In this document: positions 1-64,000 of the stretch, one piece after another
How positions within the stretch are numbered: the stretch's first letter is position 1
Layout of the letters: each line of letters opens with the position of its first letter
From: a virus
Lineage: Duplodnaviria > Caudoviricetes
Virus record (IMG/VR): IMGVR_UViG_3300035512_000144
Span: 1-64,000 of that record
Reading direction: 5' to 3' (one strand)
DNA: 64,000 bases
Notes under the pieces: generated by a model
What the model saw: the letters and a program-made list of their open reading frames with translations, nothing else
Databases searched by the model: none
What the model was told of the DNA's origin: nothing
Position numbers and translations under genes: made by a program

Positions 1-102
1 GAAAATCAGTAAACAATCACATAATACCCGTTATTTTATTATATGCTTTACAAACTCAAAATTTCCCATATTTACGGCATTTTTGACATTATGCATATTT
101 TT

Positions 103-122
103 TTACTACACACTTACTACAC
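103..122. repeat. Tandem TTACTACAC x2, candidate integrase arm-type sites of att
   Basis: 9-mers at 103-111 and 114-122, just downstream of the integrase stop. Confidence 0.5.
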
Positions 123-135
123 GAATTTCGGCAAA

Positions 136-1278
136 TTATACAACTTTTAATGATTCTTCTACTTTTTCAATCTCGTTGATTTTTTCATCATCAGTTGTAT
201 GCACATACAGATTCATGGTAGTGCTTATTCCTGCATGACCCAATAAAGTTTGCAATGTTTTTGGTTTCATTCCTGCCTCTATACATCTTGTCGCAAACGT
301 ATGTCTAAGGGTGTGCATAGAAAAACCATTACATTCTATTCCTGCTTTTGTACAAATCCTTTTAATCGAGGCATCATACGTATCGTGTCTTATAGGCAGA
401 CCATTGTTTCCAATAAAAACATTGTCTTTAAACCTCATGTCTATAACTTTTGTATTTGTTTCTTTTGCATTTTGCTTTTGCAATATTCTCATTGCTTCGT
501 CAGTCAAATAAATCTCACGATCTCCGGAACTACTCTTTGTGGCTCCAACAATCCAGTCTTTTGATTTATCATCATAATTTGCACTTCTCTGCACATGGAG
601 CATTCTACGGTTGAAATCTATATCAGACCATTTTAACCCTGACAATTCCCCTACTCTTAATCCTGTTTGCAATATAAAGATAAACTGGTTGTAAAAATCC
701 ATATTCTCGCAAGTTTTAATGAATTTCTTTTGTTCATCAATGGTAAATGCACGTTTTACTTTTGCTTTTTTACCAGAACTGCATTTCACAGAACTTGTCA
801 CTGGATTTTTGAGAATTATGTCATTTTCAACCGCATCATCAAACATACTTTTCATGGTGCATCTCGCAAGCCGTATTGTGGAATTTCCATATTTTTCTGC
901 CATGTTTGTCAACACCTTTTGACAGTTCATCGGTTTTACATCCTGCATAAGCATTTTCCCGATCACAGGTTCTATGTTATATTCAAAACGGCTCTTAAAC
1001 ATTTTCATTGTGTTTTGCTTTGTTTTTCCTTCTTTAATATCAGAAATCCAGTATTCAAACCACGCTGTCACCGTCATATTGCTTGCTGCGGTTATCGTAA
1101 AGTGTTCGTCCTCATACTTTGCATCAATATACCATTTTTTACAATCCTGCAATTTCGGAAAATATCGCTGTACCACCTTCCCTGTTCTCCGGCTTGTAAA
1201 CCTTGCCGTGTATAATCCATCGGATTTCCGTTGACTGATTCCCTGCCCTAATTCTCTACCTTTTAAGTCTTTTCCCAT
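136..1278 (-). CDS. int: Tyrosine recombinase (phage integrase)
   Basis: TGLRVGEL, HTLRH and GH...TMNLYVH catalytic motifs. Start moved to MGKDLKG, which has an RBS (ORF track gives 1338). Confidence 0.95.
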   Translation of the reverse strand: MGKDLKGRELGQGISQRKSDGLYTARFTSRRTGKVVQRYFPKLQDCKKWYIDAKYEDEHFTITAASNMTVTAWFEYWISDIKEGKTKQNTMKMFKSRFEYNIEPVIGKMLMQDVKPMNCQKVLTNMAEKYGNSTIRLARCTMKSMFDDAVENDIILKNPVTSSVKCSSGKKAKVKRAFTIDEQKKFIKTCENMDFYNQFIFILQTGLRVGELSGLKWSDIDFNRRMLHVQRSANYDDKSKDWIVGATKSSSGDREIYLTDEAMRILQKQNAKETNTKVIDMRFKDNVFIGNNGLPIRHDTYDASIKRICTKAGIECNGFSMHTLRHTFATRCIEAGMKPKTLQTLLGHAGISTTMNLYVHTTDDEKINEIEKVEESLKVV

Positions 1279-1303
1279 CTTAAAATCTCCCTCTTTTTGT
1301 TGG

Positions 1304-1348
1304 AAAAAGCCTTGATATGAATACAAAAAATATATCATAAAAAGGCTT
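1304..1348 (-). terminator. Imperfect hairpin plus U-tract between xis and int
   Basis: AAGCCTT/AAGGCTT and TGATAT/ATATCA inverted repeats, followed by T5 on the minus strand. Confidence 0.45.
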
Positions 1349-1374
1349 ATAGTTCAATATATCATGTTATGTTT

Positions 1375-1788
1375 TCACACTTCGTCTACATCTGCAAGGT
1401 ACTTTTCAAACTCCTTGCGCTTGATGAGAGTCCGTCTGCCGACAAACAGTGTGAATGTACACGCCGGACTTTTCATCATTTCATAAATCTTGTTTATCCC
1501 TATCCCACTGTACTTTGATGCCTCGTCAGCTGTTAGGTTCAATTTTTCCCAAATAGGCACATCTTTATTCTGTTTTTCCATCTCCTTGCTCCTTTCCATT
1601 TTGTCTCTGATTTTTCTGATTTTCCGCGCCACCGTAGGAACAGAACAGTTTGTTGCTGTTGATATTTCCTCGTGACTCTTTTCGTTACGCAGAAATTCAA
1701 TAATTTTCAATTCCTCGTCCGAAAAATTACAAGTGTTTTTGAAAAATTCAAGTTCCGGCTTGCTCAACCTGTGGATTTTAGTCTGCAA
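1375..1788 (-). CDS. Double-HTH protein: LuxR/sigma4-like HTH fused to an excisionase-like HTH
   Basis: N-terminal SHEEIS..TNCSVPTVARKIRKIR; C-terminal LTADEASKYSGIGINKIY..GRRTLIKR; adjacent to int. Confidence 0.75.
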   Translation of the reverse strand: MQTKIHRLSKPELEFFKNTCNFSDEELKIIEFLRNEKSHEEISTATNCSVPTVARKIRKIRDKMERSKEMEKQNKDVPIWEKLNLTADEASKYSGIGINKIYEMMKSPACTFTLFVGRRTLIKRKEFEKYLADVDEV

Positions 1789-1800
1789 GCCTTTTCTCCT

Positions 1801-2406
1801 TTACTTTTTTAACCGACACACAGTTTCAAATGTCGCATATTCCTGTTCGCCATTCTTCACAAGCTCAATACAACGTTGCTCTGCGTCTCCCATATCGTAG
1901 TAAAACTCGTTTTTGTTTTCTTTTTTGTTGAACACCCGACTTACCCATTCAACTTCTACTTCTTTTTCCTGTTTCTTTTTAGCTTCGTAGGATTCAATTT
2001 TGGAAATGATTTCTTTTGTGGACATATTAGATGCTTTAAAATTCCTAAAACTGTAATCTTCACCAAAAGTTTCCGTACATATTGTTGTATTATAATAATT
2101 CTCAATAAACCAATTCAAAACTTCTTCCGCGCTCATATGCTCTGATTCCTCCGGTATTATTAGGTTGGAAAATTCTGTGAATTTATATGAATTTTTATTA
2201 CAAAAGCACGTGTCCGTATACGTAATAAATTCCGCTGTGAAGCAATAACATGTGTTCTTGCCATTTACTTTAAAATTCGTCTTCGAGTCTTCTGCAACAC
2301 CAGACCATCCAAAACCACATTCATACGCCCACTTAATAAGTTCTTTTGCCTCGTCTTCTGTGGAACAATGTACCACCATTCCATCCTCAATCTTCTTTAA
2401 TTTCAT
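1801..2406 (-). CDS. Hypothetical phage protein
   Basis: 201-aa ORF with RBS, in the operon. Confidence 0.6.
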   Translation of the reverse strand: MKLKKIEDGMVVHCSTEDEAKELIKWAYECGFGWSGVAEDSKTNFKVNGKNTCYCFTAEFITYTDTCFCNKNSYKFTEFSNLIIPEESEHMSAEEVLNWFIENYYNTTICTETFGEDYSFRNFKASNMSTKEIISKIESYEAKKKQEKEVEVEWVSRVFNKKENKNEFYYDMGDAEQRCIELVKNGEQEYATFETVCRLKK

Positions 2407-2418
2407 CTCATACCTCCG

Positions 2419-2634
2419 TCACATTCCTGTGTCTTGATGGCTTTCAATAGAAGTTCCAAACCATCTAACCTGCCTCAACGGAATATGTCTGTTTGTTCCA
2501 TTTTCAAGACGCATCCATAGCAGGTCACTGCCAAATCTAACTTCTGTTGCTCTAAAATCTTCTTTGTAACCGTCCCACCATCTAACAGTTACAATGTTTA
2601 TTTTTTTATCCATAATCTTTTCTCCCATTCTCAA
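2419..2634 (-). CDS. Hypothetical phage protein
   Basis: ORF packed in the operon. Confidence 0.5.
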   Translation of the reverse strand: MRMGEKIMDKKINIVTVRWWDGYKEDFRATEVRFGSDLLWMRLENGTNRHIPLRQVRWFGTSIESHQDTGM

Positions 2635-2636
2635 AA

Positions 2637-3287
2637 TTAAATTAACCCTAGTTTATCCGGTTTCTCACACCGCTCAAATTCAATCACCCATACCCACGGA
2701 TTAGCTTTCCAACCGTAGCGGTAAAGGTCGGATTTTTTGATGGTACTGTTCCACAGTGTCTTGAAGTCATCTATCAGTTTCTCATAATTTTCCATGACAG
2801 GCTGTAATTGTAATCCTTCGGCGCAGATATTATGGATGGTTTGCCGTGGATCTGCCACAACTATATCCTGCAACCGGGCGGCTCGCACATCCGTTACTTT
2901 GAGCCATATCCGGGCGGCTTTCTTCTGCATGTGGATTGATGGACGTTTCACCCAAACATGATTCCATTCATCTTCCGGCTTTCCGTCTGTTGCGACATAT
3001 CTAAATTCATTGTAAAAGACATACTTTGTTTCACTATCTACATCAAGAAAATGCCCTACTTTCTGCCATACTGTTTCTTTCACATAAAGGATATCTCCCG
3101 GATGATATGGTGGTTCGATTAACTTAGTTATCACATGCGCATCTGGTGTCTCTGGATGTGATTTTATATACGGACTGTTCAAGACATCTTCCGCTGTTTT
3201 TATAATCCTTCTAGTCACCGTCTTTCTACCGTCCAGTATCGCCCGGACCATCTCTGTATTGAATAATATTGGTAATGTCCTGCTCAT
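2637..3287 (-). CDS. ASCH-like phage protein
   Basis: PILFNTEMVRAILDGRKTVTRR ... PSIHM..AARIWL ... NPWVWVIEF. Confidence 0.65.
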   Translation of the reverse strand: MSRTLPILFNTEMVRAILDGRKTVTRRIIKTAEDVLNSPYIKSHPETPDAHVITKLIEPPYHPGDILYVKETVWQKVGHFLDVDSETKYVFYNEFRYVATDGKPEDEWNHVWVKRPSIHMQKKAARIWLKVTDVRAARLQDIVVADPRQTIHNICAEGLQLQPVMENYEKLIDDFKTLWNSTIKKSDLYRYGWKANPWVWVIEFERCEKPDKLGLI

Positions 3288-3427
3288 TTTTTACACCTCC
3301 GTATAGTACAGATACACTTGCCGGACAAGTTCATGCGTCAACGCCTCTTCAACCGATATCCCTCGCGTTTTTGCGTACTTGTCTACGTACTGTCTAAATT
3401 TTTTGTTATGCTTGTACTCATTCTGAA

Positions 3428-4015
3428 TCATATCCAATTCTTCTGTATTTCCTTTCTTGCCTCTTGCATTTTTTCACTGTGAGCCATTTCAAGCATCTGC
3501 CCGTAATGTTCCTCGCATACCTTGTATCCTGTCTTTATGGGTTTGTCGCAAAAATAACACAATCCTTGCTTATATCGTTCTCCCCTGTCAGGCTTTCCGT
3601 ACTTTGCCCGCATATAGCGGGTTTCTTTATCGCGGCAGATTCCGCATGAGACAAACCCGTAATCAGCTTTTCTTTTTCCGCAAATCGTACAAATTCCATT
3701 CTTCCTGCGCTCATTCCGTTCCTTGTAATGATATTCCCGCATTTTCTGATTGTACAGCGATTTATCCCTGTTTTTTATCGCGTTTTCTGCCTTATATGAC
3801 CTACATTCAGGACAGGCGTATTCCTCGCCACTAATCCTGTTTCTTCCGCACACAGGGCATATTCCATTTTCTCTTAAAATCCTCCGAGTTTCTGCCCTCT
3901 GCCTGCTCATTTTGTCTTTACATTCTTGGCAAAGTCTGTTGCCTTTCACTGGCTCATGCTTTCCGCAGCGCACACATAAACCCTGTTCAACCCTTCTCAT
4001 ATATGTTTCTGTCAT
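3428..4015 (-). CDS. Cys-rich multi zinc-ribbon protein
   Basis: GLCVRCG, CQEC, GICPVCG, CPEC, GICTICG, CGIC, GLCYFCD, CEEH. Confidence 0.65.
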   Translation of the reverse strand: MTETYMRRVEQGLCVRCGKHEPVKGNRLCQECKDKMSRQRAETRRILRENGICPVCGRNRISGEEYACPECRSYKAENAIKNRDKSLYNQKMREYHYKERNERRKNGICTICGKRKADYGFVSCGICRDKETRYMRAKYGKPDRGERYKQGLCYFCDKPIKTGYKVCEEHYGQMLEMAHSEKMQEARKEIQKNWI

Positions 4016-4168
4016 TCCATATCGGAGCTAACCATGATTTACGTGTACACAAATCTCCTTGCTCCTTTCTGTGATACCTCTGTGGCGTCCCACAAGGCGT
4101 TAAATTTTGATTTTATTCGACTTTTTGACAATTCCCTCATTTGTATATTTCAAACGCCTTAAATCGCA

Positions 4169-4414
4169 TTATTCGCGTTTCTTAGCGTCTTTCATTCTTC
4201 GGTATTCGTTTTCGTGCGCCTCAATCAGCGCGGTTGCAATCTGCCTTGCCGCAAGCACATCCTTGTGTTTTTCCAAAAAATCATTTGTGTCGGCGATTAG
4301 CTGTGACCAGTATTCGTCTGCATCTTCTGTCAAAAAATACTTTTGGTGCAAGACCCACAAGTCATTCAGCATCACCCAATCTGGACTTCCTTTCTCGATT
4401 TTTTTACTTGACAC
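4169..4414 (-). CDS. Hypothetical protein (GTG start after GGAGGTGAG)
   Basis: RBS position; the ORF-track extension to 4489 overlaps the methylase C-terminus. Confidence 0.5.
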   Translation of the reverse strand: MSSKKIEKGSPDWVMLNDLWVLHQKYFLTEDADEYWSQLIADTNDFLEKHKDVLAARQIATALIEAHENEYRRMKDAKKRE

Positions 4415-5163
4415 TATGCACCTCACCTCCCCATTGTTCAGCCATAGCCTGTGCAATCCCTTGAAATGTTTTACTCCGATATTTTGCACTTTTTTCTTTT
4501 CTAATCACCTCTCCACTGGCTGCTTGCTTTTTCCAAATTTCAGAATTACCGCAAATGTACCCCCCCTATCGGTTTCACAACATTCGTAGGCACAAGAGGT
4601 TTAAGCCCTTTAAGCCATAAATACGTTTTCTTTGTGTATGGGTGTCCGTATTCATACGGTTGAATTATTTGCGTCTTTTTAGGCAGCCTATAAATAGCAG
4701 ACGGCACTGGGTTTTCTACAGCTATTTTTCCACAATCGGCATTTATAAATTTTAAGAAAAATTCTTTAGCATCAAGTCCTTTTTCAAGCCTTTCGCGTTC
4801 AAGATATGTTTTTCCGTCAAATATCTTGTACAGTCTGCAAGCACCTGCATTTGAAAGATATGTACAAGGCGGGTGTGCAATAATCAAATCCCACTTTCCG
4901 TCAATTCTATGTTCTAATCCGTCTACTGTCTGAAAAGTACAATCACCATTCAATAATGGCAATACATCTGTCTGTATATGCCATTCTTCGTGACCTCCAC
5001 TACAAGGTTCAATGTCACAAGAATATGCTTCATGCCCTAATTTTCTAAATTCTGTGCAAACTCTTTGACTTTCCTCGCAAGCAACTAATACTTTCATTGC
5101 AGACAGATTTTCTTTAGATTTTTCATTTTCCAAACAGTCAAAGATGCTTAACTGCACATTCAT
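4404..5163 (-). pseudogene. C5 cytosine DNA methyltransferase frameshifted in a G7 tract
   Basis: VLVACEESQ, IAHPPCTY and AVENP motifs. The typical C-terminus RSKTFQGIAQAMAEQWG lies in another frame after G7 at 4560-4566. Confidence 0.85.
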
Positions 5164-5300
5164 GTTGCACCGCCTCCCTTTCTCTTGGCTCAAAATCACT
5201 GTTCTAATGCGCCTATTTTGTCCAAATTCGCGTTTTAAACTATTCAGCCTATAAATATGCCATAACGTATTAAAAATCGAAATTTGAGCGTTTTAACGTG

Positions 5301-5501
5301 TCAACAATCAACGCTCTGTTTTACTTTCCAACCAAAACTCTGATTGTAGCCGTTGTCCTTTAGCAGACTGCGTATCTCTTTAATGCGCTTTCCTAATTCC
5401 CTCTGCGACATTCCCGGAAGGATCACTATCGGGATGCCGTCCTCAATCGCCACGGTGTAACCATGACTTTTCAGAAGTTCAACCACATGTTCTTTTTTCA
5501 T
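5301..5501 (-). CDS. Hypothetical protein
   Basis: 66-aa ORF with GAGGTG RBS. Confidence 0.5.
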   Translation of the reverse strand: MKKEHVVELLKSHGYTVAIEDGIPIVILPGMSQRELGKRIKEIRSLLKDNGYNQSFGWKVKQSVDC

Positions 5502-5513
5502 CTTTCACCTCCA

Positions 5514-7337
5514 TCAACCAAACGGAGAGTCTACCGCAAGCGGTATAAATCCGTCACTGTCACTGTTCCAGCCATAGTCAACATTTACATCATCCCCATA
5601 GCCATAAATACGTTTTGATTTCTTGTCGTAGTTTACAATAAATCCCTTTTTTTCCACTTTTCCAAATAATCTGTTTTTTGAAACTATCAACCTTCGTTGG
5701 TCTTCATCAATCAAATCGTCACGGTTATATGACATTGTGATAGTGGCTAGGTTTGGAATATCACTTGAACCGCTGGTCTCGTCATCTTCGTTTGTGGAAA
5801 AATTGTTCTTCCGTTTATGTGCGACCAGTAGAATCAATGCGTTATGTCGTAGTGCCATCTTTGACAAGTCTTTCATAAACTCACTTTGTTTTTCGTACTT
5901 GTCACTTCCACTGACCGATTCAAGCCCGATTGCAGTCATGAGGTTGTCCAGTAGAATGACTTGAACTCCGTATTGCATAATCATGTTCTCTGTCAGCTTA
6001 ATAAGGCTTACTTCTTCCGTTTCATCATCCGCTATTGCAGAATTGTCATACAAGTAACATTTTCCGCGATACCACGCCCTAATCAGCTCCTTGTTGGATT
6101 CTGATACATTGTATTGCGTATCTCCCCATTTATTCTGATACTCGATTATGTGTCGACCTCCTGCAACCTGAAAATCCAACCATGCCTTAAACAGATAGTT
6201 TGGCAATTCTCCTGAATAAGCAAAGCATATGTACCCTTGAGAGATTGCATTTACAAGTATTTGACTTGCAAATGTGGATTTCCCGGACCCGCTCTTTGCG
6301 CTGATAACCACAACTCCACCAAATGGAAGTCCACCGTATAGCAGTTTATCCACTTGCTTTATACCAGTTTGCAATTTTTTTATTTTAAAAATATCCACAT
6401 CCTCAACATCCGCAAGGTCAATTACTTGTTTCATTGGAACTAATATGGCATTCTCAACGCATTTCCTTACTTGTTCTTTTCCGTACTTCTGCAAAATCTC
6501 ATTCGCATCCTTGCAATCCTTGTAATCATCCTCACGTACGTGCTTGACTTTTGTTTTCAGCCGTTTCGACAATTCATCCAGCAGGGTGATATGTCCATTT
6601 TCGTGGTCTCCAAAAACAATGACCTCTTCAAATTTGTTTATCCAGTTCCAACAATACGGAACCCACGTAAAACCATTTGCACCAGTCGGAACAGACACGG
6701 CGTTGCTAATTCCTGCCGTTGAAACAGAAAGTGAATCAATCTGACCTTCACACGTGATGAGCCTTGTAAAGTCCTTGCACTGTTTCATTCCGAACAGGAT
6801 AGGCTTGCAGTCTTTTTCGCACCACTCCTTGTTTTTGTCTCTCTCCTTGTCAAAATCTGTCTTGCGGTATTTCACAAATTGCAGCTTTCCTTTTTCGTCA
6901 TAGAACGGAAACACCAGTATGTTGTCATTCCCTGTTTGAGTCGTAATCTCATATTCTTCTGCGACCTCTTTGGATATACCACGGCTTTCCATGTATTTCA
7001 CAGCCGGGCTTTTCGGTACAATAGGCTTTTCCGGTGTTTTCAAAGTCCGATAGTATTTCCGAGGCTTATAGTATTCGTCAACTTGCGTTCCGAGAGAAAA
7101 ATCAAAGTCCTTTGAGAGTGTAACCATGTTACCGGTCACTCCGCAGGAAGAACGCAAGCACTTAAACTGTCCGGTCTTTAGGTTGATTGAAAACGTGTTC
7201 TTGTCTTTCTTGGTATTCGTACCACCTCGGCAATACGGACACAAATCAAAGTTCAATTCATCTCCATGCTGCCTAGCCTGCATCATTACATGCCGCGAAA
7301 AATCATATGCGTCTGATTCCTTAAATTCGTACATCAC
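5514..7337 (-). CDS. Primase-helicase (Zn finger + Toprim + DnaB-like ATPase; T7 gp4/Twinkle type)
   Basis: CPYC..CLRSSC; TCEGQIDSLS and FGDHENG Toprim; AKSGSGKS Walker A; ILLDNL; LVAH. Confidence 0.9.
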   Translation of the reverse strand: MMYEFKESDAYDFSRHVMMQARQHGDELNFDLCPYCRGGTNTKKDKNTFSINLKTGQFKCLRSSCGVTGNMVTLSKDFDFSLGTQVDEYYKPRKYYRTLKTPEKPIVPKSPAVKYMESRGISKEVAEEYEITTQTGNDNILVFPFYDEKGKLQFVKYRKTDFDKERDKNKEWCEKDCKPILFGMKQCKDFTRLITCEGQIDSLSVSTAGISNAVSVPTGANGFTWVPYCWNWINKFEEVIVFGDHENGHITLLDELSKRLKTKVKHVREDDYKDCKDANEILQKYGKEQVRKCVENAILVPMKQVIDLADVEDVDIFKIKKLQTGIKQVDKLLYGGLPFGGVVVISAKSGSGKSTFASQILVNAISQGYICFAYSGELPNYLFKAWLDFQVAGGRHIIEYQNKWGDTQYNVSESNKELIRAWYRGKCYLYDNSAIADDETEEVSLIKLTENMIMQYGVQVILLDNLMTAIGLESVSGSDKYEKQSEFMKDLSKMALRHNALILLVAHKRKNNFSTNEDDETSGSSDIPNLATITMSYNRDDLIDEDQRRLIVSKNRLFGKVEKKGFIVNYDKKSKRIYGYGDDVNVDYGWNSDSDGFIPLAVDSPFG

Positions 7338-8230
7338 ACATCTACCCCATATTCACTTAGTTTTTTCCGTTCATCTTCCGTCATTTCGGAATATACCAAA
7401 ACATCCTCGTCAATAATCGCTCCTTTCGCTTTCAGCATTTCAACAAACTCTTCCGGAACGTTTGCAAATCTTCCGGTCTTTTCTTCATCATGTTTCTTCG
7501 GAGTATTTCGTTTTAGATTTCCTCTTTTCTCCCATGTGACGATTGCAGACTTCCATGATTTCATTTTATTCTTTCCAACCATCCATCCGTTACTTTCATA
7601 GAATGCCACAAATGACTCAGCATCTACTTGGCTCCCGACTGATTCACAGTATTCTCTGACTTCATCAACCGTAGGAGTAAGAAATACGATTTTCTTTTTG
7701 GTAGAAGATTTATCTTCTACTTTTTCTTTCTCTCTTTCTTTTACTTCTTCTCTTTCTTTATCATTCTTTATATTCTTATATTCTTGTTTGTGTTCCGTCA
7801 GTGTCCTCGTTGGTGTCCTTTCTGTTGTTCCGTCAGTGTCCTCGTTGGTGTCCTTTTCACTGTGTCCATTAGTGTCCTCGTCACTGTCCTGCGAATACTG
7901 GTAAATGTCATAATTTACAATGGTTAGAAGCGTTCTATCCTTGTTGCTTTCTCGTTGCAACATATTGTCTTGTTCTAGTATTTTTAAAAACCGATACGTT
8001 CTGTTTTTACTCCACTTCCATTTTTCCGATAATTTCCGTATACTGGTCATAATTTGACCTCTATGGATAATGATTAGTTCGCCATTGTTCATCAATTTCT
8101 TTTCAGAATGGTTAGCGGTTAATAGCAAATCAACCCATGCGCTACGTTCATCAAATGGCTTGTCGATTTCCCATATCCAACATGATTGCAGCTTTCTATG
8201 TAGTTTTATCCAACCGTTCACATTTATCAC
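7334..8230 (-). CDS. Phage replication initiator (replisome organiser)
   Basis: GWIKLHRKL N-terminus; TIVNYDIYQ; C-terminal PTVDEVREYC..FVAFYESNGWMVGKNKMKSWK; internal iterons. Confidence 0.85.
   Translation of the reverse strand: MINVNGWIKLHRKLQSCWIWEIDKPFDERSAWVDLLLTANHSEKKLMNNGELIIIHRGQIMTSIRKLSEKWKWSKNRTYRFLKILEQDNMLQRESNKDRTLLTIVNYDIYQYSQDSDEDTNGHSEKDTNEDTDGTTERTPTRTLTEHKQEYKNIKNDKEREEVKEREKEKVEDKSSTKKKIVFLTPTVDEVREYCESVGSQVDAESFVAFYESNGWMVGKNKMKSWKSAIVTWEKRGNLKRNTPKKHDEEKTGRFANVPEEFVEMLKAKGAIIDEDVLVYSEMTEDERKKLSEYGVDV
7792..7881. repeat. Iterons of the phage origin inside the initiator gene
   Basis: 30-bp GTTCCGTCAGTGTCCTCGTTGGTGTCCTTT at 7792-7821 and 7827-7856, partial copy at 7871-7881, next to an AT-rich tract. 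Confidence 0.75.
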
Positions 8231-8255
8231 CCCATTTCAAGTTCCGCGAATACCC

Positions 8256-8633
8256 CTATTTTCTGCGCAAAAAATTACATATCATTCTCCAGTCGTTTTT
8301 AGGCTCCAAATAATCCTCCGACTCATATAGAATTGCTCTTATTCCGTCTAATGTTTTGGCGTATTGCATTTCTAACGCAGCACCTTTTGAATCTTCCCAA
8401 CCGTCCAACATATAAATTGCATCGCACATGGATAGCATCACAAGCGACATTTTCATGTACTGCTCATATGTTGTGTCCTCCGGCAACTGAAAATTAACCT
8501 TGGCAGGATTTACAACAGAATATCCGCGCTCTGTCAGTTTCTTTTCTGCCATGCCAAACCGTTCCATGTAATCATCTGTTCCGGTTATTGCTCCAGATAT
8601 GTAGATTTTTGGCTTTTTCTTTGCTTCTTGCAT
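8256..8633 (-). CDS. DUF4406-like (nucleoside deoxyribosyltransferase-like) protein
   Basis: KIYISGAITG..F..AE..VVNPA..CDAIYMLDGWEDSKGA.LE. Confidence 0.75.
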   Translation of the reverse strand: MQEAKKKPKIYISGAITGTDDYMERFGMAEKKLTERGYSVVNPAKVNFQLPEDTTYEQYMKMSLVMLSMCDAIYMLDGWEDSKGAALEMQYAKTLDGIRAILYESEDYLEPKNDWRMICNFLRRK

Positions 8634-8638
8634 TGGCT

Positions 8639-8899
8639 TTAGTCCTCGTCTTTCCAGTTCAATCTCTGTCCGCAATTTGGGCAGTAATTAAATTTTTCTG
8701 CATAATCAAAAAAATCATTGCAATTAGGGCATAAATAAGTTTCTATATACTTTTGTTTTATAAAAATCAATTTTTTCGGTATCTGCTTTTCCAACGCATT
8801 AACAGCCTCATCAAACGCCGCCGCATAATCAATCGGATATTCCCATTCAACTTCTGCCTGCGCGATTTTGATTGTTTTGATTGCCTCTTGTGGTGTCAT
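8639..8899 (-). CDS. Hypothetical zinc-ribbon protein
   Basis: ALEKQIPKK; CPNC..NYCPNCGQRL. Confidence 0.6.
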   Translation of the reverse strand: MTPQEAIKTIKIAQAEVEWEYPIDYAAAFDEAVNALEKQIPKKLIFIKQKYIETYLCPNCNDFFDYAEKFNYCPNCGQRLNWKDED

Positions 8900-8916
8900 T
8901 CAATTCCACCTCGCTT

Positions 8917-9192
8917 TTATGGCAATGTTTTTTCTAACATTCCTGCTTCAATCAAATCATATATTATGTCTAAATACGTTCTCTTATCTTTGTATCTGCA
9001 ATTTGCGTCTTTGTGTATTCTTGGGTCGTCATCTTTCCACTCATTCACATCAAAAATTACCGGACTTACAAAAATCATTTTGCAGCCCCTTGCAACGCAT
9101 AGGTAGTAACATCTAAGTTCTTTTGATATTCCCTTGCAACGCTTAAAACCAAACTTTTCAAATTCTTCTACGTCAACTTTTGGTCTTAACAT
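8917..9192 (-). CDS. Hypothetical phage protein
   Basis: 91-aa ORF with RBS. Confidence 0.55.
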   Translation of the reverse strand: MLRPKVDVEEFEKFGFKRCKGISKELRCYYLCVARGCKMIFVSPVIFDVNEWKDDDPRIHKDANCRYKDKRTYLDIIYDLIEAGMLEKTLP

Positions 9193-9311
9193 ATTTTATC
9201 CCACCTCGTTCCTTTCTAATTTCTCCAAATTTCTATTTTTGTTATTTGACGATAATTTACTCACCGAACAAATAAAAATTGAATTTTGACACATCTGCGC
9301 AAGTCAAAAGG

Positions 9312-9506
9312 CTATTCTATGACTTCACATTCTTCCAACAGGCACTCCGCGCACAATTCCTGCGAACCGTATATGTACAGCTTGTCCGTTTCCGCGCCGC
9401 ACTTGTCGCAGAGAAGTACACGGACATGACGCAGACAGCAACTATCTCCTTTGCATGGATATGATTCTGTCGCGCAGTCACAGCATAAATTTTCTTGTCT
9501 TACCAT
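9312..9506 (-). CDS. Small Cys-rich protein
   Basis: Several CxxC motifs. Confidence 0.5.
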   Translation of the reverse strand: MVRQENLCCDCATESYPCKGDSCCLRHVRVLLCDKCGAETDKLYIYGSQELCAECLLEECEVIE

Positions 9507-9690
9507 TGTCGCACCGCCTGTTCCACCGATTTACAACGTCAAGTGATACTTTGTTGCCAACGTGCATTGTTATTTCCGCGCCGCAATATTCGCAACGTAC
9601 ATAGTCTGTTCCGGCAAGTGTACCTGTGTATGTTCCAAAATCTAAATCTAATGAACCGCAAAACGGACAGGATTTTAATGTTACACTCAT
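9478..9690 (-). CDS. Lar-family restriction-alleviation-like protein
   Basis: LKSCPFCG ... CEYCGA ... WNRR. Confidence 0.65.
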   Translation of the reverse strand: MSVTLKSCPFCGSLDLDFGTYTGTLAGTDYVRCEYCGAEITMHVGNKVSLDVVNRWNRRCDNGKTRKFML

Positions 9691-10146
9691 TTAACTATCC
9701 CCCTGTAATTCAGAAATCAATTTTTTATTGTCATGGGAATTCCCGATTATTTCACATACAGTGCGTGGCATATCAATCCATAAAAGAATATCAAAATTTC
9801 CATTAAATTCGCCTATTGGAACAAGATTCCAACCCCACACATATTCTCCATTTGGATTTCCAAAAGATACTACGGCATACCACGTATAATTATTATTTTC
9901 ATCATACAGTTTTAAGATATCTCCATCAAAAATTTTAGTGCCGTTATCATCTCTCAATTCTGTGTACTGGCAGATGGTGTCTCCGTAAACCTTGTGTGAA
10001 GCAGCCATAACAGTTTCTTCGTTTTCGCCGCTTGACAACATAGAAGTTACAATTCTGTATTCATCGTCTGAATAAAGCAAGCAACCTTCTGCCCATTCTC
10101 CGTTGTCAATCCGTTTACCACGGAATAATATTTCTCTGTTCATCAT
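9691..10146 (-). CDS. YopX family protein
   Basis: REILFRGKRID; TICQYTELRDDNGTKIFDGDI; EIIGNSHDN. Confidence 0.85.
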   Translation of the reverse strand: MMNREILFRGKRIDNGEWAEGCLLYSDDEYRIVTSMLSSGENEETVMAASHKVYGDTICQYTELRDDNGTKIFDGDILKLYDENNNYTWYAVVSFGNPNGEYVWGWNLVPIGEFNGNFDILLWIDMPRTVCEIIGNSHDNKKLISELQGDS

Positions 10147-10790
10147 TTCACCGCCTTTTTCATTTTCGCCAATGCCTGCTCTGCCTCTGATTTTGTGAGG
10201 AATACTGTTTTTCCAATTTCGTCAGTATCTACACCGTTAATATTGCGATATACAAAGCCATCAACAATTTCCCATTCCGCAAAAATCCCGAACAGTTCAA
10301 TTCTGATTTCTTTTATCTTATAAGTGCTGATACTTTTTCTGCTTGTAGGCTCATACAGCATATCTCCAACCTTGCAATGCAACCGCAGGAGTAACCCTTG
10401 TTCCTCTAATTCTCTATATCTTTGCAGTTCTTCAAGCAAAATCATCAATTCTCCACTTGTGGTACAAATGGAGTATTTGGCAGAAACATCTCCATTTTCA
10501 TCAAACTCTATCAATTCGCTTTTGTTCAAATCTTGTAGTGCTTGCTTAATTGATACCATTCTTTTTACACCTCTTTCATACCGCTTGCGCTCAATCTCGG
10601 TTACTCTGTGCGAAAATCCGTTGTACATCTTTGCATAATCCATAGACTCTGATTTCTTTTCACAGAAACTCCCAAAGCATGGGATGTATGAGTAACCTTT
10701 CATATGGCAGTACCACATCTTTGATTTTTTATCTTGCGACACTTCATACATCATTCTTTTCATTTCCCAACAACTCCCAAAACTTATCAA
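10143..10790 (-). CDS. Hypothetical protein, possibly a fusion of two small genes
   Basis: Internal RBS-like GAGGTG before MVSIKQ; C-terminal EIGKTVFLTKSEAEQAL. Confidence 0.5.
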   Translation of the reverse strand: MISFGSCWEMKRMMYEVSQDKKSKMWYCHMKGYSYIPCFGSFCEKKSESMDYAKMYNGFSHRVTEIERKRYERGVKRMVSIKQALQDLNKSELIEFDENGDVSAKYSICTTSGELMILLEELQRYRELEEQGLLLRLHCKVGDMLYEPTSRKSISTYKIKEIRIELFGIFAEWEIVDGFVYRNINGVDTDEIGKTVFLTKSEAEQALAKMKKAVK

Positions 10791-11346
10791 ACTGTTTCTG
10801 CGATACCTTGTTGTTGGCTTTTTCGGGTTTCAGCGACACTACAAGGTGCTTGTCGATTATGTCTGACAATTCCCGCGCAAGGTTTTTCCTGCCCTGCGCT
10901 ATGCCGTCACGATATCCCCTACTCGCCTTTTGTTCACCAATTTGACCGCTTGAACGATTTTCGCCTTGTCCTCCTAAACTGACATTACGTAGCTGATATC
11001 CTGCATCCGCATATTTTTTTATGTAAAATTTCTCTTTTTCGTCAAGCTGTTCTTTTGGGAAATTCAAAAACTCCAAGTGCCAACCGTAAGGATTTTTCTC
11101 GCTGTCATATAACCCATGCTTGCGAATTGATAAATCAATGTGTTGCTGATATCCTGTCAAGTGGCTGCAACAACGCTGAATTATGTTGACTGCTTGCCCG
11201 ATGTATCCGAAACGAAAACCGTTCTCATCTGTCCGCAAAAAGAAGTAGATACCGCTATTATCATTCAAAGCCGGATTTACCTTTAGAAGTCGCTCTTTGT
11301 TCTTCTTCTCAATCGCGTAAATCTGCCTATAATTAGGTTTCCCCAT
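10744..11346 (-). CDS. GIY-YIG nuclease-family protein
   Basis: SGIYFFLR...GYIGQAVNIIQR..H; LDEKEKFYI..Y...GYQLRN. Confidence 0.75.
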   Translation of the reverse strand: MGKPNYRQIYAIEKKNKERLLKVNPALNDNSGIYFFLRTDENGFRFGYIGQAVNIIQRCCSHLTGYQQHIDLSIRKHGLYDSEKNPYGWHLEFLNFPKEQLDEKEKFYIKKYADAGYQLRNVSLGGQGENRSSGQIGEQKASRGYRDGIAQGRKNLARELSDIIDKHLVVSLKPEKANNKVSQKQFDKFWELLGNEKNDV

Positions 11347-11521
11347 CTTCACACCCCTTTCCACTCTCCAACATTGCAATACAGCCCTCAATGGTACTTA
11401 CCGCCGACACATATCCTGTCGCGTAATCAGAGTTTCTAAAATACTGCGCCCTGTTCTTCATGTCTTTAATTTCCATTTTCAGAATTTCAATCGCTGTGTC
11501 GTATAGCATATTAGTCACCAT
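11333..11521 (-). CDS. Hypothetical protein
   Basis: Coupled ORF. Confidence 0.45.
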   Translation of the reverse strand: MVTNMLYDTAIEILKMEIKDMKNRAQYFRNSDYATGYVSAVSTIEGCIAMLESGKGCEDGET

Positions 11522-12245
11522 CGCTTTCTCTGCTTTTGATAAAATCGTAAATGTTCATTTGTGCCATTTCTGCATCCAAACGCTCTTTTGACAGATTGTA
11601 GTAATATTCATCAAGTTCAAACCCGACAAACTTGTGATTAGTCCTGTGACACGCTATGAGACTGCTTGCGCTACCTACATGAGTGTCAAGGATAATATCA
11701 TTTTCTTTCGCATAACGAGATAAAATCCATTCATACAAAACAACTGGTTTTTGCGTTGGGTGTATGCGTTTTTCGTTCAATGATTTATTTCCCTGTTGCA
11801 CAGTGCCTTCAGAAATGGATTTCCCTTGAAACATTCCACGCCACATATACCGAAAAATATCAACACGATTATTCAAACTGCAGTATGCAATCTCACAGTC
11901 TGATTGGTCGGAACCGTCATTACACTTGTCCCAAACAATACGACCGCCAACTAGGGGATAGTCAAAGTAATTGCATCCGAAAATTATCTGATTTTTTGAA
12001 ACCCTCATAAGTTCATCAAAATATGATTTGTCTGCCGGCTTGTTATCCCAACCCCTATTTTGATACTCTCCGTCTTTCACAAAAATCTTTGTACCGTTTT
12101 TCTGTTTTACATATCCGCTACGCTTTTTGCCTCCATGCTCTTTTATGCCATATTCAGGGTCTACAATCGCAAGGTCAAAGTATTTGTCCGGAAATTGTTT
12201 CATTCCCTCCATGCAATCCATGTTGTAATATCCAAAATCTAACAA
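11511..12245 (-). CDS. N6-adenine/N4-cytosine DNA methyltransferase (beta-type motif order)
   Basis: AIVDPEYG (motif IV variant), HPTQKP, ILDTHVGSASS. Confidence 0.85.
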   Translation of the reverse strand: MLDFGYYNMDCMEGMKQFPDKYFDLAIVDPEYGIKEHGGKKRSGYVKQKNGTKIFVKDGEYQNRGWDNKPADKSYFDELMRVSKNQIIFGCNYFDYPLVGGRIVWDKCNDGSDQSDCEIAYCSLNNRVDIFRYMWRGMFQGKSISEGTVQQGNKSLNEKRIHPTQKPVVLYEWILSRYAKENDIILDTHVGSASSLIACHRTNHKFVGFELDEYYYNLSKERLDAEMAQMNIYDFIKSRESDGD

Positions 12246-12292
12246 TGTGTCACTCTCCCAAATAATCGCTTAATTCCATCTGACCGTCTTTT

Positions 12293-12586
12293 TCATTCAA
12301 GTTTCCTTCCGCACATCGGGCAGAAGTTAATCTCAAACGCGCCAGCACCACTGTTATCTCCGCAATTTGAGAAAATAAGTAAGTTCTTGCCGATTATTTC
12401 TCTTATGGAAATATAAAAATCTGTTTCGATAAGCGGTAATCCTGCTTTAATATTTTTGCAAAAGTCGCATTCTTTTGTATAAATGGCACAATTTTCACTT
12501 CCCATATTTACACAAGTTCCAATTCCGTAATTAAAAACTAAATTTTGGTGTTTACAATCTTTACATTCTTTATACTCTATATTCAT
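12293..12586 (-). CDS. Hypothetical Cys-rich protein
   Basis: CKDC, CDFC, INFCPMCGRKL. Confidence 0.55.
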   Translation of the reverse strand: MNIEYKECKDCKHQNLVFNYGIGTCVNMGSENCAIYTKECDFCKNIKAGLPLIETDFYISIREIIGKNLLIFSNCGDNSGAGAFEINFCPMCGRKLE

Positions 12587-12597
12587 TCAAATTTACC

Positions 12598-12975
12598 TCA
12601 CCAACTCATATACAAGCATTCCAGCGGTACGTCCTCTGCCTGCTCATATATGCAATCTCTCAAACTTTCCAGTACACTTATTGCTCCGTGCAAAGTTCCC
12701 CAACCGTTATCCGGCTCATACTGCTCATATGCCTTGCTGTTCGTCCGCAGCTCCTTTATTCCGTGTTCAATCTTCGGTAACACTTCATCGCACCGATAAT
12801 AGAAGGTGTGATATTTTCCGTTTTCTTCTTTTACTGATTGGTAATAATCCCAATCCATGCAAGCACGGAACATATTGCTAAGGTTATATGTCGGATGGTC
12901 GATTTCCGGCGTTGCGATCACTGGATATTTGTCACACCCCTCTGCCTTGACGTGTATCTGTAAATCGTAACTCAT
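12598..12975 (-). CDS. Hypothetical phage protein
   Basis: TYNLSNMF; YEPDNGWG. Confidence 0.6.
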   Translation of the reverse strand: MSYDLQIHVKAEGCDKYPVIATPEIDHPTYNLSNMFRACMDWDYYQSVKEENGKYHTFYYRCDEVLPKIEHGIKELRTNSKAYEQYEPDNGWGTLHGAISVLESLRDCIYEQAEDVPLECLYMSW

Positions 12976-12979
12976 GTAA

Positions 12980-13177
12980 TCACTTCCTCTCTATTGGTGG
13001 CTTGTCAAAAACTGCTTTCCAAGGTTCTAAAAAATATTCACAATCCTTTGCATCCTTATCAACAATGATTGAATGTTCAAATATTCCGTCTAATGGTGTG
13101 CAGAAAATGTTTGCACCTCTTGAAATTGCAGACTCCTTGAAAACGCATTTGTTACATTTTTCGTTGAGAATAATCAT
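12980..13177 (-). CDS. Hypothetical protein
   Basis: 65-aa ORF with GGAGG RBS. Confidence 0.45.
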   Translation of the reverse strand: MIILNEKCNKCVFKESAISRGANIFCTPLDGIFEHSIIVDKDAKDCEYFLEPWKAVFDKPPIERK

Positions 13178-13217
13178 GTTTTCACCTCCTAAAACGGTAC
13201 TTCCGACAAATCAACTG

Positions 13218-13685
13218 TCAATCTTTTACGACAATCATATTTTTAATCAGTTTGGCGGTATTATTTACAGCCCTGTTAAGAATATCTGCATCAATTTCCA
13301 AGTCTCTGATTTCTCCGCTCCTTGCCATGCCTGCGCATACACAATCGGCAATCATTTCAAGTACATCAATCAAATTCACATCATCGGGGCAATGTGATAA
13401 CAAATGATGTCTCTCCGCTCTGATATGCAACTGATACCATTCGCCATTTACAAAATCAGTACCGTTGTTAATCGTAGACAAGAAATTGTTGTAGAACATT
13501 CTTTCCTGCGATTTCTTTGTGTAATCGTGATTTTCTCCTGTGCTATCAATCATTTTTGACAATTCCAACATTACATTCTTTACATCTGAAATGTGCATAT
13601 CATTAGCCTTTTGAAATTGTTCAAACGAAACATCTTTCGGTGCTGTTCTTGTATCTCCGTTTGGATTTTTCTTTATTTCTATCAT
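13218..13685 (-). CDS. HD-like/DUF5662-like protein
   Basis: NHDYTK; ERHH; DVLEMIADCVCA. Confidence 0.5.
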   Translation of the reverse strand: MIEIKKNPNGDTRTAPKDVSFEQFQKANDMHISDVKNVMLELSKMIDSTGENHDYTKKSQERMFYNNFLSTINNGTDFVNGEWYQLHIRAERHHLLSHCPDDVNLIDVLEMIADCVCAGMARSGEIRDLEIDADILNRAVNNTAKLIKNMIVVKD

Positions 13686-13698
13686 TTTGTTTTCCTCC

Positions 13699-14391
13699 TT
13701 AAAATGGAATTTCGCTCAAATCAACTGTCAGCCCTCGTTCTGCGACATACACATTTGCGTTTCCTACGACTTTTTTGACATCTGCTATACATTTACTAGG
13801 TATCGTTGTTTCTGCCCCTAAATGAACCAATATCACGTTCCTAGCACGTTTGGTTATGTTGTCGCTAAGAAACTGCTTGCAATAGTCTAGGCTTGAATGA
13901 CCGCGCACTTTGTGTTCAAAGTTCGCCAAATCCTTGTCAACCATTTCTTTCTGATAGTTGCATTCCACAATGAAATGATTGATTTCCAGTTTGGAAAAAT
14001 TGTATCTGCAAAATTCATAGTCCGTCATGTATAAGATTTTCTGACCGTCAATCTGAATAAAAAAGCCATAATTCGTAGTGTTGTTATGTGGTAGTTCAAA
14101 ACCTTTCACGTAGAATTTCCCAAACTTACCATCAATCAGCTTTCCATCTGTCAGATACGGTGCAAATATTTGTATTCCCATCTTCTGAAAGTCTGCTAAA
14201 CTTTTTGAGTGGTCTAGGTGCTCATGAGTCACAAGCACCGCTTTCACCTTTGAGACATCAAAGTTCAATCCCTTTTTAATCTCCTTGATATGTATGCCGC
14301 AATCAAGTATTAGGGTTTCTGTGTCGCAGGATAGCAGATAGCAGTTTCCGTTTGAACCACTGGAAAGTGTTTTTAATGTAAGCATTATCAC
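13699..14391 (-). CDS. Metallo-beta-lactamase-fold hydrolase
   Basis: GSNGNCY, LDCG, THEHLDH, ECNY, GHSS, LVHL. Confidence 0.9.
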   Translation of the reverse strand: MIMLTLKTLSSGSNGNCYLLSCDTETLILDCGIHIKEIKKGLNFDVSKVKAVLVTHEHLDHSKSLADFQKMGIQIFAPYLTDGKLIDGKFGKFYVKGFELPHNNTTNYGFFIQIDGQKILYMTDYEFCRYNFSKLEINHFIVECNYQKEMVDKDLANFEHKVRGHSSLDYCKQFLSDNITKRARNVILVHLGAETTIPSKCIADVKKVVGNANVYVAERGLTVDLSEIPF

Positions 14392-14415
14392 ACCTCGTTT
14401 TCCACATTTCGCTTA

Positions 14416-14637
14416 TTATCCTTTATATAACCTTTTAACCGCATCTCCATCAATCGGCGTAACCGCATTCACTAATCGTCCTTTGGTTTTTTCGTATTCT
14501 TCTCCCCAAATATCAATTCCAGAATTGGCGCACCAATTATCAACCTCTATTTCTAATTTGCGTGCCTTCGATACCGATTCGTTTTGTTGCCTTATTTTAT
14601 TTTGTATATATTGTGGTAGTTCCATATAGCACCTCAC
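14416..14637 (-). CDS. Hypothetical protein
   Basis: Coupled ORF. Confidence 0.45.
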   Translation of the reverse strand: MRCYMELPQYIQNKIRQQNESVSKARKLEIEVDNWCANSGIDIWGEEYEKTKGRLVNAVTPIDGDAVKRLYKG

Positions 14638-15029
14638 TTTCCGAAAAATGTTTCTCTCACGTTTACTGGTCTTGCTTTCATAGCGTACTCGATATCAATT
14701 GGCGGTCGTTTTGACGGACAGCAGATAAAGTCGCTACACACTTTTGGCTTAATGCTATAGATGGTACATTTATGATTAGGCTTGCTATCGTCCAGAAACG
14801 GACAACACATATCCAAAACAGGCTGTGCAAGTGGTATTGCTACACCATGCTTGCACTCCTTGATATGGTGTAGCTTTATGTATTTGCGGATCGCGGTTAT
14901 TTCCTCGTCTGTCAGCGGAATATATACGGAACAACAATTCCCACATTCCGTACACTTCCCATTGTCAGTCAAATCGTAAGTGCCGTTGTTAAAATCATTC
15001 AGCATTTCTGCTATGCTTGCAGTTTTCAT
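14634..15029 (-). CDS. YkgJ-like cysteine-cluster protein
   Basis: CTECGNCC; CPFL..CTIY..KP.VC..F.C. Confidence 0.75.
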   Translation of the reverse strand: MKTASIAEMLNDFNNGTYDLTDNGKCTECGNCCSVYIPLTDEEITAIRKYIKLHHIKECKHGVAIPLAQPVLDMCCPFLDDSKPNHKCTIYSIKPKVCSDFICCPSKRPPIDIEYAMKARPVNVRETFFGK

Positions 15030-15032
15030 ACG

Positions 15033-15407
15033 CTACACCTCGATTTCTTCGTCCTGCGGAAACTGAAAGACAGAATTAAACTGCTCAACTTTTGATTGTT
15101 TCCCATCTGTAGCTACTGAAATAATTGCAGGCTCTCCGTTGTTAAAAAGTTTCTGAAGTTGCTCGTAAAAATCCTCTGAAACATCTACGTTGTTCATAAT
15201 AACTTTTCCAACATAACATCTCCGCAGCATTTCCATAGCCTTGATTGCTTTTTCTTCGGTGGAATATTCAGCCAACGTCAAATAATCATCTCCAACTAAC
15301 GTATCAAACACAATAATTTGATTATGATTTTTATACGATATTACTATATATGATTTTTCATAAGGAATATCATTTTTCCCATTTTGGCTTATCACCCTCA
15401 TACTCAA
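15033..15407 (-). CDS. Hypothetical phage protein
   Basis: MRVISQ..; LAEYSTEEKAIKAMEML; FQFP. Confidence 0.55.
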   Translation of the reverse strand: MSMRVISQNGKNDIPYEKSYIVISYKNHNQIIVFDTLVGDDYLTLAEYSTEEKAIKAMEMLRRCYVGKVIMNNVDVSEDFYEQLQKLFNNGEPAIISVATDGKQSKVEQFNSVFQFPQDEEIEV

Positions 15408-16273
15408 TCCTCCCCAACATCTGCCACAACGAAATCTTCCTTGTTGGCGTTCTCAACAATTTCAGCTTCAACTGTTTCCTGCACATCAACTACATTGTCA
15501 ACATATGTAGGTTCTCCGTTCTCATTGATAACCGCCATATCGTTAGTCATAGCCGTCTGCAAGTCGATACTCATAATTCCCCACTTATTTATAAGCTGCC
15601 GGATAAGTGTCTTTTTAGCCATATCGTCAAAATTCTTACTCCAAAATGTGTACTTTGTCTTATTTCTGACATCACTACGATATCCGCTAGAGAAAGTTGT
15701 TGCGTGTTTCTCCATCTTTTCTTTTGACCAGTACAATTCTTTACGGAAGCCATTTACAAGTTCAAACATTGCGTAGTAACCTAAGACTTGAAGTTTCTCT
15801 CTTTTCTCAAAATCCATGACAGGCTCCAAGATAAATTCTTCCGTGATTGGGTTATACGATTTAAGTTCGCCCTCTTTCACCTCTGATACCGCAATCTTGC
15901 GATACTGACCACTACGGATAGCCAACTGGATATATCCCTTATAGCCAATCTGAAACTGTGCGTCTTTGCCTTTTGTGTCCTTGTTGTTATAAGGAACCAT
16001 GTAATATTGTCCTAACTGCGGACTAGGCGTAAGATTTAACGCTTCACCAAGCAAAGCAGCGGATAAGATACTACCGTTTGAGCATTCTGCAAGTGTCGGA
16101 TTAGTCTGTACCGCAGATACAACGCTTGAAATAAATCTCGTTGTATTCTTCTCACCAACAACATTTGCAATGTTTGTCTTTACAGCAGGATTTCCGAGAT
16201 AACTTGCAATCCCGGTTTTCTGCTGTGTTTTAGTCACTGTTCCGCTTGTTTTTGTTGATACCTCATTTGCCAT
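15404..16273 (-). CDS. recT: RecT-family single-strand annealing protein
   Basis: AALLGEALNL..QLGQYYMVPY; QFQIGYKGYIQLAIRSG; MAKKTLIR. Confidence 0.9.
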   Translation of the reverse strand: MANEVSTKTSGTVTKTQQKTGIASYLGNPAVKTNIANVVGEKNTTRFISSVVSAVQTNPTLAECSNGSILSAALLGEALNLTPSPQLGQYYMVPYNNKDTKGKDAQFQIGYKGYIQLAIRSGQYRKIAVSEVKEGELKSYNPITEEFILEPVMDFEKREKLQVLGYYAMFELVNGFRKELYWSKEKMEKHATTFSSGYRSDVRNKTKYTFWSKNFDDMAKKTLIRQLINKWGIMSIDLQTAMTNDMAVINENGEPTYVDNVVDVQETVEAEIVENANKEDFVVADVGED

Positions 16274-16300
16274 AAATCATTCCTCGCTTTCTTTATTTTT

Positions 16301-16513
16301 TTACAAAAGCCCTTTATTCAAATCTGAAAGACTCATCATAATTCCGTCTGCTTTTCCATTTGCAAGATATTCTTCCTTGTCAATAAAGCACAGCTTTGAA
16401 TTGTTAATGTCCTCTTTATTCACAGCAATTCCAAAAATCAATCCGTCATTTTGCATTTGCGACTTCATGAATCCGATTGTTGCTTGCAGCATAAATTTAG
16501 CATCGTCCGTCAT
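16301..16513 (-). CDS. Hypothetical protein
   Basis: ORF with GAGGTG RBS. Confidence 0.45.
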   Translation of the reverse strand: MTDDAKFMLQATIGFMKSQMQNDGLIFGIAVNKEDINNSKLCFIDKEEYLANGKADGIMMSLSDLNKGLL

Positions 16514-16944
16514 GGTTCCACCTCACTTAAAAGCTGTTCTACAATCTGCTTGCATTGGTCTATGCAGAAATCCAATGTACGGACTGTATTTTCTGAATTT
16601 CCAAATTGGAAATAACCAGTTTTTTCTAGCGTCAAAATAGTTTTCATAGTTTCATCATCTTCCGCATACAGTTTCTTTGCAGTTTCAACATCATATCCGT
16701 CACAATAATGTGTGCAATCAAAACCTATCCACCATACGTCTTTATCAGTTTGACAGTGTAATTCTCTTTCGCTGTATGTAAGACCACAATGACAAGAAAT
16801 AGGGATTTTATCATAAGACTTCCCGTAATACTTGTGGCTTTTTGGCAGCCCTACATATCCGCACCGATAACCCATGTACATGAACAATACAACACATGGA
16901 AATCCTTTGTATTCAAATTTTGTTTCCTGCACAGGATTAAACAT
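16510..16944 (-). CDS. Hypothetical phage protein
   Basis: GYRCGYV..CHCGLTY..WWIGFDC.H. Confidence 0.6.
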   Translation of the reverse strand: MFNPVQETKFEYKGFPCVVLFMYMGYRCGYVGLPKSHKYYGKSYDKIPISCHCGLTYSERELHCQTDKDVWWIGFDCTHYCDGYDVETAKKLYAEDDETMKTILTLEKTGYFQFGNSENTVRTLDFCIDQCKQIVEQLLSEVEP

Positions 16945-18867
16945 CTACTCCACCTCCTTAACAATCAATTCCTTGTCATTCGTCCTGCGAATCATTATCA
17001 CCTGTCTGTCAGTTTCGGGTATCTTGTCCAAATCAATACTTTCAGTGTCCTCAATAATGATTGGCAGATTCACGCCGTAAGCATTTTGGAAACCTAAGCA
17101 GATATCAATCTCCGCAAGAATGCGGTTGCCGTGATTCAGATTTCTGTAATAACTCTCGCCGTCAATCTTAGGTTCACATACAAGGTTTGTGTTGCCATTG
17201 ATAAGAGTCTCAAATAGGTCAAACTGTATGTACTGGAAAGCACCGTTAATATCCTGTTCAAGCAGCTTGTTTTTAGTCTTTTCAAATTCCGATAAGTAGT
17301 AAAGTATCTGCTCCTGGTCTGCAATCTCCTGCGCAATCTTGCGCTGTTCCGTTTGTAATTCCGCGATCCGTTCATCAATCGCCGTGTTGTTTTCAGATTT
17401 TGCAATCTGCTTTTCAACCGTACTTAACTGTTCGCGGATAGATTCTTCCTCTGACTGCAATTTCTCTCGGATTTCAGAAAATGAATTGCTTTCCTGCAAA
17501 AACTTTTCTTTATCGGCAATCTGCCGATTCAGTTCCGCGATATCTGCACGGTCTGAAAGGTCTACTGACTGCGGAAGTGCTGCTAATTGATTTTCAAGGT
17601 CTGCAATAGCTGTATTAAGCATTTCAAGGCTTTTCTTATGTTCTGCAAGTTCCAGTTCAAGTGTTCTCGATTTTTCTTGTTCAACCTCAATCTCAGATTT
17701 CAGACGCTTTCCTTTTTCTTCAATGGTTTTCAATTCTTCTGCCTTGTGGCTTTCAAATTCTGCCCTTAATTCGTCTTGTTTCTCTTTTGGGTATTCTTGT
17801 CCACAATACGAACAAACAAGGCTGTTTTCGTCAAATTCAAGTCTCTGTGTCTCTTTGTACTTTCCACGTAAATTTGAAATGTTTACTCGGTAACTTTCAA
17901 TTTTGAAAATTGAATTTGAAATGTCATTTTCCGTATCTGAAATTATGTCCTGCGTCTGTTGCAAAAGAAATTTCTTGTTACCAATTAAGCGTTCTATTTC
18001 CTGTCTTGCTTTGATATTTTCCTCATTCGCCTGTCGCACCAAATCGTTGACCTTGAATTTCAGTTCCAGTATTCCGTCACTTGCCTTGTCGATTTCCGCA
18101 AGCTGCGCAGATAAATCGTCCTGCTTTGACTTGACCTCTGCAAGTTGTTCTTTCAGTGCGTTTCGCGCAAGTTCCAATTCTGCAACGTCAATTTCCTCGC
18201 GTTTTTCTTCGTTTTCTTTGATTGCTCCAACGATTTCATTTAATCTTTGCTCATATCCGACAACGTTTCTTGTCTTACTGCCGTGAATTTTGTCATTACA
18301 CGTTTGTTTTATCTGCGCAACTGTTCCAAATTCTAATTCTGACCTTATAGGCTCAAATTCTGGAAACATATCAACAATTTCAGCGTTCTTTCTATTTCCA
18401 AAAACCTTTTCAATCAAATCTCTGCGTTTGGCAGCATCTAATTTGAAAAACGTCTGCGGATTCACGCATGATTCATTTGGAAACATATTTTTTAAATGTT
18501 CCGCATATTCTTTTGGTTTTTGAACAATTCCATTGATATAGCAGCTTGTGACATAACCCTGTGGCTCATTCTTTCGGTTGTATGCCATTCCGTAGGATTT
18601 CTTTAACATAACTCCGTTATCAAGTTCCAGTTCAACTTCTGTTGGCACGTTATCGTCAATAATGTCTTTTCCGTCCTTGTCATGCGGGCGTATGCCTGTG
18701 ATTTCCTTGCCGTTCTCGTCTTTCAGATTAAAAATCCAGTAGATAGCACGCTTTATGGTGCTTTTACCTGTCTCGTTGTGTCCTGCGATTTCTGTCCTAT
18801 CAAACAGGTCTGTTTCCAGTGACCGGTGCTTGCAGAAATTTGTCAGCCTTATGTGTTTGATTTTCAT
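16945..18867 (-). CDS. SMC/Rad50-like AAA ATPase with a long coiled coil
   Basis: GHNETGKST Walker A; central CSYCGQ hook; IIIEDTESID Walker B. Confidence 0.85.
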   Translation of the reverse strand: MKIKHIRLTNFCKHRSLETDLFDRTEIAGHNETGKSTIKRAIYWIFNLKDENGKEITGIRPHDKDGKDIIDDNVPTEVELELDNGVMLKKSYGMAYNRKNEPQGYVTSCYINGIVQKPKEYAEHLKNMFPNESCVNPQTFFKLDAAKRRDLIEKVFGNRKNAEIVDMFPEFEPIRSELEFGTVAQIKQTCNDKIHGSKTRNVVGYEQRLNEIVGAIKENEEKREEIDVAELELARNALKEQLAEVKSKQDDLSAQLAEIDKASDGILELKFKVNDLVRQANEENIKARQEIERLIGNKKFLLQQTQDIISDTENDISNSIFKIESYRVNISNLRGKYKETQRLEFDENSLVCSYCGQEYPKEKQDELRAEFESHKAEELKTIEEKGKRLKSEIEVEQEKSRTLELELAEHKKSLEMLNTAIADLENQLAALPQSVDLSDRADIAELNRQIADKEKFLQESNSFSEIREKLQSEEESIREQLSTVEKQIAKSENNTAIDERIAELQTEQRKIAQEIADQEQILYYLSEFEKTKNKLLEQDINGAFQYIQFDLFETLINGNTNLVCEPKIDGESYYRNLNHGNRILAEIDICLGFQNAYGVNLPIIIEDTESIDLDKIPETDRQVIMIRRTNDKELIVKEVE

Positions 18868-19133
18868 TGACTTTCTCCCTCCTTTTCAATCTCACTCCTA
18901 AACCGCGCATCTAACATAGAAAACAATAATGCGTGCGCTGTTTGGAACATCACATGATTCAGTTCCTTGTCCTGAATGGCGAACATCATGGTAGCCGCCT
19001 GTAAAAATAACGCGCTGTCACCCTTGTTGCGGTTCTGCTTTCTGTCCATCATATAAAGGTCATATATCGGACTGTCTTTGATTCTCTGTGCAAAATCTTC
19101 CATGTTTGTGTTCATTGACTTTTCTCCTTTCAA
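18864..19133 (-). CDS. Hypothetical protein
   Basis: Coupled ORF. Confidence 0.45.
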   Translation of the reverse strand: MKGEKSMNTNMEDFAQRIKDSPIYDLYMMDRKQNRNKGDSALFLQAATMMFAIQDKELNHVMFQTAHALLFSMLDARFRSEIEKEGESQ

Positions 19134-19163
19134 CTTGGACGGTCATTCGCCCCATAAAATCAT

Positions 19164-20261
19164 TTATTCAGTTTTCAACAGGTTTACAGCTCGTTTGATT
19201 TCCTCTTCCGTAATGAGTGCTGACTGGAAGCGTATAAGTTTCTGACCATCGTTTGACTTAAAAAGCCCATCTCCGTTTCCTCTAAGTGTTTCAGCCCCAT
19301 TTGAGCCAAGAATCATCCGACTGTTAAGCTTATCTACCGTTGCAAATCCGGCGCGGCATTGGAAGTTGCTTTTCAGCATTCCAGATATCACTTCCGCTTC
19401 AGGTCTTTGCGTTGATAAGATAACGTGGATTCCGCTTGCCCTTGCCTTTGCCGTAAGTCTTGATACATCATCCACAACCTTGTCTCCCTCCGATAAAATA
19501 AGGTCTGCCATTTCCTCAATATAGACCACGATCCGCGGTAGCTTGCCTTTTACGCTTGCGTTATATGAAGCAATATCTCGGCACTTATTCTTTGCAAATA
19601 ATTCATATCGCAAGTCCATTTCCTCACACAGAATTTCAAGCTTTTTCCGCGCCGTCTTACTTTCCGTGATAATACTGGAAACTTGCGGAACACCCTTATA
19701 AAATCCAAATTCAACCGTTTTCGGGTCTATCAGAATCAGCTTCAAATCTTCCTTTGAGTATTGAAGTAAAAGCGATAACACGATATTGTGTGCAAATACC
19801 GACTTTCCGCTACCAGTTTGACCACCGATAAGAAAATGTGGCATAGTCGCAAGGTCATATGTTATTCCGCTACCGTCTAATGCTTCTCCGATTGATATAA
19901 ACAATCCTTCCTTGTAGTTTTCAATCTTATTTAATTCCTCAATACAATCTGCAAATCCGTATGTTCCGCGTTCATTGTTTGGGACTTCAATGCACACATA
20001 CTTTCCGTCCTGCGCAATCCTGCAACCATTCGTATTAAATATGGAATTAAACTCACGAACCTTTCCGAGAAGAAATTTGATATAGTGCGGTTTAACTTCC
20101 ACGTCATATCTTGTTGCAGCCGTTCCGCAATAGATTCCTTTTACATCCGCGTCAATGAACAACTGACTTTGGAATATCCGTTCCAAATCTTCCTTGTTCA
20201 TGACCGTTTCTTCATGCTTAACCGAATGATTAAAGCAATCTAAAAATTTACTGTCTATCAT
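19164..20261 (-). CDS. Soluble FtsK/SpoIIIE-like ATPase (alpha-beta motor only; no TM or gamma domain)
   Basis: PHFLIGGQTGSGKS, LIDPK, VVYIEEMADL, STQRP, AETLRGNGDGL. Confidence 0.9.
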   Translation of the reverse strand: MIDSKFLDCFNHSVKHEETVMNKEDLERIFQSQLFIDADVKGIYCGTAATRYDVEVKPHYIKFLLGKVREFNSIFNTNGCRIAQDGKYVCIEVPNNERGTYGFADCIEELNKIENYKEGLFISIGEALDGSGITYDLATMPHFLIGGQTGSGKSVFAHNIVLSLLLQYSKEDLKLILIDPKTVEFGFYKGVPQVSSIITESKTARKKLEILCEEMDLRYELFAKNKCRDIASYNASVKGKLPRIVVYIEEMADLILSEGDKVVDDVSRLTAKARASGIHVILSTQRPEAEVISGMLKSNFQCRAGFATVDKLNSRMILGSNGAETLRGNGDGLFKSNDGQKLIRFQSALITEEEIKRAVNLLKTE

Positions 20262-20601
20262 TCTGATTTTCTCCTATCTGATATTTATTCATATCTAAAT
20301 ATGCTTCACGAGCATTTCTGTATAAGTCACCACGTTCCTGCTTAATGAATTGCAGAATCAACATATCCGATTCCCATACAGAATTATTGGGATTTTTGTT
20401 GTCACAATACTCCATCAACTTTTCATCCAATTTTGTTATGTCTATTCTGACCGAACCGCTTATTCTGTATAAAGCCCCTGCATCATTTGCCAGTTCTGAT
20501 ATAACCTTTTTGGACAACTTATATCTGATTTCGCAATCATCAAGTGTCGCAAATTTTACTATGCTATTGTCTTTTGGCTTAAATCTTCGTTTTGCTTTCA
20601 T
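20248..20601 (-). CDS. Excisionase-like winged HTH protein (DUF6462-like)
   Basis: CEIRYKLSKKVISELANDAGALYRISGSVRIDITKL. Start at 20601 (or 20610) follows AAGGA. The stop overlaps the FtsK start by 14 nt. Confidence 0.6.
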   Translation of the reverse strand: MKAKRRFKPKDNSIVKFATLDDCEIRYKLSKKVISELANDAGALYRISGSVRIDITKLDEKLMEYCDNKNPNNSVWESDMLILQFIKQERGDLYRNAREAYLDMNKYQIGENQNDRQ

Positions 20602-20639
20602 GTCAAACATCCTTAATATTGGTGTGCTTGTGTCGGCGC

Positions 20640-20934
20640 TTTCGATTACCTTGATAATCCGTATGGGTATCGTACAATGGTGGAATGAAGATTGCAGACA
20701 TTGTCGCTCGATATCCTTTATAAATCTTAATGGTCTCATACACACAGAAAAACCACTATGCACCTACTTCGATACCCTTATCATTTCGTATAGGTGTCTA
20801 CCTCTGTATGGTATCTGGCACAATGCAAATACCGTTCGATACCCTTGTGAAATCGTATGGGTCTCATCCACTTTTGTTTTGAACAATACAATATTCTAGT
20901 TCGATACCCTTGTGAAATCGTATGGGTCTCATCC
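20640..20934 (-). CRISPR. Mini CRISPR-like array A: 5 repeats, 4 spacers
   Basis: 36-nt GTTCGATACCCTTGTGAAATCGTATGGGTCTCATCC (+ strand) exact at 20834 and 20899. Degenerate copies (26-27/36) at 20640, 20706 and 20767. Spacers 30/25/31/29 nt. Confidence 0.85.
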
Positions 20935-21074
20935 CTCAAGAAACATCTGTTCTGTTTTTATACCCTTACTTAACAAGGTATATGCGTAGACGGTTTCTAT
21001 CAGCCATATAGACTAATCACTAGACGTTTTCCGCATAAGTTTTGAGTTTTACCTCTTAGGACAATCGTTTGCCC
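20935..21074 (-). ncRNA. tracrRNA/omegaRNA-like scaffold A
   Basis: Homologous to 22675-22811; 5' hairpin GGGCAA-ACGA-TTGTCC; anti-repeat-like segments; starts about 10 nt after the effector stop. Confidence 0.7.
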
Positions 21075-21084
21075 TTCTTCAATT

Positions 21085-22464
21085 TTATTTCAGCGCAAGA
21101 TACATCTCTCTTGCGTATCTCTGCCTATAATCATTTTCCGACCTGTCGATATCTTTTATTTTCAGCTTTACCACAGTACCGCTATCAGCAGATGCTAACT
21201 TTGTTTCTATCAGCGTTACCAACATAGCAGGAGCATTATGACCGACTGAATATCCTGCTTTGCTTTTCTTTTCATTTTCATTCTCAGTCTCTTTCTTCCG
21301 CATTGCCGCCGCTTGAAAGGGATAATCGTTGACCATAATCATATTTCCATGAGACAAAATCTCATTTGCGATCGCGATTCTTTCCAGTTTTCGATTTTCG
21401 GCTTGTACCCGGTGCAAATCTCGCAACTCTGCAACCGCCTTGTGATATCCGTTTGAAAAATTCCATTTCAGCCGATAACGATTACCGTCAAAATAAATGC
21501 CTTTCTTACAAGTGCCATCCTCGTTGAAATTTTCGGGATTCATAGCGCGTCTTGAATTGTCAAGGTACTGTTGTAAGGCTTTTATTTTCGTGTCATAGTA
21601 AATGTCTGTATCTGTATCTTCAAGGCTTATATCCGTAAAGGTTTCACCGTCTGACGTGTAGACCACATGAGACGTATCAATATACATTCCAACCTTGCCT
21701 TTATTGATAGGATTCTTTTCGTTGCCGTCCTTGTCATACTTGGTGACAGGTGCTTTATCAATCGTTATCTGAACGTACCATTTCAATGTTCCACGGACTT
21801 CTTTATTGATAATGCGCACCTGTTTATATGATTCCAAATCAAGCATTTCCAGTTTGTAATAGTCTTTCGGGTCTAACTTCAACGGCATTTTGATTGTCTT
21901 GCCATGTGCCGTACTGTAAACGCAATACAGTTTCCTGCCGTTTGCGTTCCCTCTGACCTTTTCCCAATCATCATCAACAATGCGTATTCCGCTTTTACCC
22001 TGTGAAACCATGGAATACCATTCGCCTTTACGCTTAAACTTTATCTGTCTGCCACTTCCGAAAAAGTAATCATCAAATGCCGCCCACATAGCAGGTGCAA
22101 TCGTGTTTCCTGCGACCTCACTCGGAATATTCATATTGAAATGTTTATAGAAACTCGTTGTGTCTCCGACAAATCCCATCTTGGAAAATCTGTACTCTTT
22201 CATAAGGTCATTCTTCGTCTGACACGCCGCCTTGAAATCAGCGTCTTTCTTTCTCTCCGCAGGCTCCATGTTTTTGTACGCATTAGCGATAACTTCCTTC
22301 GCTTGCTTGTATTCGGGTCTACGTTCCATTTCCCTAAGTTTCTTCAACTCATATCCCAACATGGAATTGTAAATTTGTCGGCAAATCTCAAACCGCTTTA
22401 CAAGTGCGTCTGACTGCCATTTCTCTGTTTTTAGTGGGATTGTGACTACACTCATTGCTCCCAT
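21085..22464 (-). CDS. Nuclease-dead TnpB/Cas12f-like RNA-guided DNA-binding protein
   Basis: Clostridial TnpB-family motifs: TIPLKTEKWQ..RQIYN, LDNSRRAMNPENFNEDGT.KKG, GYSVGHNAPAML. RuvC sites read GMYID, VNDY and REMY. No Zn finger. Confidence 0.85.
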   Translation of the reverse strand: MGAMSVVTIPLKTEKWQSDALVKRFEICRQIYNSMLGYELKKLREMERRPEYKQAKEVIANAYKNMEPAERKKDADFKAACQTKNDLMKEYRFSKMGFVGDTTSFYKHFNMNIPSEVAGNTIAPAMWAAFDDYFFGSGRQIKFKRKGEWYSMVSQGKSGIRIVDDDWEKVRGNANGRKLYCVYSTAHGKTIKMPLKLDPKDYYKLEMLDLESYKQVRIINKEVRGTLKWYVQITIDKAPVTKYDKDGNEKNPINKGKVGMYIDTSHVVYTSDGETFTDISLEDTDTDIYYDTKIKALQQYLDNSRRAMNPENFNEDGTCKKGIYFDGNRYRLKWNFSNGYHKAVAELRDLHRVQAENRKLERIAIANEILSHGNMIMVNDYPFQAAAMRKKETENENEKKSKAGYSVGHNAPAMLVTLIETKLASADSGTVVKLKIKDIDRSENDYRQRYAREMYLALK

Positions 22465-22506
22465 TGTTTTCTCCTTCTTTCATTTACTATCCGAGACGTG
22501 GATGTG

Positions 22507-22674
22507 GCTCGATATCCTTACAAAATAAGATACCTCTCGTACTCCGTCTACAAGCTTATAACATAACTGATAGTTCGATACCCTTGTCAAAAGATATCTT
22601 TCTCGTACAATGGTATGCCATAAATCCGAGTGATACCGGTTCGATACACTTGTGAAAATCTATACCTCTCGCAC
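22507..22674 (-). CRISPR. Mini CRISPR-like array B: 3 repeats, 2 spacers
   Basis: 36-nt repeats at 22507, 22573 and 22639 (period 66) share G(T/C)TCGATA..CTT with array A; both spacers are 30 nt. Confidence 0.75.
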
Positions 22675-22811
22675 CTCAAAGCACGTCTGTTCGATTTCGA
22701 GATATCCAGTTTACAAGGTGCTAGGTAGACGGCTTCTTCCATGCGTATAGCATAGACACTGACCGTTTTCCCATTGCGTTTTGCATTTCTGCTTCGGTCA
22801 ATCGTTTGACC
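22675..22811 (-). ncRNA. tracrRNA/omegaRNA-like scaffold B
   Basis: Collinear blocks shared with scaffold A: CTCAA, TCTGTTC, ACAAGGT, GTAGACGG, CGTTTTCC, GTTTTG, CAATCGTTTG. Perfect hairpin GGTCAA-ACGA-TTGACC. Confidence 0.7.
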
Positions 22812-22819
22812 GCTATAAT

Positions 22820-23143
22820 CTATTTATCCTTAATCCTCTCCAACTGCCTGCGAACCTTGTAATCTTTCGCCTGCTCGACCATGTCCTCACAGTTCAAAAG
22901 TACTTTCATTTGCGCAAGCATGACCTCTACGTCTGCGATTTCTTCAACCATGTTGTTGAAACAAGCACTCTTTTCAAACTCGTTGGTTTTCCGAATGCCG
23001 TAAAATTCAACGACTCCGCAACCTAATTCCTTTCTCCAAAACTTGTTGACAGCCTGCGTCAGCTCCGCCATTTCTTCAATGAGCTGTCTGCTCTGCGCGT
23101 CATAGCCGTAATGCCTTGCAATATGCTCAATTGCCTTACTCAT
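22820..23143 (-). CDS. MazG-like nucleotide pyrophosphohydrolase
   Basis: LIEEMAELTQAVNK ... EEIADVEVML. Confidence 0.75.
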   Translation of the reverse strand: MSKAIEHIARHYGYDAQSRQLIEEMAELTQAVNKFWRKELGCGVVEFYGIRKTNEFEKSACFNNMVEEIADVEVMLAQMKVLLNCEDMVEQAKDYKVRRQLERIKDK

Positions 23144-23321
23144 TATTTTTGTCACCTCTCCTGCTCTTGATGTAGTCGCAAGTGTCAAATATGCTCATTA
23201 CAAGCCAATACACACAGGCAAACGCCCATGCACACTTGGCTGTCGTGCCATCTAATACCGCCACATTCATAGCACTCAAAATCGCGATTGCATAACCGCC
23301 AATAATCTTCACTACTTCCAT
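23136..23321 (-). CDS. Small two-TM membrane protein
   Basis: Two hydrophobic stretches; coupled on both sides. Confidence 0.5.
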   Translation of the reverse strand: MEVVKIIGGYAIAILSAMNVAVLDGTTAKCAWAFACVYWLVMSIFDTCDYIKSRRGDKNNE

Positions 23322-23929
23322 TACCCTGTTTCCTCCAATTCTTCCAAAATTCCTACCGACATTTCATAAGCTGTTCGCGTTTCAGACACTCCGTTGTCCA
23401 GTGCTTTCAGATACTCCCTTGACTGCATTCTCCCAAATGTTGTCAGTTGATATCCCACTGGACATTCTGATATGTACCTCGCGTTCCTGCCCCATGCGAT
23501 ACACGGTATATAATCACTTCTGTTGTATTTCCTCCGCACAGCTAACAGAAAATCGCAAATTTCTCTTCCGCTAGGGGATAGTCTGTATACTGGTTGAGTT
23601 ACAATGCGACCGCGCAACATTGACTGGTTTTCCAAATACAGAACATTTACCGTCTCAATACATTGTGCGAAAATGTAAACTTTCAAATGCCTGTCTGCAT
23701 CTCTCCATGTGCGTATTTCCCCAGTAACAACTACATAATCGCCGCGCGATGCTTGCGCTCTTAACCGCTCTGATACAATCACACAGACTGTGTCAATCGC
23801 TCCGCTGCTGCGCATTGATTCAACGTAAAAGCTGTAAAAATTCTCGCCGCGGTTCGTGTCGTACAATTCCATGCCGGATATGGTTTCACCGCCAAACACT
23901 ATATGGTTGTTATCGCTCATGCCCCTCAT
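23321..23929 (-). CDS. ssb: Single-stranded DNA-binding protein (double OB fold)
   Basis: R.SGAIDTV..I; GEIRT; YRLSP.GREICDFLLAV.R.YNRSDYIPCIAWGRNA; GRMQSREY. Confidence 0.85.
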   Translation of the reverse strand: MRGMSDNNHIVFGGETISGMELYDTNRGENFYSFYVESMRSSGAIDTVCVIVSERLRAQASRGDYVVVTGEIRTWRDADRHLKVYIFAQCIETVNVLYLENQSMLRGRIVTQPVYRLSPSGREICDFLLAVRRKYNRSDYIPCIAWGRNARYISECPVGYQLTTFGRMQSREYLKALDNGVSETRTAYEMSVGILEELEETG

Positions 23930-24360
23930 TCACCTCTCCAACGATTTTTCCATCGTTAATCTCAAATGACATTCCGAGATTGTAGTGAATAACCTCTAAA
24001 TCCTCCAGTGACATCTTGTTAAAATCTGTAATAATCATTTCCTTTTCTCCCTCCTAAACTTGTCTAACATCTTGGTTTTTCCAGTTTATTTGTTGATAAC
24101 TTTCAAATAAAACTCTGTTTCTTCAATCAGCATCCAGTCATTAGCTTTCAGACTGTACGCTGATAAGCATTCTTTCTGACTCCTGGTCAGTCTCTTTGTC
24201 TGTTTCATCACTTCTTACCGCTTGAAATGATTATTGCAATGATTACCAACACAACAACCAGTAACATCACAGCGAAAATCGCCGCGGCAAATCCCGCCCA
24301 AAACGCATTCACATACACATCAATCACCTTCCTCTCTCACAATGTCCTTTACTCCGTCAA

Positions 24361-24792
24361 TCACCCTTTCGCGTCCACGTACTGCACAAAGCATCTGCCG
24401 CCTGTCAGTTTCATCCACTCGACACATTCCTCATATGTCGGAAAATATATGTCAATGCACTTGCCGGATTCGATACTCCCGATGCCGTCACCGTCAGCAT
24501 CACCTCCAAATCCAGTATCAAGACATTCAAAAATCCCTAACAGTTCGCCGATTTCTCCGTCATTATTCGCATAGACAAGTGCCGTCATGCCTAGCTTGTC
24601 CTGTGCCACCGCGCATATGCCTTTTCTGACCGCTGTGCCTGTTGCCGTAGTCGTTCCTTGGCAATAGGCTATCGTGTGCATCTTGATTACTTCCGGCTCC
24701 TGTTCCTCCGCATATGATGTGCTGGTGCATATAATAAGAAGAAACAAGACTAATGCTCCGGCGATTTTACAAGTTAATCTATGCGTTTTCAT
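24361..24792 (-). CDS. Secreted 3D-domain protein
   Basis: Signal-like N-terminus; TIAYC..TTTATG..GICAV; ECLDTG; CIDIYF. Confidence 0.65.
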   Translation of the reverse strand: MKTHRLTCKIAGALVLFLLIICTSTSYAEEQEPEVIKMHTIAYCQGTTTATGTAVRKGICAVAQDKLGMTALVYANNDGEIGELLGIFECLDTGFGGDADGDGIGSIESGKCIDIYFPTYEECVEWMKLTGGRCFVQYVDAKG

Positions 24793-25505
24793 GTCTCGCT
24801 CCTTTGCAACAGCTTCCTAATTCCATCAACGCCCTTTTGGTAGACAAGCGTTTTAATGCTGATACATTCCTCGCCGTTCCTCTGATAGTGCTGTTCGATT
24901 ACGTTAAACCAACCATTGTCAACGTACTTCTGATACGGCTGATTCCTTGTGTCAAGCACCTTGGCATTTCGCAGGAACTCAAACAAGTGGTTGCGACCAT
25001 ATCCTTTTATACCCAGTGCCTTTGCGACTTCCTGCATGGAAATTGCGTCCTTACTTCCGGCTACTGCGTCAAAAAATTCTGCCTTTGGATGCATTTCCTT
25101 GTTTTCAAGTGTCAGTCTTTCATTGTCCTCTACCGTTACAAGAAGTTGTTGCAGTGCCTCCTTGTATGTCTGTGGCAAGTGGTAGCCGCCTATCTTGCGG
25201 ATAGACGGTAGAACTTCGCTTGTTACCCAATGCTTAAACTTCTTTGCATTCGGCAATTTGCTACCGAGAACCAATCCATATAGCCCCGATTCGTTTATCA
25301 GCAACGTGTTTCTGTTTTGCGTTCCGTCAAACAATGGAACAATACGCCTGTCCTCTTCATCGGTATGCCGTTCAATATCTCGACTACCGTTTTGGTACTC
25401 CAGCTTTTCTGTTATGTCTTTGCCAATAAACCAAACGTCATTGTCAATCGTTACTGTTCGTATTTCTCCAAACTCTTCATTACTGAATATCTGTAATTCG
25501 TGCAT
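24789..25505 (-). CDS. Phage antirepressor (Bro-N + ANT/KilA-C)
   Basis: FGEIRTV..WFIGKD; INESGLY..SKLP.AKKFKHWVTSEVLPSIRK.G; PKAEFFDAV; GRNHLFEFLR. Confidence 0.92.
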   Translation of the reverse strand: MHELQIFSNEEFGEIRTVTIDNDVWFIGKDITEKLEYQNGSRDIERHTDEEDRRIVPLFDGTQNRNTLLINESGLYGLVLGSKLPNAKKFKHWVTSEVLPSIRKIGGYHLPQTYKEALQQLLVTVEDNERLTLENKEMHPKAEFFDAVAGSKDAISMQEVAKALGIKGYGRNHLFEFLRNAKVLDTRNQPYQKYVDNGWFNVIEQHYQRNGEECISIKTLVYQKGVDGIRKLLQRSET

Positions 25506-25692
25506 GACCTATCTCCTTCTAAAAAATGTGATATAATCTCCATATCAAAAATGATAGGAGGTGATTTTTTGGCAAAATGCCCTTTAAACAATTTCAAAGA
25601 ATGCTTTGGAAGTGAATGCGAATTGTATGTTACTCGTACTGGATGCTGTTCTTTTACACTGACCGCCAAATCGTGTGAAAATCTTGAGAACA

Positions 25693-26127
25693 TTAGCCTA
25701 TGTCTCGAACATCTAAAATGTTCGCATACGCATTCGACAAATGGCACATAGTTTCGGAATATTCAGTCAAGCCGGATTTCCAACCATTACCGTTATCTTT
25801 GGCATTCCTGCTTTCCTCTGCCAATAGCTGAATCTGTTGGTAGAGGATTTTCAAAACGCTGTCTGTTTGATTCTCTTTGCTACAATCTGTGCAAACTGGT
25901 TTCTCTTCTTCTACATCATCTAACAAATCAGATTTTTTTATTTTGAAGTAATCAGCCAGTCTCTGCATTCTCCAAACACTAGGAATACTGTTGCCGTTGC
26001 ACCACATATTCAATGTTGTTTTCTCAATGCCTAAATCTCGCGCAACATCAATCTGACGCTTGCCGTTAAGCGACATATATTTGTTAAGGTTCTTTGCAAA
26101 AATCTGTTTCTGTTTATCGCCGTCCAT
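25693..26127 (-). CDS. XRE-family HTH regulator
   Basis: RQIDVARDLGIEKTTLNMWCNGNSIP..LADYF. Confidence 0.8.
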   Translation of the reverse strand: MDGDKQKQIFAKNLNKYMSLNGKRQIDVARDLGIEKTTLNMWCNGNSIPSVWRMQRLADYFKIKKSDLLDDVEEEKPVCTDCSKENQTDSVLKILYQQIQLLAEESRNAKDNGNGWKSGLTEYSETMCHLSNAYANILDVRDIG

Positions 26128-26151
26128 GTTTTCACATCTCCTTTCTGCTAA

Positions 26152-26331
26152 TCAATTTAGATAAGATAATAGATAATGCACAAAGGCTACTATTTTATCT
26201 AAATACGCTAATACATTGATAAAAAATGCGACTACGGCAAGAACTAATGCCAAATTTGAAAGCCTGTTCGCCTCGTCAAGATTACGCTTGATTTGCTCGT
26301 CAACAGAAAGGTTATTGTTTTGGTTTTTCAT
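26152..26331 (-). CDS. 59-aa single-TM protein (below the ORF-track cutoff)
   Basis: Translated by hand: MKNQNNNL...LALVLAVVAFFINVLAYL... Confidence 0.45.
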   Translation of the reverse strand: MKNQNNNLSVDEQIKRNLDEANRLSNLALVLAVVAFFINVLAYLDKIVAFVHYLLSYLN

Positions 26332-26346
26332 GTCCAGTTCCTTTCT

Positions 26347-26568
26347 CTACTCAATGAAGTCTGTCACAGGTACGCCGAACACGTCAGCAATCATTCTTAA
26401 CTTTTCCAGTTTCAAGTCATATTCGCCGTTCTTCCACTGTGATAATACTGCTGTCGAAATCTTACCTTCCGATTTAATTGATACTTGATAAGGGGTCATG
26501 TTGCGCTCTGCGCACAACTTTTTGAACTTTAGATAAGCAAAAGACGAATTTTCCTTAATTTCTGCCAT
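26347..26568 (-). CDS. cro: Cro-like HTH repressor
   Basis: TPYQVSIKSEGKISTAVLSQWKNGEY..IADVFGV; first lytic gene, divergent from cI. Confidence 0.75.
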   Translation of the reverse strand: MAEIKENSSFAYLKFKKLCAERNMTPYQVSIKSEGKISTAVLSQWKNGEYDLKLEKLRMIADVFGVPVTDFIE

Positions 26569-26587
26569 TTTTCTCCTTTCAGAAGTA

Positions 26588-26616
26588 TTGACATTAACTA
26601 AGTTTACTTATATAAT
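26588..26616 (+). promoter_or_regulatory. Consensus sigmaA promoter toward cI
   Basis: TTGACA-17 nt-TATAAT. Confidence 0.85.
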
Positions 26617-26698
26617 CAGAGTTACCACACACCGAAAATATATTGACTAAGTTATGTTTCTTAATACTTCAATTTCAACTAAGATTTGTTACTCCCAA

Positions 26699-26727
26699 AT
26701 AGTAACATACATTTCTTAGCACGTCAA
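26699..26727 (-). promoter_or_regulatory. sigmaA promoter toward cro (lytic)
   Basis: TTGACG-17 nt-TACTAT on the minus strand. Confidence 0.7.
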
Positions 26728-26771
26728 TACTTTTTCGCTAACTTTTGTTTGTTATTTTTGAGGGGATCTCA

Positions 26772-27128
26772 ATGGATGATATTTATGAAAGGTTTGAAGA
26801 ACTGCTAAAAATGCGCGGTGTGACCACTTATCAAGTATCACAGGCTACTGGAATAGCGACATCAACTTTTAGTAATTGGAAGAAAGGCAAGTATACGCCA
26901 AAACGACCAAAATTAAAACTAATAGCCGATTTTTTTGGGATAAGCGTTGATTATTTTATAATGGGTCGGGAAGTTGAGGACGATTTCAAAGAAGGAAACG
27001 ACCATTTAATCGCTCAAATACGGTGTGACGTAGAATTGTCTAGGGTTTTACCGAAATATTTTGAATTGTCCGAAAATAAGAAAAAACACATTATAGAATT
27101 GATTGATTATCTAAGTGAGGATTTATAA
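26772..27128 (+). CDS. cI: CI-like XRE repressor
   Basis: TTYQVSQATGIATSTFSNWKKGKYTP..IADFFGISVDY. Confidence 0.8.
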   Translation: MDDIYERFEELLKMRGVTTYQVSQATGIATSTFSNWKKGKYTPKRPKLKLIADFFGISVDYFIMGREVEDDFKEGNDHLIAQIRCDVELSRVLPKYFELSENKKKHIIELIDYLSEDL

Positions 27129-27452
27129 ATGGTTTCTGAAAAAGATGTTCTATTTGCAATGAGTAAAAACAGAGACGAAAACAACATAGTTGATAGAATA
27201 GCTATTGAGAAAAAATTAAAATTGGATGATATGTCTCTCATTCCGTTCTTGAAAGAATTGAACAAAAAAGGATATATCACCCAAACATTAGAAAATATAG
27301 AAATAACAGAACTAGGTCTTTCTGCGTGTAAAAAGCCTTCTCTTTTTCATAGACTTTTTAATAATTTTTCCAAATTTATGTTGAATATCATTGTCGATAT
27401 TGTCGTTGCATTGATTATTGCTTTCCTCATTTATCATTTCGGATGGCAGTAA
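27129..27452 (+). CDS. Lysogeny-expressed protein, winged-helix-like with a C-terminal TM
   Basis: Coupled to cI; ends IIVDIVVALIIAFLIYHFG. Confidence 0.55.
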   Translation: MVSEKDVLFAMSKNRDENNIVDRIAIEKKLKLDDMSLIPFLKELNKKGYITQTLENIEITELGLSACKKPSLFHRLFNNFSKFMLNIIVDIVVALIIAFLIYHFGWQ

Positions 27453-27620
27453 ACCTAATACTTTTAATACCATTATAATATTAAACACAGGAATATCTTT
27501 TCTGTTATCTCCAATAAGAAGAAGATTCAAGTCGCACAAGTCTTTATACTGCTTGTCTGTAAGGTTTATACCTACATATTTAAAGCCATTTATACTTGTA
27601 TCAACGTTGTATGTTTTCAA
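27312..27620 (-). CDS. Hypothetical protein convergently overlapping the previous ORF
   Basis: GGAGAG RBS upstream; 102 aa. Confidence 0.4.
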   Translation of the reverse strand: MKTYNVDTSINGFKYVGINLTDKQYKDLCDLNLLLIGDNRKDIPVFNIIMVLKVLGLLPSEMINEESNNQCNDNIDNDIQHKFGKIIKKSMKKRRLFTRRKT

Positions 27621-27988
27621 TATCTTCTCTCCTTTATGATGTCGCTGATTATATTATATATATATCGCAAAATCGCTTGATTGTCTATTTTTTTCACCAT
27701 TTTGACAATTCCGTCACGGTAAAACTCCTTTTCTTTCATTCCCCTTTATCTCCTTGCATCATCATAATTGAATCGGTCGTATTGGTAGCAATATTCCTCA
27801 TAATCATTATAATCAAAATCGTTCATTGTCAATTCTCCTTTTCCGCGTTATAATTGAGTTCGTAGGTTTTGGGGAGCATAAGCATGAATCTGTGTGTGTG
27901 GCTTGTCGCTCCCCATCGCCGGAACTTGAATTACCGATACTTGTAAATCGGTAATTTTATTTTATAAGGGGAAAGTGACAAAAGAAAT

Positions 27989-28774
27989 ATGATAGACAGA
28001 GAAAAACTAAACAGATTATCGAAAAATTTGGTTTCCGACAGACAAGATTATATGTCTGCGTTCCGTAAGAATATTGATATGTACCTTGCGGAAAAGGATA
28101 TCACGATCAAGAGTCTGTCAGAAGAGGCTGACATTCCGTTTGAAACACTGAAAAATTTCCTTTATGGGAATCCACAGGATTGCAAGTTGTCAACTGCCGT
28201 GAAACTGGCAAGGGCGTTGAACATAAGTGTTGATGAACTAATCGGCGCGGAAACGCTGCGGTTTGATTTCAAGAATAACTCTGCAATATGCCGTAATCTG
28301 CCGGAATCCTCAATGTACCTCGTGAATTGGCTTGTACGCCACCAAGAGGCACTATACGCAAACGTTCCAAAGAATGAGCGGATAATCAGCGTCATGCACC
28401 TAATCGAGACATACGGCGGCAATATGATGGCTAATGGCGAGTTTGACCGCATGAACATTTCACATCTGTATGACGATTTGAAAGCCAAGGTATTTGTCGG
28501 CATGAACTTTGACACTGAAAGGTATATGCCTGTATACAGTCCGTATAATATCTTGCTGATTGCCAATGACCGCTTGCCATTCCGCAACGAACACTGCATC
28601 ATTATTCACGGTGGACATTTCTTTATCGCCAAGCGGATTGCGGACAGTGATAACGTCCAGTATCGGTCTGTGAATGGAAATAGGCTGATTGCCAACGAGT
28701 CAGATATTGATGAATTGGTGGGATATATCGCCCATGTGATAAGTGATATGGACTCTGTGAATTTCAGATTGTAG
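27989..28774 (+). CDS. XRE HTH regulator with a C-terminal (S24-like) domain
   Basis: ITIKSLSEEADIPFETLKNFLYG..LARALNISVDEL. Confidence 0.75.
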   Translation: MIDREKLNRLSKNLVSDRQDYMSAFRKNIDMYLAEKDITIKSLSEEADIPFETLKNFLYGNPQDCKLSTAVKLARALNISVDELIGAETLRFDFKNNSAICRNLPESSMYLVNWLVRHQEALYANVPKNERIISVMHLIETYGGNMMANGEFDRMNISHLYDDLKAKVFVGMNFDTERYMPVYSPYNILLIANDRLPFRNEHCIIIHGGHFFIAKRIADSDNVQYRSVNGNRLIANESDIDELVGYIAHVISDMDSVNFRL

Positions 28775-28779
28775 AATAC

Positions 28780-28808
28780 AGCCCCTCCGTGAATAAGAGG
28801 GGCTTTTA
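28780..28808 (+). terminator. Intrinsic terminator between convergent genes
   Basis: AGCCCCTC/GAGGGGCT stem followed by a T-run. Confidence 0.75.
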
Positions 28809-28812
28809 ATTG

Positions 28813-29238
28813 TTATTGGAAAGATTTCACAGCTGTGACCTTTCCATTGTTGTTACGCGCCCAGTATCGCGTTGTCCGGCTGTCAATATGGACAAATGTG
28901 TTGTACTGGATAATTCCGTTTATGCCAAGTTCCTGCGCATACTGTGCAACTTCTGACGGTGTATGACCCTTTACAACAATGTCATATGCCTGCCCCTTTA
29001 CGTGGTAGCTGTTGGTCGCGCCGCCCACTTTTTTGTTATACGAAACTGTACGGTATGCGCTATTGATCGTGACCGGAACACCAAAATGGTCTCTGATTTT
29101 CTGCAAATATTTCTGTACAAAAAGCACATCTGTTATGATGATGTCTGTGCCGTCCTTGCACTTAAATTCCTTGACCTCGAAATTCTTGCTGACGGATTTT
29201 TCTCCGTCACTTATTAGTGAATATTGTGTTGTACTCAT
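28813..29238 (-). CDS. Peptidase M15A cell-wall hydrolase
   Basis: NFEVKEFKC; INSAYRT..N; SYHVKGQAYDI; FVHIDSR. Confidence 0.88.
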   Translation of the reverse strand: MSTTQYSLISDGEKSVSKNFEVKEFKCKDGTDIIITDVLFVQKYLQKIRDHFGVPVTINSAYRTVSYNKKVGGATNSYHVKGQAYDIVVKGHTPSEVAQYAQELGINGIIQYNTFVHIDSRTTRYWARNNNGKVTAVKSFQ

Positions 29239-29275
29239 AAATACCTCCTTAATCGCCGTCCATTGTACTTTCCTC

Positions 29276-29992
29276 CTATCTCACGTAAATCATTCCGCTT
29301 TTGCCTACCGCGCATATGTAGCCGGAAGGAATTTTCATCCAAATCGCATCTCCGGCAATCTCTGTACCTTTGCAAGTAACTACTGTACCTTTTTTGAGTA
29401 TGCCGTATCCTTCTTCATCTTCCGTGGAATGTGACTTCGCGTTAGTTGTAAGTTTAAGATACTTCTTCTTGTTACCATCCGGCGTTTCGCGGATATACAT
29501 ATTATCATGCAATGTGTAACACTTTCCTACAACATAGGTTGATGTGTTTCCATTTGCAGTTTTCACGGTTTCACCAACAGGAGTCAAAAACAGCTTTTGT
29601 TCTTCCTGCCTGCGCCGGAGAAGTCCTGCAAGGATTTTACCGCCGGATTTGCAGTACAAGAGCATTTTCTCCGCGATAACCTCACGGCTGCGTGTGCCAC
29701 TTGCAGTCAGTTCCTTGATATTTCCAACGTTAAATGCAAAGCTGACAAGTGCGTCAAACTCATTCTGATTCCAATGATATGTGCTGTCATATTTTGCGAC
29801 TTTGTTTTCTTTTATGATAATATCTGACACAAAATAAGCGTCTGCCTGCGCCTTTGTGATAGTCATTCCTTTGGTAACGCCTTCCGTGTGTCCGTAACCG
29901 ATAGTCCATACGCCCTTAGAGTCTTGATACGATTCCAGTTCGCAATTTTCAAAACTCTTTATTAAGTTCAGCCCATTTTGACTTGTTTTCAT
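29276..29992 (-). CDS. Endolysin: GH24 lysozyme + SH3-like domain
   Basis: LIKSFE..YQDSKGVWTIGYGHT; NQNEFDALVSFAFNVG; GLLRRR.EE. Confidence 0.92.
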   Translation of the reverse strand: MKTSQNGLNLIKSFENCELESYQDSKGVWTIGYGHTEGVTKGMTITKAQADAYFVSDIIIKENKVAKYDSTYHWNQNEFDALVSFAFNVGNIKELTASGTRSREVIAEKMLLYCKSGGKILAGLLRRRQEEQKLFLTPVGETVKTANGNTSTYVVGKCYTLHDNMYIRETPDGNKKKYLKLTTNAKSHSTEDEEGYGILKKGTVVTCKGTEIAGDAIWMKIPSGYICAVGKSGMIYVR

Positions 29993-30312
29993 TCTGATGT
30001 ACTCCCATGCTTAATCTCGTTGACAATGCCCTCTACAATCGTGTCCAGTTCGTCATATGACAGGTTGATTTTCAGTTTGGAATTGATGATGTTCATGACA
30101 TAGTCCATGACATACTCTTTCTTTTCCTGCCACTGTTCTGTTGTGTAAATCTGCTCCGCGCACCGCACAGCCACCGACACATAGGTAGTCACCTTGTCCA
30201 GTTCAATCTCCCCGATTTTGGATTTCAGATATGGAATGACATACGCAGACACAAACGCTCCGATAATCGTGATAAGTGCCATGCACACCTTTACAAATAA
30301 TTCACCGCTCAT
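29989..30312 (-). CDS. Holin (LL-H-like)
   Basis: N-terminal TM; AVRCAEQIY..EKKEYV..IEG.V.E.K. Confidence 0.75.
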   Translation of the reverse strand: MSGELFVKVCMALITIIGAFVSAYVIPYLKSKIGEIELDKVTTYVSVAVRCAEQIYTTEQWQEKKEYVMDYVMNIINSKLKINLSYDELDTIVEGIVNEIKHGSTSE

Positions 30313-30575
30313 ACTTCGCCCTCACTTTCGTCTATGTTCTTTCCAAATTTTGATATGTTCTCGTTTTTGGCTTTCCAGATGATAAACCCTGTGTGTATTC
30401 CCAACTCCGCAAATGCCACGGGAATGCCTGCGTTTATGACTGACAAGTCCTCGATGCCAAGGTAATTGCTAACCGCATTCAACGCAAAGCACGCCCATGT
30501 AAAAATCCACACCATACGGAAATTGAAATAATACAGTTTATCAGAAAAGCCACGATTAGACAGTAATTTCTTCAT
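30309..30575 (-). CDS. Two-TM lysis-module protein
   Basis: Hydrophobic helices; IWKAKNENISK. Confidence 0.55.
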   Translation of the reverse strand: MKKLLSNRGFSDKLYYFNFRMVWIFTWACFALNAVSNYLGIEDLSVINAGIPVAFAELGIHTGFIIWKAKNENISKFGKNIDESEGEV

Positions 30576-30578
30576 GTA

Positions 30579-30737
30579 TTACTCTCCTGTTTCTGTTTCC
30601 AACGCCTCACCTGTGATTTCCTCATATTCCTCCGCCGTAATCGCACCAAGAGAAGCATACCTTTTCAGTTGCTCCTTCGTGCAGTAATTCTTCTCGTACC
30701 GCGTTTTCAACTTCTCATACATTTTGTTGTGTTCCAT
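30579..30737 (-). CDS. XkdX-family small protein (52 aa, not in the ORF track)
   Basis: YEKLKTRYEKNYCTKEQLKRYASLGAITAEEYEEITGE; AGGAGG RBS. Confidence 0.8.
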   Translation of the reverse strand: MEHNKMYEKLKTRYEKNYCTKEQLKRYASLGAITAEEYEEITGEALETETGE

Positions 30738-30753
30738 TTCTCATTTTCCTCCT

Positions 30754-31110
30754 TTATGCGTTCATTTCCAGTTCCATAATCCGAAGGTCAAGTTCTGTGA
30801 TTGTCTGCTCTGCCTCCATGATAGCGATATCCTGTGCTGTGATTTCCTGCTCCGTGGCTACAATGCCCGGCGTGAATCTATCCTCATACCGGCTGTGATG
30901 GTCAATCACATACCAGTCATAGCATCTGCCGTCTGCGCCTTCCTCTGACCGATATTTTTCCAAAACGTCAAAGTTGTCCGTTATGTGACTGTCTGCATAC
31001 TTCCTTGTGATTGACACGCCTCCTGTTAGGTTTGAATGTTCCTCCCCAACGGTTTTCAAGTTTTCCATCCTCACGCCATTACGCCGCACTGTCCCGAAGA
31101 TGTAATCCAT
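30754..31110 (-). CDS. Tail-fibre-associated protein preceding XkdX (XkdW-like)
   Basis: C-terminal coiled coil EQTITELDLRIMELE; overlaps the RT 3' end. Confidence 0.5.
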   Translation of the reverse strand: MDYIFGTVRRNGVRMENLKTVGEEHSNLTGGVSITRKYADSHITDNFDVLEKYRSEEGADGRCYDWYVIDHHSRYEDRFTPGIVATEQEITAQDIAIMEAEQTITELDLRIMELEMNA

Positions 31111-32171
31111 TTTTTAATCGCCTCCTTGTAATAGTCGCGCACGATCTTCTTTAGCTGCCTTTGCGTATGTTTCTTCACAAAGTTTGCATAAAGATGTACG
31201 CTGTTGCAATGTTTCAACGCACCAAGCCTTGATAACAGACCTTGTGCGAATTTCACTGGTACGAGTCTGCCACATTCTCTCATGCGGTAGTACCGTTTCA
31301 GATGTTGTTTCAACCGCAGAAGTGTTTTCTTTCTCAGGAGTGTATACCCTTTGCCAAATCTATATCCGAGCGCATTCGGCATTCTCTTTGATGTCCTGAA
31401 TTTCTGCCAGTTCCCTTTCAACTCCAGTTCATGTTCTCCGAGCCATGCGCTAACAAGGGCAATGATTTTGCCTGCTGTTCTCTTGCGGTTTGTGAAAACA
31501 GTAAAGTTGTCCATATACCTTATATAATGTGTCGCGCCGTTTTCTCTGATAAGCTGGTCAAGCGGCTGCAAGACTGTGTTTGCAAACCACTGTGAGCAAT
31601 ATGCGCCTATCATAATCCCGTCCTTGATGATACGTTCAATCAAATCCAAGGTTCTGAAATCCTTGATAAGCTGTTTCATGCGTTTCATAACTATTTCCGG
31701 TTTCAGACTATCGTAGAAATGGCGTATGTCCATCTCAATGCAATATTTCATGCCTTTTCCGCGTTTCATCCACTTCTTGATGCCATTAGCGCCGTAAATC
31801 GTGCCGCGTTTCTTGATGCTCCCGCAACACCACTTGTCCATGCCTCGCATAAATATTGGTTCTAACACTTGTATCAGTGCATGATGAACACATTGGTCGG
31901 GAAACATTTTAGGTTCGCATATCTCCCGCCACTTTTCAGCGTTCATGTCATACCTTTTCTTTTTGATGACAGGGGACGGCTCAAATCCATTCACCAACAA
32001 TTCGTATAATTCATGTACTCTTTCGTCCATGGTATTTTCCAACCATATGACGGTCTTATTCGGTTTGTCGGGAAAATGAACCCATCTGTGCGAATTGCAT
32101 ACCGTCTGTATCGCTTTCCTTAGATTTTCTTCTGAAATTATCTTTGTAAATAAATGATTAGCACGTTTCAT
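31071..32171 (-). CDS. DGR reverse transcriptase
   Basis: KWREICEP..DQCVHHA; MDIRHFYDS; GIMIGAYCSQWFAN; YIRYMDNF; adjacent to the TR. Confidence 0.95.
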   Translation of the reverse strand: MKRANHLFTKIISEENLRKAIQTVCNSHRWVHFPDKPNKTVIWLENTMDERVHELYELLVNGFEPSPVIKKKRYDMNAEKWREICEPKMFPDQCVHHALIQVLEPIFMRGMDKWCCGSIKKRGTIYGANGIKKWMKRGKGMKYCIEMDIRHFYDSLKPEIVMKRMKQLIKDFRTLDLIERIIKDGIMIGAYCSQWFANTVLQPLDQLIRENGATHYIRYMDNFTVFTNRKRTAGKIIALVSAWLGEHELELKGNWQKFRTSKRMPNALGYRFGKGYTLLRKKTLLRLKQHLKRYYRMRECGRLVPVKFAQGLLSRLGALKHCNSVHLYANFVKKHTQRQLKKIVRDYYKEAIKKWITSSGQCGVMA

Positions 32172-32353
32172 TGATATGCCATCTCCTTTTGACCTAACGA
32201 CCTTTCCCACGCCATTTCTGGGGTACTAAGCCGTTCCATATCGGCACTATCTTCACCGTGTGGTGTGCGGTTTCTGCACCTATATAAAAACGCTTCAGAT
32301 GTAAGCGTAATTACTGAAATAATTGGATGTGCAATCCGATTTTAAAAGGGGTT

Positions 32354-32488
32354 GGGAGCCGATGAAGCCGTTCGAGTTCGAGGCGGCGTTGTTGCCGTTC
32401 AAGTAGAACAACCCGTAGTCCTGGTCCTGGCTGTAGTAGCCGCCCACGCGCAACACAACCCCAGAAGTGTTGTAGTTGCAGTAGTCGC
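32354..32488 (-). repeat. DGR template repeat (TR), 135 nt
   Basis: Rich in AAC codons; differs from the VR at 14 positions, 13 of them TR adenines. Confidence 0.97.
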
Positions 32489-32562
32489 CAAAGAGCCAAG
32501 AGCATCGGCCACTGGTGCAGAAACCCCATAAATATTTGCTGTATCTAATTTTTTAATTAGGT

Positions 32563-32597
32563 GGGGATATGAGATATCCCCCTCTTGCCGTTGGCAA
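32563..32597. promoter_or_regulatory. Hairpins downstream of the VR (candidate DGR homing cruciform)
   Basis: GGGGATAT-GAG-ATATCCCC and TTGCC-GTT-GGCAA, both with 3-nt loops. Confidence 0.6.
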
Positions 32598-32607
32598 TTC
32601 ACCCCCT

Positions 32608-34665
32608 CTATGGCAATTCGAGGAGACGGGAACCGACGAAGCCGTACGAGCCCGAGGCGGCGCTGCCGCCGTCCAAGTAGAACAACCCGTAGTCCTGGCC
32701 CCGGCTGTAGTAGCCGCCCACGCGCAACACAACCCCAGAAGCGTTGCAGTCGCAGTAGTCGCATACATATGTTGACTTGCTTCCAGATACCGCCGATACG
32801 TACCAAAACTTATAATTCGAACTTATACTCATAATGTCGTAAGCAGATATATACCCGGATGATGTTGGTCTTTCGCCTACCAGTGTTCCATTGGATGAAT
32901 CTGAGAATTTTGACGGGTTAATGATGTAATATATATTTGCACCGCTGAAATAGATGCCATCACACCAATCAAACACATTGCCCCACAAATCCTCGATGTA
33001 GCGGTACTGTGTAGCACCGTAAATAGTTCTGCTCGTCCTGTCTGTTCCGGTGTGATACGGCATGGAATCTGTCGCACCTGTGGAGTAAATTGATCCACTT
33101 GGAGAACAGCCGTACCCTATCTTTTCTTGTGAGTTCCAGTTAGCGAACTCCACTAGATAGAGCATTCGTATTGTTACAAGGGTGGCGTAATCCCATTGCC
33201 AGATGTTTGCACCCAAATTGTGGATATAGGTTCTGAAATTCGCTCTCGTTACATTCCCTTTTGGAGTAACACCAGTTTCAGATTTATAATTCGAGGAACA
33301 GTGATATCTTCCAACGTATATTACATCCCTTTCGCCTGTTCCATCGCCCCTGTCCATGTGGGCGGGCGAAACAAAATACCCTTCCGATTTCGCATATGCA
33401 GAATATTCCTTCGGAACAATTTGCAACTTCATCTTTGTTCCGCTTTTGGTCAGCTTGTAGTAATACTTCGGGATAGACACCATGACACCGCCCGTCCTCG
33501 TACTTTTCTGCATTCCTGCCCACGGCTGAATGCCATCAAATGGGCTTCCCGGCGTGGTCGTCATTCCGCTATAATACGGATTCGGGTCGGTAAAACCCTC
33601 TGCATCGTCTGTCCGGCTCCAGGATGTTGTGCTTGTCCCATCCCATTCTACGCCGTAAACCGCTGCAAACGATGCTGTGACGGATATTGTCTTGCTTGTG
33701 GAGTTATGGTTATCATCCGATGCTACCGAAACCGTAATGGTGGCTGTTCCTGACGCACCACTTGGGCTTGTGATTGTAATTACACCGTCACTTGCCAACG
33801 TGGTCGGCGAAACTGTCGCAATGCTCGTATTTGACGATTTAACCGTGACTGTTCCTGTGGCTCCCGAAACATTGACCGTTGCTGACTCATTACTGCTGTC
33901 CAGCGTTACAGAGGTTTTTGACAGTGTGACATTGCCGGATGCTTTGTTGATGCTCCAGGCGATTTCTATCCCGTCTGTCGTTCCATCTGACCACATATAG
34001 TCAATCGTAGGCGTAAATATAGCGGAATAAGAGCCGGCGTTAATGCCAGATACTTCACCGCTCACATCGCAGCTACCGTCTACATAGCCGGACCATGTCG
34101 GTGTCTGTTCCTCTCCTGTATATGTAAGAGTGTTCCCCTGCGTTGGTGTTTGCAATACAATTCTCTCCGGTGCCGCAGATATACTTGTGCCGTCTGTGTA
34201 TTTCTTGCCGTCAGTGTACGGAAAGAATCTGTAATAGTAAACCTTTCCATTTTCAAGTCCACTATCTGTGTATGGAGTAGATGCGTAAGCATTCCGCTCC
34301 TTGCTGTCAACTACAACGTCACCGTCTGTCTTGCTTGTTGGTGCTGAACCTTCCTTTCTCACTAGAAGCGTTCCTCCCCATGCCGCCAACGTCACGCCGG
34401 ATAATACAACATCCTCCGGGTCTGTCCATGTGAGCGAAACGGAACGAGATGATGCAGTCGCGGATGCACCGATTACATCTCCAATGCCAACACCACCGCC
34501 GCCTCCGCCCTCAATCGTACATGAGTCTAGCGTTTTATCACCGGACTTTAGCTGAAATACGCCGGACAAGGAATTATAATCCAAGTTATCCGCCTTTCCA
34601 TCCAACTCGATTTTCACTAAATCCAATATTTCTTTTATGTTTTCCTTGCCCAAAAATTTCTTCAT
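32608..34665 (-). CDS. DGR target: tail/receptor-binding protein with FN3/Ig-like domains and a C-terminal CLec fold
   Basis: YYYRFFPY FN3; Ig-like repeats; FRYRYIEDLWGNV-type and RVGG..GLF..GSRL CLec motifs; VR at the 3' end. Confidence 0.9.
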   Translation of the reverse strand: MKKFLGKENIKEILDLVKIELDGKADNLDYNSLSGVFQLKSGDKTLDSCTIEGGGGGGVGIGDVIGASATASSRSVSLTWTDPEDVVLSGVTLAAWGGTLLVRKEGSAPTSKTDGDVVVDSKERNAYASTPYTDSGLENGKVYYYRFFPYTDGKKYTDGTSISAAPERIVLQTPTQGNTLTYTGEEQTPTWSGYVDGSCDVSGEVSGINAGSYSAIFTPTIDYMWSDGTTDGIEIAWSINKASGNVTLSKTSVTLDSSNESATVNVSGATGTVTVKSSNTSIATVSPTTLASDGVITITSPSGASGTATITVSVASDDNHNSTSKTISVTASFAAVYGVEWDGTSTTSWSRTDDAEGFTDPNPYYSGMTTTPGSPFDGIQPWAGMQKSTRTGGVMVSIPKYYYKLTKSGTKMKLQIVPKEYSAYAKSEGYFVSPAHMDRGDGTGERDVIYVGRYHCSSNYKSETGVTPKGNVTRANFRTYIHNLGANIWQWDYATLVTIRMLYLVEFANWNSQEKIGYGCSPSGSIYSTGATDSMPYHTGTDRTSRTIYGATQYRYIEDLWGNVFDWCDGIYFSGANIYYIINPSKFSDSSNGTLVGERPTSSGYISAYDIMSISSNYKFWYVSAVSGSKSTYVCDYCDCNASGVVLRVGGYYSRGQDYGLFYLDGGSAASGSYGFVGSRLLELP
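32628..32762 (-). repeat. DGR variable repeat (VR), 135 nt
   Basis: Hand alignment to the TR. Confidence 0.97.
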
Positions 34666-34683
34666 GTCATGTCCTCGCTCAAA

Positions 34684-35154
34684 TTATGATGTAAATACAG
34701 AGTCCCACACTGCCTTGACTTCGTCTGTGGATAGTTCTTCTACATCATCCTCTTTCAGATACCCAGACAGGTCAACCGCCGTAGTTCCGAAAAGTTCATA
34801 GCTGTCGCCGTTCCAGAAATATTCATCCATGACATTCGGTGCTGTGCCGCTGTTTGGAACAAGATAGATAACACCGCCTACGCCTGTCTCCGGCAGTCCT
34901 GCAAAAGTGTCATACTTTTCAAAACTAAGCCCTGTGACATCTCCAAGCGCGTCATTGATTGCCTGTGTCATTTCCTCTGTTGTGGAATACTTTGACAGGT
35001 CAATGCCATCCAGTTTTGTCTTCAAATCATCCGTGAAGTCATTTGCGGATAAATCCTTTCCCTCTACTGCCTTGACGTACTTTGCAAACTCTGTGCTTAA
35101 AAGCTGCACGATGTAGAGTAAATCTGATTTTCCTAAATATTCTGTCTTTGCCAT
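34684..35154 (-). CDS. Tail-tip/baseplate accessory protein
   Basis: GKDLSANDFTD; LPETGVGGVIYLV; YELFGTTAVDLSGY. Confidence 0.6.
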   Translation of the reverse strand: MAKTEYLGKSDLLYIVQLLSTEFAKYVKAVEGKDLSANDFTDDLKTKLDGIDLSKYSTTEEMTQAINDALGDVTGLSFEKYDTFAGLPETGVGGVIYLVPNSGTAPNVMDEYFWNGDSYELFGTTAVDLSGYLKEDDVEELSTDEVKAVWDSVFTS

Positions 35155-35190
35155 GATTAAAAATCCTCGCTTTCTGTTTGGTTAAATTAT

Positions 35191-36609
35191 TTATGAGTTA
35201 AATGTTGCATCCCATATACTCTTGATATCCGCGTAGGACATTTCGCTGTCCTCGCCCAGTGCTCCTATTTCTTCCGCGGTATATGTTGGCTTGTTCTCCT
35301 GTTTCGCCCAATCTGGCACTGTCGGGTCTTGTTCTTCTGTTAGATAACCTTTTCTGTTAAGTTCCTCTTGTGTGACGTATTTTGATAATTTTTCAACAAG
35401 TAAAAGTCCGTTCGCTTCATCACCATATTTTACTGTAAATTTATCATCAGAAATGTAGTAAATAGCATTTTCTATGCTTTCTGTCACATCATCCAGTTTT
35501 ACAAGCTGGTTAAATGTCTTCCCATCTTTCGTGGAGAACAAATATGAGCCATCATTACTGATGTACGCCTCAAAATAGAACATCCCATTTACAAATACAA
35601 TGTTGCTGACATAGTTTGCATCTGAATTAAATACTGTAGAATCCCAAGTGACAGCATCATTGGATGTGTAACAATTACCACTGGAAACCGTAAGAAATAT
35701 ATCATTTCCATTTGCAATATACCAGTTGCTAAAGTAAGCATTTGATTTTGTGAACGTCTGCAAATCAGTAGAATAATATACACCACCGTTTGAAACTCTT
35801 ACAACAAGCGTATTTCCGTCATAACACATTCCCGTTGCAAATCCAAATCTGCTTATGCTGACAACACTGAATACAGAGTCACCCTTTTCTTTGATATACA
35901 GAGCGGTAGTTGATACGCCAACTCCTCCATTTGCAAAGAACACCTTATTATTTCCATATGAAAATGCATATGCTTGTTCAATCGCAATATCAGATGTGCC
36001 GTCATTATATTTTTCCTGCGTCCATGCCACGCCATCCTTAGATGACACAAGACATCCATTTGTTCCTGGCAACGTTATGTACAATGTTTCGTATGCTTGA
36101 TGCAACATTGCACTGGAATAATAATTATGATAATTTGAAACATCATCACTTAAATTTTTCAACAAATCAGATGGGAAGTAAAACTCTCCATTTGTTTTCC
36201 AATCATCAAAATCTGTTGTCTTGCACATAAACCAATGTTTTATATAACTGTTTTCTTTTTCAAATCCGTGGAAAAGAATGTAATACACCCCATTGAAATA
36301 TTCAACTCCAAGGATTTTGTATAAAATCATTGTTGTACTGTCTACATCAACATAGGAATCCATCGCGCCATTAGTCGTATTTTCAACGCTATATAAAAAT
36401 TCAGAATCATTTTCCAGCGCGTCAACACGTGCCGACACATTCTCCATGCTGTCGCCCAGTTTTGAGATGTTGATTGAGTTGGCATAAATCCCAGCCTCTA
36501 TGATATCCATAGCCTCAGCTGTTACAGGCGTTTCTTGGGATGGTAATTCTTCCCAATTTTCCTTGCTGTATATTTTCTGTATTGCTTTTTCGTATATGTC
36601 TTTTGCCAT
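35191..36609 (-). CDS. Tail fibre/baseplate protein with beta-propeller-like repeats
   Basis: NWEELPSQETPV N-terminus; S.DG.TW repeats; DPTVPDWAKQ..KPTYTAEEIGA. Confidence 0.65.
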   Translation of the reverse strand: MAKDIYEKAIQKIYSKENWEELPSQETPVTAEAMDIIEAGIYANSINISKLGDSMENVSARVDALENDSEFLYSVENTTNGAMDSYVDVDSTTMILYKILGVEYFNGVYYILFHGFEKENSYIKHWFMCKTTDFDDWKTNGEFYFPSDLLKNLSDDVSNYHNYYSSAMLHQAYETLYITLPGTNGCLVSSKDGVAWTQEKYNDGTSDIAIEQAYAFSYGNNKVFFANGGVGVSTTALYIKEKGDSVFSVVSISRFGFATGMCYDGNTLVVRVSNGGVYYSTDLQTFTKSNAYFSNWYIANGNDIFLTVSSGNCYTSNDAVTWDSTVFNSDANYVSNIVFVNGMFYFEAYISNDGSYLFSTKDGKTFNQLVKLDDVTESIENAIYYISDDKFTVKYGDEANGLLLVEKLSKYVTQEELNRKGYLTEEQDPTVPDWAKQENKPTYTAEEIGALGEDSEMSYADIKSIWDATFNS

Positions 36610-36647
36610 GTATTCCTCATTTCTGCACTATTTGTGCGGTAGAACAT

Positions 36648-37799
36648 TTATGTGTTATTTGCAATTTCTTTGTCGTAATCGAAATATATCCCAGTAGATA
36701 TTTGGGCATCATCAATCAAAGTCTCATAAGAATCAGACTGGAAATTATCGAATCTAATTAGGCTCCATTTGTCGGTATCATTATCATATTTTGCGTAGTA
36801 AATATAATCATCTGTAGCTATGCAAAAATTTCTTGTTACAGAACTTGAATCATCTGTAAGGTCTATATTGCAATCTATCAGTTCTATATTTGAACCATCT
36901 TCGCTTATGGAAACCACGAATTTAGCTTTCCTGTGATCTATGCTGTAAAATTTCTTTTTAAAAAAAATAAGTTTATTCGACATGTGTGCCACAAGATAGT
37001 TGTTCGTTCCCTTTTTTTTCCATGTAATTCCATCGCTAGAAATATATACATAAGATGCTGTGTCATAATCGCTAGAACTGTTCAACAAATAAACACTTCC
37101 GCAAAAAATGAAATAATTTTCATTTGCTGCAAGTGAATAAGCTGAATTTCCATTATCATTTCCACCAGTCGTTTTAACAACTTTGGAGTCTTGAATTGTT
37201 ATAAGCTGTATTTTTTGCCCATCTGACCGATACGCATGAACTACTACAGTCGTACCGTTTTTTTCCACGCAATGACATATATTGAGTGCATTTGTCAAAT
37301 AACTTTCCACATCAAATGTATGTATTATGTTTGAAGTATTACTGTTTAAATCATATAAAAAAATATGTTTTTTTGTATATATAAGCAGTTTCTCATTGTG
37401 GGTTCCAATGCTCACTATTCCTTCCCCATTGTATAAATTGGAATCTAAGACTTTCCATGAGAACCAGTTTTCAGAGTACAATATTTTGTTATTGCCATCA
37501 GAAAAAAGTGTATTTCCTACTTTATATAAATGACATGCTCCAAAATTTCCGTGAATATAGCCCAAGTTATCAAACTTATCTCCAGTAACGGACTCATAAA
37601 CATACTGCGCATTACTATCTCCTGTTTTTCCAATCAACATGAAGTTAGGCGGCAATTTTTTCCATATAAGTTTCGAACCCTTATATAATTCATGGTGCAT
37701 CATAAGAACGTCATTGTTATGTTCTTCAAGTTTTGCAGGGAAATACAGATTTTTGTGGTCTTCCCCTTTATACATAAGTCTTGCTGTCTGTCTGCCCAT
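36648..37799 (-). CDS. Tail-associated beta-propeller-like protein
   Basis: SSDGITW-type repeats; AT-rich. Confidence 0.5.
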   Translation of the reverse strand: MGRQTARLMYKGEDHKNLYFPAKLEEHNNDVLMMHHELYKGSKLIWKKLPPNFMLIGKTGDSNAQYVYESVTGDKFDNLGYIHGNFGACHLYKVGNTLFSDGNNKILYSENWFSWKVLDSNLYNGEGIVSIGTHNEKLLIYTKKHIFLYDLNSNTSNIIHTFDVESYLTNALNICHCVEKNGTTVVVHAYRSDGQKIQLITIQDSKVVKTTGGNDNGNSAYSLAANENYFIFCGSVYLLNSSSDYDTASYVYISSDGITWKKKGTNNYLVAHMSNKLIFFKKKFYSIDHRKAKFVVSISEDGSNIELIDCNIDLTDDSSSVTRNFCIATDDYIYYAKYDNDTDKWSLIRFDNFQSDSYETLIDDAQISTGIYFDYDKEIANNT

Positions 37800-39196
37800 T
37801 ATTCAATCACTATCAATCCTTGTACTGCATATACTGTGTTTTCATCAAATGTTGTTGGAACTTCTGTAACAGAAACAAAATTCACTCCACTCCCTGTTCC
37901 ACTGCCATCAAAATCAGCAAACATATCATCTATCTCATCTTTACTGTACGCATAATCGGAGACGATTTTCTGCGCATCCTGACTGGTGTTTTTCTTTATG
38001 GTGTCAATCTGCGTCTGTAAGTCCGTAATAAACTCCGTCTGGTATTCTTCTCCATTGGCTGTGTAGGAGTCATTCAACGCTTGTATGCCTGTCAGTTCCC
38101 GACTCAAGATATAGAACGGCTCCTGTGTGTACACGATATCCGCGTTCGGGTCTTCCTCCTGCGCCTTGTAGGTGGATTCGTAATCAATCATGGTGTACGA
38201 TACAGCGTCTACGCCGCATTCCAGGAACGGCAAGCCGTTGTTTTGCGATGTGAACGGATGATAAGAAAAACCTTTCACGTTCTCGTAGATATTTTCTGCC
38301 ACTTCCAATAAAACACTGTTGGACAGTCCATATGTGAACATGTTTCCTTGAATGATGTAGTTGTTCGTACCGTCACCATAGGTGACTCCCTCATCGTCCT
38401 CGCTCTGCCGTATGGTCAGCTTGTCCACTGGCTTGACAATAAATTCCTCATAGTCAACGGACTTATAAAATCCAAACGCCTCGGCTTGTATCTCTCCGCC
38501 TGCCGCCTTGTTGACGCCAAGATGAAACGGAAGAAACAAGGGCAGATAAGCACCTCCTGATGCGATATTCTGCGACAAAATCCTATATTCAAACTCTCCG
38601 TCACGGTTGATAATTCCAAATGCACCGTTTATCTGACAGATAGCCTTTATCACGTTCAAGGACTGCAAAGTGTTTGGGTCATACTGCCGACTGATTTCCA
38701 AATCATCATTCGGAAGGTCTGTCTCTACCTGTGTCAGCCCGATATACCGAAACAGGCTGTCTCGGAAATCCCGAAGAGTAATCGGAAACGACAAGGATTT
38801 ATACCATGACGCAACCTCCACGCTCCCCTTGGTGTACAGTTCATCATAGGCTGTTATCTGCTTGATACGTTTATTACTCTGCTTTACCGCGCTGTCCACA
38901 ATTCCGTTAAACAGCGTGATAGGTTCGTCTGCGGTATCGTCCGTGTATATCTGCACTTCCAACCGCTGATTTTTTAATTCCTCAAATACCGCACTGACCT
39001 TGACCGAAAATGACGATGCGATACAGCCAACAAACTCAATAGAGTTATTCTCCAAAATGGACTCTTTCAGTTTCATGGACTCTTGATAAATCTGCTTGTG
39101 CGGCACCGTCAAATCCAAATCGGGGAAATACAGCACAAGGTTCTTATGCACACTGTTTAGCTTGTATTCACTTTTGACTGTATCTGAAACTTGCAT
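37799..39196 (-). CDS. Tail-associated (Tal-like) baseplate protein
   Basis: Position after Dit; GCIASSFSV; ICQINGAFGIINRDGEF. Confidence 0.65.
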   Translation of the reverse strand: MQVSDTVKSEYKLNSVHKNLVLYFPDLDLTVPHKQIYQESMKLKESILENNSIEFVGCIASSFSVKVSAVFEELKNQRLEVQIYTDDTADEPITLFNGIVDSAVKQSNKRIKQITAYDELYTKGSVEVASWYKSLSFPITLRDFRDSLFRYIGLTQVETDLPNDDLEISRQYDPNTLQSLNVIKAICQINGAFGIINRDGEFEYRILSQNIASGGAYLPLFLPFHLGVNKAAGGEIQAEAFGFYKSVDYEEFIVKPVDKLTIRQSEDDEGVTYGDGTNNYIIQGNMFTYGLSNSVLLEVAENIYENVKGFSYHPFTSQNNGLPFLECGVDAVSYTMIDYESTYKAQEEDPNADIVYTQEPFYILSRELTGIQALNDSYTANGEEYQTEFITDLQTQIDTIKKNTSQDAQKIVSDYAYSKDEIDDMFADFDGSGTGSGVNFVSVTEVPTTFDENTVYAVQGLIVIE

Positions 39197-39213
39197 ATCT
39201 CCCGCCCCTAGTC

Positions 39214-39609
39214 CTAGTATTCAACAAATTTGAAATGTGTTTCCTTGTAAAACTTAACGCCGTCAACCACGGAATAAAGCCCGAATTTCAAGTTTGAGTC
39301 AATGTAGAAATGCCCTGTCTTTAATTTCCCTGTTTCCGGGTCATAGTAGGTACACTGTGCGTCTCTCTCGTTGTAATTGATATAACTGCCAGTAATAGCG
39401 TCCATGAGTTTCCGCATCTGCGGTTCTCTCAACATCTTCACATCAAATTCAACCGTAGTTGCCGTGTGACTAAGTGCCGTCCTTTGCAACACGCCGTCCG
39501 CATCTCGGTAGCTGTCCAAATCCTGCCTTGCATTTGGCGTTATGTCATAACTCTCCGCACGTATCAAATATGTAAAATCTGCATTCCCAAACCTGAAAAC
39601 ATTTTCCAT
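39214..39609 (-). CDS. Distal tail (Dit-like) protein
   Basis: QDLDSYRDADGVLQR; synteny. Confidence 0.6.
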   Translation of the reverse strand: MENVFRFGNADFTYLIRAESYDITPNARQDLDSYRDADGVLQRTALSHTATTVEFDVKMLREPQMRKLMDAITGSYINYNERDAQCTYYDPETGKLKTGHFYIDSNLKFGLYSVVDGVKFYKETHFKFVEY

Positions 39610-39681
39610 CTATGCTTTCTCCCTGTTTTTGCGCACAAAAAAGACACCTACCATTGGTAGATGCCTATATGTCCTCATATA

Positions 39682-39709
39682 TGAAAAGAGAGTGCCGAAA
39701 CACTCTCTT
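39682..39709 (-). terminator. Intrinsic terminator of the moron
   Basis: GAGAGTG-TTTCGG-CACTCTC-TTTT directly after the FtsK stop. Confidence 0.8.
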
Positions 39710-41684
39710 ATTTTATCCATTCTTCAACTAACTGTTCAAATTCTTCTGCCGTCATAAGTATCTTTCGCGGCTTTGTTCCTTCTTCTTCTCCAACAACACC
39801 AAAATCACAAAGCTGGTCTAAAATGCGTGCTGCCCTGTTAAAGCCTATCTTGAAAACTCTCTGTAACATTCCTATGTAGGCTTTATCACGCTCTATTACA
39901 TATCTTCCTGCGTCTACAAACAATGGGTCAAATTCCGAATCAAAATTTCCTCCGGAGCCGATATCCATTTTTTTAATCTGTTCCTCTACATCATCGCTGT
40001 AAACATTTCCTATTGATTGATTTATCAAAAAATCAACAACGTCTGCCACTTCTCTTTCAGAAATAAACGCACCCTGCGCACGAATTGGTTTCGGATAGAG
40101 CCACGGATAAAGCATTAAATCGCCTTTCCCGAAAAGATGTTCTGCTCCATATTCACCTATAACATTTCTCGAATCTCTAGCTGTTGGCAGTTTGAAAACC
40201 ATTTTGCTCGGAATGTCACGTTTGATATTATTCGTAAGAATATTGGAATTAGTTGACCGTGTGGAAACAATCAAATGTATTCCTGCCGACCTTCCCATTT
40301 GTGCCAATTTGCAAATATTTTCTTCGATTTCTGCCGGATAAGTGAGCATTAAATCAGTCAACTCATTTACAATTATCAAAATCTCCGGCAATTTCCTTTG
40401 TGTTTCTGGGTCGCCTGTTTCCCTCATGCTCTCCACTTTTTTGTTATATCCTTTTAAGTCTCGCACGTAGAAATATCCAAACTTCTTGTAACGGTCAGTC
40501 ATCTCCGCCACACCCCAGTGCAATGCAGAAACAGCCTTCTTAGGGTCTGTCACAACCGGAATCAAGAGATGCGGAATCCCATTGTAAATATTCAAGTTGA
40601 CAATTTTAGGGTCTATCAGAATCATTTTCACATTATCCGGATGCGCTTTGTACAAAATGCTCATAATAATTGTATCAATGCAAACAGATTTTCCGGAGCC
40701 TGTCTCTCCCGCAATCAGAAGATGTGGCATTTTGGAAATGTCAGTCAATACAATCTGACCGCTGACATCTTTACCAACGGCAAACGCAAGATTGGATGGA
40801 AACTCTTTAAATTCTTTTGACTCTACTAAATCGCGGAAACAAACCACCGCATTCTCTTTGTTTGGAATATCAATTCCAACTGCCGCTTTTCCCGGAATAG
40901 GAGCCTCAATACGAATGTCCGTAGCTGCAAGATTCAACTTAATATCATTTGCAAGTCCAACAATCTTACTGACCCTAACGCCCTGTTGCGGTTGCATCTC
41001 ATATCTTGTAAAAGATGAACCTTGGTCGATATCTGTTATAGTGACTCTTACTCCAAAATTTTCTAAAGTCTGTTGTAAAAGTGCCGCCGTCTCGCGTAGT
41101 TCCTTTTCTGTTGTTCCTCCGACTCTGCACTTTCCCTTTGCCAACAAACTGACTGGTGGGAATTTGTATTCTTTTTTAACTTCACGTTCTTTTTGGTTTT
41201 CCTCTTTGTGTTCTTCTTTTTCGCCTATGTTTTCTTCATGGATTTCCTCTTTTGTTTCTTCTTGTGTTTCGTTGCTTTCTATTTTTTCATTTACGTCTTT
41301 TTCTTCTACCGGAGAATCACACTTCGCCTCATTTTCAATTTGAGGTTCCGGCACCGGATTATCTTCCGAAATATTTATGTTATGTTCTTCTATATCTTCA
41401 TCAATAGCATTTGGAGTGGTATTTTCAACACACTCTAAATATGCAGACACGGCATTTTCTGTATATGTGCCACGTTGCGTATGTGGTTTTGATACATTCT
41501 CTTTTTTATTCGCAAAATGTTTTCTTCTCCTAGCGGAATTTGGAATAGATAATACTACTTTATATAGAAGATACACAACAAAAATCAAAACAGCATAAGG
41601 CAAAACGGCTTTTACAGCATTGAAAATCCATTCAACCGCATAAATAAGCATTCCGAGTAAGAATAAATCAAATAGAAATTCCAT
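39708..41684 (-). CDS. Membrane-anchored FtsK/SpoIIIE-like protein (TM + acidic linker + motor + gamma)
   Basis: PPVSLL; RIEAPIPGK; PHLLIAGETGSGKS; LIDPK; gamma LQRVFKIGFNRAARI; Walker B reads IIVNE. Confidence 0.92.
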   Translation of the reverse strand: MEFLFDLFLLGMLIYAVEWIFNAVKAVLPYAVLIFVVYLLYKVVLSIPNSARRRKHFANKKENVSKPHTQRGTYTENAVSAYLECVENTTPNAIDEDIEEHNINISEDNPVPEPQIENEAKCDSPVEEKDVNEKIESNETQEETKEEIHEENIGEKEEHKEENQKEREVKKEYKFPPVSLLAKGKCRVGGTTEKELRETAALLQQTLENFGVRVTITDIDQGSSFTRYEMQPQQGVRVSKIVGLANDIKLNLAATDIRIEAPIPGKAAVGIDIPNKENAVVCFRDLVESKEFKEFPSNLAFAVGKDVSGQIVLTDISKMPHLLIAGETGSGKSVCIDTIIMSILYKAHPDNVKMILIDPKIVNLNIYNGIPHLLIPVVTDPKKAVSALHWGVAEMTDRYKKFGYFYVRDLKGYNKKVESMRETGDPETQRKLPEILIIVNELTDLMLTYPAEIEENICKLAQMGRSAGIHLIVSTRSTNSNILTNNIKRDIPSKMVFKLPTARDSRNVIGEYGAEHLFGKGDLMLYPWLYPKPIRAQGAFISEREVADVVDFLINQSIGNVYSDDVEEQIKKMDIGSGGNFDSEFDPLFVDAGRYVIERDKAYIGMLQRVFKIGFNRAARILDQLCDFGVVGEEEGTKPRKILMTAEEFEQLVEEWIK

Positions 41685-41715
41685 AATTTAGCCCCTTTTC
41701 TTTTGTAAGGTAAAA

Positions 41716-42651
41716 TTATTGCAATACTATGACTACTCTTTCATCGCTCCATGAATTAGTCTCATACTCTAATTCTATGCTCTGTGCGTCTTTAGGAACT
41801 TCAAAATAAACCTTAAAGCTGACGTTCCTGCCGCTTGACAAGTTCGTGTTCATAAAGTCGTTATCGTCAAGCCCGTATGTTTGGTCGCAAGTGGCGTTAT
41901 CTGCGTAACAATCAAAATCATATAGACTGACATATTTGTCAGAATCAGAATTATTCTCAAATGTAACTGATACCATAATGTACTTGTCACCGCTGTTAGG
42001 CGTGTGCCAACCATATGTATCATCATAGTCTGTAAAGTCCAAATCCGCACTGTTAATAGTGACTTTTAAACCGTTATGTTCAAATGAATCTCCAACGTAT
42101 ACAACATCTTTTCCTGTTGTACTTTGACTGACTTCCTCTGTTTCTTCTTCCTCCGTTTCCTCAACCGCTGTATATGTTGTTTCATCAACTGTGCTTTCTT
42201 CTATCTTGCTCTCCGGCACATTGTTTCTTTCTGCCGTTGTATCTTGCTCACTTATGACTTGCTGTGAGGTGCTTGTCTGCGTGGTACTGGTTGTGCTATC
42301 AACGCTACTTCCTATCTTTATTAGCAGCACCAATAAAAGCATCACGATCGACACACCTATCGCAATTTTGGAACACGTTTTCTTTGTATCATCATCTTTT
42401 CTAAGGTCTATAATCGCCAAAACAAGACCTATAATTGCAAACTTCCCAAGAAACGAAAATACCAACGCCACAATTCCTAGAATTGACATTTTCGGTTCTT
42501 CTGGAATATAAGGCTTTATTTCCTGCGTGTTTGTGGCTTGAAAGCTGCTCGACATTATAGGGCAACCGCAGTTAGGACACGCATTAGCCAAATCACTTAT
42601 TTCTTTACCACATTCCGGACATTTAATCATTGACATAACATTTTCCCCCAT
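41716..42651 (-). CDS. Zinc-ribbon + TM + DUF4352-like extracellular domain (superinfection-exclusion-like moron)
   Basis: CPECG..CPNCG; two TMs; Thr/Glu-rich linker; GRNVSFKVYFEVP. Confidence 0.7.
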   Translation of the reverse strand: MGENVMSMIKCPECGKEISDLANACPNCGCPIMSSSFQATNTQEIKPYIPEEPKMSILGIVALVFSFLGKFAIIGLVLAIIDLRKDDDTKKTCSKIAIGVSIVMLLLVLLIKIGSSVDSTTSTTQTSTSQQVISEQDTTAERNNVPESKIEESTVDETTYTAVEETEEEETEEVSQSTTGKDVVYVGDSFEHNGLKVTINSADLDFTDYDDTYGWHTPNSGDKYIMVSVTFENNSDSDKYVSLYDFDCYADNATCDQTYGLDDNDFMNTNLSSGRNVSFKVYFEVPKDAQSIELEYETNSWSDERVVIVLQ

Positions 42652-42671
42652 GAAAGTAAGTTTTCTTACAA

Positions 42672-42701
42672 TTATACTACTTACATGGGGGAATTGTCAA
42701 A
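42672..42701 (-). promoter_or_regulatory. Consensus sigmaA promoter of the moron
   Basis: TTGACA-18 nt-TATAAT on the minus strand. Confidence 0.8.
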
Positions 42702-42728
42702 AATCATAATATATTGGAGCGAAATATT

Positions 42729-45700
42729 CTAATGTTGAAACATTCCACGCCCAGTCCGTTTGTAATACTCTCCGTCCTGTTTGGAAAGAGTCTTTCCTAA
42801 CTGTGTGCCGTCCATCTCAATTACTTTTCCGTCCTGCACAGCAGAAATCAACTGTTTCAGCAGATTATTTGTTTCTGCGCTGTCGTTCACGTAAGAATTA
42901 TCAACGTAAGAATTAGAACTATAATTCGGCACTCCTGCCAGTGCAACATCATAAGTGCTATACATGGTGTTTGCAAGCTGCATTTGCGGTTTCTGAATGT
43001 CAAGGCTAAACTGTTGTAAAGAGTTCTCAACGTCACCGTAAAGACCCTCCAAACCTATTTTATATCCCTCCATTGTGTAATCTCCAAGAGACTCAAACAC
43101 TTTTGAAGGACTGTGTATCTGCAAAACGGATTTGAACTTATTCGTAATGTTGCTTGCAATATTGCTTACTGTATTTAATACCGTTTGTGCGCCCGAACTG
43201 ATACCGCTTAACAGACCGGACATAAGGTTTGTTCCTATGGTCTTGAAATTGCTCACAATAGATGTAAACTTTGATGTCATATTGCTTGCAAATGACTGTA
43301 CCAAATTTCCAATTTCAGAGAACTTCTCCTTAAATCCTTCTAGTACACCAAGTAAGATGTTTTGTCCATATGGCATCATATTTTTTGAAGGCGAGTGCAT
43401 ATCAAAAACACTACTGATTGAATTGCATAACCTTGTGAAGAATCCCTCTGATGCGCCGTCCGTATCAGCATTCTCCATACCCTTTGTAATGCCATAAGCG
43501 ATATTATCGCTCATAATCTCCAACCCTTGATTGGTGTTCTCTGCCTCTGTATCTATGTCTTTCAGCTTTTGGATATATGAATCCATGCCATCAATTGTAG
43601 CTTGACTAAAAAACTGCTGCGCCTCATCTGTCATGCCTGCCAAAACATCTTTTGATAATTTACCGTTGGTTTCAATTTCTGAAAATCCATTAGCAATATC
43701 TCTCAATGTCTGCGGTGTAGCGTCATACAGTCCAAACGTATCTGCCATTTCGCCCAATAGCGGATTAGTGTCAAGTGTTGTCTGACGCAACATTTCCATA
43801 TCATCATTGGTTAGGCTAAATCGTTCTCTAAGCTGCTCAAACTGTTCATCTGTGTATATCGCGCCGTCTGAGATGTTTGACATTGCCTTTTCAAGTGCAA
43901 CGCCCTGTCCTGTCACAGTATCAGCGGCAAATCCATATCCCTCCAATCCGTTTTTAGCACTTGTTATGAGGTCTTTAAATGCTTGAAAATCTCCCGAAAG
44001 TCCCTCATATCTATCTGACATAAGTTCTGTTTGCGTTGAATTGTAATTCAATGCGTCTGCCAAATCGTAAATCTTATCTTTCAAAAATTCCAATTCGACA
44101 TATCCTGCCGCCGCAGCAATTAGACCAGTGATCGCAGTTGAAAGCAAACTGCAAGATGCCGCCGTAGTTTCCATACCTCCTGCCGATGCCGCCGCTCCAC
44201 CACTAGCACCAAAAAATGACAAAAATGCTTTTATAGTAGTCAATACACCAGTTACAGCACTTATAGCACTATAACCAAGTAATGCTACTTTTAATCCAAT
44301 CAGTGCTCCTACTATAAGTTCTAAGGCATTAGCAACATCTTCTGCATCAACGCTATCCATCCAATCTTCAATAGCTTTTAAAAAGTTGTCAAATGCCTCA
44401 CTATTTACAAAATCAGCAAGTGCATCTGAAACTCTATCAATAAATATGATAAGACCCTCTCCGACTGTTTCTGCAAAAGGCTCTAGGTGTTGCCAAAACT
44501 CTGACAAACTTTCTCTAAGTGCAGACCAGTCAACCTTTTCGTTGAAGTCAATGAATACTTGCAATAAATCCGGCAGGCCTTTTTCTAATACCCACTTTCC
44601 TAACGGAAGTAATACTTCTGTATAAAAATCCGTTATAACTCCGCTTAAAGCATCAAATACTGGAATGAGTGAGCGTGTCCATTCTTCTATCTTTGTAAGT
44701 AATGGACTAAAATCAATATTTTTCGACCACTCAACCGTAGCCTCTACCGCCTCATGGATATTATGAATTACAACAGCTATGATATCTCGAATATTCTCCA
44801 AGATATGCAGCCCTGTTTTGTTTTCTTCCCATGCAAGTCTGAAATTGTGTGCAAGATTTCCAACAATCTGCCCTATATCTCCTATGATATGTAGGATTTC
44901 TTCAAACATTTTCACTGTTGCGTCTTGATTCCAAACAGTCAGAAAATCTTTTCCGATAGATTTTATTAAATCCCATACTTCTTTAAGGGCATATTTCCAG
45001 GAATCCATGACATACTTTCCTACTTTGTTCCATGCCTTTTTAAGAGGCGCGAATAAATCAGAAAGAATATCTTTTATTTTATCAGCAATATCAAGCCACT
45101 TGCTGTCAATCGGAACTTCCTCGAACATATCTGCCGCGCTTGTGCCGGAAGAATCCTGCGTGGTGAGATTGTTCAGTGCATCAAAAGGCTGTAATGCTCC
45201 CTTTGCCGTTTTTGCTGCACTTGCGATACTGTCTCTGTAATCGTCTGTAAGTTCCTTTGCTCTTGTCCATGTGGTTTTTCCAGTCAGCGCAGACAACAAC
45301 TGGTTTACAGCATTTGCCGCCTTTATGCACAACTGGATAATGTAATTCAGTGCAGGGGCAAAAGCATTCAGCAACGGTGATACAGCCGCCGCAAATGAGT
45401 TTTTCAACTGGTTCAGAGAGTTCATCAAAAGTGACATACTTGCGTTCACGCTGTCACTGTACTGCGCAAGGTTCTGAAAGCCTGTCTTAACGCCGTCAAT
45501 AATGCCTCTCAATGCCATGCGGACAACCATCAATTTGAGCATCTTTGTGGTCTTGAAAAGGCTCTTAGTAAGACTCTCGCTTGTGCCGGACAAACCGCTT
45601 AACGCTTTCCGCGCAAGTCTAGCCGGAGAAACGATTGACAGTATCTTTTTCCCAAATGCAGCTATCTTACTACCGACTTTTGAAAGAGTAGATTGCAAAG

Positions 45701-46811
45701 ACCTAAGATTGCTTTCCAGTGACTTAACAGCGTCCGAACCGCCAATATTCCACTGTGTAGCACCGCCGGACAATTCCAGTTTGTCCTGCTCATTGTATAA
45801 ATCCTTAAGCTTTTGAGTAGTCTGCTCAATGTCATACTGCATTTTGCGGTATGTAGTGGTACTTTCAAACTTTGCGTTGGTCGCTCGTCCACGTGCTAAC
45901 TGTGCGTTCAATGTAGCAAGTGTCTTTTCCGTCTTTGTAATCTGATTCTGTAATTCTACATATTCCTGTGTGTAGGATTTCAGACCGCTTTGTACAAATG
46001 TATTTTCTAATCTTCCTTTTAACTCTAAAAAACGTTCTTGTATGCTATATCCGACTTCTTTCAATTTTCCAAGTGAATCAGAAAATCTACTTGATTCTGC
46101 TGTTGGTTCTGTGAATGCCTGTGTTGCCGTCTGTGAAAAATTAGCAAGAGTCATGTCTATCTCTTGAATAGGCACTTTTACTTGCTCAAAACTTTCTTCG
46201 ACTGCTGGAATTTCTTCTTCAACCTTATGCAAATTTGCGTACCAAACGTCAAATTCTTCTTGACTGCTCCACTGTGGCACAAATTCTTTCGTCTTTGATA
46301 CCTGTGATTGCACCGCCTCAATCATATTAGAGTATTTCTGAATATCTCTAATAGCATCTTCATACGCTTGACTATCAACCTTACCGCCAGTCTCTAACGC
46401 CTGCTTTTTGAGTTTGGCATTTTCTAGTGCATTAGAATACTTCTCAATCTGTTTCTGCGCTGCGTCAGACGTTCCGTGAAACTGAAAATCCTTGCCTAAA
46501 TCCTTGTATTTTTCCGAGAAAATCTTTGACAATTCCTCGGCACTCTTTTTGACTTTCTCAATCGGGGCTTTTGCCTGCTCCATAGATTTACCGATAGAAC
46601 TAGACGCAGATTTCGCCTGCGCAGATACATCTTTCATGCTTTCAGATGCCTGCTGTGATGCCGCAGATATCTCTTTTAAGCCCTCTGCCCCGAAAGCATT
46701 TTGAAGTGCGTCTGATACAACTTTGAGTTTTCTCGAAAGGTCATTTAACGCCTTTTCAGCGTCATCTGCCTCTGCTTTAATCTTGATACTTAAATCCGGC
46801 ATATCAAACAC
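42729..46811 (-). CDS. Tape measure protein
   Basis: 1360 aa, helical, Trp-periodic repeats, FDALNNL motif; follows the chaperones. Confidence 0.92.
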   Translation of the reverse strand: MFDMPDLSIKIKAEADDAEKALNDLSRKLKVVSDALQNAFGAEGLKEISAASQQASESMKDVSAQAKSASSSIGKSMEQAKAPIEKVKKSAEELSKIFSEKYKDLGKDFQFHGTSDAAQKQIEKYSNALENAKLKKQALETGGKVDSQAYEDAIRDIQKYSNMIEAVQSQVSKTKEFVPQWSSQEEFDVWYANLHKVEEEIPAVEESFEQVKVPIQEIDMTLANFSQTATQAFTEPTAESSRFSDSLGKLKEVGYSIQERFLELKGRLENTFVQSGLKSYTQEYVELQNQITKTEKTLATLNAQLARGRATNAKFESTTTYRKMQYDIEQTTQKLKDLYNEQDKLELSGGATQWNIGGSDAVKSLESNLRSLQSTLSKVGSKIAAFGKKILSIVSPARLARKALSGLSGTSESLTKSLFKTTKMLKLMVVRMALRGIIDGVKTGFQNLAQYSDSVNASMSLLMNSLNQLKNSFAAAVSPLLNAFAPALNYIIQLCIKAANAVNQLLSALTGKTTWTRAKELTDDYRDSIASAAKTAKGALQPFDALNNLTTQDSSGTSAADMFEEVPIDSKWLDIADKIKDILSDLFAPLKKAWNKVGKYVMDSWKYALKEVWDLIKSIGKDFLTVWNQDATVKMFEEILHIIGDIGQIVGNLAHNFRLAWEENKTGLHILENIRDIIAVVIHNIHEAVEATVEWSKNIDFSPLLTKIEEWTRSLIPVFDALSGVITDFYTEVLLPLGKWVLEKGLPDLLQVFIDFNEKVDWSALRESLSEFWQHLEPFAETVGEGLIIFIDRVSDALADFVNSEAFDNFLKAIEDWMDSVDAEDVANALELIVGALIGLKVALLGYSAISAVTGVLTTIKAFLSFFGASGGAAASAGGMETTAASCSLLSTAITGLIAAAAGYVELEFLKDKIYDLADALNYNSTQTELMSDRYEGLSGDFQAFKDLITSAKNGLEGYGFAADTVTGQGVALEKAMSNISDGAIYTDEQFEQLRERFSLTNDDMEMLRQTTLDTNPLLGEMADTFGLYDATPQTLRDIANGFSEIETNGKLSKDVLAGMTDEAQQFFSQATIDGMDSYIQKLKDIDTEAENTNQGLEIMSDNIAYGITKGMENADTDGASEGFFTRLCNSISSVFDMHSPSKNMMPYGQNILLGVLEGFKEKFSEIGNLVQSFASNMTSKFTSIVSNFKTIGTNLMSGLLSGISSGAQTVLNTVSNIASNITNKFKSVLQIHSPSKVFESLGDYTMEGYKIGLEGLYGDVENSLQQFSLDIQKPQMQLANTMYSTYDVALAGVPNYSSNSYVDNSYVNDSAETNNLLKQLISAVQDGKVIEMDGTQLGKTLSKQDGEYYKRTGRGMFQH

Positions 46812-46941
46812 ACCTCACATTCCGTGTATAGAAAAATAGCAGAAATACCAAGTAAGTCTACTCCGCGTCACCTCTGCGCTTTTCGGCTTGTAGATTTTGG
46901 TATTTCCGCTAATGAAATAGGTGACAGGCTGTGACACGCTA

Positions 46942-47319
46942 TCACCCTTGCTTTTGACCTGCTTTGAAGTTCGCCTCCATGCGTGTTAACTTCGCCGCAA
47001 ATCTCTCCCGTTGTTTCTCAATTTCTTCTTCTGTAAGTTCGCCATTACTCTTTTGTTCGTCTAAATCATATGGGGATTCGGGATATTGATACGGTTTCTG
47101 ACCGCGCCTCTTGAACATATTTCCTACTGTTGCCATGAGCGCGTCCATGAAATACCGCCCTTGCAGATACGCGACACAGTTCTCAATCTGCATATCGTCT
47201 TTTTTCTTCTCGGCATATCCGTCCGCAATCGCCTGTATGATTCTCGGATTCATGTGCCAAAAATCTTCCCAAGAAATCCCCAGCTTGTATGCGTTTTTAA
47301 ACCATTCTTTTTCAAACAT
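46942..47319 (-). CDS. Tail assembly chaperone, C-terminal (T) part
   Basis: GISWEDFWHMNPR; its frame is open back to the slippery site. Confidence 0.75.
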   Translation of the reverse strand: MFEKEWFKNAYKLGISWEDFWHMNPRIIQAIADGYAEKKKDDMQIENCVAYLQGRYFMDALMATVGNMFKRRGQKPYQYPESPYDLDEQKSNGELTEEEIEKQRERFAAKLTRMEANFKAGQKQG

Positions 47320-47339
47320 GTCTTTTGCAGATGTGTAGG

Positions 47340-47681
47340 TTACTCTTCCTTTGTTTTCCTGCCCTTCTTCTCCGGCTCTGCCGTATCTTCCTCCGTCTTG
47401 TTCTTGGAGAGAGCGAGAAAAAAACCGGACTCTTCCATCTCTTTCGACATCGCCTGAATGATTTCATCAAACTTGCCGCCGCCGATGATGTGTTCCTCAA
47501 TCTCTTTTCCTGCTTTTTCCCTTGACTTGTTGGAACACAGGCTGAAATATGCTCTAACCATGCTCATAGGCTTGTCCTGCATCTTCTCCATAGAGACACC
47601 GCAGTCCTCCAAATCAGCAATCATGTTGAAGTCAAAAGGCTTTGCCGTGTATACTGTTCCATTCACCGTGAATCTGTTCAT
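47340..47681 (-). CDS. Tail assembly chaperone (G)
   Basis: Lies between the MTP and TMP genes; contains T TTT TTT. Confidence 0.8.
   Translation of the reverse strand: MNRFTVNGTVYTAKPFDFNMIADLEDCGVSMEKMQDKPMSMVRAYFSLCSNKSREKAGKEIEEHIIGGGKFDEIIQAMSKEMEESGFFLALSKNKTEEDTAEPEKKGRKTKEE
47418..47424 (-). other. -1 ribosomal frameshift site T TTT TTT (G to GT)
   Basis: The -1 frame is stop-free into ORF 46942-47319. Confidence 0.8.
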
Positions 47682-47843
47682 TTTGTATCACCTTTCCCTT
47701 TCTCGATGTATAGGGGAAAGGGGCAGCCCGAAAGCCGCCCCAAACCTATCATGTTAAATCTTCCTCATCAGACTTTGCGTCTGATTTCTTTGTGGCTGTA
47801 TCATCATCGCCGCTCGTCACAGCCGTACTTTCAACCGAGTGGC

Positions 47844-48299
47844 TCACGCTTTTCCCACGTCAACTGCCGTGTCCCAACCGATGAAGTTATTCGTGGTGCA
47901 GTTCATAACGAATGTCAAAAGACCGTTCTGGTCAAGTGAACTTGCCGGAATCTTAGTGGGAACTTCCGCGATAACAAAGTTCTGCTTTGTCTTTCCCGGT
48001 ACTTTTGTAAGGAAACATACCTTCTTGCCAAGTAATGCCTCCCACTCTGTCATGGTCTCGTCTGTGTCATTGACCGTGATCGCGTAAGAATCAGTTACGG
48101 TACTTCTGCCGGCAATGTTCTTTGTCTCGTAATCTTCAAGTGCTGACGCATCAATAGCCTCCGGCTCAACCGTAATCTCGCCAATCTGATTGATACGTGT
48201 CAACTGTGTGTAGCTGTCTGCATCGGTGATTTTCTCGCCGTTCTCGCTGACTGCCGCCCACAGCGTAATGCCAAGTGTAGATAATCCTACTTCTGCCAT
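47844..48299 (-). CDS. Major tail protein
   Basis: IDASALED..KNIAGR; synteny. Confidence 0.8.
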   Translation of the reverse strand: MAEVGLSTLGITLWAAVSENGEKITDADSYTQLTRINQIGEITVEPEAIDASALEDYETKNIAGRSTVTDSYAITVNDTDETMTEWEALLGKKVCFLTKVPGKTKQNFVIAEVPTKIPASSLDQNGLLTFVMNCTTNNFIGWDTAVDVGKA

Positions 48300-48364
48300 T
48301 TCTGTTTACCTCTCTTTCTAAAATTGCGCATAAAAATAAGAGGGATAAACCCTCTTTCCTTTAG

Positions 48365-48772
48365 TTACCATGTGACAACATTACTTGCCCCAATCACCCA
48401 TGCCACCTTTAGCGTGTATCTGTATTCCGATACATCTGAATATGTCGGTATGGGATTTTGGATAATCCTCATGTTACCACTCAAAATCTCTGCGATGTAT
48501 TCAGCTATCGTCTCACAAGTGCTTTCATGGTCGTTGCTGAACACATCTATTGTATAAGTTTGGTCTACTGCACTTACGCCGCCGTCAAATGTCTGCCCCA
48601 TCTGCCTATCGTCTGACTTATAAAACCTCACATATGGAAACGCTGGCGTTGTTTTCCTAAGATATTCCGTTCCGCAGTTAATTGACGGATAAGTGTCTGA
48701 AAACTTCTCCAAGACCTTCTTATTGACAAAAGCGTATATGTTACTTTTTAAAGTTCTGCCGTACCATGCCAT
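48365..48772 (-). CDS. Tail terminator-like protein
   Basis: PAFPYV; YTIDVFSN; synteny. Confidence 0.6.
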   Translation of the reverse strand: MAWYGRTLKSNIYAFVNKKVLEKFSDTYPSINCGTEYLRKTTPAFPYVRFYKSDDRQMGQTFDGGVSAVDQTYTIDVFSNDHESTCETIAEYIAEILSGNMRIIQNPIPTYSDVSEYRYTLKVAWVIGASNVVTW

Positions 48773-48780
48773 GACCTCAC

Positions 48781-49329
48781 CTACCCGAATATCTTTTCAG
48801 CCGTTTTGATAATCTCCGACTCCATCTGTGTGTATGCTTTGTATACTGGCTGTTTCGGCTCTATGCCGTATGAATGATGCCATACACCGTCCAAATCCTG
48901 CCAATACCAACCGTTAGGGTCAAATGCGTGCGTCTGACCAGGGAACGTACCGCGCCCTACACCCTCAACGCCCATTTCCTCCGGCACCTCGGCTTTCATA
49001 CCGCTGCCAAATTCCACCATAAGCAGCGGTGACACATCAGCCGATTTCACGCCGTCTTTTGTTTGCCACTGACTGACAATGTGACCTGTCTCTGTCGCAT
49101 ACAGAATGGCACTGCAACCGCTCTTAATAGGCTCAATTTCCATCGAAAATGTGATGTATTTACCAAACCCTCCAACGTTCTGTTGCGCTGTCTGTATGCC
49201 GCTTTCAGCAAGTTCCTTGACCAGTTTTTCACACTTGTCCGCCAAATCTCTTTTGTAATTATCAATCTCTTTCCGCAGTTGCTTGATTGAATCAGAATCG
49301 AGAATGTTACACGTAAGAATTTTACCCAT
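48781..49329 (-). CDS. Neck/tail completion protein (HK97 gp10-like)
   Basis: LMVEFGSG; GWYW; synteny. Confidence 0.65.
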   Translation of the reverse strand: MGKILTCNILDSDSIKQLRKEIDNYKRDLADKCEKLVKELAESGIQTAQQNVGGFGKYITFSMEIEPIKSGCSAILYATETGHIVSQWQTKDGVKSADVSPLLMVEFGSGMKAEVPEEMGVEGVGRGTFPGQTHAFDPNGWYWQDLDGVWHHSYGIEPKQPVYKAYTQMESEIIKTAEKIFG

Positions 49330-49506
49330 TATGAACCAACTTTTTCCCCATCAATATACATAATGTATTTGCCACCGCATTCGCATTTTTGATTGCGGTC
49401 ATACACATTCCAGTTCTTGTTTGATTCTTGTTCATTTTTAGGCTGTAATTTTCCGCAATTTTCACACTTAAATTCCATTTTAGGATATTTTGCCATTTTA
49501 GCCCTC

Positions 49507-49848
49507 CTACAAAATTTCTAACTCTTGGAACACTTTGAAAATCTTTGGAGATTGAATTGAAAGCCAATCAATCAATTCCTCATTCTCTGCATAGTCACTT
49601 TGACTTCTCAATCCGCTTTCTCCAAAAAACGCATGAAAAATCTCATGTCTTAAGACTTTTTTCTCATACTCCTCAAATTTTTCCACACACATAACATCAT
49701 TTCTCGCGTCTGCAAAATCATTTATTACAATTTCTTTTGAATACTGCTCACATAACCCATTGCATTCTTTTAATTTAGGGTTATCATTTTCAGATTGAGT
49801 TTTAATTTCATATTCAGTTCCAAGAATATTTACTGTTCTGTTCTCCAT
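49507..49848 (-). CDS. HExxH-motif small metallopeptidase-like protein
   Basis: VLRHEIFHAFFGESG; EELIDW. Confidence 0.6.
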   Translation of the reverse strand: MENRTVNILGTEYEIKTQSENDNPKLKECNGLCEQYSKEIVINDFADARNDVMCVEKFEEYEKKVLRHEIFHAFFGESGLRSQSDYAENEELIDWLSIQSPKIFKVFQELEIL

Positions 49849-49855
49849 GTCGCAC

Positions 49856-50290
49856 CTACTTCACCAACGCTTTCAGCACATACTGCGTAAAATTTTTGCT
49901 ATCAAGTGGTTTTATTACCATGTAGTCTGCGCTCGTTGGCTCTGGTATTGTTTTTTCTGCGTCCTTATAGACTATTTCAGACTTATCCCATATAAGTGCG
50001 CCCTCCGCAATCGGATAAGCGTTTTTAGGGCATACACATGTTGCGTTGTAATCGGTAACCGACAATCCATATCCCTTCGCCTCTGCGTCTCCGCCGCCCA
50101 TAGCAACTCCAGAACTAAACTCAACAGGCTTTGTGTACAATATCTCTTTCTCTCCAGTAGGCACCGGAACCTGTTCACCGTCTACCGTGATAGTTCTGAT
50201 ATTGCCGTCAGAATCACGCTCGTAAACGTCAACCTCACCACTCTGCAAAGAATAATATAATTTTTGCTGATTTATCCTTATCGTCCGCAA
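49856..50290 (-). CDS. Head closure protein
   Basis: ADYMV; synteny. Confidence 0.55.
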   Translation of the reverse strand: MRTIRINQQKLYYSLQSGEVDVYERDSDGNIRTITVDGEQVPVPTGEKEILYTKPVEFSSGVAMGGGDAEAKGYGLSVTDYNATCVCPKNAYPIAEGALIWDKSEIVYKDAEKTIPEPTSADYMVIKPLDSKNFTQYVLKALVK

Positions 50291-50293
50291 AAC

Positions 50294-50599
50294 TTAATCG
50301 TCCTTTCCGTCCAAGCGAATAGTTATTTCATCAAGCCGCTTGTGTGCCTGTTTCACGCTTTCCTCGACCTTTATCAGTCTGTCATTGTGGGATTGAATAT
50401 CATTCCTCATGGACGCTATCTCATTCTTCACGTCCTGCATTGTGGAAACAATATTGTCTAGTTTCGTGTTGATGATCGTGTCTGTTTTGACTCTTTCCTC
50501 AATCTCTTTCGTGTCAGAACGTTTATTGTTCTTCATTCCGAAGAAAATAGAAAATGCCACTGAAACAATGGAAATCAACAAAGCTAATTCTACCTGCAT
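50294..50599 (-). CDS. Single-TM coiled-coil protein (XhlA/holin-like)
   Basis: ALLISIVSVAFSIFF; RLIKVEESVKQAHKRLD. Confidence 0.6.
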   Translation of the reverse strand: MQVELALLISIVSVAFSIFFGMKNNKRSDTKEIEERVKTDTIINTKLDNIVSTMQDVKNEIASMRNDIQSHNDRLIKVEESVKQAHKRLDEITIRLDGKDD

Positions 50600-50710
50600 A
50601 ACCAACTCCCCTTTACTGCAAAAAATTCCATTGCCCAACCACCACCTAATATGGAATACCCTTACAGCGTCCTGCCGTGTTTCCACAAACAGAACGCCGC
50701 GCACAACTGC

Positions 50711-51073
50711 TTAAATCTTTGCAAACGGCACAACGCCGCAAAATAACTTGTTCCTGTCCGTGTAACTCCGCGAAATAGAGTTCTCGTTGTGGCTACTCTC
50801 AAAATCTGCACCGATGGTGTTGTAATCGTAGAGTGCCAAATTGCGGACATTTGAATAATACTCATACATATCCGCATTTATCATCTCGTCCGTGTAACTC
50901 TCCGGATAACTTCTCGCTCGTTTCACTTCCCGCAAAGCATTATGGATTTTGGAGAGCAGAAGAACCTCATTGAAATTTTTATCCGTCAATGACAATTCAG
51001 CCTGCAAGTCTGCAAATATTTCCTGCTCCAGCGTCAATGTCATTCCGGTATCAATGCTGTTTGTTTCTTCCAT
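50711..51073 (-). CDS. Head-tail connector (adaptor)
   Basis: LALYDYN.IGA...SENSISRSY; synteny. Confidence 0.65.
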   Translation of the reverse strand: MEETNSIDTGMTLTLEQEIFADLQAELSLTDKNFNEVLLLSKIHNALREVKRARSYPESYTDEMINADMYEYYSNVRNLALYDYNTIGADFESSHNENSISRSYTDRNKLFCGVVPFAKI

Positions 51074-51091
51074 ACTCTCACTTCCTTGCTC

Positions 51092-51460
51092 TTACAGATT
51101 GAAATGTTCAATCAGTTCCTTTTTCAGTTCACCGCCGCTCTTGCTCTCCACGTCTGAAAGATTCTCCTTTGTCGCAAGTTCTTTCAGTTCCGCCGTGCTT
51201 AAACGGTTGATATCTGTCTTTGTATAGGTTTTATCCGTGTCTGCGGTTTCCTCAACTGGCGGATTCATGTACTTGGAGAAATCGTCCTTTCCGTTATCCG
51301 GCTTGATTAGCGGTTTCCCTTGCTTATTGTTTTTGCTTGCAAGCTCCGCAATTCTCTCATTGCTTACTGTCATGCCGTCCCGGGGGAATTTATCCCCCGG
51401 ATTGTACGGATAACCTAAGTCCTGCAAATCTGTAAAAAATGAAATTACTTTGTAACTCAT
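51092..51460 (-). CDS. Capsid-associated protein with a C-terminal HeH-like motif
   Basis: YNPGDKFPR..ERIAELASKNNKQGKPLI; RLSTAELKELA. Confidence 0.55.
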   Translation of the reverse strand: MSYKVISFFTDLQDLGYPYNPGDKFPRDGMTVSNERIAELASKNNKQGKPLIKPDNGKDDFSKYMNPPVEETADTDKTYTKTDINRLSTAELKELATKENLSDVESKSGGELKKELIEHFNL

Positions 51461-51472
51461 TCAATCACTCCC

Positions 51473-52465
51473 TTACGCGCCTGTTCCTACCATCTGTACC
51501 TTACGAACAATGTCTGTAGGAATTTCCGTGGAAAGACCTGTGATTTTTCCTGCGTACCATTCCGGACCGTGGTCTAAGCCCATCTGACCAAAAATCTGTT
51601 TCTTTGTTCCTGCGCCTGTTTTTGCAAGTTCCTCAATGAAGAAATTGCCCTTGCCCGGAACCATCTGCTCAACAGGTGCCATAACGGTCGGGTCAAATGC
51701 CGTTACTGTTCCTGCCGGAAGATATTTCAGTGTACGAATACCGATTGCTCCAAGTGGAGTAAGCACCGTATCAATGTTAATGCCGTTGATTGTTCTGCCA
51801 CTTTCCACAATGGTTAAACCGTTTACTGCCGCATCTGCGTTAAGCTGTAATCTGCTGGTGCTGTCCACGCCAAGTACAAGGCTGTCAATCGCGCCGTTGG
51901 AATCATCAATCAGTTTCATAAGTTCGCACACAAGCAGGAATGTCAGTTTCTTGCCATCTGCCGCAATAATGTTAGATGTAATTGCGTTCAAAAGACCTCT
52001 TGACTTATTGGCTACTGCGTCACCTGTGGATTTCTGAAACTCACCGTTGATAAAGGTGTACTCAATATCCTGCGCAATTTTCGCCATCTTTGCTGCCACC
52101 TGGAAATCCTCTTCGTTGATAGGATTAGCAGTCTGACCTGCGATATTGATACCGCTTAAGGAACCCATGTTTGACATCTTGCCGTAGGAAATACCTACAG
52201 ATTCCTGATAAATCTGCGTTACATTGGTTTTCTGCTCCCTTGTAACTACACTTGCGTCCGGTGCTGTCAAAGACTGGCTCTCGGAAATCTCCGGCTGTGT
52301 GCCTGTTGCTGTCTCATATTCCTGCCCGGTCACAAATTCTGTGCTGTTCGTGTACTTTCTCTTTGCCCCGATAAGTGTGGAAAACGGTGTCTTTACGTTG
52401 CCCTTATTGAAGAGCATACCGCTGTAGTTCAAGACTGAACCACTTGTTGCATACTGTTCTGCCAT
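51473..52465 (-). CDS. Major capsid protein
   Basis: 330 aa after the scaffold gene; TNVTQIYQESV..S; QIFGQMGLDHGPEW. Confidence 0.85.
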   Translation of the reverse strand: MAEQYATSGSVLNYSGMLFNKGNVKTPFSTLIGAKRKYTNSTEFVTGQEYETATGTQPEISESQSLTAPDASVVTREQKTNVTQIYQESVGISYGKMSNMGSLSGINIAGQTANPINEEDFQVAAKMAKIAQDIEYTFINGEFQKSTGDAVANKSRGLLNAITSNIIAADGKKLTFLLVCELMKLIDDSNGAIDSLVLGVDSTSRLQLNADAAVNGLTIVESGRTINGINIDTVLTPLGAIGIRTLKYLPAGTVTAFDPTVMAPVEQMVPGKGNFFIEELAKTGAGTKKQIFGQMGLDHGPEWYAGKITGLSTEIPTDIVRKVQMVGTGA

Positions 52466-52507
52466 TTCTCATTACCTCTTTCTTTCTGTTGTTTGTATTG
52501 TTTATAG

Positions 52508-53083
52508 TTAGCTGTTCGCCTCGTTCTGCTGACGAATAAGTGATGCCATAGCAACCATATCTCCATTTGCCTGTGCCTCTGCTATCTGTGCAGAAAGGTC
52601 AACTTTACCTGTTCCGTTTCCAGCCGGAGGGTTCATGTTGTATTCTTTTTCCCAAGATGAACGGAGTGCTGCCGCCTGCTTGTCGGAAAAAATCTTCTCA
52701 TTTGACAAGACAGTTGCGCTGTCACCATTGAGAAGTGCTGTTGCTGTCTCGATAGCAAAATCTTTGTCAAACCCTCTCTCTTTGTACTGGTCTGCGATAT
52801 CCCTAATCTGGTCTTTCTTCTTCAACTCATTGTTTTCCGCAATCAAAGAATCCCACTGTGACTGCTGATCTGCTTTCTGCCGTTCCTCTTCTGACATACG
52901 CTCACGCTCTTTACGCTTGTTCTCAGCAACCTGTGAAGAAAGCGTATCTACCTTGTTCTGTAAAACGTTGCTTTCCTTTTCGTGGTCTGCCCGCGTCATG
53001 TAAAGTTCATGGAACTTTGCCATTGCCTCATCTTCTGTCATGCCGTCCACATAGGAACTGCCAAGTAAAGTTTTCCAATCCAT
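52508..53083 (-). CDS. Capsid scaffolding protein (DUF4355-like)
   Basis: Coiled coil MSEEERQKA; start moved to MDWKT. Confidence 0.7.
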   Translation of the reverse strand: MDWKTLLGSSYVDGMTEDEAMAKFHELYMTRADHEKESNVLQNKVDTLSSQVAENKRKERERMSEEERQKADQQSQWDSLIAENNELKKKDQIRDIADQYKERGFDKDFAIETATALLNGDSATVLSNEKIFSDKQAAALRSSWEKEYNMNPPAGNGTGKVDLSAQIAEAQANGDMVAMASLIRQQNEANS

Positions 53084-53224
53084 AATGTTTACCTCTTCTT
53101 TCTGTTTTCTTTTCTTTTCTTGAAATTTGCTCGTTACCGTCTTTCTCTGACGTTTGCGAAATTTGTATTGCGCTGTCTCTAGCGCATATAAAAAGACGCT
53201 GGATTTCTCCAACGTCTGATTAAC

Positions 53225-53824
53225 TTAAAGATATAAAATTGAACATCTGCAATTTGCTGTCTGCGATATATCGCCATTGACAGTGTCATGCGGATATAGC
53301 ATATAGCTACTTCCGACTTTGAAATATTCCCTGATTGGAATTGTTGTGCCTCCAACCAGTAAATGGCTTTTGCGTTCTCTGTTGTCTTTTAAATCAAGCC
53401 AACGTTTCCGCGTCTTGCCTTGTTTGATTGCCTTAAAATAATCACTTGCGTTATATACTTCTGTTGCCTCATTCTCTGCAATCAATACCGCCCTGTCATT
53501 GGATAAATAATATTCATCATCAATGCGGTTTTTTGTTGTCTCTAATGTGTTTTTAGCAAATAACGGTATATATTTCTCAATCCAATCTTCAGAAACTCCA
53601 ACATTTGATATTGTTCTTTTGTATCTCTGCTTAAAGTTCTGTATGATTGTTTCAAAATCATTTTCTATGTCAGATATGGCTATCAAATCAAACAAAAAGA
53701 AAATATCTTCCTCTATCTCTTCCGCAAGTTTTATTCTCTCTTCTTTCTGCTCTTTTGTTATGTCCATGCTGTTAAAATACTGCCGGAAGTGAAGTACATT
53801 TAACTGGTCGATTGATTCTGGCAT
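53225..53824 (-). CDS. Minor head protein (MuF-like)
   Basis: RAVLIAENE; KRW..D.RERKSH; NCRCS. Confidence 0.75.
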   Translation of the reverse strand: MPESIDQLNVLHFRQYFNSMDITKEQKEERIKLAEEIEEDIFFLFDLIAISDIENDFETIIQNFKQRYKRTISNVGVSEDWIEKYIPLFAKNTLETTKNRIDDEYYLSNDRAVLIAENEATEVYNASDYFKAIKQGKTRKRWLDLKDNRERKSHLLVGGTTIPIREYFKVGSSYMLYPHDTVNGDISQTANCRCSILYL

Positions 53825-53825
53825 A

Positions 53826-55376
53826 TCAATTTATCTCTCCATAAGGACTGCGCTGCGGCTGATCGCTTGCGTCCTGCATGATTTTGGAAGAATCAGGGCT
53901 TGTCTGCTGCTCATTTGTTGCAGGCGTTGTTTTATCTCCGCGAATCTTCTCCACCATCTCTTTACTGTCAACCGTAAATTGCTGTGGGTCTGTGGCAAAT
54001 CCGGCTATTGTAGTGGCATGAAGTAAATCCGCTCCACGGTCAACCATTGTAGCCCACGCATTTACCTTTGTCGCAAGGTCATATGTCTTATTCCGTGAAT
54101 GCTTAATACCAACATCTGACGCTCTAAGACTTCCGATATCAGCATCGTCCTTGTCCTTATCGTGTCTCGCAATCGCAAGCATTACCTTTATAGACCTCAT
54201 TTCCGACTGGTCAAATTCTTGCTCACTTGTCTGCGCCCTTGTATCAGCCTCGGAATATCCGTTACTCATACTTGTGGCACTTCCAGTTGAACCACCTGTT
54301 GAAATGCCAAACATAGGTACGCCGCTGATTTCCTGGCTTTCTTCTTTCAGATAATCAACATATGACTGGATTTCCGACTGATTCAAAGTCTGTGTCAGAT
54401 ATGTGATTTTCGCGTCTCTTCCATCTCCTGTTGATTTTGTAACAATCAGTCCGTTTCCATCAACAAGTTTCTGTTTTCCCTCATCGTCAATATCGCAGTT
54501 ATGGAACCATAACAAAGACTGAACAAACTGTGCTATATCGTTTGCCCTGTCTGAATTTACTACATTTAACTCATCAAGTATGGAGATAACGCTTTCAAAG
54601 CAAGCAAAACTTCTTCCCTGAATATTTCTTTCGTTTGCATATTCAACAACCGGAATCTCGCCATATACCCACGGAGTCATTTTAAAATTTGGCTCACTGT
54701 GCGAATTTAACCCAACTCCACGTGTGATTTCAAAATAGTTTCTCCTGCTCCACGCGCCAATCTTAATCGTTCCGTTTTTCAGAATGCTATATGTAACGCC
54801 CAACATAGGCTCCCTAAATGCGTCATTTTTGTAAACAACAAATGCCATTGTCGGGTTAAGCGTTGTGATCTTAAACAGTGACAGTTCATTCTCATTGTCA
54901 TTTGGCAATATAAGTCTGTAGCCTAATCCGCAAGATTTAAAACTGTCAGCAAGCAACACATCTTTGGATGATTTGCTCTGCTCCCTTAACATTTCATTTA
55001 ATGCCGTTATGCGGTAATCGTCCTTAATACTTTCATCTTTCTTGAAAATCTTGTTGATTATTTTTGCAAGTTTTCCTTTAAGTGCCTGAACCTCTCCGGC
55101 TTGTATGTACGTGATAGGACTGCTGTATTCATATCCGACTTTAAAATTCTTAATCCGGCTTGCAAGATTTAAAACAACCTTTTCATTGATTTCAGGTCTT
55201 ACTTCCTTTTCCCTGTCTCTAATAGGCTGTATTCCGGCAAGATAATCAAACAGAAAGATTTCTTCACTGACATTCTCCATGTGTATCGGAAATGCCGTGT
55301 CGATAATGTCAAGGATATTCTCTTTTGTCACCTCGTCATAATCGGTGAATATCATTCTTCTGCCTGCTGTTATCAT
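53826..55376 (-). CDS. Portal protein (SPP1-like)
   Basis: IPVVEYAN..SCFESVISILDELN.V.SD; 516 aa. Confidence 0.88.
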   Translation of the reverse strand: MITAGRRMIFTDYDEVTKENILDIIDTAFPIHMENVSEEIFLFDYLAGIQPIRDREKEVRPEINEKVVLNLASRIKNFKVGYEYSSPITYIQAGEVQALKGKLAKIINKIFKKDESIKDDYRITALNEMLREQSKSSKDVLLADSFKSCGLGYRLILPNDNENELSLFKITTLNPTMAFVVYKNDAFREPMLGVTYSILKNGTIKIGAWSRRNYFEITRGVGLNSHSEPNFKMTPWVYGEIPVVEYANERNIQGRSFACFESVISILDELNVVNSDRANDIAQFVQSLLWFHNCDIDDEGKQKLVDGNGLIVTKSTGDGRDAKITYLTQTLNQSEIQSYVDYLKEESQEISGVPMFGISTGGSTGSATSMSNGYSEADTRAQTSEQEFDQSEMRSIKVMLAIARHDKDKDDADIGSLRASDVGIKHSRNKTYDLATKVNAWATMVDRGADLLHATTIAGFATDPQQFTVDSKEMVEKIRGDKTTPATNEQQTSPDSSKIMQDASDQPQRSPYGEIN

Positions 55377-55387
55377 TTCCTACACCT

Positions 55388-55603
55388 CTAGTAAAACGTC
55401 ATTCCGCTTGCCGTTGTCCGCAGCGGATAGTCACTAATCCTCAATTCTTCTGTCTTTGGTTCGTATGTGATCAACTTCCTGCATTTCCTGCATATCGCTG
55501 AAATCCTTGTTGACCGCCTGCCGTCATAATGGATAACCGCCCTGTTGCATATGGGGCAGTATATTGTTTTCTTTTCCATTCTGTCCTCATTTCTGAAATG
55601 CAA
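55388..55603 (-). CDS. Small zinc-finger protein
   Basis: CPICNR..CRKCRK. Confidence 0.5.
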   Translation of the reverse strand: MHFRNEDRMEKKTIYCPICNRAVIHYDGRRSTRISAICRKCRKLITYEPKTEELRISDYPLRTTASGMTFY

Positions 55604-55751
55604 AAAGCACCGCCATTTCTGACGATGCCTTTTGGTTGAAGGAGATTTGTCAATGTATTATTGTATGTCCATTTTGCTGAATTTATCATAACTGAAAATG
55701 TATTATGCGTAAATATGAAAAACTATGCAATATTATGCAAAAATGTGCAAA

Positions 55752-56186
55752 CTACTGCACACTTTCAAGATATTCGCTCCCATACAGCCTTTCAAACTCC
55801 TGTAAAGCCTGTCCATGAATCATAAATACCTTTCGCAGACTCCAGTTTGTGCTTTTTGCAATTTCTTCAAACGTTTTCTCACCAATGTACCGCAAAGAAA
55901 GCACATTGTAAAAATCATTGTCCTCCATAGAGTCTATCTGCCAGATTATACATTTTCTGATATCCAAAAAATCATTGACTAAGATGTCTGTCTCTTCCTC
56001 TAAATCAACAATTTTTGCAACTGTACTACCCAGCCTGTCCTTGTCAGAAGAAGTCTGCACCCTGTCACTTTCATTAGATACAGTCACGCTGCAAGCCATT
56101 GTCTTTAACTTGTATATTTCAGATAATTTGTTTTGAATCATATTCTCTAATCGTGCCACTTGCTGTAAATATGTTTTTGTTGTCAT
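55752..56186 (-). CDS. ArpU/RinA-like late transcriptional activator
   Basis: KTYLQQV; LSLRYI..FEEIA..WS.R.V..IHG.AL. Confidence 0.75.
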   Translation of the reverse strand: MTTKTYLQQVARLENMIQNKLSEIYKLKTMACSVTVSNESDRVQTSSDKDRLGSTVAKIVDLEEETDILVNDFLDIRKCIIWQIDSMEDNDFYNVLSLRYIGEKTFEEIAKSTNWSLRKVFMIHGQALQEFERLYGSEYLESVQ

Positions 56187-56198
56187 AACAACCCTCCG

Positions 56199-57920
56199 CT
56201 AAAAAAACCTTGACATTACTTTTACTTCTGCAACTTTATTTTTCTTTGTCACTCGTACCGCAAAGTTTGAGAATACGTCCGGCACATCATCAAGCTGTTT
56301 TCCCGCTGATACTGAATATCCCAAAAGCAGAGACATCATAACGCCGTACTGCTCTTTTGGACTGTATAGCGACTGGTCTTTGAAAATAACGTGCTGCAAT
56401 ATCCAGTTTGAACACTGGTATATCCTTGCTTCTTTGTTTGTCTCTGTCGGCGTGTCAGTTATATTGCATATGTGACCTTTTTCTTCAACACGTTTGTTTA
56501 CTTCCATTGCAACCCTGTCACCTCCTGCATTCCGCTCAAAATCGCATTCCTGCATTTCGTGATGGACTATAAGGTTTGCAGAGTTCTCATACTGCTGTTC
56601 GTAGTCTGCCGTGTTGTCGCAAACACAATCAACACAATAATAATCGTCTCCATACTGATACAAGCAAGGCAAAACAAAGTAGTCTGTTCCTTTTCCCTTT
56701 GTATCGCATTGTCCAGTTATGAGGTCTGGTTTCTCACTTGGCAAATTAAGATACCGTCTGATTTTATCTTCCGGAAACAATAAACCTTCTCGCTCTATTG
56801 GTTCCTGCTTGTAAAGACATTTGTATGAAACATCGTCCATGAGATGAGCCTGATCCATGAAAAATGACACTGTAAAACCGCCAAACTCATAGTCAAAATT
56901 GCTCTCTCCTGTCTGTGGATCTATATCCGGCATTGAAATGACCTTAACTCTTGGACTGTTCCCATACATCTTTATCACTCGCCCAATCGTATCTAACGTA
57001 CTCCACCGCGTTGCATTTAATATTTCCTTGCAAGGCTTACCATCACTATCCATTGTCTTTCTTTGCCTTGCGTCTACGGTATATGCGCCCCATAGTTTTT
57101 CAAGATAATTCTTGTTCAATGCCTCTTCCAGTTTTCCAATCATATCGTCAATGAGTAAGAATTTTGATGCCCTTACCTTTCCGGCATTCTCCGAACCGAC
57201 TGACGCTGTCTGCAACGATGGAAATGGTTTGTACTTTGAGATATTAAATTGCTGCATCTTCGCGTTGGTAGATGTTACTTTTAAATCCGGGAAAATATCA
57301 CTCCAACAATATTCCTGCTCATCGGTCACCATCTGATATACGCCGTCATAATACATTCTTGTAATATCTCCGCTATGCGAATAAAACAAATTGTAATCAT
57401 TTGGATACCAGCCTATTACCGCAGAATTGAAGAATTTTAAAAGTGTCGTTTTCCCGGATCCCGGAATCATTGAAACGCAGATTATGTCATATATATCATC
57501 AATTGCCCCTTGGTACGCCTCAATAAGCCCAAATTTCGCAAATTGCTTTCTTTTTGGAGCATAGAATCTTTCACGTGGTTCTCTTTTCTTCTCCAAATAC
57601 AAGAGATAACTGTCCAGCACCTTGTTTTGTGCCTCCAGCTTTAAGATGCTGTAATTTGTGTCAAGTATTCCGTACCACGTCTTGTTAGCAAAGGCGTACT
57701 TTTCCAAATCCCACAAAGTACCTCCGGTCTGATTTATCACAAACTGTTCAATCAGATTTTTCGCCCTTGCCGACACTTTCAGCGCATATTCGATATCTCC
57801 CTCTGCGAATGCCACCTGTGTCGCTTGACTGTATGCGTTCACAGCCTCTTCCACGATACCGTTTTTTTCTATGTAATTTTCATAATCTTTTATGGTGTTT
57901 TTCAGCTCGATTGATGCCAT
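56199..57920 (-). CDS. terL: Terminase large subunit
   Basis: SMIPGSGKT; LLIDD; NATRW; nuclease CDTKGKG.D and DDVPD. Confidence 0.9.
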   Translation of the reverse strand: MASIELKNTIKDYENYIEKNGIVEEAVNAYSQATQVAFAEGDIEYALKVSARAKNLIEQFVINQTGGTLWDLEKYAFANKTWYGILDTNYSILKLEAQNKVLDSYLLYLEKKREPRERFYAPKRKQFAKFGLIEAYQGAIDDIYDIICVSMIPGSGKTTLLKFFNSAVIGWYPNDYNLFYSHSGDITRMYYDGVYQMVTDEQEYCWSDIFPDLKVTSTNAKMQQFNISKYKPFPSLQTASVGSENAGKVRASKFLLIDDMIGKLEEALNKNYLEKLWGAYTVDARQRKTMDSDGKPCKEILNATRWSTLDTIGRVIKMYGNSPRVKVISMPDIDPQTGESNFDYEFGGFTVSFFMDQAHLMDDVSYKCLYKQEPIEREGLLFPEDKIRRYLNLPSEKPDLITGQCDTKGKGTDYFVLPCLYQYGDDYYCVDCVCDNTADYEQQYENSANLIVHHEMQECDFERNAGGDRVAMEVNKRVEEKGHICNITDTPTETNKEARIYQCSNWILQHVIFKDQSLYSPKEQYGVMMSLLLGYSVSAGKQLDDVPDVFSNFAVRVTKKNKVAEVKVMSRFF

Positions 57921-58002
57921 AAAGAAAGCAGACGCCCCTTTCGTAATAAAAAAGAACGCCTGCTTGCGTGTCGCGCATACCTACTTGTATGTGCCGTAGA
58001 AT

Positions 58003-58233
58003 TTATAATAATTTCAAAGTTTGATTTACGATTTCACCATCTTTAAAAACTGGTCGATATCTATCGTCTAATATATTTTGAGTCAAAGTACAAGAAACTC
58101 TGTTTGGTTCATCTTCAAACACATCATGCCGGAAATGAAAGTCAACCATTGTTCCTGCTTTAACTTTTTCGCCGTTTATGTAAACCTCAGTAACGTTTCC
58201 GTCACTCTCTATTCTTACTTTTGGATTTTCCAT
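58003..58233 (-). CDS. Hypothetical protein
   Basis: GAGGT RBS. Confidence 0.5.
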   Translation of the reverse strand: MENPKVRIESDGNVTEVYINGEKVKAGTMVDFHFRHDVFEDEPNRVSCTLTQNILDDRYRPVFKDGEIVNQTLKLL

Positions 58234-58253
58234 AAACTACCTCACGTTATCTG

Positions 58254-59447
58254 CTATTCACTAGCCTTAAAATTATAAATAGGCTTGATGATTTTTTGAA
58301 TTTCAACTGTGTCTTTTATGTTCTCCACAATTTCATCAATAGGCTTGTACGCCATAGGACTTTCATCAATCGTAGATTGGTTCACAGAGGTTGTGTAAAT
58401 ACCACTCATTGACTTCTCAAATTCTTCAAGCGATATATTCTCTTGTGCTTTTCTTCTGCTCATTATCCGTCCTGCTCCGTGTGGTGCTGAACAGTTCCAA
58501 TCCTCGTTACCTTTTCCGACTCCAATAATGCAACCATCTCGCATATTCATAGGGATTAAAAGTCTTTCTCCCGATCTTGCCGATATTGCACCTTTGCGAA
58601 CCATATTAGTGTTATGCTCAATGTAGTTATGAATTGTTTCAAAGTAGGTTACATTCTCCCAATCCATTTTTCTACAAATTGTAGCTGCCATTATTCGCCT
58701 GTTCTCAACCGCAAACTCTTGACATATTTTCATATCGTGCAAATAATCTTCTCTATCACTTCCAGTAAGATAGCACAACTCTTTAGGGATTTTAGGAGTT
58801 TCAGCTTTAAACCTCTCTCGCAATTCCTTGATAGCTTTTGAAATTTCCTTTTGCTTTCCGTTTGCTTTATATTCTGCTATCAGTTTGCTTTCTTCATCAT
58901 GTATCTTCTTACTTCCTTGCATATTACTAATAGCAAGGTTTTGATAATATTCGGCTACTTGCTTTCCTAAGTTTCTGCTGCCACTGTGAATTATGAGATA
59001 CTTGCAGCCGTCCTCGTCAATATCAACCTCTATGAAGTGGTTTCCCCCGCCTAAAGTGCCTAAGCTGTTCTCTAGCCAAGAAATATTTTTCAATTCATTG
59101 TAGCATTTCAACTCTTTCAGCTTTGGAAATTCCTGCACGCAAGATGTATTCACATTTCTACCGCTAGGAATGTATGCCCTTATCACCTTGTCAAGCACGT
59201 CTAAATCTATATCGATATATCCCAACTCAGTTGTGAGCATTCCGCAGCCTATGTCAACTCCGACAATGTTAGGTATAACCTTTTCGCCTAAATCTGCCGT
59301 AAAGCCAATAACGCAACCTGACCCAGCGTGAACGTCAGGCATAATTCTTATTTTGCAATCTTTGAATGCCTGCTGTTCAATCAGCGTGTTTATTTGTTCT
59401 AACGCTTGTGGTTCTATGTTTTCTGTAAAAATTTTCAAATCACTCAT
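58254..59447 (-). CDS. rtcB: RtcB RNA ligase
   Basis: MPDVHAG, VGVDIGCG, GGGNHFIE, HSGSR, HNY, PHGAGR. Confidence 0.96.
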   Translation of the reverse strand: MSDLKIFTENIEPQALEQINTLIEQQAFKDCKIRIMPDVHAGSGCVIGFTADLGEKVIPNIVGVDIGCGMLTTELGYIDIDLDVLDKVIRAYIPSGRNVNTSCVQEFPKLKELKCYNELKNISWLENSLGTLGGGNHFIEVDIDEDGCKYLIIHSGSRNLGKQVAEYYQNLAISNMQGSKKIHDEESKLIAEYKANGKQKEISKAIKELRERFKAETPKIPKELCYLTGSDREDYLHDMKICQEFAVENRRIMAATICRKMDWENVTYFETIHNYIEHNTNMVRKGAISARSGERLLIPMNMRDGCIIGVGKGNEDWNCSAPHGAGRIMSRRKAQENISLEEFEKSMSGIYTTSVNQSTIDESPMAYKPIDEIVENIKDTVEIQKIIKPIYNFKASE

Positions 59448-59597
59448 TGTCTATCCCTCACGCCAACTTTTTCTTCGACACTTCCTTGACAGCAATTCCG
59501 TTGGAAGTTTTAACAATCTCTACGTCTTTTCCTTTTGCAATCGCGTTACCGATTTTCTCCGCATTGTCGATTATCAAAAGTTTAATTTCTCGGTTGG

Positions 59598-59867
59598 TCA
59601 TTCTTCTCTCCCTTTGCACAGACAATTTTTGGAGCAATAATGATTTGTTCCAAAACAATTTATTTCCGTAAAATGATGTTTGCACCCTGCGCACCAAACA
59701 CCCGGATTGTATAATTCTTGACGAGTCATTGAGTCTATCTTTTCTTTTAACTGTTCAATTCTTTTTTCAAAAAATTTTTTATCATGTTCATAATGTTCAA
59801 CATCAATTTCATATGACCTAATCAGTTCTTCCAGTTCCTTTATTTTCTTCCATGGTCTCAAAATCAT
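59598..59867 (-). CDS. Hypothetical coiled-coil/Cys protein
   Basis: Coupled ORF. Confidence 0.45.
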   Translation of the reverse strand: MILRPWKKIKELEELIRSYEIDVEHYEHDKKFFEKRIEQLKEKIDSMTRQELYNPGVWCAGCKHHFTEINCFGTNHYCSKNCLCKGREE

Positions 59868-60184
59868 AATCCGTGTATCTCCTTAAGTTTCGCATATCTG
59901 TCCACAAGCGTGTCAATCGCCACCAAAAGCTGATTGATTCTGATACAATCCGACTGGTATCTGTCATTCAGCTTTTCAACCTTTTTCTCCAACTCCTCGC
60001 ATTTCGCCGCAAGTTCCTCAAATGTGTAGTCCTCGGAGAAATCTTCTTCCGACTGGTGGAAATCTGTCACCGATTCATCAGTCTTGCACAATCCGTTCTT
60101 GATTTTCAGTAAATTGTCCTTTACGGCAAGTTCGGAGTTCAGTTCATAAATTGTTTTTTCAAGTAATTTTATCTTATCTTTCAA
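59864..60184 (-). CDS. Hypothetical coiled-coil protein
   Basis: DCIRINQL..IDTL. Confidence 0.5.
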   Translation of the reverse strand: MKDKIKLLEKTIYELNSELAVKDNLLKIKNGLCKTDESVTDFHQSEEDFSEDYTFEELAAKCEELEKKVEKLNDRYQSDCIRINQLLVAIDTLVDRYAKLKEIHGL

Positions 60185-60291
60185 CGCTTCATTATGGCAA
60201 CGATAACTTTCATTTTCCTCTTTCAGTTCACCGATACGTTTGTCAAGTTTTTTTTATAGTCTCTTCAAAATAATCTTCTTTTTTCATTGTT

Positions 60292-60519
60292 TCACTCGCA
60301 TAACCTTTCACCGCACATTGGGCAATACTCAATTTCTATGTAACCGCAAGCCAGATTATATTTATAAAACATAATAGCCGGCTCATCATTCGCATTGACA
60401 TGAATCTGTGCTCCTGTCGGAGTGCAAATCATACGTCCGTTTCCAGCTGGATTGACTAGAATAATACGACCTGCTCTTGAACCGTCATTTAAATGATACT
60501 TGTTGCAAAAATCACACAT
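60292..60519 (-). CDS. Small Cys-rich protein
   Basis: MCDFC..IEYCPMCGERL. Confidence 0.5.
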   Translation of the reverse strand: MCDFCNKYHLNDGSRAGRIILVNPAGNGRMICTPTGAQIHVNANDEPAIMFYKYNLACGYIEIEYCPMCGERLCE

Positions 60520-60742
60520 CTTTATTCTCCCGAATGAAGTATAATCCCTCTAAGCTGTTCCCATTGTTCCATACTTCCGCAAACCACTTTCTGAATGTCG
60601 GCGTTGATACGCCCAACTTCTTCGCCGCCTGAGTGACTGACAACTCACATTTTAAAACCGCGTTATATGCGTCTATGAAATCGTCAATTCCTACTCTCTT
60701 GCCCTTGTAATAATTTGGATGCCCTTTTCCGTTCGCTTTCAT
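60512..60742 (-). CDS. Small HTH protein
   Basis: LSVTQAAKKLGVSTPTFRKW. Confidence 0.65.
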   Translation of the reverse strand: MKANGKGHPNYYKGKRVGIDDFIDAYNAVLKCELSVTQAAKKLGVSTPTFRKWFAEVWNNGNSLEGLYFIRENKDV

Positions 60743-60949
60743 TTGTCATGTCCTCTTCAATTTTCTTGCATATATCATTTATATCAAGAATCCAGTTTGT
60801 GAATTTCACAGCAACATACGAAAAAATAATAGTGTTAAATATATCACTTACAATCTTACTGTCTAAGGCATTAACAACACAATTAGCAATATTCATCACT
60901 AAAAATATTAGAAAAAATACAATCATATGTTTTGCATAATACTTTTTCA

Positions 60950-61723
60950 TTACTCTCTCCCTGTTATCAGTTCCGAATATGGCAAAGTTTCAATCCATGC
61001 ACAGAACGTTTTCCACTCGTCAAGTCTGTGGTTCTTCCTGCTGTTATACATGTTCGCCAACACCTCATAATTCAGCATGACGGTTGACTTTTGGTTGTAG
61101 CTTGACGGCAAAAGCTGTATTATCTGCCACCAGTATTTTTTGTCTTTGGTTTTTAGATATTCTTCTCGGCACGCATTTAAAGATGGTATAATCCATTCTG
61201 TAAGAATATCTTTTGGTGAATACAATTTATATCCATCACTATCCGGTATAGATATCTCATCTACTTTGAATAAATCCGGATTTTCTATCAAATGCTCATA
61301 GCTGAAATCATCAGGCGTAAATTCATTCTCGGTTATGCTGTGCATTGTGCTACATGAGTTTCTGACAGTGCCAACCTTGTAAGTATCTGCTTCTTTCCAC
61401 CAATACATAGGTGCTGTTATATCCGCATACACAACTATCATGCGCATAAACTTTCTCTCGTCCGAACCTGCCTTGCACAGTTTCTTCATAAGGTCTAAAT
61501 CATTCTTTCCAACTATGAAATTTGACATATGCAAATCATACTTATTGCACTCCGCATATTCACTATTTTCTCCGTCCACTGTAAAATAAGGGCATAACCC
61601 CTTTTGGCAATCATCATCATCGCACTCAAAACTATCTGATTTTTCCCAACTGTTCCATGAATTTCTCATGCCTCTTATTGCGTGTTCCCAACCTACAACA
61701 TCGACTTTCTCAATCTTAATCAT
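60950..61723 (-). CDS. Conserved phage protein, possibly ThyX-fold-like
   Basis: AIRGMRNSWNSW; KFMRMI.V..DITAP.YWWKE.DTYK..NSCSTMH. The canonical ThyX RHR motif is absent. Confidence 0.4.
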   Translation of the reverse strand: MIKIEKVDVVGWEHAIRGMRNSWNSWEKSDSFECDDDDCQKGLCPYFTVDGENSEYAECNKYDLHMSNFIVGKNDLDLMKKLCKAGSDERKFMRMIVVYADITAPMYWWKEADTYKVGTVRNSCSTMHSITENEFTPDDFSYEHLIENPDLFKVDEISIPDSDGYKLYSPKDILTEWIIPSLNACREEYLKTKDKKYWWQIIQLLPSSYNQKSTVMLNYEVLANMYNSRKNHRLDEWKTFCAWIETLPYSELITGRE

Positions 61724-61882
61724 TCAACATATCTCCTTATGCGGTTTCCAACAGGAAAGTTTTTTAAATAGCACTTATTATCCGTAACCATCTCGACCTC
61801 ACGTAACCATGTTGACATTATTTTGTTTTCGACAGGCAAGTGACCGTTATTGTCCTGTCTAGTCGGTAATGAACCGACCTCA

Positions 61883-61972
61883 TGGAGAAAGGTGGAATCG
61901 AACCACCATTGTTTACCGCTTGGGAACAGATTTACAGTCTGCCGCAACACAACCAGTAGTTGCCTTTTCTCC
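61883..61972 (-). tRNA. tRNA-Tyr (GTA), slightly atypical
   Basis: Acceptor GGAGAAA/TTTCTCC; anticodon arm GCAGA-CTGTAAA-TCTGT; T arm GGTGG-TTCGATT-CCACC; long variable region; A at position 8. Confidence 0.85.
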
Positions 61973-62428
61973 GTATTAAACCGCCTTTCACGGTCTGCGC
62001 TCCGAAAAGTCGCAGGGCTGGGTTCCACACCGTGACTGTGATTTACTAATTGACCGCACGAACAAATACCATTGTCAGTTACTTTGGGCTTAACTTCCTT
62101 GCTCCATACGTGTCAAAAATTTTCGCGCCATGTAAACTACCCAGGTACAGACAAGTTCCATGTGACTTGCCGCCTTTAACTTCCGGCGCGTTATCCGGCA
62201 ATAACCGATTACCAAAATCTCTGATATCCCGAATAAAGTTTTCTCCCACATCTGCCTTGTGGTAGCCTATGTGGGCTTTCGTTAGGTAGGTAAATAAGGC
62301 ACCTTCACGCCATGCCAAGCGGATTTTAACGTCTTTTCTGACAATTCTTATTGGCTTTCATATAGCCATCTGCCGAAATTATCCAGCTAGTATTCACCCC
62401 GCGTATGTCGGTGTGGGACAATCTCGAT

Positions 62429-62504
62429 TGACAGTCTGCGGAATCGAACCGCAATCCTCCGGCACCACTGCCAAAATGCCGTTATGCTCCGTACACCAAC
62501 TGTC
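62429..62504 (-). ncRNA. tRNA-like RNA with a 12-nt anticodon loop
   Basis: Acceptor GACAGTT/GACTGTC; CGGCA-TTTTGGCAGTGG-TGCCG; T arm TGCGG-TTCGATT-CCGCA. Confidence 0.7.
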
Positions 62505-62539
62505 AACAGGAGGTTAAAAGGTGGGAAAGAATCCCAAAC

Positions 62540-62595
62540 AGCCATAGACGGAATCGAACCATCTCACAGGTATTACCACTGTGCCTTGTATGGCT
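62540..62595 (-). ncRNA. 56-nt truncated tRNA-like RNA missing one arm
   Basis: Acceptor AGCCATA/TATGGCT; one hairpin CACAG/CTGTG; T arm GATGG-TTCGATT-CCGTC. Confidence 0.65.
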
Positions 62596-62598
62596 AAA

Positions 62599-62790
62599 TT
62601 ATTCAGCATGTCCTCCTAGATACACATCACAATCACTATTCATCTGTATCTCATCTATAAAAACATTTTTATATTTGCAATTATTTTTCCTACGCATAGC
62701 AAGCGGTTCACTGTCATATATTCCCAAACAATAAATCTCTGCTCCATCATCTTGTTCGTATTCGTCCGCAGTAACTATGTACAATTTCAT
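62599..62790 (-). CDS. Hypothetical protein
   Basis: 63-aa ORF. Confidence 0.45.
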   Translation of the reverse strand: MKLYIVTADEYEQDDGAEIYCLGIYDSEPLAMRRKNNCKYKNVFIDEIQMNSDCDVYLGGHAE

Positions 62791-63169
62791 GACCTATTCC
62801 CCTGTTATCTCGTTATCTGTTTCTGTCTGATTTTCATTTTCAGAAGGTTCTTTTTCCGAGACATTGTTGTCCGTCTGCTCTGTGTCTATATCTGTTCCGT
62901 TTTCCTGCTCCGATGCAAGAACTACAACCAACTCTGTGCGTGTAAAAGACGGCTGCACATAATAGCTGTCTATCTCTTTGTCCATTATTTCGCTCCATGA
63001 TGACTATGTTTTATGAAATAGCAATTATCATCCTGCTCAATCGTGTACATCGTTTCGCATTGGCAATCTGCTATTACCAGTTTCCCGGCTCTTGCCAACA
63101 GTTCTATTTCATCTGGTGATAAAATATGTTTTCTTCCGCAGTACGGACATTCAACGGTTATCATGTGTT

Positions 63170-63685
63170 CTACCTCCGAAACTCTCTCGCCAATATCTCA
63201 AACTGCACAGAATCATGCAGTTTACCATCAATCAGTTTTGCCACCTGTCTATAATGTCCGCATTCTACACCGCCATGTTTCTTGATAAAGTTTCTATACC
63301 CTTTGATTGCAGGATTGTCCATGTAACAACACCATTGCATTCTGTTCATGTGGTATTTCTCGAAAATATCGCAAATTGCTTGATACAGATCCTTTGCAAA
63401 CATTACATTTCCTTTGTCAAAGCTTATCGCTCCAAACCTATCCGCTGACATTGCAGACCAATCAACCGCGTATGATATGTAGCCAATAATGTTATCGTTT
63501 CCGTCTATAGACACAAAGCAATGCTTTTCGTAGTTGTTGTCAGGAAGATTGATATCACAATCTCCTGTGCCGCCGTTCCAGTACATATATTCCGTCTTGT
63601 ACCATGTCTTTGCATTTTCTTCCTGCAATTTTTCGCTGTATAACTGCGCTGGTCTTAACATCTCTACCTCCAGTACATCGGTCAT
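63170..63685 (-). CDS. GNAT-family acetyltransferase
   Basis: IIGYISY; NPAIKGYRNFIKKHGG; FEIL. Confidence 0.6.
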   Translation of the reverse strand: MTDVLEVEMLRPAQLYSEKLQEENAKTWYKTEYMYWNGGTGDCDINLPDNNYEKHCFVSIDGNDNIIGYISYAVDWSAMSADRFGAISFDKGNVMFAKDLYQAICDIFEKYHMNRMQWCCYMDNPAIKGYRNFIKKHGGVECGHYRQVAKLIDGKLHDSVQFEILAREFRR

Positions 63686-63721
63686 TCTATATAACCATCA
63701 GATATTCCCGCATTAGATTGT

Positions 63722-63982
63722 TTATGCGCGTATGCCTCTTAGGTCTACTCCCTCCATGACTGCCCTTGCCTCCAAAACTGCCATGTATTTTAACATAGCG
63801 TCTAACTGCAGCATGTAGGTACTTCTAGGACATGTAGGTGTGAAACTTAACGTTCCGTTATCCCATTCAATCACCATGTTTTGCAATTTCTTGTACCGTA
63901 TCTCCAACTGCGCATATTCAGCCTTGAATCTTTGCTTGTAGTCTGTACTTGTCATCATCGTTGCTGTGTCTTTTAATTCCAT
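63722..63982 (-). CDS. Small helical phage protein (crAss001_48-like)
   Basis: RFKAEY.QL.IRY.KL..TPTCPR..LQL.AM..Y.AVLEARA. Confidence 0.55.
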   Translation of the reverse strand: MELKDTATMMTSTDYKQRFKAEYAQLEIRYKKLQNMVIEWDNGTLSFTPTCPRSTYMLQLDAMLKYMAVLEARAVMEGVDLRGIRA

Positions 63983-64000
63983 TTCTTATAATCTCCTTTT

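Follow-up and report, generated by a model that had tools for sequence, protein, structure and literature searches.

In a 64,000-nucleotide stretch of phage DNA, which we refer to as the window, we found a locus that probably represents a phage-borne, multiplexed, type V-like CRISPR system devoid of adaptation genes, in which an effector capable of binding only would silence genes of host defence or of rival elements. The carrier is a temperate gut/rumen phage. The minus-strand order expected in the original prediction (scaffold B, three repeats, the 459-aa gene, scaffold A, five repeats) was borne out by a repeat search and by the open reading frame, and the parts of the locus are the following.

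22706-22811, minus strand: scaffold B core, a structured tracr/omegaRNA-like RNA of about 106 nt (covariance model R1, 105.8 bits)
22675-22705, minus strand: repeat-like closing segment of scaffold B, ending in ...CGAAC, with a 14-nt linker (alignment A3)
22507-22674, minus strand: array B, three 36-nt repeats and two 30-nt spacers, repeat spacing 66 and 66
22639-22674, 22573-22608 and 22507-22542, minus strand: the repeats of array B
22609-22638 and 22543-22572, minus strand: the spacers of array B, 30 nt each
21085-22464, minus strand: effector gene, 459 aa, TnpB/Cas12 fold
20966-21074, minus strand: scaffold A core (R1, 113.5 bits), starting 11 nt past the effector stop codon
20935-20965, minus strand: repeat-like closing segment of scaffold A with a 14-nt linker (alignment A3)
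20640-20934, minus strand: array A, five 36-nt repeats and four spacers, decaying away from the scaffold
20870-20898 (A1), 20803-20833, 20742-20766 and 20676-20705, minus strand: the spacers of array A
about 19136-19152, minus strand: remnant of a third unit, first hairpin only (a weak R1 match of 18.8 bits over 19085-19152, and a reading of the sequences)

The effector matches phrog_506 (4.9e-20) and is matched by the NCBIfam guided_TnpB profile at 1.4e-9 and 37.8 bits, over profile positions 5-332 of 389; this lies below the curated score of family NF040570, for which NCBIfam sets a cut-off of 100 bits, and indicates homology to TnpB, not membership. An AlphaFold2 model of the protein (pLDDT 89.5) had its best structural matches by Foldseek in Cas12m2 (2.3e-12, ranking first), ISFba1 TnpB, Cas12f, ISDra2 TnpB and dCas12f, with LaTranC at rank 23, and sequence searches with the active relatives gave weak matches only to solved structures (9j09, E 0.001-0.016). 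In an alignment of 139 rows, the active relatives carry DIGT, VE and QRD at the RuvC columns, and the window's clade carries Y, N and a deletion at those catalytic columns. The RuvC-I Asp is replaced by Tyr261, the RuvC-II Glu by Asn379, and the zinc-finger/RuvC-III tail is entirely deleted from the C-terminus. The Asp of a YIDT motif had been taken for the catalytic one, wrongly, as the family alignment places Tyr261 in that column, so that none of the three RuvC catalytic residues remains and the intact D-E-D triad of TnpB is absent. Judged from its sequence, the effector is nuclease-dead, and the predicted nuclease-dead protein with a TnpB/Cas12 fold is upheld by profiles, Foldseek and alignment columns.

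Each scaffold closes with its own repeat-like segment, followed by a conserved 14-nt linker (22675-22688 in scaffold B, 20935-20948 in scaffold A) and then by repeat 1, which corrects an earlier description; the closing segment and linker are so arranged in 9 of 10 aligned units. Scaffold B folds into four helices and has the conserved ACCTTGT motif as its 3' end. The 3' part of the repeat recurs at the scaffold's own 3' end, and in its minimum-free-energy fold scaffold A folds back on itself, with the closing segment base-paired in cis to ACCTTG. Model R1 was built partly from the scaffolds of the window, and it recovers 12 independent copies from relatives as well. Paired cells make up 93% of the scaffold alignment (28-45% in slid controls), and double, compensatory changes occur in 18 of 23 pairs, a number reached in 0 of 500 shuffles. 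This covariation indicates that the scaffolds are genuine structured RNA. An Rfam scan of the locus gave no match, and promoter and terminator scans of the locus stayed at chance (shuffle) level. Scaffold A is 83-87% identical to the A-type scaffolds of other phages and only 66% identical to scaffold B; scaffolds of type B from four phages group in a single clade. R1 also matches directly 3' of IS-type tnpB in two relatives (L009, L055), and in the gap between gene and array of four nuclease-active, array-bearing relatives (L048, L047, L076, L106). By these matches the scaffolds are homologous to the omegaRNA position of the IS-type relatives and to the gene-to-array spacer of the active ones. 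Matches in multi-copy IS-type and in active array-bearing relatives fit a family in transition from TnpB to CRISPR, a stage that had been proposed for this locus. Pairing between scaffold and repeat is predicted from conserved complementarity only, with no covariation of own versus cross combinations. Orthogonal guide sets, in which the anti-repeat of each scaffold would co-vary with its own array, were likewise not supported, as own and cross pairing scores and duplex energies were alike (p 0.14, 0.22, 0.22 and 0.94).

The repeat search of the window returned one repeat family of eight 36-nt copies, whose 3' part, ...CAAGGGTATCGAAC, is conserved. Repeat starts in array A are spaced by 66, 61, 67 and 65; the two repeats nearest the scaffold are identical and the distal three are 75, 75 and 72% alike. 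The final repeat of array B adjoins the 5' UTR of the effector, and spacers measure 25-31 nt, mostly 29-31. The repeat length, the conserved 3' end and the decay of array A were thus as described before. A hairpin universal to the repeats was rejected, with some units having one (in three registers) and others none. A Cas12/TnpB-fold effector with an adjoining repeat-spacer array and variable spacers, the generic feature of type V CRISPR-Cas, is present. The complete 73.9-kb phage record has no match to cas1 and none above the family cut-off to cas2, in agreement with the expected lack of both. The doubled cassette layout held for the window with its two units, and had to be amended for relatives, which have a third unit downstream of an FtsK-like gene. 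This third scaffold-plus-array unit is intact in two of them (R1: L006:3822-3927, 77.8 bits; L007:2590-2697, 78.8 bits); in the window an 89-aa open reading frame (18864-19133) comes after the remnant.

The dead clade is large and is found on phages and other mobile elements of Lachnospiraceae, among them Mob_Pre-bearing and resolvase-bearing elements, and the effector family comprises 161 clusters at 90% identity. The doubled layout is kept with different spacers in L006, L136, L138, L139 and L001/L002, and extends to an Agathobacter-genus genome whose homologue is 29.5% identical. No relative shares its spacers with the window, and the repeats form true arrays with fast turnover in a conserved family. 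The array of relative L051 has at least 12 repeats. Within the lytic early operon the locus follows the Cro/Ant genes, with an FtsK-like translocase and SbcC-like/RecT recombination genes nearby. The effector gene is single-copy and flanked by the same phage genes in relatives; unlike a TnpB gene of IS200/IS605, it does not reside in a multi-copy mobile IS with defined ends, whereas the IS-type relatives L055-L059 show five copies and sharp ends. The order MazG, effector, small ORF, FtsK-like is conserved in the contig-covered portions of L006, L007 and L136. Remoter members of the dead clade keep the cassettes beside quite different neighbours, with no partner gene fixed across the clade.

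The main indication of function comes from spacer A1, the scaffold-proximal spacer of array A, which lies between its two identical repeats. A1 matches abiLii, the second gene of the AbiL abortive-infection pair found in defence islands, at 29/29 positions in L140, 28/29 in L149-L151 and 24/29 in L147/L148. The matching strand is the sense strand of abiLii, and the site is inside this second gene and not in a promoter, with 5' flanks CTTT, CTTG or CTTC and non-repeat flanking sequence. PADLOC assigns AbiLi (1.1e-55) and AbiLii (1.3e-10) at the target, and the pair adjoins a type IIG restriction-modification gene. The abiLii protein cluster (at least 90% identity) includes a protein from an Agathobacter MAG. 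In L149-L151 the context is a chromosomal-looking defence island between an ABC transporter, the type IIG restriction-modification gene and sulfite reductase; in L147 the pair lies on an integrative mobilisable element with integrase, RepA_N, MobC and relaxase. The terminal guide of L007 has a match that begins at the repeat junction and runs for 23-24 nt. The matched site has the flank TTC and lies in the promoter region ahead of a gene, within an accessory part of an Agathobacter-genus genome where an orphan C5 methylase and an Amidoligase_2 operon are its neighbours. The window accordingly has a single strong protospacer, and a relative a single probable one; each has a 5' TTN flank, two sites being too few to define a PAM. 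The exact A1 match gives direct sequence support to the proposal that the system acts against host genes or rival elements.

The five other spacers of the window and about 45 spacers of relatives had no match among IMG/VR exact 20-mers, INPHARED, PLSDB, 400 Lachnospiraceae genomes and 157 Agathobacter-genus genomes. Specifically, none of A1, A2, A3, A4, B1 and B2 has an exact 20-mer match in IMG/VR, no spacer matched INPHARED phages, PLSDB plasmids or the 400 Lachnospiraceae genomes, and A2 had none in JGI metagenomes. The arrays of L138, L006_B and L137_B had no match in Agathobacter-genus genomes, the at least 12 spacers of L051 none that convinced in its own MAG, and the window's spacers none in the related 58-kb phage L006. 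An L139_B spacer matched an RluA-type pseudouridine synthase gene at 23/25 with a flank other than TTN, a borderline hit that we treated as chance.

We hypothesise that the cassettes would be transcribed with the early operon and that the transcripts would be processed into crRNAs keeping the conserved 3' part of the repeat (...CAAGGGTATCGAAC) and a spacer. The crRNA handle would pair with the ACCUUGU stretch that is invariant in the scaffold (about 107 nt), like a split omegaRNA or a tracrRNA:crRNA pair, and the complex would bind DNA beside a 5' TTN motif and block transcription. Its targets may be accessory genes of a Lachnospiraceae (Agathobacter-like) host, and the guide from A1, the newest spacer of array A, would pair with the template strand of abiLii. 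Given such a target, the system most likely serves to silence host anti-phage defences in multiplex during infection, and possibly rival mobile elements as well. An exact guide match to such a gene together with an effector dead for cutting suggests that the system probably switches off host or rival genes and does not cut DNA. DNA binding, RNA processing and repression are here predictions.

Several alternatives could be considered. The system may instead serve competition between elements, as in Cas12m and type IV, the dead effector silencing essential or early genes of co-resident rival plasmids, integrative elements or phages. The abiLii match would then be incidental because abiLii rides on such elements, and the abiL pair matched at 24/29 on the integrative mobilisable element suggests that the true target could be a rival element and not a defence gene. 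This reading is also compatible with the accessory, element-like context of the L007 protospacer, with the presence of the dead clade on phages and Mob_Pre- and resolvase-bearing elements, and with Cas12m on plasmids and prophages, which acts so (PMC11656645). However, the next-best matches (28/29) lie in a chromosomal-looking defence island, no spacer matches IMG/VR, INPHARED or PLSDB, and the lytic early position suits host takeover better than exclusion mediated by a prophage, and we regard competition as the rather unlikely one of the two roles, though one that keeps appreciable weight. RNA-guided recruitment of another activity has precedents in dead Cas12 recruiters, such as Cas12k in transposition and dCas12f with a sigma factor (PMC13472631, PMC11656645), and the conserved neighbourhood of the effector offers the FtsK-like translocase and SbcC-like/RecT as candidates. 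Against it, the neighbours change in remoter members that keep the cassettes, no fused or co-varying partner of the effector was found, and the fast array turnover fits defence or counter-defence targeting, which makes recruitment improbable.

Even less probable is self-regulation of phage genes, as a lysis-lysogeny or timing switch with the 14-nt linker perhaps serving as a short, invariable guide. Units and phages alike conserve this linker, and autoregulation of cas9 by a long-form tracrRNA offers a precedent (cited in 10.1101/2023.11.30.569447), but no window spacer or linker matches the phage's own 73.9 kb beyond 11-13 nt, which is chance level, and spacers are wholly different between phages whose flanking genes are conserved. 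A decaying IS200/IS605 remnant, with the flanking repeats as non-functional relics, would account for the lost RuvC residues, the truncated C-terminus and the lack of an adjoining transposase. Yet the relaxed selection named beforehand as the mark of a dying IS remnant was not seen, dN/dS being 0.055-0.074 (about 0.06), which denotes strong purifying selection, and intact homologues number in the hundreds. Moreover, RNA structure is kept by compensatory changes, the layout persists in homologues as distant as 29.5% protein identity, and spacer A1 exactly matches foreign DNA. The selection and covariation results refute this reading, which we give practically no credence. Silencing of host defence or rival-element genes by a binding-only effector is the explanation that we retain.

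The concept is already known from dead type V effectors silencing DNA, from TldR and from TranC. TldRs are TnpB-like nuclease-dead repressors (Wiegand et al., 10.1101/2023.11.30.569447; Xiao et al., 10.64898/2026.09.22.753285). Like them, the window effector is TnpB-derived, with mutated RuvC residues and a truncated C-terminal RuvC/zinc-finger part, is encoded by a temperate phage beside an omegaRNA-like scaffold, and presumably blocks transcription by RNA-guided binding. A TldR has one omega-like gRNA with a short fixed guide beside the genes that it regulates; in contrast, the present system has two to three scaffold units, each with a CRISPR-type array (in the window of three and five repeats) whose variable spacers turn over, with no fixed partner gene and with targets outside the element. 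TranCs are transposon-CRISPR intermediates, described (10.64898/2026.03.27.714800, citing Jin et al. 2025) as compact TnpB-like effectors with short arrays (3-20 repeats of 32-38 nt), without adaptation genes, with a tracr-like RNA from a split omega/reRNA between gene and array, hosted by Oscillospiraceae, Ruminococcaceae and phages, and acting as nucleases active in defence. Measured against this description, the window effector is alike in being compact and TnpB-like with short arrays and no adaptation genes, and in an array with tracr-like RNA from a split omega/reRNA, as suggested by scaffold homology to the omegaRNA position of IS relatives; the active array-bearing relatives (L047-L053, L076) also resemble TranC. 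The window's clade departs from this description in its dead catalytic site, its missing C-terminal segment and the duplication of cassettes to either side of the gene.

Cas12m (V-M), the top structural match, is an array-guided, binding-only silencer on plasmids and some prophages, as the window effector would be. It has about 600 aa, keeps a non-canonical RuvC and has a single array, against 459 aa and two cassettes here; identity is about 11%, a structural match only, and sequence search does not connect the two (UnCas12m4a, E 0.13 in a profile search). The Cas12m guide is a crRNA that is not known to need a tracr-like scaffold, whereas a conserved 107-nt structured scaffold precedes each array of the window. 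The dCas12f-sigmaE systems of Bacteroidota perform RNA-guided transcription, in which a sigma factor is the activating partner, and no longer have a CRISPR array (PMC13472631); omegaRNA arrays were noted by Altae-Tran et al. (PMC10691335). In such dead Cas12f/TnpB derivatives tracr and half repeat are re-fused as an omega-like RNA, a unit duplicated in some loci for several sites (PMC13472631, PMC10691335). The window system is likewise a dead derivative with a duplicated guide unit, but it lacks a partner sigma factor and has retained true repeat-spacer arrays behind each scaffold. Vibrio phage ICP1 encodes a CRISPR-Cas system aimed at the PLE defence island of its host (PMC11656645), a type I-F system that is complete with adaptation genes and cuts. 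Compared with it, ours is also phage-encoded with a spacer aimed at a host anti-phage element, and differs in its single dead protein, the missing adaptation module and a presumed silencing instead of degradation.

A broader reading, which we put forward tentatively as somewhat short of an even chance, is that a widespread family of dead TnpB/Cas12 proteins borne by phages and elements performs natural multiplexed CRISPR interference on abortive-infection and other defence genes. This would be an RNA-guided anti-defence with arrays renewed without Cas1-Cas2 and two or three paralogous omega-like cassettes kept around the gene, an independent transition from TnpB to CRISPR caught in the act. 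The intermediate RNA anatomy is still visible as a scaffold with its own repeat-like end followed by true repeats, and the family joins TldR-type dead TnpBs, TranC-type omegaRNA splitting and Cas12m-type silencing in one natural system. A naturally dead, multiplexed putative DNA binder of 459 aa with a short TTN-like motif would suit compact CRISPRi and epigenome tools. If our reading is true, phages switch off bacterial immunity genes with programmable, non-cutting RNA-guided repressors, a form of anti-defence unlike either protein inhibitors or the cutting CRISPR of ICP1.

All elements of the layout in the original prediction were recovered in the window: scaffold B, three repeats, a 459-aa effector, scaffold A and five repeats, on the minus strand. 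They are listed here with two genes of the phage setting.

22811-22706, minus strand: scaffold B, structured, about 106 nt
between scaffold B and array B, minus strand: short repeat-like segment and 14-nt linker
22674-22507, minus strand: array B, three 36-nt repeats and two 30-nt spacers
22464-21085, minus strand: effector ORF, 459 aa
21074-20966, minus strand: scaffold A, 11 bases past the effector ORF, with closing segment and linker as in scaffold B
20934-20640, minus strand: array A, five 36-nt repeats and four spacers
136-1338: tyrosine integrase, a temperate phage gene
plus strand: CI-like repressor

A repeat search of the window grouped all eight repeat copies as one family with a period of 61-67 nt; in array A the two copies nearest the scaffold are identical and distal copies fall to 72-75% identity, which, with the coordinates, confirms the decay of the 36-nt repeats away from scaffold A that had been noticed. 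The window is most of the genome of a complete temperate phage of 73.9 kb. Its long minus-strand early operon is headed by a Cro-like regulator and an anti-repressor and contains, in order, SSB-like and MazG-like genes, the locus, a small ORF, an FtsK-like ATPase, an SbcC-like gene and RecT; lysis and structural genes occupy 29-60 kb. The complete record has no Cas1 match and no Cas2 match above the family cut-off, in line with the lack of cas1/cas2 that had been noticed, and its remaining 10 kb outside the window hold no additional scaffold copies.

The effector matches HTH_OrfB_IS605 alone in Pfam, below threshold, phrog_506 ('transposase', 4.9e-20) in PHROGs, and the NCBIfam guided_TnpB profile at 1.4e-9 and 37.8 bits against a cut-off of 100 bits, in an alignment that ends at profile position 332 of 389. 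Its AlphaFold2 model (35 homologues as input) is confident, with a pLDDT of 89.5, and the best structural matches are Cas12m2, ISFba1 TnpB, Cas12f, ISDra2 TnpB, dCas12f and LaTranC. In a 139-row family alignment, nuclease-active relatives have G-x-D-I-G-T, V-E and Q-R-D at the three RuvC motifs. In the window's clade the first motif carries Tyr and the second Asn, the entire zinc-finger/RuvC-III stretch is deleted, and the Asp of the effector's YIDT motif lies two columns off the catalytic position. By these replacements and deletions the effector is predicted to be nuclease-dead, as originally proposed.

Alignment of ten scaffolds, taken from the window and from five related contigs, gives a fold of four helices with compensatory double changes in 18 of 23 pairs. 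Cells are paired in 93% of cases, versus 28-45% with partners slid by 1-3 columns, and the observed covariation was reached in none of 500 shuffles; the scaffold is a real structured RNA. A covariance model built from these ten matches both scaffolds of a 50%-identical homologue (contigs L001/L002; 54 and 40 bits), the gene-to-array gap of active array-bearing relatives (L048 at 32 bits; L047, L076 and L106 more weakly) and the stretch directly 3' of IS-type tnpB genes (L009, L055). The last two positions argue that the scaffold descended from an omegaRNA, which supports the proposed TnpB-to-CRISPR transition and agrees with the published account of TranC systems (10.64898/2026.03.27.714800) in its part on such descent. 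In two Butyrivibrio isolates (L046:4419-4520, L005:5463-5572) a homologous scaffold without an array is encoded on the strand opposite the dead effector gene and converges on it, so its 3' end and any guide run into that gene's own 3' end. Butyrivibrio fibrisolvens carries two tandem omega-like units downstream of its dead gene (L003:5409-5900), each comprising scaffold, guide, one repeat that duplicates the last hairpin of the scaffold, and another guide; in form these units stand between a lone omegaRNA and an array.

An invariant ACCTTGT closes every scaffold, and the complementary ACAAGGGT is present in every repeat, within a conserved 3' module; between units the repeats vary freely in their 5' 20 nt. 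In nine of ten units the scaffold runs on into its own copy of the repeat 3' module, ending ...CGAAC, followed by a conserved 14-nt linker and repeat 1. In the minimum-free-energy structure of scaffold A, ACCUUG is paired with the cis copy, and co-folding the scaffold core and repeat 1 gives the same pairing in trans, so we infer that either the cis copy or a crRNA derived from a repeat could close the last omegaRNA hairpin. Both partners are invariant, and covariation is therefore uninformative on this pairing. A match of each scaffold to its own array was not supported, as own and cross pairing in the variable flank were 3.81 and 3.48 pairs (p 0.14) and duplex energies did not differ (p 0.22, 0.22, 0.94). 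The linker (20935-20948 and 22675-22688; consensus about A-K-A-Y-G-T-n-y-T-T-Y-G-A-G) lies at the same position, between the ...CGAAC end and repeat 1, in contigs L006, L136, L137, L138 and L139. It occupies the place expected of a first guide; it might serve in processing, mark where spacers are inserted, or be a fixed guide cut short.

At 90% identity the effector family falls into 161 clusters, and at 50% identity it has 1179 representatives (E <= 0.001). A FastTree of 139 proteins, unrooted and with local support values only, divides them into a dead superclade (support 100) and an active clade. The former has a short form of ~460 aa, to which the window's effector belongs, and a long form (505-527 aa) whose RuvC residues are substituted; its carriers are phages and other mobile elements of Butyrivibrio, Agathobacter and related rumen and gut Firmicutes. 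The long form is a second dead clade that retains the C-terminal region with all three RuvC residues substituted (L158:7398-8618; also L083, L088, L091). The active clade brings together 500-530 aa proteins from Clostridia whose arrays lie downstream (period 66-67), Bacteroidales proteins whose arrays lie upstream, and multi-copy IS-type TnpBs of ~489 aa whose elements have sharp ends and a left junction TTAC. One Clostridia MAG (L055-L059) carries five identical copies of a ~2.16 kb IS with an active 485-aa relative, sharp-ended with TTAC at the left and differing flanking 'guide' DNA past the right end. A Y1 (IS200-type) transposase ORF (L001:117-497) lies ~0.9 kb upstream of the 50%-identical dead homologue with doubled cassettes.

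Upstream and downstream units recur in L006, L136, L138 and L139, in L137 with the downstream unit decayed, and in L001/L002 with a different repeat sequence. An Agathobacter-genus genome encodes a long-form dead homologue (29.5% identity) that also has units on both sides, 83% identical to each other; these (L158:8772-8944 and G517:C5:30892-31153) have repeats of the same family as array A. Downstream of the FtsK-like gene a third unit is present in L006 and L007; the window retains its first hairpin alone (~19152-19136), with an 89-aa ORF (18864-19133) in the unit's place. The upstream, B-type scaffolds of four phages form one clade (support 95), and scaffold A is 83-87% identical to other phages' A-type scaffolds versus 66% to its own phage's scaffold B, which argues that the cassette duplication predates these phages and that both copies have been retained. 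All spacers differ among relatives, even at 88% protein identity, so the arrays turn over quickly despite the lack of adaptation genes. The position A scaffold of L138 (1585-1695) is closest, at 79%, to a position C scaffold of L007 (2590-2697), and recombination thus appears to shift cassettes from one intergenic position to another.

The system lacks defining features of each of TnpB, TldR, Cas12m and active TranC. The effector differs from TnpB in lacking the triad and an IS and in scoring below the curated value. It resembles Cas12m in its array-guided silencing mode, as presumed from sequence, but has no sequence relationship to it and comes with a scaffold. It shares its RNA anatomy with TranC, but is not active. 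Like TldR it is a dead, phage-borne TnpB with an omega-like scaffold, but it falls outside the published sense of a single fixed guide beside regulated genes (10.1101/2023.11.30.569447). Dead V-U groups and omegaRNA arrays are among those listed by Altae-Tran et al. (PMC10691335), so the family may already have been catalogued; the searchable literature yielded no account of a phage system that is dead, carries arrays and has several cassettes, nor of the targets of one.

The spacer comparison proposed as a check gave a match to foreign DNA. An exact 20-mer search of IMG/VR with the six spacers found none, cultured phages and plasmids had no match, and 400 Lachnospiraceae genomes yielded nothing convincing. 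Scanning JGI metagenomes with the first 20 nt of the scaffold-proximal spacer A1 (20870-20898) returned seven contigs, six with matches extending to just 21-22 of 29 nt; in L140 the match is 29/29, with flanks unlike the repeat. This site lies on the sense strand of the second, AbiLii/RloB-like gene of a two-gene operon whose first gene encodes an AbiLi-type AAA ATPase (PADLOC 2e-55). Full-length copies of this abortive-infection pair in L149-L151 (AbiLi 1.1e-55, AbiLii 1.3e-10) match A1 at 28/29 and adjoin a type IIG restriction-modification gene, in a defence-island-like setting. An Agathobacter MAG protein falls in the target's protein cluster at >=90% identity, and an Agathobacter-genus genome encodes both genes of the pair, with amino-acid identities of 81% and 86.5%. 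The phage itself has no AbiL-like gene. The protospacer 5' flanks are CTTT, CTTG and CTTC. Among 157 Agathobacter-genus genomes searched with relatives' arrays, one further candidate emerged: the guide past the last repeat of L007 array A matches over 23-24 nt, counted from the repeat junction itself, next to a TTC flank. This site precedes the start codon of a gene without assigned function by 25-48 nt and lies opposite an Amidoligase_2/GGACT operon and beside an orphan C5 methylase. We consider it a probable protospacer; an estimated ~0.03 exact 24-mers are expected by chance over all six array searches. An L139 spacer matching 23/25 in a pseudouridine synthase gene, without a TTN flank, was taken as chance. 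Both protospacers, one exact and one probable, lie in accessory DNA of the likely host genus, on the sense strand with 5' TTN.

Several readings of the locus were weighed. That it is junk DNA is less likely; the relaxed selection of a dying IS remnant was not seen, pairwise dN/dS of the effector being 0.055-0.074 against the three closest usable relatives, and the gene is not decaying. Self-regulation of the phage is likewise less likely, and no spacer matches the phage itself. Recruitment of another activity by the dead effector is also a less likely role. The main alternative is competition with rival elements carrying defence genes such as AbiL; a more distant AbiL copy (24/29 match to A1) is carried by an integrative mobilisable element (L147:1615-5606), whose source, ENA sample ERZ27317653, also yielded the dead-effector homologue L001. 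Under the favoured role in silencing host defence, the cassettes would be co-transcribed with the early operon and the arrays processed to crRNAs, each pairing with a scaffold, and the effector complex would bind DNA as a transcriptional roadblock. Blocking of the dCas12a type is strongest with a guide that pairs to the template strand, as at these sites. Most likely, then, the system would serve to silence host defence early in infection, with AbiL as an example.

Follow-up and report, generated by a model that had tools for sequence, protein, structure and literature searches.

Two paralogous structured RNAs, probable guide scaffolds, flank the gene of a predicted nuclease-dead TnpB/Cas12-like protein in a phage genome

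The locus and its relatives

The window, the whole stretch of DNA that was analysed, comprises positions 1 to 64,000 of the virus record IMGVR_UViG_3300035512_000144 of IMG/VR, a 73.9-kb contig that is rated complete. In the early region of this phage, surrounded by small genes on the same strand, lies a locus whose parts are all carried by the minus strand and follow each other in the order scaffold B, array B, a 459-aa ORF, scaffold A and array A. It is situated between a region that is of the RecT type in relatives and an FtsK-like gene. Neither a Cas1 gene nor a Y1 transposase gene was found in the 73.9-kb record.

Upstream of the gene, scaffold B (22675..22812, minus strand) is a structured RNA of about 138 nt, matched by a covariance model at 159 bits and continuous with repeat B1. 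This is the first of the three 36-nt repeats of array B (22507..22674, minus strand, 66-nt period) and carries private changes. The last spacer of array B adjoins the ribosome-binding site of the protein gene (21085..22464, minus strand), the product of which has a TnpB/Cas12 fold and has lost the RuvC triad. Scaffold A (20935..21075, minus strand; about 141 nt, 183 bits) starts 9 nt past the stop codon and is continuous with repeat A1 of array A (20640..20934, minus strand). This array has five 36-nt repeats at a period of 61-67 nt; repeats 1 and 2 are identical, and the three distal copies are degenerate, differing at 9-11 of 36 positions. Each scaffold runs without a gap into the first repeat of its own array, like a natural single guide, as the earlier note on this DNA had recognized.

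A remnant of a third scaffold, consisting of the P1 hairpin only (19137..19153, minus strand), is indicated by a weak covariance-model match of 27 bits together with alignment to the related loci L081 and L082. The sequence directly after the FtsK-like gene, ATGATTTTATGGGGCGAATGACCGTCC (19137-19165, minus strand), corresponds to the beginning of a scaffold, P1 hairpin included, of which L081 (3809-3992) and L082 (2577-2766) have intact versions. In the window phage, the remainder has been replaced by a ribosome-binding site and a small ORF.

A search for homologues of the protein yielded 161 sequences of about 460 aa, most of which derive from Firmicutes of the rumen and gut, and related loci were collected from IMG/VR as well as from metagenomes and assemblies. 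Searching with nhmmer gave 18 scaffold units in close relatives, and a covariance model built from 17 units retrieved 40 units at E values up to 1e-5, 39 of them on the strand of the gene. Units lie directly upstream and downstream of the gene in about 15 loci, some of which have a third, and the two-cassette layout is therefore a family trait.

A protein without the RuvC triad

The sequence of the 459-aa protein marks it as nuclease-dead and as related to TnpB/Cas12-like proteins that have an intact nuclease and are linked to CRISPR arrays. The NCBIfam model guided_TnpB matches it weakly (E 1.4e-9, under the curated cut-off), and searches of PDB chains with the protein sequence and with a profile returned nothing meaningful. 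An AF2 model (pLDDT 85.7) gave Foldseek matches to Cas12m2, TnpB, Cas12f, dCas12f, Cas12p and LaTranC at 9-13% identity, the top match being 8hhl (Cas12m; E 2e-12, identity 12%). A protein of TnpB/RuvC fold with arrays on both sides of its gene is what would be expected of a type V effector.

The D-E-D triad of RuvC is lost at all three positions. The first D is replaced by Y in the window and by Y or F in its clade, with a conserved D two residues later; the catalytic E is replaced by N, which is invariant in 24 aligned dead-clade sequences; and the segment with the third D is absent, about 90 C-terminal residues being missing in the window's clade. The triad is complete in the relatives L001 and L006, where its residues lie in the motifs GIDIG, VEDM/IEDM and QRDLYSAF.

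These two belong, with L009 and L016, to Oscillospiraceae/Clostridia genomes in which relatives of 505-515 aa are accompanied by CRISPR arrays of 3-10 repeats at about 4680-5350. The L001 and L006 proteins keep the RuvC triad and lack the usual CxxC zinc finger, and a weak match to the scaffold model (24-28 bits) lies between the gene and the true CRISPR arrays.

Sequence and fold of the scaffold RNAs

Scaffolds A and B are homologous and collinear, with 121 of 204 alignment columns invariant. The motifs on which the earlier note had built its model are present on the plus strand, namely ACAAGGTAT (20973-20981) and CCATA (21004-21008) in scaffold A, and ACAAGGTG (22713-22720) and GTATAG (22745-22750) in scaffold B. 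The 5' hairpin is perfect in scaffold B (GGTCAATCGTTTGACC, 22796-22811), and its counterpart in scaffold A (21059-21074) reaches full pairing on the minus strand only, by way of one G-U pair, which supports the minus orientation. An Rfam scan of 18000-26000 at E values up to 1 found no family.

Five helices were defined in the scaffold with RNAalifold and a manual structure string: P1 is the 5' hairpin, P2 a small hairpin, and P3-P5 form a three-tier stem capped by a conserved UAUAU loop. Two further helices involve the repeat, one being a closing helix between CCUUGU of the scaffold and ACAAGG of the repeat, and the other a small hairpin within the 5' half of the repeat. A covariation check on homologous loci, as the earlier note had suggested, showed that this fold is conserved, with compensatory cells well above shuffles. 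Among 17 close units aligned with MAFFT, 88.2% of cells are paired (69.9% in shuffles, 33-45% in slid controls) and 124 are compensatory, compared with 41 in shuffles. The values for all 40 units are 89.2% paired (60.8% shuffled, 35-44% slid) and 389 compensatory cells (118 shuffled), in an alignment that was fitted to the covariance model and is thus biased towards its structure. P5 is 92-94% paired and has compensatory changes at 7 of 7 pairs. The minimum free energy (MFE) fold of scaffold B alone gives P1-P5 and the closing helix (z -2.4), and that of scaffold A alone gives the same structure, anti-repeat helix included.

Several further elements can be seen in and around the scaffolds. A TATA-rich element (GATTATAG, TATATA or AATATGAT) precedes P1 by 0-3 nt in the majority of the 40 units, for instance at 22813-22824 in the window, within 12 nt upstream of P1. 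As a -10 box it would be too close for the whole of P1 to be transcribed. A promoter and terminator scan gave promoter counts no higher than in shuffles, with no promoter standing out. Some units contain an insert of about 35 nt that separates the anti-repeat from repeat 1; in the window it is found at 20943-20972 (minus strand) and in the corresponding part of scaffold B. It resembles a degenerate, buried repeat, since it ends in CGAAC as the repeat does and includes AAGGGUAU in its scaffold A copy. The insert is absent from the units of L082, L203, L207 and L127, and the centroid fold of scaffold A shows it in competition with repeat 1 for pairing to the anti-repeat. Lastly, a pseudoknot may be present family-wide, formed between UUUGA, directly before the repeat hairpin, and the UCRAA of the repeat's 3' end, beside the guide. 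In the window, the candidate helix joins 20899-20907 to 20935-20945 (minus strand) and would span the anti-repeat helix; it is 90.6% paired, but its invariant sequence gives covariation nothing to work on.

One repeat:anti-repeat helix is conserved

Two repeat:anti-repeat duplexes per scaffold had been proposed, of which the first is borne out by compensatory changes across the family and the second is not conserved. The first anti-repeat, with its core CCUUGU:ACAAGG and an inner extension, is real. It was recovered without prior assumption by a scan of all column pairs, and it is present in the MFE folds of both window scaffolds. In scaffold A it is the RNA AUACCUUGUUAAGU (20968..20981, minus strand), the duplex of which with UUUCACAAGGGUAU in the repeat has an energy of -8.6 to -9.0 kcal/mol; in scaffold B it is GCACCUUGUAAAC (22709..22721, minus strand), pairing with ACAAG of the repeats. 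Across 40 units, 86% of the helix is paired. Anchored pair tables show the pair types UA/CG/AU/UG at inner position 1 and AU/UA/GC/GU at inner position 2, and examples are CCUUGC:GCAAGG in the upstream unit of L201, GUGAAAU:AUUUCAC in L207 and UUGAGA:UCUCAA in L133 and L126. Cognate duplexes of 29 units average -9.2 kcal/mol versus -7.5 kcal/mol for non-cognate ones, and none of 20,000 permutations reached the cognate mean. Because the core is invariant in the MAFFT columns, column-wise covariation is modest, with 36-60 of 500 shuffles reaching the observed value. The helix is short, and its second inner position is mismatched in both window scaffolds.

Within the window alone, the short matches described earlier are present but carry no weight, as they are at chance level: dinucleotide-shuffled scaffolds have 3.1-4.4 complementary matches of at least 5 nt to the repeat, and 57-70% of them have a 6-mer match. 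RNAduplex energies of the whole scaffold against the whole repeat were uninformative, huge internal loops being allowed, and were set aside.

The second duplex is unsupported, being unconserved, out of register and in overlap with two covarying local hairpins. Its scaffold side is the loop and 3' arm of P5, which in scaffold A (20998..21018, minus strand, loop UAUAU) includes CCATA and in scaffold B (22738..22757, minus strand, loop UAUAC) includes GTATAG, the motifs that had been read as second anti-repeats. Its repeat side is the 3' arm of the repeat's own covarying hairpin. In the register of scaffold A, 63.5% of cells are paired, compared with up to 58.8% in a slid control, and the few double changes come largely from three near-identical units of L127; in that of scaffold B the value is 47%, compared with up to 55%. 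The two matches had also been placed at the same positions in A and B, which holds for the first but not for the second, where columns 80-84 pair with 185-189 in A and columns 77-82 with 185-190 in B, a register shift of two columns.

Arrays, spacers and targets

The mini-arrays of the phages are far shorter than the array of L026, a dead-clade member in a rumen Bacillota MAG, which has about 14 repeats of 36 nt (4506-5432); the scaffold covariance model detected no scaffold at L026. Near-identical scaffolds of L082, L203 and L207 carry unrelated spacers, and this, together with the L026 array, speaks for real spacer turnover. Possible targets were sought widely. In the phage's own 73.9-kb genome the spacers gave self matches only, and in the fetched loci 16-17-nt matches at chance level plus one homologous flank common to L082 and L203. 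Spacers of arrays A, B and L026 had only chance-level matches in GenBank phages, exact 20-mers of spacers A1, A2 and B1 had none in IMG/VR, and the host MAG of L026 and the 58-kb record of L081 held nothing convincing. As no protospacer was found for any spacer, we only infer that DNA is targeted.

Interpretation and rival explanations

The explanation that we favour, with good though not full confidence, is that the nuclease-dead TnpB/Cas12-like protein is served by the two elements on either side of its gene, as a pair of paralogous guide-RNA scaffolds of a tracrRNA-like or omegaRNA-like kind. Once transcribed, the anti-repeat CCUUGU(N)AAA would pair with (U)UUNACAAGG of the 3' repeat half, and the 5' half would fold into its own small hairpin. 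Since the scaffold is fused to repeat 1, the first unit would form a natural single-guide RNA in which ...AUCGAAC precedes the guide on its 5' side. For the later repeat-spacer units, processing from the array and pairing with a scaffold in trans would presumably be needed. The anti-repeat core is nearly the same in A and B, so both cassettes most likely load the same protein interchangeably. The loaded complex would bind matching DNA without cleavage and could thereby silence its target.

The earlier note had instead envisaged one protein using two orthogonal RNA sets, with two anti-repeats per scaffold, each serving its own array only. Some observations are in keeping with this. Within the clade of the window, units upstream of the gene (window B, L201, L081, L202 and L206) group together with 99/92 support, apart from the downstream units, so that the lineages have been separate for some time; L201 shows a reciprocal preference for cognate partners (-12.7 vs -10.0 and -14.0 vs -10.7 kcal/mol), and the third unit of L081 is fairly exclusive. 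The window itself speaks against it, as neither scaffold favours its own repeats. Repeat A1 pairs at -9.0 kcal/mol with anti-repeat A and at -9.3 with anti-repeat B, repeat B1 at -7.4 and -7.0, and repeat B2 at -12.0 and -9.6, respectively. Scaffold B therefore pairs better with repeat A than with B1, and repeat B2 prefers scaffold A. The claimed covariation of each anti-repeat with its own array was not found either: no compensatory change distinguishes A from B, and nothing offsets the change from G to U in repeat B1. The motifs CACTTGT and CTATAC, given as typical of repeat B, do occur in B1 but are private to it, and B2 has CCCTTGT like array A. In other subclades the two units of a locus group together by locus and are nearly identical in most, so A/B divergence is not required for the system and orthogonality is not a family trait. 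With the second duplex unconserved, shifted in register and competing with two covarying hairpins, we regard two orthogonal sets as very unlikely. A related reading, in which selection has preserved the upstream cassette and the downstream one as guide modules of separate function, is itself doubtful, if somewhat less so. The timing of expression could then differ, with array B forming part of the 5' leader and cassette A following the gene; alternatively, the diverged repeat hairpins, GGAUGAGACC and GUACGAGAGGUAU, could be distinguished by the protein or by a processing enzyme.

Other readings concern the role of the units rather than their pairing. It is conceivable, yet improbable, that guide function is confined to the first, cis-fused unit of each cassette, which would act as a fixed single guide in the manner of an omegaRNA, with the further repeats being decaying duplicates that have no use in trans. 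Two cassettes of L081 do have a single repeat, the distal repeats of window array A have decayed to the extent given above, the anti-repeat helix is short for annealing in trans, and single guides are used by dCas12f and TldR (PMC13472631; 10.1101/2023.11.30.569447). Such decay is at odds, however, with the 3-4 identical repeats with unrelated spacers in the upstream unit of L081, in L203, in L205 and in the third unit of L082, as it is with the long L026 array and with the different spacers behind near-identical scaffolds. Least probable of all, and hardly credible in our opinion, is that the structures, rather than being guide scaffolds, regulate the gene and arrays in cis or serve as their leaders, for example as terminators, attenuators or array leaders. 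The start of scaffold A so close to the stop codon and the position of array B within the 5' untranslated region of the gene could be taken in this way. On the other hand, three terminator-like sites were found, in a number not above that in shuffles, and none is inside scaffold A or B; a five-helix fold of about 140 nt with conserved loops and complementarity to the repeat goes far beyond the needs of a leader; and in nuclease-intact relatives the weak match to the same model precedes CRISPR arrays.

Comparison with known systems

Guide-RNA scaffolds of the kind proposed here can be compared with those of several known systems. Like the tracrRNA:crRNA pairs and engineered sgRNAs of type V-F (Cas12f), they would serve a miniature TnpB-derived effector through a long structured scaffold with an anti-repeat, repeats of 36 nt and a guide 3' of the repeat, and Cas12f is among the top fold matches. 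However, one repeat:anti-repeat helix is supported here and Cas12f has two, the scaffold is naturally fused to repeat 1 and present in two or three copies per locus, and the effector has neither a RuvC triad nor a sequence-level match to any solved chain. The omegaRNA (reRNA) of TnpB, as in ISDra2 and ISFba1, is similar in that the scaffold begins at the 3' end of the gene and the RNA terminates in the guide; TnpB is also among the top fold matches, in addition to the weak guided_TnpB match. The present locus differs in having a repeat-spacer array after the scaffold and a second scaffold upstream of the gene, and, with no Y1 transposase in the record, there is no IS200/IS605 TnpA context. Cas12m (type V-M) provides the best Foldseek match and binds DNA without cleaving it, but is a protein of about 600 aa with only 12% identity to that of the window. 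Cas12m uses a crRNA and is not known to require a tracrRNA.

TranC and the V-U* candidates are compact TnpB-like effectors from gut Clostridia with repeats of 32-38 nt, short arrays and no adaptation genes (10.64898/2026.03.27.714800; PMC10691335); the Cas1/Cas2 adaptation module is also absent from many type V subtypes (PMC10691335). The nuclease-intact L001 and L006 look alike to these, a likeness drawn from descriptions, whereas the window's clade is nuclease-dead and phage-borne. For V-U24, again compared by description, a non-canonical RuvC-I site and an HTH neighbour are reported, both of which are also seen here. Among nuclease-dead systems, some dCas12f loci have several tandem gRNAs and one cluster lies near CRISPR arrays (PMC13472631), and TldRs are single-guide repressors, the fliC-associated ones being prophage-borne (10.1101/2023.11.30.569447). 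A C-terminal truncation that removes part of the RuvC site is shared with both, and RNA-guided DNA binding would be expected in all cases. The present proteins nevertheless form a different lineage without a sigma-E, fliC or oppF partner gene, and they have a true repeat-spacer array behind each scaffold, with cassettes on both sides of the gene. Our literature search found no description of cassettes that flank an effector gene with each scaffold fused to a mini-array.

Significance

The claim of two orthogonal guide sets, tempting but unsupported, has been removed from the model and would otherwise misdirect engineering. Should the cassettes prove to be separate modules after all, a phage would carry a DNA-binding effector with two or three separately controlled guide channels. 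What is gained is a tested secondary-structure model for the probable guide RNA of a hitherto unstudied family of over 150 phage-borne, nuclease-dead, TnpB-derived proteins from rumen and gut Firmicutes. The family also provides a natural example of a tracr-like scaffold that is continuous with the first CRISPR repeat and occurs in duplicate, on either side of the effector gene. This two-cassette layout is intermediate between the omegaRNA, dual-RNA and single-guide states that are discussed for the origin of type V systems.

What the first reader, a model, noticed from the sequence alone, without database searches (positions are those of the whole stretch)
21085..22464. All three RuvC catalytic positions altered and the Zn-finger/Nuc region deleted, yet the ORF is intact
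Seen: KVGMYIDTS (Tyr at 21682-21684), IMVNDYPF and YAREMYLA. Known: active clostridial TnpBs read roughly VGIDIG, VE.MNF and QRD.YSA, so the changes are D>Y, E>N and D>E by eye alignment. A clean 459-aa frame with an RBS argues for domestication rather than decay.
Basis: partly seen in the sequence, partly recalled or inferred. Interest (0 to 1): 0.75.

Follow-up and report, generated by a model that had tools for sequence, protein, structure and literature searches.

The report
Phage nuclease-dead Cas12-like guide-RNA module
A temperate phage carries an intact, strongly conserved relative of the TnpB/Cas12 DNA-cutting enzymes that has lost its cutting site but sits between two guide-RNA cassettes, so it most likely binds chosen DNA without cutting it.

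Summary
ORF 21085-22464 (-) is an intact 459-aa TnpB/Cas12-like protein. Tyr261 replaces the RuvC-I Asp and Asn379 the RuvC-II Glu. The segment that holds the TNB-like region, RuvC-III and the C-terminal domain in its nearest active relatives has no counterpart.

"Domestication, not decay" is supported. dN/dS is 0.04-0.07. In 96 family members position 379 is Asn in 96 and position 261 is Tyr or Phe in 96.

Two homologous cassettes flank it, each a ~100-nt structured scaffold RNA followed by a mini-array of 36-nt repeats. The scaffold shows covariation in 17 of 19 pairs. A 42%-identical homolog has an array of about 15 repeats, and the nearest active relatives also carry arrays.

The host element is a ~74-kb temperate phage with no Cas1 or Cas2. 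No targets were found.

Most likely it is an RNA-guided DNA binder or repressor. The kind is known (TldR, dCas12f, Cas12m). This lineage and its multi-cassette layout appear undescribed. The scan has noted phage-borne dead mini-Cas12 modules on at least 30 other genomes.

The parts
21085..22464 (-). Gene for the 459-aa RuvC-inactivated TnpB/Cas12-like protein (P0001), stop codon included
   Evidence: ORF and translation. NCBIfam guided_TnpB E 1.4e-9 at 37.8 bits, below the 100-bit cutoff. PHROG 506 E 5e-20. hhalign to active relatives, probability 100%. dN/dS 0.04-0.07.
21682..21684 (-). Codon of Tyr261, at the RuvC-I Asp position
   Evidence: Y84/F12 in 96 family members, D 84/84 in active relatives.
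21676..21678 (-). Codon of Asp263, a family-specific acidic residue two places after the lost Asp
   Evidence: D in 84 of 96 family members, where active relatives have G in 83 of 84.
21328..21330 (-). Codon of Asn379, at the RuvC-II Glu position
   Evidence: N 96/96 in the family, E 84/84 in active relatives.
22713..22812 (-). Upstream cassette: core of the structured scaffold RNA (four helices). It starts 8 nt after the stop of the preceding MazG-like gene.
   Evidence: Covariance model R1, 84.5 bits, E 6e-15. Pair counts. MFE fold.
22507..22712 (-). Upstream cassette: anti-repeat-like linker, then three 36-nt repeats (22639-22674, 22573-22608, 22507-22542) with 30-nt spacers. The last 'spacer' runs into the gene's RBS.
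   Evidence: the repeat finder family D1. Spacer list. The fold pairs the linker with the 3' part of the first repeat.
20973..21075 (-). Downstream cassette: core of the structured scaffold RNA. It starts 10 nt after the stop codon.
   Evidence: R1, 85.9 bits, E 3e-15. About 71% identical to the upstream cassette over ~330 nt. Fold.
20640..20972 (-). Downstream cassette: linker, then five 36-nt repeats (20899-20934, 20834-20869, 20767-20802, 20706-20741, 20640-20675) with 25-31-nt spacers. The DUF6462 gene starts just after it.
19053..19153 (-). Remnant of a third scaffold (first hairpin and GAAA loop only), at the position where the related phage L081 has a full third cassette
   Evidence: R1, 23.4 bits, E 0.005 with filters off. 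Alignment to L081:3806-4070. Full third copy at L081:3821-3920, 68.9 bits.

Best explanation
The ORF encodes an RNA-guided DNA-binding protein that descends from a compact CRISPR-associated TnpB/Cas12-type nuclease and no longer cuts DNA.

Shown:
- The RuvC-I Asp and RuvC-II Glu are replaced by Tyr and Asn.
- The TNB-like, RuvC-III and C-terminal part is gone.
- The protein is under strong purifying selection.
- Its gene is flanked on the same strand by two homologous cassettes, each a ~100-nt four-helix scaffold RNA followed by a mini-array of 36-nt repeats and ~30-nt spacers.
- Relatives carry one to three such cassettes or a long array.
- The element is a temperate phage with no Cas1 or Cas2.

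Inferred:
- The cassettes are transcribed with the early operon and cut into guide RNAs, each made of a scaffold or tracr part paired to the conserved 3' end of a repeat, followed by the spacer.
- The protein loads these guides and binds matching DNA next to an unknown PAM/TAM.
- Because it cannot cleave, it blocks transcription or replication, as TldR, Cas12m and dCas12f do.
- The spacers in relatives are unique and none of the searches found a match. These covered the phage itself for the window's spacers and one host genome for L035's. I therefore take rival mobile elements as the more likely targets and host genes as the second choice.
For: Loss of the catalytic residues and the C-terminal segment.

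Selection and family: dN/dS 0.04-0.07. 161 homologs at E<=1e-3 in one library, and 1179 representatives at E<=1e-3 in the other.

Fold: the Atlas model's neighbours are TnpB-family clusters at TM 0.81-0.85.

Repeats and cassettes: eight 36-nt repeats at a 61-67 nt period on both sides of the gene. The two cassettes are ~71% identical over ~330 nt.

Scaffold structure:
- On an unfitted MAFFT alignment of 13 units, 79.2% of cells are paired against 59.6+-2.1 in shuffles (0 of 500 reach it), and 35-50% when partners are slid.
- 17 of 19 pairs have changes on both sides.
- RNAalifold alone finds helices 1 and 2.
- On the model-fitted alignment of 16 hits, 88.4% of cells are paired.
- All 16 strong hits lie on the gene's strand, in the 8 dead-family loci, and 6 of 8 loci have two or more copies. 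The GAAA loop of helix 2 fits only that strand.

True arrays in relatives: L035 has about 15 repeats. L081, L082, L122 and L126 have 2-5 repeats with unique 29-31-nt spacers. 75 of 236 D/E locus rows have arrays, and weak scaffold hits fall between gene and array in 8 of them.

Context: no Cas1, and Cas2 only at 13.4 bits, below its cutoff. Phage genes.
Against: - No target was found for any spacer. The searches covered the phage itself (best exact matches 12 nt, chance level), INPHARED phages, PLSDB plasmids, the host MAG of L035 and the two related virus records.
- No RNA data exist: no sequencing run was listed.
- The window's own repeats are heterogeneous, 64-100% identical to the reference copy, so some units may be inactive.
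- The replaced site is itself conserved: N379 in 96/96, and a gained Asp263 in 84/96 where active relatives have Gly. This hints at a retained chemical role, not a merely dead site.
- No structure could be predicted here, so the geometry of the former active site is untested.
Confidence: 0.62

Rival explanations
1. The site is re-tooled, not dead. Asp263, the invariant Asn379 and Asp380 would form a rearranged centre that still cuts something, for example excising the guide cassettes from the polycistronic early transcript or nicking DNA.
For: Asn379 is 96/96. Asp263 is 84/96 where active relatives have Gly 83/84. Asp380 is 79/96. In the sister clade that keeps the TNB-length segment, the same two columns hold many different residues (A/A, N/Y, F/K and others), so the fixed Y/F and N in this clade look selected. 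The cassettes lie inside an operon and need processing. Altae-Tran et al. 2023 (PMC10691335, passages read) state that many TnpB groups with replaced catalytic residues may keep nuclease activity.
Against: The RuvC-III motif and the TNB-like segment, both part of the active centre in relatives, have no counterpart. Asn is a poor substitute for the catalytic Glu (established knowledge of RNase H-fold nucleases). No structure was available to test the geometry.
Confidence: 0.13
2. The protein is an RNA-guided recruiter, not a simple roadblock. It would bring a partner (sigma factor, recombinase, motor or transposase) to the target, as Cas12k and dCas12f-sigmaE do.
For: Such exaptations are known (PMC13472631 and PMC10691335, passages read). 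The window and its close relatives L081 and L082 keep the order effector, cassette, DUF6462 gene, FtsK-like gene. L035 has a sigma-factor-like ORF about 3 kb downstream.
Against: The neighbours differ across the 8 family loci examined, and no protein family recurs next to the gene. An earlier follow-up in this scan reached the same view for the FtsK pair (e1-5870823).
Confidence: 0.15
3. The repeats are protein-binding iterons or partition sites of the phage, and the TnpB-like gene is a decaying relic with no link to them.
For: The window's repeats are degenerate and lie in two blocks around one gene, a layout also seen around plasmid partition promoters (recalled, not tested).
Against: dN/dS is 0.04-0.07. 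Compensatory changes occur in 17 of 19 scaffold pairs, with a strand-specific GAAA loop. Homologs carry long canonical arrays with unique spacers. Active relatives of the same protein carry arrays.
Confidence: 0.03

Closest known systems
CRISPR-array-linked nuclease-dead Cas12f cluster and dCas12f-sigmaE (Hoffmann, Wiegand et al., Nature 2026, PMC13472631; passages read)
   Same: It is a compact type V-like effector with inactivating RuvC mutations and a C-terminal truncation. It sits next to CRISPR arrays and a covarying guide scaffold, and a repressor role is proposed for the array-linked cluster.
   Different: The lineage is different. Only a noise-level PADLOC Cas12 hit was found (E 0.0066), and a PDB profile search returned weak TnpB chains only and no dCas12f entry. 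Here the carrier is a phage of Clostridia-type gut and rumen bacteria. No sigma factor is adjacent in the window. Two to three scaffold-plus-array cassettes are spread through an operon.
TldR, TnpB-like nuclease-dead repressors (Wiegand et al., bioRxiv 10.1101/2023.11.30.569447; passages read)
   Same: It derives from TnpB, shows decay of the RuvC triad together with loss of the C-terminal ZnF/RuvC part, is prophage-borne in part, and has a guide RNA encoded beside the gene.
   Different: TldR uses a single omega-like guide and no CRISPR arrays. It is tied to fliC or oppF. Its targets are known host promoters. Here there are repeat-spacer arrays, no such gene partner and no known target.
Cas12m, subtype V-M (as described in PMC11656645 and PMC11013384; passages and abstract listing)
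   Same: It is a small type V effector on mobile elements. It has arrays without adaptation genes and interferes by binding, not cutting.
   Different: There is no detectable sequence match here. As I recall it, Cas12m keeps parts of RuvC and processes its own crRNA without a tracrRNA; I did not test this. This system has a long scaffold RNA.
TranC and other compact tracrRNA-dependent type V effectors of Oscillospiraceae and Ruminococcaceae (bioRxiv 10.64898/2026.03.27.714800; passages read)
   Same: These features fit the nearest active relatives: ~500-590 aa, D/E intact, 3-16 repeats at a 55-75 nt period, a scaffold between gene and array, no cas1/cas2 described, and the same bacterial groups.
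   Different: Those proteins are active nucleases. Membership of my relatives in a named TranC clade could not be tested, because no reference sequence was at hand.
V-U24, V-U43 and V-U44 branches with altered catalytic sites (Altae-Tran et al., PNAS 2023, PMC10691335; passages read)
   Same: They are array-linked Cas12-U groups with non-canonical RuvC residues. V-U24 is said to sit beside an HTH protein, and the window has a small DUF6462 gene after the downstream cassette.
   Different: Identity with any of these groups is untested, because the group definitions are in supplements that I could not open. The small neighbour gene is not conserved across the family.

Membership tests
TnpB (IS200/IS605 OMEGA nuclease) | Intact RuvC D-E-D triad | tested here: not met
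   Y261 and N379 sit at the Asp and Glu columns, and RuvC-III has no counterpart.
TnpB (IS200/IS605 OMEGA nuclease) | Curated model score (NCBIfam NF040570, Pfam OrfB_IS605 and the TNB model) | tested here: not met
   NF040570 scores 37.8 bits against a cutoff of 100. No OrfB_IS605 or TNB hit was found. HTH_OrfB_IS605 scores only 13.3 bits against a cutoff of 21.
TnpB (IS200/IS605 OMEGA nuclease) | Lies in a mobile IS with ends, a TnpA and several copies | tested here: inconclusive
   There is one copy in the 73.9-kb phage, and the flanks are guide cassettes and phage genes. I did not search specifically for tnpA or IS ends.
TldR | [quoted passage not shown] | tested here: met
TldR | A single omega-like guide RNA beside the gene, no CRISPR array | tested here: not met
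   There are eight repeats in two arrays in the window, and arrays in L035, L081, L082, L122 and L126. L123 may be a single-guide form (my reading).
TldR | The guide matches a host promoter and represses it | not testable with these tools
   The host genome is unknown and no protospacer was found.
Type V CRISPR-Cas effector (Cas12 in the broad sense) | A single TnpB-derived effector gene next to a repeat-spacer array, conserved across relatives | tested here: met
Type V CRISPR-Cas effector (Cas12 in the broad sense) | A guide scaffold or tracrRNA with a conserved structure | tested here: met
   The pairing of anti-repeat to repeat is seen only in single-sequence folds.
Type V CRISPR-Cas effector (Cas12 in the broad sense) | RuvC-dependent target cleavage | tested here: not met
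   The catalytic residues are lost. Cleavage itself was not assayed.
dCas12f / Cas12f (V-F) | Sequence membership in Cas12f models or similarity to solved Cas12f or dCas12f chains | tested here: not met
   For the window protein PADLOC gives only Cas12_x2 at E 0.0066 with no stretch passing. Active relatives reach Cas12f or Cas12u4 at 1e-5 to 1e-13, in partial matches. PDB sequence searches gave no match, and the profile search returned no Cas12f chain.
Cas12k / CAST V-K | Tn7-like tnsB, tnsC and tniQ next to the effector | tested here: inconclusive
   The neighbours that were annotated are a MazG-like gene, SSB, Ant, a DUF6462 gene, an FtsK-like gene and an SbcC-like gene. No Tn7 gene was among the 10 window ORFs scanned, and I ran no dedicated search.

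The most novel reading that the evidence does not exclude
The conserved Y/F-x-D and N-D residues at the former RuvC site are not debris. They would form a re-tooled centre that matures guide RNAs from cassettes embedded in the 5' leaders of successive early genes. One phage transcript would then yield both messages and guides, and guide maturation would be coupled to expression of the flanking genes.

Together with its TNB-retaining sister clade (55 of 138 sampled representatives, none with D/E), the family would be a large, uncharacterised, phage-borne radiation of programmable DNA binders. They would serve conflict between mobile elements, with no adaptation genes of their own.
Probability: 0.15. 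Interest if true: 0.8.

Novelty: new variant of a known kind. Interest (0 to 1): 0.6.

Why it matters
Natural nuclease-dead RNA-guided proteins are recent discoveries: TldR, dCas12f and Cas12m. They show that cells and phages invented CRISPRi-like and CRISPRa-like control on their own. This family would be a further, separate origin of that trick.

- It arose inside a compact CRISPR-associated clade of gut and rumen Clostridia and is carried by temperate phages.
- The tree suggests a stepwise history: active with arrays, then catalytic residues lost with the TNB segment kept, then the TNB, RuvC-III and C-terminal parts deleted.
- It has an unusual layout of two or three scaffold-plus-array cassettes placed in front of successive early genes.
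- At 459 aa, with a defined ~100-nt scaffold, it is also a candidate small programmable DNA binder.

The biological pay-off depends on finding its targets, which I could not do.

Tried and rejected
Protospacer searches:
- The window's eight spacers against the whole 73.9-kb phage gave only 11-12-nt exact matches. I estimate about one 12-mer by chance, so this is no evidence of self-targeting.
- Both window cassettes against INPHARED phages gave nothing below E 0.5.
- The L035 array against phages and plasmids gave nothing below E 0.3. Against its own MAG nothing came below E 0.12.
- The window arrays against the records of L081 and L082 gave repeat-level matches only. L122, L123 and L126 are not held and were not searched.

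Other steps that led nowhere:
- Rfam on 19000-25000 found no family.
- The promoter and terminator scan found 7 promoter-like sites against 7.8 expected, so no promoter is assigned.
- Tandem Repeats Finder missed the arrays because the repeats are too diverged.
- PDB sequence searches with the protein and with an active relative found nothing. The profile search gave only weak N-terminal matches to TnpB chains.
- Sequencing runs: none was listed, and no RNA holder was listed.
- A search of 399 scored genomes of the class of L035's genome with the family profile found the short dead form only in that genome itself. The other 9 genomes with hits were D/E forms or unresolved.
- Conserved protein partner: rejected, because the neighbours differ among the 8 loci.

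Literature. Five searches found no paper on this family. Supplements were closed, so V-U24 and the TranC clade lists could not be checked.

Caveats on counts:
- The tree is FastTree with local supports and midpoint rooting. It left out proteins under 400 aa and all but 19 of the 120 listed hits.
- The classes rest on MAFFT columns, so some 'other non-D/E' rows may be misaligned.
- The locus counts include duplicate fetches (for example L081=L202, L082=L203, L035=L125).
Full report
THE OBSERVATION

The minus-strand ORF 21085-22464 is open for 459 codons and has an AAGGAG box 6-7 nt before its ATG. Curated libraries barely see the protein:
- Pfam gives only a sub-threshold HTH_OrfB_IS605 match.
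- NCBIfam guided_TnpB scores 37.8 bits against a 100-bit cutoff, covering profile positions 5-332 of 389.
- PHROG 506 'transposase' scores E 5e-20.

So it is a distant TnpB-type protein whose match stops before the C-terminal part of the model.

THE CATALYTIC POSITIONS

A word-indexed search found 161 homologs at E<=1e-3. An exhaustive search of 50%-identity representatives found 1179, of which 110 are at E<=1e-30.

Relatives of 486-590 aa at about 35% identity carry the motifs VGIDIGT, FxVExMNF and IQRDLYSAF.

Evidence for the first two positions:
- BLASTP with one such relative (P0116, E 2e-63) puts Tyr261 under the first Asp and Asn379 under the Glu.
- In a 261-sequence alignment, the 84 relatives classed as D/E have D 84/84 and E 84/84 at these columns.
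- The 96 short family members have Y84/F12 and N 96/96.

The third position is different:
- A profile-profile comparison of 21 family members with 20 active relatives has probability 100% and E 2e-100.
- It ends at residue 436 of the window protein. About 154 columns of the active profile are left unmatched: the Cys-less TNB-like segment, the RuvC-III motif and a C-terminal domain.
One MAFFT run places the RuvC-III Asp over Gln448, but that placement is not stable.
- 'Zn-finger deleted' also needs a gloss: the nearest active relatives have no cysteines in that segment.

The ESM Atlas holds its own model of this exact protein (pTM 0.76), and its nearest neighbours are TnpB-family clusters at TM 0.81-0.85.

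DECAY OR DOMESTICATION

Nei-Gojobori dN/dS values are as follows:
- 0.066 against the ortholog in L081.
- 0.046 against the partial ortholog in L082.
- 0.043 between L081 and L082.
- 0.07 between the more distant L122 and L126.

dS is saturated, yet dN is 10-20 times lower.

In a FastTree of 138 relatives the window protein lies in a 55-row clade (local support 99) with no D/E member. That clade splits in two:
- A 31-row group of the short form.
- A 24-row group (support 100) that keeps a TNB-length segment but has many different residues at the two catalytic columns.

The simplest reading is a stepwise history. The catalytic residues were lost first and the C-terminal part was deleted later, as described for TldR.

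One point cuts the other way. In the short clade the new residues are themselves fixed. Asn379 is invariant. Asp263, two places after the lost Asp, is present in 84 of 96 members where active relatives have Gly in 83 of 84. I keep a 're-tooled site' reading as a rival for that reason.

WHAT SURROUNDS THE GENE

The repeat finder shows eight copies of a 36-nt repeat at a 61-67 nt period:
- Five copies downstream of the gene (20640-20934).
- Three copies upstream (22507-22674).

On the gene strand the 3' third of the repeat is the conserved part.

The two flanks are homologous over about 330 nt at 71% identity. Each starts with a non-repeat stretch of ~140-160 nt that runs straight into the first repeat.

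The same stretch recurs next to homologous genes in seven other loci. On a plain MAFFT alignment of 13 units:
- RNAalifold finds two hairpins, with compensatory changes in 7 of 8 pairs.
- A four-helix structure that I drew by eye has 79.2% of cells paired. Shuffles give 59.6+-2.1, and 0 of 500 reach the observed value.
- Slid partners give 35-50% paired.
- 17 of 19 pairs have changes on both sides.

A covariance model built from this alignment was searched over about 1 Mb of fetched loci:
- It found 16 strong matches (E<=1.2e-6). All lie on the gene's strand, and all are in the eight dead-family loci.
- Three of the 16 copies were not in the seed alignment.
- On the model-fitted alignment 88.4% of cells pair. 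That alignment leans towards the model.

The second helix is capped by a GAAA-type loop, which fits only the gene strand. Single-sequence folds of both window cassettes pair the linker after the scaffold with the conserved 3' part of the first repeat. This resembles a natural single-guide arrangement. It is a prediction from folds, not a covariation result.

ARE THESE REAL CRISPR-TYPE ARRAYS

The evidence from relatives says yes:
- L035, a Bacillota MAG whose protein is 42% identical and has F/N at the two sites, has about 15 near-identical 36-nt repeats at a 64-66 nt period, starting about 110 nt after the gene.
- L081, L082, L122 and L126 have 2-5 repeats with unique 29-31-nt spacers.
- Two arrays in the same phage fragment (L082) share only the 3' ~16 nt of the repeat. 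This explains why the window's heterogeneous repeats need not mean decay.
- Six of the eight loci have two or more scaffold copies. L081 and L126 have three.
- L081 is syntenic with the window and has its third cassette between the FtsK-like gene and the SbcC-like gene. At that place the window keeps only the first hairpin and the GAAA loop.
- In several cassettes the last repeat is followed within about 30-40 nt by the RBS and start codon of the next gene. The cassettes therefore sit in the leaders of successive genes of one operon.

The nearest D/E relatives are also array-linked. 75 of 236 D/E locus rows have an array that usually starts about 200 nt after the gene (duplicates not removed). 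Weak scaffold-model hits fall in that gap in eight of them.

These relatives come from Oscillospiraceae, Ruminococcus, Christensenellales and similar MAGs. That matches the published description of compact tracrRNA-dependent TranC and type V systems, but I could not test membership.

THE ELEMENT

The 'genome' is one 73,939-bp virus record whose last ~147 nt repeat its start. It encodes the following:
- An integrase.
- A large terminase.
- A primase/helicase.
- An SSB.
- An anti-repressor.
- RtcB.
- Two tRNA-like genes.

The dead effector lies in the early and replication block. There is no Cas1, and Cas2 appears only as a 13.4-bit sub-threshold match in a 35-aa frame. The other family loci also look like mobile elements, with an integrase, a helicase, an RNase H-like gene and a RadC-like gene. 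No neighbour recurs across them. In 399 scored genomes of the class of L035's genome, the short dead form was found only in that genome.

TARGETS

None was found, and this is the main gap. Searches of the phage itself, INPHARED, PLSDB, L035's MAG and two related virus records gave only chance-level matches. No sequencing run was listed.

MECHANISM

I commit to an RNA-guided DNA binder that blocks transcription or replication.
- Shown: loss of the catalytic residues and the C-terminal part, purifying selection, a dedicated covarying scaffold on the gene strand, repeat-spacer arrays in the family, and a phage setting without adaptation genes.
- Inferred: transcription with the operon, processing into guides, loading, PAM/TAM-dependent binding and the biological target.

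Rivals are a re-tooled RNase or nickase site (0.13), recruitment of a partner (0.15), and iterons plus a relic gene (0.03).

COMPARISON AND NOVELTY

The kind is known:
- TldR.
- dCas12f, including an array-linked cluster noted but not characterised.
- Cas12m.
- Cas12k.
- V-U groups with altered catalytic sites.

This protein fails sequence membership in Cas12f models and in solved chains. It fails the TldR criterion of a single guide without arrays. It may correspond to one of the V-U groups, whose definitions I could not open.

Five literature searches found no description of it. The scan itself has noted phage-borne dead mini-Cas12 modules in at least 30 other genomes. A sequence look-up found look-alikes of this protein only in its own genome.

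I rate it a new variant of a known kind, with interest 0.6.

Noticed in passing
window 58254-59447 (-), 61883-61972 (-), 62428-62505 (-): The phage encodes an RtcB-type tRNA ligase (PHROG 1075, E 3e-134), a tRNA-Tyr and a second odd tRNA-like gene with a two-base anticodon call. This could be a tRNA-repair counter-defence set.
   Followed up: no
window 19053-19153 (-): A remnant of a third guide cassette (first hairpin and GAAA loop only) overlaps an 89-aa ORF (18864-19133). The related phage L081 has a full third scaffold there.
   Followed up: partly
window 7985-8060 (-): A weak scaffold-model hit (21.7 bits, E 0.013 with filters off) has a good first hairpin, far from the effector gene. It could be chance or another relic.
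   Followed up: no
window 22609-22638 and 20803-20833 (gene strand): Spacers U1 and D2 both start with the same five bases and carry its inverted complement plus two bases near the 3' end. This gives each a small internal hairpin. The spacing differs (16 against 14 nt), and I have no explanation.
   Followed up: partly
window 20248-20616 (-) and 19164-20261 (-): A small DUF6462 protein (Pfam E 6e-10) and an overlapping FtsK/SpoIIIE-like ATPase follow the downstream cassette. The trio is kept in L081 and L082 but not in more distant family loci.
   Followed up: partly
L035 8356-10095 (+): A 579-aa ORF with an N-terminal sigma-factor-like region (PHROG 351, E 9e-13) lies about 2 kb beyond the 15-repeat array of the F/N homolog. 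No such gene was seen among the window ORFs scanned.
   Followed up: no
L138, L060 (sister clade loci): Non-D/E relatives that keep the TNB-length segment (A/A and N/Y at the catalytic columns) also have weak scaffold hits on both sides of the gene, plus small arrays. The dual-cassette layout may therefore predate the C-terminal deletion.
   Followed up: partly
genome contig 1-147 and 73793-73939: The last ~147 nt of the record repeat its first bases, although the record is classed 'linear' by its source. It may be a terminal repeat or a circular assembly.
   Followed up: no
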